Source: Magallana gigas
Taxonomy: Eukaryota
Reading direction: 5' to 3'
DNA: 64,000 nt
Assembly: GCF_963853765.1 (NCBI RefSeq)
Contig: NC_088856.1
Coordinates: forward strand, 35,712,001 to 35,776,000
The notes beneath the pieces were generated by a model that saw only the letters and a list, made by a program, of their open reading frames with translations, was not told where the DNA came from and ran no database searches. Below, piece after piece: positions 1 to 64,000 of this stretch; positions within the stretch are counted from its first letter, which is position 1, and the number at the start of each line of letters is the position of its first letter. Made by a program: the position numbers and the translations under genes.

Positions 1-26400: not shown

Positions 26401-29400
26401 TAGATTCTAGTCAACAACAAATATAGTTTTGTGGTTTGAAACCAACAAATTCAATGTTGGCCAAGGTTATCCATTGCTCTTCTACTGTGTTAATTACTGG
26501 CACATTTAATTTTCATGGTTTATGATTGAATGTTTCCCAATTTCATGCCTAGTTGACCATCAGAAGGTGCAGAACATTATAATTATCATGGAACCAAAAA
26601 ATGTATTGTCCAAAATTGGAGAAATTAACATCAACAGGGCAATTTATTTACAATGATATACAACACAAAATGGATTGAGAAATCAACCAAAACAGCTAGA
26701 ACTGCACAAAAACATGTTAGAATGCTACAAAATCTAAGGGCTAATACCAAATGACAAATTCTTAATTTCCTTACTTAGAAAACAATATTTCTTCCAAAAA
26801 CAAAGCTGGAGAATCATAAGATCTTTCCTTCTTTTGTTTTGTTTCCAGTTTGATGACCCTTGTGTTAAAGACCCCTTAAATTATAAAGGTTACTTAAGTC
26901 ATTATCCAACATTCACTAATTGCATGTATTTCCTTTAAGTTTACGATCATTAACAACCTATCCAGAATTTTTTCATCGGGAAAATCCAGTGAAAGCAGAT
27001 CTATTGATTATTTCCAAAGCATTTCAACAGTCCTGCATGTAGAAATACGGCTCTGCAGACAGGAGATGGTCATAAAGGATCCTATATGCCAAATAAGCGT
27101 GTTATAATGCCAGCAATAACTTTTTTTCCCCCCTCTTAGAAAAACTGGGTCAAAATGTGAGCTCTTTGCACCAATTTTCAACATCAGACAGACCCCAAAT
27201 CATCTTGCTGCATTAAACCCTGTCTTTGCAAGCCAATGGAGGCAACAATGGAAAAACCAAAGGACCCACCAAACCACACGGTAACTTGGATGTTCCATAA
27301 TGAATGAAAGCTTGGTCTATAAGCTTCTTTTGATCTCATTTGCAAAAATTCTGCAATGGTTCTCAAGAGCTCATCAACTGCATGCAAGATGACAAATTGA
27401 AAGCAAGAATGATAATTGTCTAGGGCTTACTCAGATATTTGTAGCAAGTATCAATATGGGCCCAAGTTTTATTACCAAATGCACTACTTAGTCTGATGAT
27501 AACCCTAATTTGTCGCAAAGTCTGCATTTCTTTTTAGTTCAGACGACATCTGTAATGGTGATTTTCAAAAAACCTGTTCTTAACCCAAACATTATTCCAG
27601 TTGTAAACTCAACACATTTAATATATAAATGTTGACGTTGAGGGGTTGAGGGCACAATTGATTATGTTAGCTCCCGAGGGACAAAATATTGCCCAATGCG
27701 AAAATAAATCCTTAAAAAATTCTACAACATATTTATAAAGTAAAGAGCATATTATCATTGAAAAACATTGGGTCCTTATGAATATTTAACAATATTCATA
27801 ATGCAATTGCAACAGACCTCTCTCCTTCAAACAAAAACAAAATATCTTACTGAAACTATATCTCCATATCCCTGCTATCTTACCTCTATGTTATATCATT
27901 GTCATAATAGAAAAGGTCGGACTGTTTCTTAAAAGTTCTTCTCAACTAATTTTCTGTTAATTCCACGCACAATCATGAAAAAACTTGGCCATATTGAAAG
28001 CCTGAGTCTATATCTACCTATAGAACCTCCACGGCATGCAATTCACCCTCCCTCGTTCACGTGAAGACTTGTACGCACACTCAATCAATGAGAACAGAAG
28101 GGGGGAAAAACAAAAAGAACAAAAGTTTAGCACACATGTATACACATACGGGAACAGCAAAACGAGTTTCTATGAGTGCACTCAGGCGAGTCCTGTATGG
28201 GGACTGAGAATTCGGTTACGACTTCTGACAGAAGAGTTTGCCTGCCTGGAACTGATTAAAGGTTCTGATTACAGCATTCACAATGGCCAGGGTCAGGTAT
28301 CTATGGCAGAATTGTCCTTGTAAGGAAGTCACCATGCAGGAATACCATACATATCTTGTCCCAAATCCTCCATTATATCATTTTTAAAAACATAAGACTT
28401 GAACAATTTTCTACAGTCAGTATTCCTTCCACAAAGTTCCAGTTTTACGCAGGTCTTGCGAAATTGCTTTAAATACTGAAAAGGCTTAAATGTTTACAAT
28501 GCCCTCAACACAGTGTGTACTCTAAATAAAATACCTGTTAAATTTAGAACATATTGAAATCAGAGACTGAGAAAAATACTATGAATGAACAGAAACTTTA
28601 TACAGAGTAAATGGCATTATTTTAGTGCAATATACACAACACTTTCTATCGGATAAATTACATTAATTTCTTAATAGTGCTCTCAGCAATCACTCTGCCT
28701 TTGTCAATTCTAAAAATATGACTTCAATATCACTTAGCAAATCTTTTAACTCAATTAAATCTTGGATTATGTGCCCCATGAAGCAATTACCGAAATACAA
28801 TATTATCTACCCCAGTTACACCTAAATTCCTTCTATACTGTAAGACAGAACCATTCAGAGATCAAATATACGGGAGCATCTAGCTAACCGGGACCCGTGA
28901 CAGAGACAATGTTCTGAAATTAATGTAGTGTGCAGGGTAGGGATAAGTTTTAAGCTTGCCTGATAGTCGGAGCAAGCTCCAGATCTAAGACACGCAATAC
29001 AGAGAGCAATGTACCATACAAGCTAGCTAGCCCACTTCCTGCACAAGTCTTTGGCTGGGTTACTTCACAATGCTCATTTGCCTGTGCAATTTTTGCTTTT
29101 TGTCCCCATCTAAATTACCCTTAAGAATACTTGTCATTGATTTTTTTAGGTTTAAATGAGAAAATTATTCAATATGTGCATTGACCTCCAATTTAAAGGT
29201 TAAGCCAAAATAGTTTAAACACTGTCTTCTTGCACAAATGTTGCTTCCTTTCAATTAAAAAAAACAACAACATATTTTTGCTATCTATTTTTAACAGTAG
29301 ATGTTAGCCTATACAGCTGCTGTGCCATGAATAAAAACAATTGTTAAATACCAGTATATATGTACCAAAATAGACACTTAAATACTGCTTTTCAAAAAGG

Positions 29401-32400
29401 AAAAAAGAGACAACAATGAACTTGCGAAAGAAATTGTTGGATAAAAAGAAGAAAATAATCAAATTTGGAAAAAAAAAATTGAAATGCATAGTTTTAGTTA
29501 AAAATGTCCAAGGTAACAGATATATCGTTAAAACAAAATATACTGCGAACAGACTTTTATCCTTAAAAAGGTCAAACAATTGTTTAACAACACACAGATT
29601 GTTGTTTTAATTGTATACATATATGTATATATATATATATATGTAAACATTAAAAAGAGGTGAACTCTGGTAAGATATACAAATATGTATAAACTTTAAC
29701 CAAAAAACAACCACTTTTTATTGTACATGTTCAATAATAAAAAAAAAACACTTGGGGAATCTACAATGTATATATGAAATAGTTCTTACAACACAGAAAG
29801 ACACCTGCTACAGCAAAGGTTTTTGCACAAGGTTAATGGTGTTTTGCCAACCAGAAACAGAATAAATATCAATTCACTGTCTTCCTTTCCCCGGGACACT
29901 ACAAAACTAATTCTCTACATAAATATGTACCCAGGTCTATACTTTCACACTTTTCTTGCCGATACATGATCAGTGAAAAAAGAAAAAAAATCCAGCTTGA
30001 CCACTGGAATTAGCTGGAGGGATTTTATTTCACTTTACTCCTACCTAATACAGTCTAATAACTCAATCTGACTCATATGCATGATTGAGAATTCAGCAAA
30101 CCACAAACAAAATATCTTCTTGTACTTCAACTGAAATGTGTAAACCTCTAACTATTTCTTTTTCATTTTGATCATTTTTTTGGGGGGGAAAGATTACTGA
30201 TTATGACCAAAAATAATTTTTCTATGGTAGACAACATGCATCTAGTTCGGGCCTAGCTATGAAGGCTTTGATCGCAAACCTCCCCTTTGCACATCTTTTT
30301 GGAACCTTGAATTTGCATATCTTCCTCATCCCTTTGTAAAATATCTCCCCTCCCCCTTAAAAAAACCCTAAAAAAAAAACTGTTTTGGATCATCTTTTTG
30401 AATTCCATTTTACTAACTCTGTAAAAGGATCCCCCTAGATATCTCCCATGACAGATTCCTTCTCTTGTGGCTCACAGCTATAATACAATCAAGTCTACAA
30501 GTCTTTTCCATTTTTGCTCATGTTTCTGCAAATTCTCTCAATTTCTATTACCCAATCGAAAAGAAGAAGAAAAAAAAGAAAAGACGGAAAAAGAGTACGA
30601 ATTATCGCTTTCACAATATCAAGGTCCCACGCGTCACATTTAAAACCTTATTTCTGCCGAGGAATCCAAAGCCAGTACTTGTCAGATCCATGTTGTCTTG
30701 GCAGATAGGAGCAAAATAAGGGTTACGATTACAAAACTTTTTTTTCTAATTTCCTTTTTTTGTCACACGATAAAAAACAAACTGCTATAATCACCCAATG
30801 ACAATAGCACAAGAGTCAATAAGGCCATGTTTCATTCTCTGGCATAACATAATTACCTCACAAAAAGGCTTTAAAATTCACAAGATGCAGCTAAAAAAAC
30901 GACAGGGACTTCACACCATGCTGATGCCTGAACCATTACAAAGTCGCATTTTTTATGCGATTCATTTGCCGATGCACAAACATTATCCAGCGTTGATGAG
31001 CAATCGCGAAGTTTAAACTGACATGTTTTGACTAAATTAATTAACAGATTAAAATGCCAATTGATCTTTTTTCAATCCTTTTCCCTCAAATGAGCCGCTC
31101 TCCTTCAAGTCTGACATAAAATATCGCTGACATTTCTTTTTTAGAAAAAATTAAGCAAAGCATCAAATATGTTTTTATTAAAACTGAGTATAAATGAAAG
31201 AATATAAAAAGGAAAAAAGGGTACATTCAAGTTGCTACTCAGAGTAATATTGCACCCATGTGAAAGAAAATATATTATCAATTGGTTACTAAAATGAAAC
31301 AATTTCTATCACATGGAGACTGCCATGCATCTCAATCAAGTGGACCAAGCTGCAATGTCTCAGTTTGACTGTGGTACAACATGACAAGGGTATGACAAAC
31401 CATGGCCTTCAAGTAAATCAACATAACAGGCCTGCATATCCTGTCAACTCAGCTCAAGAAGCAATGCTAAGGAGAGAAAAAAAAATAGAAGGGTTAATGC
31501 ATCTGGTGTACACTTGGTCCAAGCAGTGGGGAGATCAAGTTACACATTAGCCTGCAGCATCATCAGCATGACTGGTGCTGCCGCCAGCATCACATATGGA
31601 CTGCATCGGTTTTAAGCAATACATGATATATATCATAGCAATAGCATGATTGAAACATACCCTGCACATGATACTAGAGCACTAACCCTATAGGGCGCTG
31701 GAATGCGAGACTCCCGACGACCAAACAATGGTCTATGGGGACCAGCTCAGATGACATACCTTCACATGTATTTTGTGTCATAAGCATCAATATTTAATCT
31801 CCCCTTCCCCTCGATCCATTGTTCAATGAATTAGCCCTGTTGTTTGATCATCCTAGATATGGCCGGGTACAATCTCCCCAGAGAACTAGCTGGCACATTC
31901 CTAACTCAATAATGGGTATGGGCTTGCATGAGTACAGCACATACTTTGCAGAAATTTATATATTTTTTCCCCCCAGTCCATTTACAATTAACAACTTCAC
32001 TTCAGTTTTAATATTTAAGTATCATTTGTTTTTCTCATGACATACGAGCCAAAGTAATCTAGTTTACTATACAACACTATTATACTTATACAATAAATAT
32101 TGATCAAGATAAGGGAAAAGAGGGGAATATACATATATACAAGAAGATATACCTTCACAAAAATAGACACAGAACTATGGTCAAAAGTACTCAGACCAAG
32201 AAACAGTTAACATGTTTGCAAACTGTTTGTAATTTATGACCTGAATGATTTTACACATACCTGGAGTTTTACAGGTGAAAAACAAATACACAGGTAAATC
32301 CGTGTAACACATCGTAGGCAACATGCGGAAGTTTCACTCTCTCAAGGTCAGCTGACACCTCCCCGTTAAACAGAAACAAGAAGAAGAGCGCAAGCACCTG

Positions 32401-35400
32401 TTTCAACCTTCTCCAACCCTAACAGAGATACCGAGAGTAGTCGAAGAATTGAGAGAGAAAGAGAGAGACTGGGAGTGTGTGTATATGGTAAAGAGTCCCG
32501 CACACTGGTCAAAAGCTCAATATTTCTGTAAGCAATTTCTAGTAACATCCAATTAACAAATCAATAATTAAAGCAACAATAAAAGGGGATCACAACAGGG
32601 GAGAAACCGAAAGGGGGTATAGAGGGAAAAGAAAAAGGAAAAGAGAGATCTCGTCTTGAATTAAAAAGAATAAGTTGTCTTCAAAGGTAAACAAGAATAC
32701 AATGAACAAATACCTACCCCTAGGTTGTTTCCCCTTTTTCTAGCAAAGGTGTGTAATTGGTTTGTTCATATCCTGTGAAATCATATGCTTGGGGACTGGA
32801 TGGCACCACCAAGGTGAAAATTCTATCACCATTCGATATAGCGCACAGGTCAAGCTGACAATATCTCTCTTTCATCTGCTCTTAAAGTCATATTCTATGT
32901 CTTTACCATTAAAAAAAAAAAAATAATTAAAGAAATGCAACTTGTTGGAACGGAGCCTCATTTCAGATGCACACTGTACAAGTACGAATACCGGTAGCCA
33001 CACTGCTGGTCAGAGAGAGCTAGGAAGGGGTCAGAGGAATTTACTTGCCTCTGGAGTCTACTAGTGCTACTGTCGAAAGCATGGTCAGTAAAGAATGGCT
33101 CCAAAAATACAGTTTACAGTTCACTGACCCTAATCTGCCTTTGCTTTTACTGGCCCAGTGAATTAAAAAAAAGAGTAGGGGATTACCTAGATGGAAAATA
33201 GAGAATTATCTATGGTTAAGCCAACGAGGTTCAAGCAGGTTTCCTCTTTGAAAATTTTTATAAAAGTACATGACACTGCTTTTTAATATCCAACAAGAAT
33301 GCCAAAAATAACCGCTGCAGTAGTAAACAAGGTAGAATAGATTAGTTTTGTTGACCTTGATAAAAAGAAGAAATTGAATTTCCTTCTGAACTTTAATATG
33401 CATTGATCTTTTTATCATCGTAATGAGCAATCCAATTGATAAGAAAAGAAGAACAAGAGAAGAAATATATATAAAAATTTTTTTTATAGACAACATTGTA
33501 TTAGATTTTTGATCATCAGGTCTCAAGTTTCCACATTTATAGAACTTGTTGTCAGACATCTTCAGTAGAAATTTTTTTTTAGATTCTGCTTACCAGAAAT
33601 AAAAAAAAATTGGCCATAACCTATTCCCCCTTTTCTGTGCCCCTCTCACCAACTATTGACCACATTGAATAAACCCCAATGCGGAATTATTTCATTCTAA
33701 CAAAAGCTTATAATTCTGTATTTAAACAAATTCTCTTTTCCCCCAAGGTAATGCTTATTGAGCAAACAGTTTAAAGCTTTTGCATAGTGCTACTACTTCA
33801 CGGACGCTAAAACAAACTTGTCCGATTACACTCTCTCTCTCAGATCAACACCCCTGTCACAATACCGTTAGCTGGACATTACATGATACAGTCCAAGACC
33901 GCTTGGCTAATCAGCTCTTTTTCCCCTCCTCATACCATATTCATCCAGTACTACCTTAAACCCCTAAATCCTTCTCTAACTTTCAACAGTAATTGTCTAA
34001 CGATTTTGGTCGTACACAAAAACCAAGTCATAATGCCACGGTAATACTCTTGCCTTCTGACCCCATCTCTATGTTAATGAGGACCCATTCTTTAGCTGTC
34101 ATTGAAATCATTATGTGGGACTTCTTTCAGTAGCCATGATATATGTAAGAATGCAGGCAGTCATAATTTTACAGCAAATTTCCAACACCTAAAGTACATG
34201 CTCAGCAGCCCTAGCTGACGATTTATTGCCTCCATTGCAGCCAATGAAAAAGTCCTGCTGCAAACAATCTATTACTGAAATTTTTGCATTTTGCAAAGCA
34301 AGCAGAAATCGGCAACCTATTTTTATTCCTTAAAGCGTCAACTTACTAGAAATATCTTTTTCCCCCCTTTTCTTTATTATGAATAAAAAAAGCTGTACAT
34401 GTTTAAAAATCACCTTGAAAGTCTGCATGTTCAAAGAAAAATAATCATTTGTTAAAGGCAGAAACACCTTTCATGTTAATAATTATTAGAAGAAAAAAAA
34501 TATAAAAGATGGTATGCTGCAAATAACTTTATTTCATAACTTTTCAAAGAGTGTTTCTGAAGGGAATTGTTCTTCCCTTTTGAATCCTGTTATACAGAGA
34601 CTGTCTCAGACAGCTAGCCCTTATGCAAGCATACCAGTTTTTATTTTTTCACCCAGAAGCCAGGTCTTCCCCTCAAAGAACAAGTGTGAACATACAGAAG
34701 GGACTTCAGAGAAAGGGCCTATTGACTTGATGTTTCCTTTGTAAGCTCTCAATTGACCCTGTTCTCTCTCCCTCTCTCAAGTTGGCAAATATTTGGCTTT
34801 TACCTCATTACAATTGATTTCACACAAGTCATCAGCGATTCTGTCACAACAGATGGTGGTAGATCACAGGACAATACAGGAGGGGATCGAACTATTTTGT
34901 TACATGCTGTAATTGAATTAATTGATTTTCATTGGCTCCTGGTTATATTACTGGTTATTACATCACAGACATCAAACACACTTTCTCTCCCCATTTGTCC
35001 AAAAATAAATATTTCTATTTTCATATGATCAAAAACTTGGTTAGTTTGCAACCATTTGTTACAGTTCTATCAACTTGCTGTGCACTTGAGCCTGAGGTAA
35101 CATAAAAAACAATTTTTTTTCTGATAAACTGCCCAGCTGAAAGATTCTGCTCCAATTACAACACAACCTTATAGAGAAAATAGTAATAATTTAATTTCCC
35201 CTGATGGGATGCTTAAAGAAAAGCTAAAATATGGTGATTCTTTTCCATAGACATGAAGTCAAAAACCTATAAAAGGTTGATCTTGCTTCAATGTATATAT
35301 ATATAATCTTACAAATATATATCTTTATGGATAAAATATCAATCGAACTTGAGCCAAATTGTAGTATGGACCTATATCCATTTAGACTTCTCTACAATCT

Positions 35401-38400
35401 GTGCTAGTCATTATTATCACGGACGAAAATTTCCACACAAGACAAACTTCATAAACATCATTTGGTTAAAAACAAAAATCCATAAATATTGATGCCTAAC
35501 AAAACACGGGCCCTGTAATTTCAGGGCTACATGTATACAATTTGGTTTTTGCTATATTGACCCACGACCAACCGCGGAATCTTCCCAGGCACACAAAAGG
35601 ACCTGTGGTGCTTTCCTGTTTCTAGTTCAGGATTCCGCGCTGTTGGATGCCGTCCATTAGAGACGGGGGGAACCAGCGAAAAACCTTCCCCAAAAACATC
35701 AATACCAAACAATTGGGCATTTTAACTCAATCAATTTCCTCCACTTAACTAACCATATTCATTTCATTGGCTCTGAATTTCCACATAAAACTCCTTTTCT
35801 CCCATGCAAAAGAAACTAATTTCCTTCCAACGGTTAAATTAGGACAGGTCATTTCGCAAAGCAAATTCATAAAAAAAAAATATAATAAAAATTCAATCAT
35901 AAACAAAAACAAATGGATCATATTCAGGCTCTTCCAATATTCTAAATTACAAAATTGCATAACAGAGTGTGCTAATTATTCCACCTCACTACTTTGCATC
36001 AGAGTGTCCACAAATATGCAAAATACTGGAATGAAACAGTATCTCCCTACAAAACCAACTTAGTGCATCTCCATGAATCGTTTTGCAATCTCTTGTGATC
36101 GTACAATTTGTTCATGGAAACAAATCAAAATGTCAATTCTTCAGTTATATTAATCTACCATCTCCAAAGTTAGATACACTACCATCATAACATATATATT
36201 CCACAGAACACATATGTTTAAAGTGGTATCATTTTTCATAGACCAGGTAATGGTATAAAAACATAAAGTCAGTCTATTGCAAAATTGCAACCATGTCTTA
36301 AGTTTCAATGTCTTAAAACATATTTAAAGATTTAGATAAACCACAAAGAAGATAAAAACTTACAGGATCCAATCTCACTTAGAGAACCACTATTGCAAGT
36401 TTGATTTAAATAAAAAACAACTCTAGAATAGTTGGATATTAATTTTAACTTAAAAACCTACTATTTCCAAATTATTTTTTTTAAATCTTGATCTCATATT
36501 GCTAAACACTATGTGATAGATTCCCTGCAACCATTCAAACATTCTTATTGAAGGAAACGTCACATATTTTCACAAACCTTTCCTCCATCTTGAAATATCA
36601 TCAAGGTATATAAGTATAATAGCTCAGTATCGAACATACAGTTTGAACACGGTACACCTTTTCAAAAATAGACCAGGGCACAGCGAGCTAATGTGACAAT
36701 TATCAAAAGAATAAAACATGGCAGTTGTACATTAACGACAATCTCTGATCACGAAAAACTCTCCTCCGATTACATCAGACCAATTCACGGAGACAAGTGT
36801 ACTCCAGATAAATGCAATCAATTAAACTAATTAATGGAAAGGAACACCAACAAGAGGCAGAGGGTAAAATGTCTGGTGGATTCTGAGGTAGGAACTGCAC
36901 ATATCATTTCTATTGTTTATGATGTTCAATCAATACCAAACTCATGAAAAACAATGAATGAACCAATCAAACTCCGTGCTTTGACAACTTGGAAACAACC
37001 TTTCCCGGGCATGATGTCTAGATGTACATTATATGTACAGGTCTATATATACTAATAGGATACAATTTATTATTACAAATGATCCTGAGAAAAAAATCAA
37101 AGCCAAGAAATAGTTAATGAATGCAAGGAATCAATGTTTCTACCTACTGTACGGCATTGTTTAAAACTATATACCCTTAGTATAGTTAAAATCTTTTATC
37201 TAGATAGTATCTTATATTAGTATCAATGGATACCATTTATTGCTTGACAACAAAATCATCATTCGTTTTCAATTCCTCAAGTTATCAAACTGTTATCAGC
37301 TAGCCAATGTATATGACATGTAATGCTTATGATGGTGTCACAAGATTTGATCATGGATTCTGTAATTAATACAGGTATATGCTGCGACACGAATGATCAG
37401 GGATTTCGCAGAAGACGTTTCGCAACAGGAACTTGGCAGTGAACTCGCTAAGTGATTACACTTCCTGTCCCCATTAACGTCCGGTGTTCTTCAGAAATAG
37501 CCATTCCTTTACAAACCTGCTTTAATGAAGACACATATACGTGTATACCAATTCTGGCAGGAGAATCATGCATTCTGAATGCTTCGAAATCCTGGACTTT
37601 GTATAACATAGTCAGGGGAAAAATATTTGGAAATATTCTGTGACTCCAATTTCAGCATGTTCAGATCAAATAGGATAATTATCATGATTATGCTTACTTG
37701 ATATGTTATAAATTAACAATCAAAGGATTTTAAATACAGAGCAATTGCAACAACCACACAATAAATAATGCCTCCCCCACCATATATGAGTGCTTGACAA
37801 TATGCATAACTACTACCTGCTAAAACCAGCATTTTTAATGTTTATTTCTTTTGCGCCGTGAAAAATTAGCACTTGGGATCTAGCAAGTTCTGTAAAAAGC
37901 CAGAACTTCGGCTATTAATTTTCGTTAGTTTTTCAATTAACTCTTTCTACCAGCAGTTTTGTCTTTATGAGGCATTTCTTGAAACCTGCTCTATCATATG
38001 GTTCTATCTACACAGAAAAAAAAAAGAGAAAAATCAATCATGTTTTCCTCAATTTTACCCTGCTATAAAGCTATAAAATTCCCCTTCCTCTCTGTTTCTA
38101 AAGGTTTTTTTTGGTTAATAATATATTTAAGATTTCTGCTCAACTATACTCCATAAAATGAGGCACTTCCTGTCTTGTATTTTCCCCCGACAAACTTCCT
38201 TTTCCGTGTAATTATCACAACAGGCAGTCACCTTGCGTATGCATCGAAACCCAATAACATTTTTTTTTACCTCAAGTTTGCAATTCAGTTTCGGGTTTTG
38301 GGTAACCGCAAAGCTTCAATTTTCCCATTGATTAAACCAACAAAATCTAGGCATCATTTTATACCGCATAATTGATAAAAAAAATTTTATACTGCCTGAA

Positions 38401-41400
38401 ATCAAAGCTTCCAATCATGGAGACTTGGCCAGATTTCACATCAGGTATGGATTTTCGTTGCAAACAAAAACAAAAACATCTGTGATTATATACCTGGCAA
38501 AAATGGCCTCACATTGAGCTGTAATTTCACCCCTGTTATTGACACTGAAAAATTGGCAGGTAATTTTCAGGTCGCAAAATTCCTTAGCCCCTCCTCCTCT
38601 ATTCACTGACCACTTCTGGCAACACACCCCCCTAATTGTGCCGAATAAATAATAAAACACCTTCCCTACATGGTTTCTGCTACATGGGTTGTATAGGGAC
38701 ACATGGCTGATGTTTACGACTCTATAAAACGCAATCTGTGTAGCTTGGCATACTACCTGTCAGATTCTCCAAACAAGGAATCATAAAACGTGTCAACATG
38801 CACAAAAAACTTATACTTCTATAGAGTAAACTGTGAACAGGTAAATTTCATACGACCATCCTCCAATCTCTTTCCATGTTACACCTATATTATCAAAATG
38901 ACAAGCTTCTCTAAAGTAAAGTTGAAATTGATTAACCCTTCCTTTTCTTCTAAAATTTTTTTCTATCTATCCCTCCCTCCCCCTCTGTCTCTCTCTCTCT
39001 CTCATCAAAGCCATGAATCAGAAGTATTGTCAGTTTATTTCAAGTAACCCTTGGGGTCAAAGCTGTATGAAAGCAATTCAAAGATTTACTAAAATAGCAA
39101 TTCAGCTCTAAACTTCGTGGAGCATTTATAACATTGCAATGTAATTACTAGCATAAACACTCAATCATTTTACCCATCCACCGTGTATAACATTTTAAAA
39201 CAGGAAACCAACCTTTCCCCAATACCTTTTTTTCTATCTCCCAAACACCTACGAAGATCAATTTTCCAATGAAGAGGTGTACACTGACACACAATTATAT
39301 GGTTCCACCGGCCGCCACATCATCCGTCCACTATTAGAAACATTCACACAGATTCTGTCCAGCTCTAGGTGGTATATAAAAGGTAACGTGTTAACATATA
39401 TTCCGAGAGAAGAAGATTGACCACAAAAAATGCCTGTGGGGCGAACCAATCAATATAAAACCTGTTGTGTTAGGTAGCAGGCTGACCCACTGTCAGGCCA
39501 GGAGTGGAGCATTTGTACGCGTGAGGGCGGTAATACTGGGCCATACTGAAAAAAAACTTGCAGGGCGATACTAAAATAAAACTTGAGATTTAGTACAAAG
39601 CTCAGCGCAGAAACTGCATGGATTTTGGAAAAAAAAAAAACTTACAGGGTACGTGATATTAGAAAAACTTAATTTATTTAGATAACCTAGTGCAGAAACT
39701 GCATGCTTGGAAAAGTTTGCAGGGCAATACATAATAGGACTGTGCAAGCCTTGGTTCAGAAACTGTTTGGTGGCAGAAATTCATATCATAAAACTAAACC
39801 AATTGCCATAGAAAAAAAAGAAAAGAACTAGTTTTACTCAAGATCTCACAGGGAGCTTGATCATGTTGATGCAGGAAATTATGAACCAGGTTAACACAGG
39901 AACAAATCGGAGAACACTAATTGCTAACAGTGCAGTTCAAAACAAACTTATGAACAAACAGCAAAATCTAACAACTTCTCTCTTGACAATTTTCAGAGCA
40001 GTGATCAGAGTAGTTCATTTACCTACAAGCAATATGATAAAATCCCTTGTATCAAATATGGGCGACAATGTTGAGATAAAACAACTGATCTGGCAGTTAG
40101 ATACTTTTGATCTGATCATCTCCGTTCACATATAGTCATATATTTTACAATAGATTTATATCATGCATGCCATGGCCCGATATAATTTTGTTCTCATAAT
40201 ATAATGTAAAAACATTTTAATTATTACAAAACATGCTGAAGATTTTGGTCTTCTGAAAAAAAATTCACGAAGACAAATGATTGGTCAGTCAGCATACAGG
40301 TGGACATTTATCCGTATATTATACCTGAGATTAAAGAGATGCTACTGTAATTATAATTATACTCTACTAAAACCCAATCTCCGTCATGGAATGATTGAGG
40401 TTCAGGATATTCCAACCACAATCCCTGTACATGCGTCCTATCAAGTCTTGCTAACAATGAATCCCTCGAGAACTGGCCCGGCCTTATTAAAACACATACA
40501 TACATCTTCAATGATTCAAAATAATGCTGCATTTGTCTTCAACCACACAAAATAATGAAAATAACAAGAAAACAATTATTCTGTTAGTCTCTGAATTAAA
40601 AAATTAATTTTCTCCTTTTTATTCTAAAACAAGCAGAATCCAGTAAATCATGACAATAAATGAATTCTGTCGTTAAATAGTAATGCAATGACTTTATGTT
40701 AATATTGCAACACTTTAAGCTAGCACATGCATATACCATACATCCCAGTAATCAAAGGTACAAAAAAATTACTACACTTCAGTACATCTCATTATAAATA
40801 TATAGTATATGGAACAAAGGACTTGTTGCTTACTCTCTTACTATCATTAAACACCCAATATTAGATATGATTTTTCTTATTACATATCAGAATAAAGCCC
40901 TTCTGTTCATGAAGACGAAACTCCATACCCAGGATTGAATATCAAACCTTAGAGAAGTGACTGACCGATAGAACAGTGGCAACATCTAATTACAAATTCT
41001 GGACTCGCCAAATAATAATGAGCTATTCATAACAAAAAAAACGACAACTTACCTAGGACTGTGACCATGCGTTTAGAACGGGTGAATTGCTACGAACTCG
41101 TGGCACTAACGACCTTTCCCATTACCCCTTCATTTAAAAGACCCTACTCCTCACTGCTTCTCAAAACCGGGGCACTGTAGCGCAACGGCAAAACATATCT
41201 GAAAGTCGATCAGGCATAACTCAGTTCCAAATTTCCTACAATCCACCCACATTGGAGGAGGAGGGGAAAAAAAAAATTACCCGACCAAACTGTCACCATT
41301 TGATTCCTCTTTCTCTTTAACTGAAACTGGGTATCGGTCCCTAAAAAATATCGTGAATTTTGTCGGCAACAAAAATGAGAGGAATTCCCGTACATGCAGT

Positions 41401-52180: not shown

Positions 52181-55100
52181 CTGCAAAAGAATCATACAGT
52201 GATAACTTCCTTGATAAAAATGAAGAATCTATTTGTAACTCATCTCCAATGGATAACACTCGACTTAATTATCAACTTCTGATTAGTTGATGTTTATTTT
52301 GATATCAACTCTGTACTGACAGGACAAACAATTCTATACAATGCCGTTGTATTTTCATTTTTTTTTTGCCTTTTAAAGTTATCAACAAAAAAAAAAAAAA
52401 AAAAATCAAAACATAAAATGGGTCTTCCATTGCTTTTGATGGGACAGGATTATCCTCCTGACAAATGGGAAGTATGCTCAGTTAAAAACCACAACTTGTT
52501 GGATGAAAAGTCATGTCCCACCAAAAATCATTAATGATCCTAAATCTAAATTGAACAGCACCATTTGTACAAACCTAGATACAACTTCGGGAGCCATCCA
52601 ATATGGAGTTCCCACCATGGTCTGTCGTTTGGAGTTATCCCCGCTCAACTGGGCACAGAACCCGAAATCGGTGAGCTTGACCGACCCGTTCATTCCTAAT
52701 AGTACATTGTCACTTTTAATATCCCTATGTATAATACCCTTGGAGTGCAAATAGTTCAGAGCCTGTAGGCACTCGCGGGTTACCGCGGCGATCTGTCCTT
52801 CGTTCATAATGGTTTCCGTGACAACGTCGGTCAGCGCACCTCCATCTAGGTACTCCATGACTACCCACAATTCATTTTTCTCCGACAGGAAGTAACAATC
52901 TAAGAAGTTGACGATGTTCTGATGTCGGTAGGTTTTCATGACTTCGATTTCTGTGATGAGAAGCTCTTTCTTGGGCTGGTTGGCTAAATCCATCGATTTA
53001 ATGGCCACCACTGTATCTCCTTCTTTGATTGGCTTTGCCATGTACACACAACCTGATGCTCTGCAATACCAATTTCAAAGCATGTTTACAAAAGTTTTTT
53101 TGTTAACATTTGAATTTAAATTTCCAAGGCGAATGTATCTTAAAACATTTAACGAATTATTCAAAATTCTACCAAATTTTTCAGAAATCAAATTAAAAAT
53201 ATAATACAGTTGAAGTTTGATATCTTGAACACTGATATCTCGAATACAATGGATATGTCGAAGTGATTCTAAGTCCCAACAACTTATTTTTTCAGTATTT
53301 TACCCTCGATATCTCGATTACTGGGATGTTTCAAAGTGTGTGAAAAAGATTAAGACATTTGCAATTACTATGGAATCATTTTTATTTGGGGTGGGGGGGG
53401 GGGGGGGGTTGTCAATGTTTGTTGGTAGCCATATTTTTTTTTTGGTACTTGAAATGTATATACGTTTGTGGGGATGTAAATTCATGAGCAAGGGTTACCC
53501 ACGAAAGCAACGAACATCGGTCCCCCAGAAACAATGATGATTCCACAGTACTCAAATAAATAATGTTATAAATACTTAAATATTAATATTAATGTTAGGT
53601 AAATCTCCTATGATCTTCAAAAATCATTTCACAAAATAATCAGAGTTATTTCCAGCTCTGCTGTAACTTATAACTCTTATATTATCCATCTGTTCTGTAG
53701 CTTGTTACAGATGTAAATAAAAACTTGTTCATGTATCAACCTATAGCTAGGTTTATAGTACATTTGTAAATGGACTTCTTACCCAGCTCCCAGTTTCTTT
53801 TGAGTGGTGTACTTAGAGGTGGGGTCCCCAGGTGATGCAAGTGCCCCTGATAAAAAAACAAACAAAAAATCAGTAATCAAATGAATTGGAAAACAAGTAT
53901 CTAAAGTTTTCAATTTCAAGAAGTATTTTATCCCTATGACTTGATACATGTATTATTGATAATTATACAAGTATGATGCGGAGTAAAATCTTATTGACAA
54001 TATAAAAGTTTATGTAAATGTGGGGCTGCTCAGGTATGTCTGTTCATTTCTAATTTTAAATATATATATATAGCCTCATTTACACAAGAGCTTCGATAAA
54101 GGGAAGCAATTTACAGAGAAATCAAAAACTTATCCTTGCATCCCCTATTTTCATAAAAATAAAACTTTGCTTTAATCAGAAAGGTGATTTTCCTTGTATT
54201 CATTTGAGTTTAATAAATTCTGAATGAAGCATATACAATACGGACAATTTGTACACTGGAAAACAAACCTTCAAAAAAAAAAGTTTTTAATTGAACCAAA
54301 CTGAAATAATATAATAAAGTTTCTTTAATTTCTTTTCTAAGAAGCAGTTGAACTCACGAAGGCCATTGTTGATTTCTTCGTCTGTCATGTTTTTCTTTTG
54401 AGATTTGGGTCGCCTCTGGATGGCTTCGGCTGGAGGTTCGTTGTCATTGTCGATCGTAATTTTGTTCACACCATCAACAATATCAGTCTTATGCTGCTAA
54501 AGGAAAAAGGGATATAATGGTAACTATGAAAATTAACACAAAATACAACTAAATGTCATAGTTAAATGTTATAGTTTCTAATACATCTCAAAACTTGAGA
54601 AATTGTGTTTATTATCATTCTTTTACCCTCTCATAAATGACTAAACACCATTCTTTGACCCTCTCATAATTGATTCAAAACATTATGTAACATTCATTTT
54701 TTTACTGAAATTTACATCTGCACTTAATTCACAGAAAAACTCATCAAAAATCATCTAACATGTAAAACTTAATTAATCATTTACAGCACAAGAAGTTTAA
54801 TTCAACTTATAAGCAACATTTTTATAACTCAATTGAAGATAAAGTACCAATAGTAATACTGAATGGTTTCCTCTTTTATTTACACACTTACCTCAGCGTC
54901 TGATGGTGTCCTCTCAAAAACGGGGGGGTCCACATTGTGTGGGGCGGGAAGCTTTTCTTCATTTGACTTTTTGCTGTTGCGTTTTTCCTCATCGCTGTAA
55001 TCGAGTTCATCATCGGACTCGGCGATTGACTGTTGAACGTTGATAAACTTGCCCTCCCCAGGTTTTTTCTTGACGGACTTGGTGAAGGTTCGCAGTGAAT

Positions 55101-57694
55101 TAATAACAGCCTCTGGATTGGCTGCCTGGTCAGCTTTCCTTTAAATCGTCCAATCAAAAAGCAAGTTAGAATCTCTCAAGATCAGATTCACTTAAACTCT
55201 ACTTTCAATGTAATTTCTTGAATGCATTGTCAAAATTTATAAATAATTGATGTCTAGGTGATAACTGATTTATTCGGAGAACACAGTTACCGGTACTGTG
55301 AAATCATTAGAATTTGTGGAGGCACAATTTTCATAAATTTCATTGGAAACAAAAAATGTACATCCTAAAAATAAATTATACAACCATTCATCATTTATAC
55401 TAGCAAATCCAGGAAATAATATCAGAATTCATGTAACTGAAAAATTATCAATTCATGAAAAAATGACCTTCACAAATGAAAACGACTTCATGCAGAGTAA
55501 CCCACCATCATGAAAAGTCTTTTCAGCTGACATCACAAGTTGATCATTAAGTTTATATCAATCATTAAACTTTTATTTATCTTTAATTCATCAATAGGAA
55601 AAATAAGCAGATCTATATATTTTGTATATGCGATAAAAATAAAACAGTTTATGACTCAATAAAAACAATGGTATGAAGGAAATGAATTGCATAATAAATT
55701 GCATCCAGTGAGCTTAGATGTCTTCCTCCTCTAAACCCCCCCCCCCAAATTTTTGGTTCGAGTACTAGGGTAAGGGTGGGGTGTTATTCCAAAATAGGAG
55801 AACTTGATTTCATCAATTATAAATAAAGCATTTTGTTGGGCTAGGTAGGTTAATTATATTATTATTAACAACAATATTTAAATTTTGTGATAAACAAAAT
55901 TATAGGTAAATATGCATATATCTAAATAGAATGATATTGTCTGCATGTCTCATGTGAAGTAATTCTTACAGTTGATTCGTACAGATACAATGGAATATGG
56001 TGCTTAGTAATAATACGGTTTATAAGATTATTTTACATGTTTTGATGTCAATAAACAGGGTATGGAGAGGACGTTTTAACGTACTAGCTCTGATTTACCA
56101 GGACTACGAATGGGAAGATTAATTATAATACTTAAATAGAATAAAACTCGCAAGGTATAACAGGTGTCTATATCCTTATCTAATTAATAATTTCATACCG
56201 ACAGCCTATGAAAGAATATGTGTCGGATAATATACCAGTTGTCAGAACAACTTGTCAAAGGATATCCAAGATTACTCAATATATATCAAAGGCTCTCTTG
56301 TCAGAAAAGGAAGATTAAATTGACAATACAAAAGGAAATCTTTTAATTAGATATATACAGGAAGGCTTGCAATATAATGCAAGACTTGCAACATAAAAGT
56401 CGACTAAAGAAAAACCTCCAATATAAACAATGGGTTTTGCTATAAAGGAAGACTTTATAGGAATAGGCATTACGATACTAGAATACTCTTCAAGGAAAAC
56501 TTCCCATACTAATTAAATGTATTAATTAATATAAAGACCAAGACTCATAATATAAAAGGATTAATATGCATGATATGATGGAAGATTTGATATAATGGAA
56601 GACTTGTGATACAAAGGAAGACACTTACGATATAAAAGGAAGACTTACGATATATTGGAGGACTGAAGTAAAGCAGTCCATGCTGGAGGGAGCCCCTCAA
56701 AATCCCCAGTCTCCTGATTAAAACCTACGTGAAAGTTGTGTTTGACGGCTGTGGGGGGACCAATGTTCATGGCCGGGGCGTTATCGGAGGAAGACGACCC
56801 CGAGGGCCGCTTCTTACCACCAATCTTGAAAGGCATGCTTAACTGAAGCAGAAAAAGAAAATAGGCAACGATAATATATACGATTACAAAGCCAGAACTG
56901 TGTGTGTAATAATATAAATACAGTATAAATATCACATAGGAATACATAATCCTCAGTCTCAACCAAATTTTTTTTTCATTGTCAACATGCACCTTTTTTT
57001 TTTTTTTTTTTTTAAATAAGCAGAATAATACTCCTGAATCAATGCTTCTGAATTTGATTTGTCCTCATGGAATTTATTGCAGGATTGACCTTAACAGTTA
57101 ACTTTACAAAGGTGTATGTATTGACAGAAAAAAACAATCATGGTTTTGAGGCTCGGGTACATCTCCATGCTGTACAGTAACAACAATAAGGTTACCGAGC
57201 AATATCTTGTTACGTCTCGCTACAAAATACAGTACATAGTAGAGGTGTATACAATACAAAATGAGTATACATGTACGACATAACACACAGCATGGTTAAT
57301 CATCCATAGGTTCATCACACTTCCAAATACGAAGCATAAAACGCAGCGTAACTCTTGGAGGATTAATAAATTAATGTGGAGGAGGTGATCACAGTCTCAT
57401 TCATAGCTAGAGGAGTAACTTGAGGGCAGATCCAACACAGCAGAGAGGAAGAGGCGGATCCAAGATTCCATGGGTGGGAGTGTGGCGATGATCTACTTAC
57501 GAAATGTCTGCCGATTTCAGCAGTTTTTTCCATGTCTCTGAGAGTATCAGATCTCCCGTGACCATGTCAATATTTATATGCAGGTTGTGTTTGACTCCTG
57601 TTGGCGAGCTAATCTCGTGAATCCCGGAAGCCGAGGGGTCTTTCTCGCTGCTCGCTCCCATGCGGCTTTTGCGGAACTTTTTTATGAAACTCAT
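51862..57694 (-). CDS. PAK3: Span of p21-activated Ser/Thr kinase gene (group I, invertebrate Pak3-like), ~480 aa, with two alternative CRIB exons
   Basis: Exons (57694-57501 or 56836-56649), 55138-54892, 54496-54358, 53846-53783, 53060-52575 and 52180-51862 join in frame (1449 or 1443 nt). Motifs [36 protein letters not shown] are intact. YGKKVD resembles Drosophila Pak3 as recalled. Confidence 0.9.
52575..53060 (-). CDS. PAK3: PAK kinase-domain exon (GASGCVYMA...APEVVS)
   Basis: Acceptor GGTATTGCAG, donor AG|GTTTGT, subdomains I-VIII. Confidence 0.95.
53205..53337 (+). mobile_element. Truncated Tc1/mariner (pogo/Tigger-like) MITE fragment in PAK intron
   Basis: TA-CAGT start followed by repeated GATATCTCGA motifs typical of this class; no right TIR found. 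Confidence 0.45.
53366..53550. mobile_element. Short MITE with TIRs TACTATGGAATCAT / ATGATTCCACAGTA
   Basis: 14-bp imperfect inverted termini including terminal TA; related end TACTGTGAAATCAT at ~55293. Confidence 0.6.
53783..53846 (-). CDS. PAK3: PAK exon ([22 protein letters not shown])
   Basis: Acceptor TTTTTTATCAG, donor GG|GTAAGA, start of kinase domain, phase 1/2. Confidence 0.92.
54358..54496 (-). CDS. PAK3: PAK exon ([10 protein letters not shown]...[14 protein letters not shown])
   Basis: NAGNAG acceptor TTTAG-CAG, donor C|GTGAGT; MTDEEI is the conserved pre-kinase motif. Confidence 0.88.
54892..55138 (-). CDS. PAK3: PAK exon: autoinhibitory segment and acidic linker ([18 protein letters not shown]...PSDAE)
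   Basis: Acceptor TTTAAAG, donor GAG|GTAAGT, phase 2/0. NPEAVINSL corresponds to NPQAVLDVL of PAK1. Confidence 0.85.
56649..56836 (-). CDS. PAK3: PAK alternative first coding exon B with canonical CRIB/PBD
   Basis: [10 protein letters not shown]...[39 protein letters not shown]; acceptor CTTCAG at 56843, donor TC|GTAAGT (phase 2). Confidence 0.9.
57501..57694 (-). CDS. PAK3: PAK alternative first coding exon A with diverged CRIB/PBD
   Basis: [11 protein letters not shown]...[39 protein letters not shown]; donor TC|GTAAGT (phase 2) at the same codon position as exon B. Confidence 0.78.
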
Positions 57695-60600
57695 GATCAA
57701 CGCTCTCTACTGTCTAAAGTTGCTGTATCAAAAAAAACGAGTCAAAGTCAACACTGACAATGGATTATATAGCAAAGGAACCATGAAATCTTATTATATA
57801 TCATTAGGTTCTTAAAATATCTAAGATCACCTCCTGCTTTTTAAAGACAAACACAATACGCCACATTCTGAAATATCTAACAAAGTAGCCAGTAGCCTTA
57901 ATCTTGAACTTACATGTTGTACAGCGAAGAGATTAAATGAATGCTATAAGCTAGTTCATGACTTCCTTATGAAGTCTAGCTTTTAAACCTTCCGAATCAG
58001 CCGGTACCTATACACAAATACAAGGTTCAAAGCAGTAACTGAAGGCATGTTTCCTCAAAATACACCCTAGCTACAATGTAGCTAATATTAGAAGTTTAGA
58101 ACATGTCGACATGTTCAAGTTAACAATAAAAAAATCCCAAAACTTTCATATTTCATATGTTCCATAACAAAAAAATGTCAAGATTAAGAACAAGCATTTA
58201 GCACTAAGATGATTTTCGATGAAGGCAATATTTCTTCATAAAGTCCAGCTGCAAACAATGAAGACCTAAATGAAAAAATATATATAAATCAATGTTTGGG
58301 TCATGCAGAGATATCTTCTAATTAAAAACCTTTGACTTCCTTAATGAACTTTAATAACTACAGGAAGGGGTTTTAATTGCTTTAAAACTTAAAAATTCAC
58401 AGGCAATCGTCGTGACACTGCACGCGAAACACAATCCACAATTAGGTTATTAAAAATTACTGGAACTTCATACAACTCTTAATTTTTCTTGGGTCATCTT
58501 TAAAAGAATTGTTTATTTGCTCTCCCAAGAATGACTGAAGAAAAAGGAACCAAATCGAGATTTTTTTTTTTTTAACACGAACAGAAATTATAATTTATTC
58601 AATAAAAAGCATTTTTCCAACTTCAAAAGCTTGTATATGCTTGTACATTGAACACAAATGTATAAATGTGTTAAATTAATGTGGATTGGAATCCTGTGAT
58701 TTATGTTCAGATAGATTTCAGGACAAGTTTGCGCAACTGAAAAGATTTGGAATCCAGTTTTTGAAATAATTATGCAAGCTCACTCCAATTAAATCTTCCT
58801 ATCTTAAAATCTATCAAACTCTGGCCTACAAAATCAACTATAGAAACTACAGCTAAACTATTAAAAATAGATTATTAACTTTAAGAAAATCATCGTGGAT
58901 AAAAAAACTTACTACCTTGCACTTGATAAGCATTTGACAAGAGAGAACTTATTCACTCATTCTTCACTCATTCACTCAATTACCCATTGCCTTAAAATGG
59001 AGCATTCTAAAAAAACAGCATTATATAAACTACATGCTTAGTAACATCCTTGTCATAATAAAATCATAAAATTTAAGTCTGATAGCGATAGACCTTTTCG
59101 TGCAATTACCATTCGTGACCATAAGCTGATCATGAAATACTGTCATACTTAACTATGTACATGTATTGATTAATCATATCAATTTAAAGTACATGTACGT
59201 GTGCTGTATTTGATTTTATGACTTAATATATAAACACGTACCACTCAACACATGAATGAAATAACATTGTTAAGAAAATCACAACACACGACATGCGAAA
59301 TATCAAATATTATAGATCTTAGATGATCTCCTCCTCCCACTATTTCAATAACAGTCGATCACCAGGACGTAAAGTTACCAGGCGTAAAGTGATTATAATG
59401 CCTTATTTGTACATACATTACCTTGACTATATATCTGATATGAGATTAATCTGAAAAAGCGGTATGCTATATAATTTCTACCCATTGTTCATGGAATTGG
59501 GAATAATTTTTTCAAAGTTAAGAATATACTGGTATTATTTATATATATATGATTTTTCATATTTGGCTCTCATCACTAATTCACTTGCAGTTCATTCAGT
59601 TTGTTTTTAATTGAGTTCATCCTCAAAATTAAAAGTTAAGCAAAGTCAGAAACTTTTAGTATTACATGTATTTCATATTTTCATGATCATAGACCAAGAA
59701 TTTCCTTACAAACCTCAAAACTGAATTTTTAATAAAAATCCATGTACTGTAAAATTGATGCTCATGTGAAGATTGATTATTTATAAAACCAAAGAAGATA
59801 AACTGAGCTAGAGTTCAGATTTCAATATAGTTAAAAAATAGGTACAGTACCAAAATCATGTAATTCACAGTCTCTTTGGACGGGGATATTAGAATTGTGG
59901 TAACAATTAAATAAGTAAGAAATCCATTTTAATGGACTGAACATTTTTGTTTTTGGATCAGTATATAATATGGTGGCTTTAACAATTCATTTTGTCATTT
60001 TCTTTTTTTTTTTTTTTTTTAGGAAAAACAAAATCAAATCCTAGCTGAGATTCATCAAAATACAAATTCAAATGTGGTTAAAACATTTCTTAGGTTGATC
60101 TACTTTTATGTCTCATAAACCTTTGATATGGGAGGACAAAAAACAAACTGCTTCTTCCTGAATAAAAAAAATTGTGTGTATGTAAAACAAACCTACATGT
60201 AAATACAGGTACAGTATTCAGAGCTTCGCGGACAAATTCTCGTAAAGGATTTAAATTCCTTCCTGATGTAGTTATGTCACACAAGATTGAAAAAAAACTT
60301 GAAAATGTTTTAAATATCACATTCCTCGAGAAGAATCACGGTGTAAGAGTTTTGTCACACAATAAGGGGCCACATTCTGTGTGTAAACTGTAATTTGTCA
60401 GCTAGTTCCTTTCCAACACTATATAACTTCCTCAACCCATTCGACAAAGTACTTCACAAACTGTTTTAAAAAAAATAAAAATCCCTATACATTGTACTTA
60501 TCCTATCGTCATACAGTAACTTAGGCCCACTGCATGCACAGTTGTAATGAATATCCATGTAGTTGACAATGATCTAATTAAACGCGCGTATCAAAAAGCG

Positions 60601-62295
60601 GCTCATTATATTTGCAACAGAATAACAGTGCATTAAATACCGCACTCTAGCTGTCTTGTATGAAATTTTGCGTTCCTTCCTTGTACTCGAGGGGAGATTT
60701 TTGCCCAAGTTCTGTTAAACGTCCTGTAATTTGTATGTGTACTATGTTTATATATAAATATATCAGTCAGATTCTTCCTGCATAAAAACAGTGCCTTTGT
60801 TTCCCTGTCTAAAATATGAACAGTCACTTCTCATATCTTCTCAAGCCTGGCAGCCAAACACAAAAAATACCCTGATGCATCCCCCAAATAACTCAACTCC
60901 TCAACAAAAACAAAGATCTACTTCAGCTTCATTGTAACATATCCCATGACTAACAAACACACAATGGCTATCATTTAATCGCGATGATGCATTACTGTAC
61001 AGCGAGTTCGAGTGTCACGTGTCAAGCCTCCTAGGTGAGTGGTAATGTTTAGATGAGTTCAAAGATGTGGCAATCAGGCTCAGTGTAGCAATTAGTCAGT
61101 TGGCAAAACTTCACTGTCTTTGTCCCGGCGTAGCACGTACCTGTAAGCCCCTATATATATATGTCTGTATAAATAGCGTTTGTTGTTGCTTGTTTTTAAT
61201 AGTGTGTTCCCGTTTTTGCACACATTTGATAATTGTATGAGTTCAAAACAATAGGTGTGAATTGTAAGTGTTTTGATAACAATTATAGTCTGCTTTTTAC
61301 CCGAGTTTCAATGGCATTTCAAAGAAGAGTTTAGTGTATAATGTACATATAACCTGGTGCGATTCCTGTGGCTTATATGTACACAATAAGGGGTGGGGGT
61401 GGGTGGTGGTTGAACAATAAACAAAATATTAAAAATTAACCATCCAAAATTGTGCAATATAAATTTACATATAACATATATGACAAAAAATGGGTACATC
61501 ATATAAAATATTGATATATCAATTTTTCCTTGCGTTTTGTAGCTTTGGAACTAGGTATTGAACTATAATTGAAGCATTAAATGTGATACGGAATATAGCA
61601 ATTAGGTAATTAACTTACCTGGACAAATTCCCGTTCTGCACACATTTTTTCTATACTAGATTTTCAAATGTGTGCAAAACGAGAACAAACCGCTTTTATA
61701 TACATTAAAAAAAACCTGGATGGTCATGTCTATTTTTAGACTGTATTGATCTCCTGCAACTTGGAGACATCAGAAGTGAATACCTGTCCCATATAATGCA
61801 TGTACAAATAGAAAGCTTGATTGCTATTCAGTGTCAAAAATTTTTGGAATGCATGTTCTTAATAAATAGAAAATGCATATCTTAATCGACATCATTTTGT
61901 GAGATGTGCACCACCATTAAGTTAAGGTGGTATATTTACCAAAAAATATTCTTTAAAGTTAAGCCACAATTACAATTATTATGAGCCTTGGACCCCTTGG
62001 TTCCAAACAAAAAGTGACTTTGTCTAGAGCACCCCTGCATCCATATCAGGAACTAAGACAATTAATTAAATGATTCTTAAGCTTTTTAAATATATGAATA
62101 TGCATCCTTCCTTTTCCGAGGCTAACTATCCTAGATCATCAAGCTTTTCCAAGGTTCTACAAGTTATATATAAATTAACTGCAAACTATATCAAGTTTAA
62201 GTCCTTAGTATAAAAAATGATTTCCATCAATGTCAATCGATATAAAAAACGTACTAAGTACATGAAGTATTTATTTTGTGTCCAAATTTTGTATC

Positions 62296-62513
62296 AGTCC
62301 AAAATAAAATTGTTTGTTTGGAATTGCCTCCTGCCTCATTGAAATAGCCTCACTGATAAAATTCTAATAGCAAAAAATAAAGAACTTTTTTTTATATGGG
62401 AATTTTTTTTTAATTATCAATTTTTGATATTAGTGAAAAATAGACCACCCTCTCCCCTCCTGGGTCTAGAAACCAGGCAGCAATTCCAAACAAATATTTT
62501 TTCAGGATGGCCT
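62296..62513 (-). mobile_element. MITE, copy 2 (inverted relative to 45899-46120)
   Basis: Reverse complement aligns with 45899-46120 at both termini and the CTAGACCCAGGAGG core. Confidence 0.7.
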
Positions 62514-64000
62514 TATTTCACAAAGTCATGCAGAATCTCATTGTACACAAGAATAACAATATGCAACACATGATATGCCCCGGCCCTTCTGTCAGACAAG
62601 TTAACGAAATATTCTGATAAAAAAGAACTCTATAGTACTATATTCTGCAAAATACAGTAAAACATTATAACCCCCCCTCCTTTAAATTTATAAAGTACCT
62701 ACTAGCTGCCCTATCTGTATATATAGTCATGTAGGTGTAGAACTTCAATGTACTACAATGATCATGTGCAGATGACTTGCCCCATTCTATCAGACAAGTT
62801 AATGTTGAAGTGATAATTGCCGGCCTAATGACATGCCATCATTACTACAGGTACTAGGTAATGGTGACAGTCGTGTCTCTATCCCCTGCAGATACAACCA
62901 AGTCTACCTGTAGTTACACAGGTAGTAACAATATACCTGAAGCTCTCTTTGACCAGAGAGCATGTTCTTACAGATCTATAATAAACCTAAAAGATAGCTA
63001 TCGATACATATCCTAACATTTTTTTAATCCACTTTAGTCACCCCCCACCCCCCAAATTCCTACCTATCTCCCCCCACCCACTTAAAAAAAAAGAAGGTCA
63101 AAATCTTCATTTTTTTCACATTAAACAGTGAAGATTTTACCATAATACAATGAAGTGTTTCATAAATCCAGTTGTAAGTTTGATATGGTAATAAAATGTC
63201 TAGTATCAATTTAAGCAAGTGGAGCACTATAAAGCAACTGGCATGGTAGTAAAACTAATGGGAACAAGAACTAAGTTTTCCAATAAACACTCTGTACACC
63301 ATCATCATTGTCATACCCACTCATGATATCATCGTGTAATCAGGAAATTGAGAATATCTATCTACCTACTATAATAAAGTCCTACAGTGTACTAGTATCC
63401 CAGCTAGTACTCATTACAATACATGCGAGAGAGCTTGGTGATATATTGTTATAATCACTCAAGAATTTTAAAAGCAAATATACTACAAGTACCAAACACC
63501 AAATGCCAGACACCAAAGTTGTACGAATCAATTCGTCACAAGAACTCAGCAAATACATGTACTACCAGAATTCTTTAAAGAATCCACTGAACTTAATACA
63601 TATATGGTAATTTTGACGACAAAGACATTTGCTTTTTTAAATGACAGCTCTGAATAAATTTCCCTGGAAGTCAGTATTTAAACAAAACCAAATAAATATT
63701 ACATCTACTTAGTACACTTTAAATTGTAGCTTTATACTTTTTACAGGTATTTCGCTTAAAGTAACAAATAAGTTCCTATCCAGGTTAAGCAGTTTTTAAC
63801 TAGTTGTACAAATACTGAAATGCCTTTCATATTTAAAAAGCTGATAAGAAAATTTACTCTCCATAACCCAAGGATCAACAGAAGACTGACAAGCGTACTG
63901 TATGATAAAACTGTTTTGGCGTAAAACAAAATCTTGGGAATATCCTATAATCCCGAGACCTGGATTCTGTAGGGGCAGCATCAGACCTAGCTTATCTCAG

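What the first reader, a model, noticed from the sequence alone, without database searches (positions are those of the whole stretch)
56649..57694. PAK gene with two tandem, mutually exclusive CRIB-encoding first exons
Two separate exons each carry a basic N-terminus plus a CRIB/PBD with their own ATG. Both end at the identical codon position (...S-N-I-S / ...A-D-I-S, TC|GTAAGT, phase 2), so either can splice to the shared autoinhibitory exon at 55138. Splicing A onto B's acceptor gives TC+TTAAGC = TCT TAA, an immediate stop, so tandem inclusion is unproductive. This looks like exon duplication producing two kinases with swappable GTPase-sensing modules. I am not aware of this arrangement in described PAKs, but cannot check the literature.
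Basis: partly seen in the sequence, partly recalled or inferred. Interest (0 to 1): 0.78.

Follow-up and report, generated by a model that had tools for sequence, protein, structure and literature searches.

The report
Oyster PAK kinase with two swappable CRIB exons
An oyster signalling kinase (a group I PAK) has two duplicated first coding exons, each encoding its own GTPase-docking (CRIB) segment; RNA reads show both are used one at a time, and both are conserved between oyster species, so one gene makes two kinases with different sensor ends.

Summary
On the minus strand, exon A (57694-57501) and exon B (56836-56649) each carry an ATG, a basic N-terminus and a CRIB/PBD half. Both pass Pfam's PBD cut-off. 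Both end in phase 2 at TC|GTAAGT.

RNA reads join each exon to the shared exon at 55138. B->shared appears in 4 runs from 3 studies. A->shared rests on 6 reads in 2 runs of one study. No A->B joint was seen. That joint would give TCT TAA, and this stop is conserved in three species.

Two related oyster contigs (L003, L007) carry the same A-B tandem. Only the exons align. The exon A core has 17 nucleotide differences, 15 at third codon positions, and one amino-acid change (pN/pS 0.03-0.12). A is therefore a constrained coding exon, not a pseudo-exon.

One correction: B is not a first exon. Non-coding 5' exons (donor at 60197; another about 2.4 kb beyond the window) splice into its acceptor and skip A. 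A seems to have its own start site just upstream.

Usage differs by sample. A more distant bivalve-like genome has one CRIB exon.

I found no paper describing this. I could not check whether genome annotations list it. The different-GTPase idea is untested. It is a new variant of known kinds.

The parts
57501..57694 (-). Exon A, coding part: ATG, a basic N-terminus ([11 protein letters not shown]...), a non-canonical CRIB ([16 protein letters not shown]) and the first half of the PBD. The donor is TC|GTAAGT, phase 2.
   Evidence: Translation. Pfam PBD 33.7 bits. Joint 55137|57500 in X20 (2 reads) and X21 (4 reads, 4 starts). Orthologues in L003, L007 and L008 with core pN/pS 0.03-0.12.
57695..57830 (-). 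Probable 5' UTR and start-site zone of exon A transcripts. It includes a conserved acceptor-like TTTTTTGATACAG| motif with its AG at 57724-57723.
   Evidence: X21 depth is 23 at 57730, 16 reads reach 57764, and depth is about 7 by 57824 (tables 3, 4, 7). There is an in-frame TAG four codons before the ATG. The acceptor-like motif is conserved in three species. The start-site position is inferred, not mapped.
56649..56842 (-). Exon B: acceptor ...CTGCTTCAG|TTAAGC, ATG at 56836, a basic N-terminus ([11 protein letters not shown]...), a canonical-type CRIB ([16 protein letters not shown]...GLPPAW), and donor TC|GTAAGT in phase 2.
   Evidence: Translation. Pfam PBD 55.9 bits. Joint 55137|56648 in all 4 runs. 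The acceptor and TTAAGC are invariant in three species. pN/pS 0.08-0.16.
56843..57500 (-). A-B intron (658 nt). It is not alignable between species except for about 45-90 nt before B's acceptor. It holds AATAAA (about 57078-57073) and an A20 tract (56985-57023), where unspliced coverage ends in the polyA runs.
   Evidence: Depth table.
54892..55138 (-). Shared exon (third in the B transcript). It completes the Ser codon and continues [15 protein letters not shown]..., the rest of the PBD/autoinhibitory region.
   Evidence: It receives both joints. Conserved in L007 and L014.
60197..60700 (-). Proximal non-coding 5' exon (its 5' end is not defined and runs beyond 60700). Donor CAT|GTAGGT at 60197 splices to B's acceptor and skips A.
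   Evidence: Joint 56842|60197 in X1 (2 contigs) and X5 (1 contig). Contig depth is 120 over 60242-60700 in X5. There is an in-frame TGA before B's ATG.
51862..54493 (-). Remaining shared exons: 54493-54358, 53846-53783, 53060-52575 and 52180-51862 (stop TAA). They encode the linker and the kinase domain.
   Evidence: Gene model with canonical splice sites and an open frame. The loose end at 54892 matches exon 54493. Pkinase 156 bits. Best PDB matches are PAK3/PAK1 at 228 bits against PAK4 at 183.
58278..58360 (-). Short conserved non-coding block about 600 nt upstream of A's ATG. It contains an ETS-like AGGAAGT. It is a possible regulatory element for the A transcript.
   Evidence: It is the only upstream piece that aligns to L007 and L008. 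Any function is inferred only.

Best explanation
This is a compact group I PAK gene of an oyster, on the minus strand from about 66.4 kb (outside the window) to 51.86 kb. Its first coding exon exists in two tandemly duplicated versions.

What each version encodes. Each encodes the start codon, a basic N-terminal patch, the CRIB motif and the first two thirds of the p21-binding domain, up to the equivalent of human PAK1 residue ~113. Each ends in the same phase. The rest of the autoinhibitory region and the kinase domain are shared.

How each is transcribed. B-type mRNAs start at upstream non-coding exons, splice into B's acceptor and skip A. A-type mRNAs most likely start at an internal promoter in that intron, within about 150 nt of A's ATG. 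Their donor skips B and joins the shared exon. Including both exons would put a stop (TCT TAA) four bases before B's ATG, so such RNAs are unproductive and probably cleared by nonsense-mediated decay.

What results. The gene gives two kinases, 481 and 479 aa, that differ only in the GTPase-docking, membrane-patch and dimerisation segment. B is canonical (HVGFN...GLPPAW). A is divergent but constrained (HINID, one residue shorter, no GLP). The two are used in different proportions in different samples.

Shown: exon anatomy, both splice joints, skipping of A by the upstream exons, conservation and purifying selection in three oyster lineages.
Inferred: A's own promoter, the role of decay, and any difference in GTPase preference or autoinhibition.
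For: - Sequence and frames.
- PBD in both exons.
- Group I PAK kinase domain.
- RNA: joint A->shared in X20 and X21. Joint B->shared in X20, X21, X1 and X5. Joint upstream exon (60197)->B in X1 and X5. A second upstream exon appears as a loose end at 56844 and was located in the genome about 2.4 kb beyond the window. No A->B joint was seen.
- Sample-dependent use: depth over exon A is 5.7 (X20) and 24 (X21), against under 1 for B. B contigs have depth 118 (X1) and 715 (X5), with no A joint in those two runs.
- A as a first exon: depth 23 at 57730, upstream of the acceptor-like AG, falling to about 7 by 57824.
- Conservation: the same A-B tandem occurs in L003 and L007/L008, where only exons align at about 79-83%.
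- Selection: the A core has 17 nucleotide differences, 15 at third codon positions, and 1 amino-acid change. None of 100,000 random-substitution simulations gave so few amino-acid changes. pN/pS is 0.03-0.12 for the A core and 0.11-0.17 for the B core. Both exon A polymorphisms in X21 (57503, 57557) are synonymous (my codon count).
- The TTAAGC after B's acceptor is invariant, so the stop on double inclusion is conserved.
Against: - The A->shared joint rests on 6 reads (5 distinct starts) from two runs of one study.
- The contig runs X1 and X5 show exon A sequence but no A joint.
- In X20, coverage over exon A is hardly above a flat unspliced RNA that runs from at least 60.7 kb to about 57.02 kb. 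Part of the exon A signal is therefore not mRNA for the kinase.
- No 5' ends were mapped, so A's promoter is inferred from depth alone.
- A conserved acceptor-like motif upstream of A hints that it can also be an internal exon.
- With B barely covered in X20/X21 and A barely covered in X1/X5, the absence of A->B joints is weak evidence.
- Junction reads into the shared exon (5 in X21) are far fewer than its depth (32) predicts. Other 5' forms therefore exist.
- No biochemical evidence exists that A binds any GTPase.
Confidence: 0.8

Rival explanations
1. Strict mutually exclusive cassette exons. A and B would both be internal exons fed by the same upstream non-coding exons, and the choice would be made by the splicing machinery rather than by promoters.
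For: An acceptor-like polypyrimidine tract plus AG (TTTTTTGAT(AC)AG|C), 28 nt before A's ATG, is conserved in three species while the sequence further upstream is not. B is certainly an internal exon. The two exons have nearly equal length (194 and 188 nt of coding sequence) and equal phase, as in classical mutually exclusive pairs.
Against: No joint from any upstream exon to 57722 was reported in four runs. In X21 the depth just upstream of that AG (23 at 57730; 16 reads reaching 57764) equals the exon depth, so most A RNAs there are not spliced at it.
Confidence: 0.12
2. Exon A mainly serves a short unspliced, intronically polyadenylated RNA. Its reading frame stops right after the donor (…ADIS-TAA), giving a 65-aa CRIB-only peptide that could buffer Cdc42/Rac. 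The spliced A kinase would be a minor by-product.
For: In the polyA runs, coverage continues past A's donor at about half the exon depth (X21) or at full depth (X20). It stops near an AATAAA and A20 tract at 57.08-56.99 kb. The unspliced frame ends at TCG TAA. Short open reading frames of exactly this form are what the databases hold.
Against: The stop is an automatic by-product of a consensus GTAAGT donor after TC, and B has the same one. The AATAAA and the A tract are not conserved: L003 has neither and L007 has no A tract. An A20 tract is a classic site of oligo-dT mispriming. Conservation reaches to the exact donor, and spliced joints exist. The database reading frames come from genomic or unspliced contigs and say nothing about translation.
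Confidence: 0.05
3. Exon A is a decaying duplicate (pseudo-exon), and its few joints are splicing noise.
For: A scores lower on the PBD model (33.7 bits against 55.9) and lacks the canonical HVGF and GLP. Junction support is thin. One foreign contig (L004) carries an A fragment with neutral-looking changes and a rearrangement.
Against: A has an intact frame, ATG and donor in three lineages whose introns no longer align. Fifteen of 17 core differences are at third codon positions, with 1 amino-acid change; no simulation gave so few, and 42% of simulated sequences would carry a stop. pN/pS is 0.03-0.12. Exon A dominates over B in two runs. L004 is a single rearranged or chimeric contig from another sample.
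Confidence: 0.03

Closest known systems
Mammalian PAK3 splice variants (cassette exons b and c inserted between residues 92 and 93 of the PBD/autoinhibitory domain)
   Same: Alternative exon use changes the GTPase-binding and autoinhibitory module of a group I PAK and leaves the kinase domain untouched. According to PMC10017488 (citing Rousseau 2003 and Kreis 2008), PAK3b, c and cb have high constitutive kinase activity and do not require GTPase activation, and the PAK3b autoinhibitory domain cannot inhibit PAK3a.
   Different: The PAK3 exons are small inserts of 15 and 21 aa added to a constant CRIB. They can be combined, and they are not duplicates of a neighbouring exon. Here the whole N-terminus plus CRIB is replaced by a homologous duplicate with its own start codon, and the two cannot be combined productively.
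Tandemly duplicated mutually exclusive exons (for example FGFR2 IIIb/IIIc, PKM exons 9/10, insect Dscam clusters); from general knowledge
   Same: The exons are homologous neighbours of nearly equal length and identical phase. Only one is found per mRNA, and joint inclusion destroys the reading frame or creates a stop.
   Different: The pair sits at the 5' end and each exon has its own ATG. The choice appears to be coupled to different transcription starts. A shared upstream exon was shown only for B.
Variable first coding exons joined to constant exons (UGT1A, clustered protocadherins); from general knowledge
   Same: Alternative 5' coding exons encode the recognition part of the protein, and each is spliced to a common set of exons that encode the catalytic or constant part.
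   Different: In those loci every variable exon is a true first exon without an acceptor. Here B has a strong, conserved acceptor fed by non-coding first exons, and there are only two variants.
Short invertebrate group I PAKs with the CRIB in the first coding exon (named 'PAK3-like' or 'PAK 3' in mollusc and annelid records)
   Same: Many unnamed database reading frames have the same exon design: ATG, a basic stretch, I[GS]xPTxVKHN[FW]HVGFN...GLPPAW...SNI[SRT], then a donor. Kinase-exon relatives are named PAK3-like [Mya arenaria] and PAK 3 [Lamellibrachia satsuma].
   Different: Where flanks could be read (L014/L015), those genes have a single CRIB exon. The second, HINID-type exon next to it was seen only in the three oyster lineages.

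Membership tests
Group I p21-activated kinase (PAK1-3 type) | C-terminal STE20-type kinase domain closer to PAK1/2/3 than to PAK4-6 | tested here: met
   The kinase exon scores 228 bits against PAK3/PAK1 structures and 183 bits against PAK4. Pkinase scores 156 bits.
Group I p21-activated kinase (PAK1-3 type) | N-terminal CRIB/p21-binding domain | tested here: met
   PF00786 scores above the cut-off in both alternative exons: 33.7 and 55.9 bits against 21.3. The I, P and two His residues of the CRIB are invariant in all aligned copies.
Group I p21-activated kinase (PAK1-3 type) | Autoinhibitory switch region overlapping and following the PBD | tested here: inconclusive
   The shared exon begins [18 protein letters not shown], which resembles PAK1 KSEQKKNPQAVLDVLEFY by eye (from memory). 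The exon alone gave no Pfam hit. The spliced protein could not be submitted by reference.
Group I p21-activated kinase (PAK1-3 type) | Binding of GTP-bound Cdc42/Rac and relief of autoinhibition | not testable with these tools
   This needs pull-down and kinase assays with each isoform.
Mutually exclusive tandem exon pair | Homologous adjacent exons of the same phase and similar length | tested here: met
   The coding parts are 194 and 188 nt, both phase 2. Exon A's only other hit in the genome is exon B (43% identity).
Mutually exclusive tandem exon pair | Never joined to each other in mature mRNA | tested here: inconclusive
   No 57501|56842 joint was seen in 4 runs. However, each run covers one of the two exons poorly, and decay would hide such RNAs.
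Mutually exclusive tandem exon pair | Both exons spliced from the same upstream exon | tested here: not met
   Upstream-exon joints were found only for B (56842|60197 and the distal exon). Reads run through A's acceptor-like site at full depth.
Alternative-promoter first coding exons | Each variant exon is the first exon of its transcript | tested here: not met
   A probably is, from its depth profile. B is not, because it is exon 2 behind non-coding first exons.

The most novel reading that the evidence does not exclude
The two exons would give one PAK catalytic unit two different upstream inputs. The canonical B module would respond to Cdc42/Rac. The strongly constrained but non-canonical A module (HINID, no GLP, a different basic patch) would bind another Rho-family GTPase, or set a different autoinhibition and dimerisation threshold. 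The choice would be made by promoter use in particular tissues or stages. That would be a natural domain-swap experiment kept in oysters for tens of millions of years.
Probability: 0.35. Interest if true: 0.65.

Novelty: new variant of a known kind. Interest (0 to 1): 0.5.

Why it matters
PAK kinases translate Rho-GTPase activity into changes in the cytoskeleton and in transcription. The CRIB/PBD segment decides which GTPase switches the kinase on and how tightly it is held off.

This gene replaces that whole segment by a duplicated exon and keeps everything else identical. It therefore offers a clean natural pair for asking what the CRIB-flanking residues contribute to GTPase choice, membrane targeting and autoinhibition.

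It also documents a lineage-specific route (exon duplication plus a new internal promoter) by which signalling kinases can gain regulatory diversity without gene duplication.

For genome annotation, both N-termini should be kept as real isoforms.

The practical impact is modest until binding differences are shown.

Tried and rejected
- Full-length annotated isoforms could not be retrieved. The spliced proteins have no reference form, and the search for homologous proteins only sees 0.55-1.75 times the query length. Whether public annotations already list both N-termini is therefore unknown.
- Dating the duplication beyond oysters:
  - P0029 (Mya arenaria) is not on record.
  - Three look-ups returned gene tables without DNA. 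No second PBD reading frame was called within 10 kb, which is weak negative evidence.
  - L013 held no CRIB exon within 10 kb of the kinase exon.
  - L014/L015 gave the one usable negative.
- A tree of 30 CRIB-exon peptides (43 columns) is unresolved. Oyster A groups weakly (64/80) with non-canonical reading frames P0009, P0010 and P0157, and the tool flagged possible long-branch attraction. I draw no conclusion on an older origin.
- P0002 looked like an 80%-identical orthologue, but every change is C->T. It is a bisulfite-read artefact.
- L004 looked like a third orthologue, but it is a rearranged or chimeric contig.
- The CRIB-only mini-protein idea was considered and given low weight.
- Literature searches for PAK + CRIB + alternative first exon or alternative promoter returned 0 papers. 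PAK + mutually exclusive exon returned only unrelated papers. Oyster + PAK papers do not treat isoforms.
- Complex prediction was not used. No oyster Cdc42/Rac sequence was available as an unaltered session sequence.
Full report
**The observation.**
On the minus strand there are two exons about 860 nt apart. Exon A runs from an ATG at 57694 to 57501. Exon B has an acceptor AG at 56844-56843, an ATG at 56836, and ends at 56649.

Each exon encodes a short basic N-terminus followed by a CRIB motif and the first part of a p21-binding domain:
- A: [11 protein letters not shown]...[38 protein letters not shown].
- B: [11 protein letters not shown]...[39 protein letters not shown].

Both end with TC|GTAAGT in phase 2. 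The next exon starts at 55138 with G, which completes a Ser codon, and continues [15 protein letters not shown]....

Pfam's PBD model matches both exons above its gathering score (A 33.7 bits, B 55.9 bits, cut-off 21.3). In both cases the match covers profile positions 1-39 of 59, so the domain is completed by the shared exon.

Joining A to B's acceptor gives ...ADIS-stop (TCT TAA).

This is not chance. The whole 564-Mb assembly has 9 PBD matches. Exon A's only match other than itself is exon B (43% identity).

**The gene.**
With canonical splice sites the remaining exons are 55138-54892, 54493-54358, 53846-53783, 53060-52575 and 52180-51862. They give open frames of 481 aa (A form) and 479 aa (B form).

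The kinase exon is closest to solved PAK3/PAK1 structures (228 bits) and further from PAK4 (183 bits). This is a short group I PAK. The runs that hold the stretch are labelled as an oyster or as oyster metagenome.

**RNA evidence (two raw polyA runs, X20 and X21, of one study; two contig runs, X1 and X5, of two other studies).**
- The joint 55137|56648 (B to shared exon) is present in all four runs. In X1 it lies on a 2483-nt contig of depth 118, and in X5 on a contig of depth 715.
- The joint 55137|57500 (A to shared exon) is present in X20 (2 reads, one start) and X21 (4 reads, 4 starts). It is absent from X1 and X5.
- No A-to-B joint was reported.
- A third joint, 56842|60197, shows that an upstream exon with donor CAT|GTAGGT splices into B's acceptor and skips A.
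- A loose end at B's acceptor identifies a second upstream exon. I located it in the same chromosome about 2.4 kb beyond the window's end, at window-equivalent ~66.40 kb.
- Both upstream exons have an in-frame stop before B's ATG, so they are non-coding leaders.

B is therefore the first coding exon but not a first exon.

A behaves differently. In X21 the depth is 23 at 57730, upstream of an acceptor-like AG at 57724-57723. Sixteen reads reach 57764, and the depth falls to about 7 by 57824. Most A RNAs therefore begin within about 150 nt upstream of the ATG rather than being spliced there. This start is inferred from depth and was not mapped.

Use differs strongly between samples. Depth over exon A is 5.7 and 24 in X20 and X21, against under 1 for exon B. 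B dominates in X1 and X5.

**Conservation.**
A search of 1.84 billion protein representatives, and then of the 90% clusters, with exon A found short reading frames that are exon A orthologues. Their contigs could be read.
- L003 (JGI metagenome, 1451 nt) holds intact A and B in the same order, about 600 nt apart.
- L007 (ENA, 5367 nt) holds intact A, B, the shared exon and the next two exons. L008 holds A and B.
- In blastn only the exons align (about 79-83%). The introns do not. Exon A aligns as well as the constitutive exons.
- In the 31-codon core of exon A, the window and L003 differ at 17 nucleotides, 15 of them at third codon positions, with a single amino-acid change. None of 100,000 random-substitution simulations gave so few amino-acid changes, and 42% of them introduced a stop.
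- Across the three pairs, pN/pS is 0.03-0.12 for the A core and 0.11-0.17 for the B core. A's N-terminal 24 codons evolve much faster (pN 0.35), while B's are invariant.
- The two exon A polymorphisms seen in X21 (57503, 57557) are synonymous by my codon count.
- A's donor, B's acceptor and the TTAAGC that creates the stop on A-to-B joining are invariant in the three species.

Both fail to refute.

**Age of the duplication.**
In a more distant bivalve-like genome (L014/L015; kinase exon 85% identical, introns about four times longer) there is a single B-like CRIB exon. There is no second CRIB exon in the 10 kb upstream or in the 6 kb down to the shared exon. Three other look-ups returned only gene tables. 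In these, no second PBD reading frame was called within 10 kb.

Many organisms have B-type first coding exons. A few unidentified ones have non-canonical exons (HVKVD, HVTVD, HVVIN) that group weakly with oyster A in a tree flagged for possible long-branch attraction.

I conclude that the pair is shared by at least three oyster lineages whose synonymous sites are near saturation. An older origin is neither shown nor excluded.

**How it most likely works.**
From established knowledge of group I PAKs, GTP-bound Cdc42/Rac binds the CRIB/PBD and releases the overlapping autoinhibitory segment. A basic patch before the CRIB helps membrane and GTPase engagement. The strand after the CRIB takes part in the inhibitory dimer.

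Here exactly this stretch, up to the equivalent of PAK1 residue ~113, is exchanged. The rest of the inhibitory region and the kinase stay the same. B keeps the canonical HVGFN...GLPPAW. A keeps the I, S, P and both His residues of the CRIB and the Trp. It has HINID instead of HVGFN, is one residue shorter, and lacks GLP. This odd version is itself frozen by selection.

The two isoforms are therefore expected to differ in GTPase preference or affinity, membrane patch, or strength of autoinhibition. This is inference; nothing here tests binding.

Exon choice appears to be coupled to transcription start. Upstream promoters give exon 1 -> B. An internal start gives A -> shared exon. Double inclusion gives a premature stop more than 50 nt before later junctions, which should trigger nonsense-mediated decay (also inferred).

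A strict cassette model is kept as a rival because an acceptor-like motif upstream of A is conserved.

**Open points.**
In the polyA runs an unspliced RNA covers from at least 60.7 kb down to about 57.02 kb. It ends at an AATAAA and A20 tract inside the A-B intron, so part of the exon A coverage is not kinase mRNA, especially in X20. The signal and tract are not conserved, so mispriming or a species-specific end is more likely than a conserved CRIB-only peptide.

Junction reads into the shared exon are fewer than its depth predicts. Coverage also ramps up from about 56.3 kb to 55.15 kb in X20 and X21, so a further 5' form may exist.

**Comparison with what is known.**
The nearest described case is mammalian PAK3. 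Its cassette exons b and c insert 15 or 21 residues into the PBD/autoinhibitory domain and make the kinase constitutively active (PMC10017488).

The architecture also recalls tandem mutually exclusive exons and variable first coding exons of the UGT1A or protocadherin type, but it fits neither definition fully (see Membership tests).

Full-text searches found no paper describing alternative CRIB-encoding exons in a PAK. I could not check whether public annotations already list both isoforms.

**Verdict.**
This is a real, conserved, alternatively used pair of CRIB exons. It is a new variant of known kinds and of moderate interest. The interest would rise if the two modules prove to read different GTPases.

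Noticed in passing
window 56985-57078 (minus strand), with depth bins 56939-60700: In the two polyA runs an unspliced RNA covers from at least 60.7 kb down to an AATAAA and A20 tract inside the A-B intron, then drops below depth 1. This is either intronic polyadenylation or oligo-dT mispriming. The signal is not conserved in L003 or L007.
   Followed up: partly
window 57764-57766: X21 reads run into foreign sequence from both sides (16 and 9 reads). The two ends are inverted repeats of each other (CAGTAAAACACG...). This looks like a MITE-like insertion polymorphism in the 5' leader of exon A in that animal.
   Followed up: no
window 55148-56341: In X20 and X21, sense coverage rises stepwise towards the shared exon (0.15 -> 1.6 -> 3.3 -> 6 -> 7 -> 14 -> 32), while the intron just after exon B is empty. 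This may be a further start site giving CRIB-less transcripts. An in-frame stop lies directly before the exon.
   Followed up: no
window 55293-55332: A ~40-nt segment has many loose ends on both sides and antisense reads. It is probably a short repeat shared with abundant transcripts from elsewhere.
   Followed up: no
window 58278-58360: This is the only non-coding block upstream of exon A that aligns to L007 and L008 (~71-80%). It contains an ETS-like AGGAAGT and may be a promoter or enhancer element for the A transcript.
   Followed up: partly
window 54493-54498: The acceptor of the next exon is a tandem TAG|CAG, and the reads use the second AG. The X20 loose-end consensus there reads HHTAVV instead of HKTDIV (agreement 0.74). 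This is an allelic or alternative form.
   Followed up: no
L004 (Logan SRR4419960 contig, 920 nt): The contig joins window-like pieces 57990-57551, 56059-56332 (inverted) and 54682-54469 at 91-96% identity. Its exon A fragment has 5 amino-acid changes against 2 silent ones. It is either a rearranged pseudogene copy in a relative or an assembly chimera.
   Followed up: partly
P0002 (65 aa, Logan): This database 'protein' is 80% identical to exon A, and every difference is a C-to-T change (P>F/L, H>Y, T>I, A>V, S>F). It is an open reading frame called on bisulfite-converted reads, not a homologue.
   Followed up: yes
L006:727-1188 (ENA metagenome scaffold; P0008): One open reading frame of an unidentified eukaryote carries two CRIB motifs a few residues apart: a non-canonical HVEYD type followed by an HVEFN type. 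This suggests CRIB duplication happened more than once in this PAK subfamily.
   Followed up: no
window 20450-24650: Another first-stage note on this window reports two miR-29 hairpins in an intron (s1-356101). I did not examine it.
   Followed up: no
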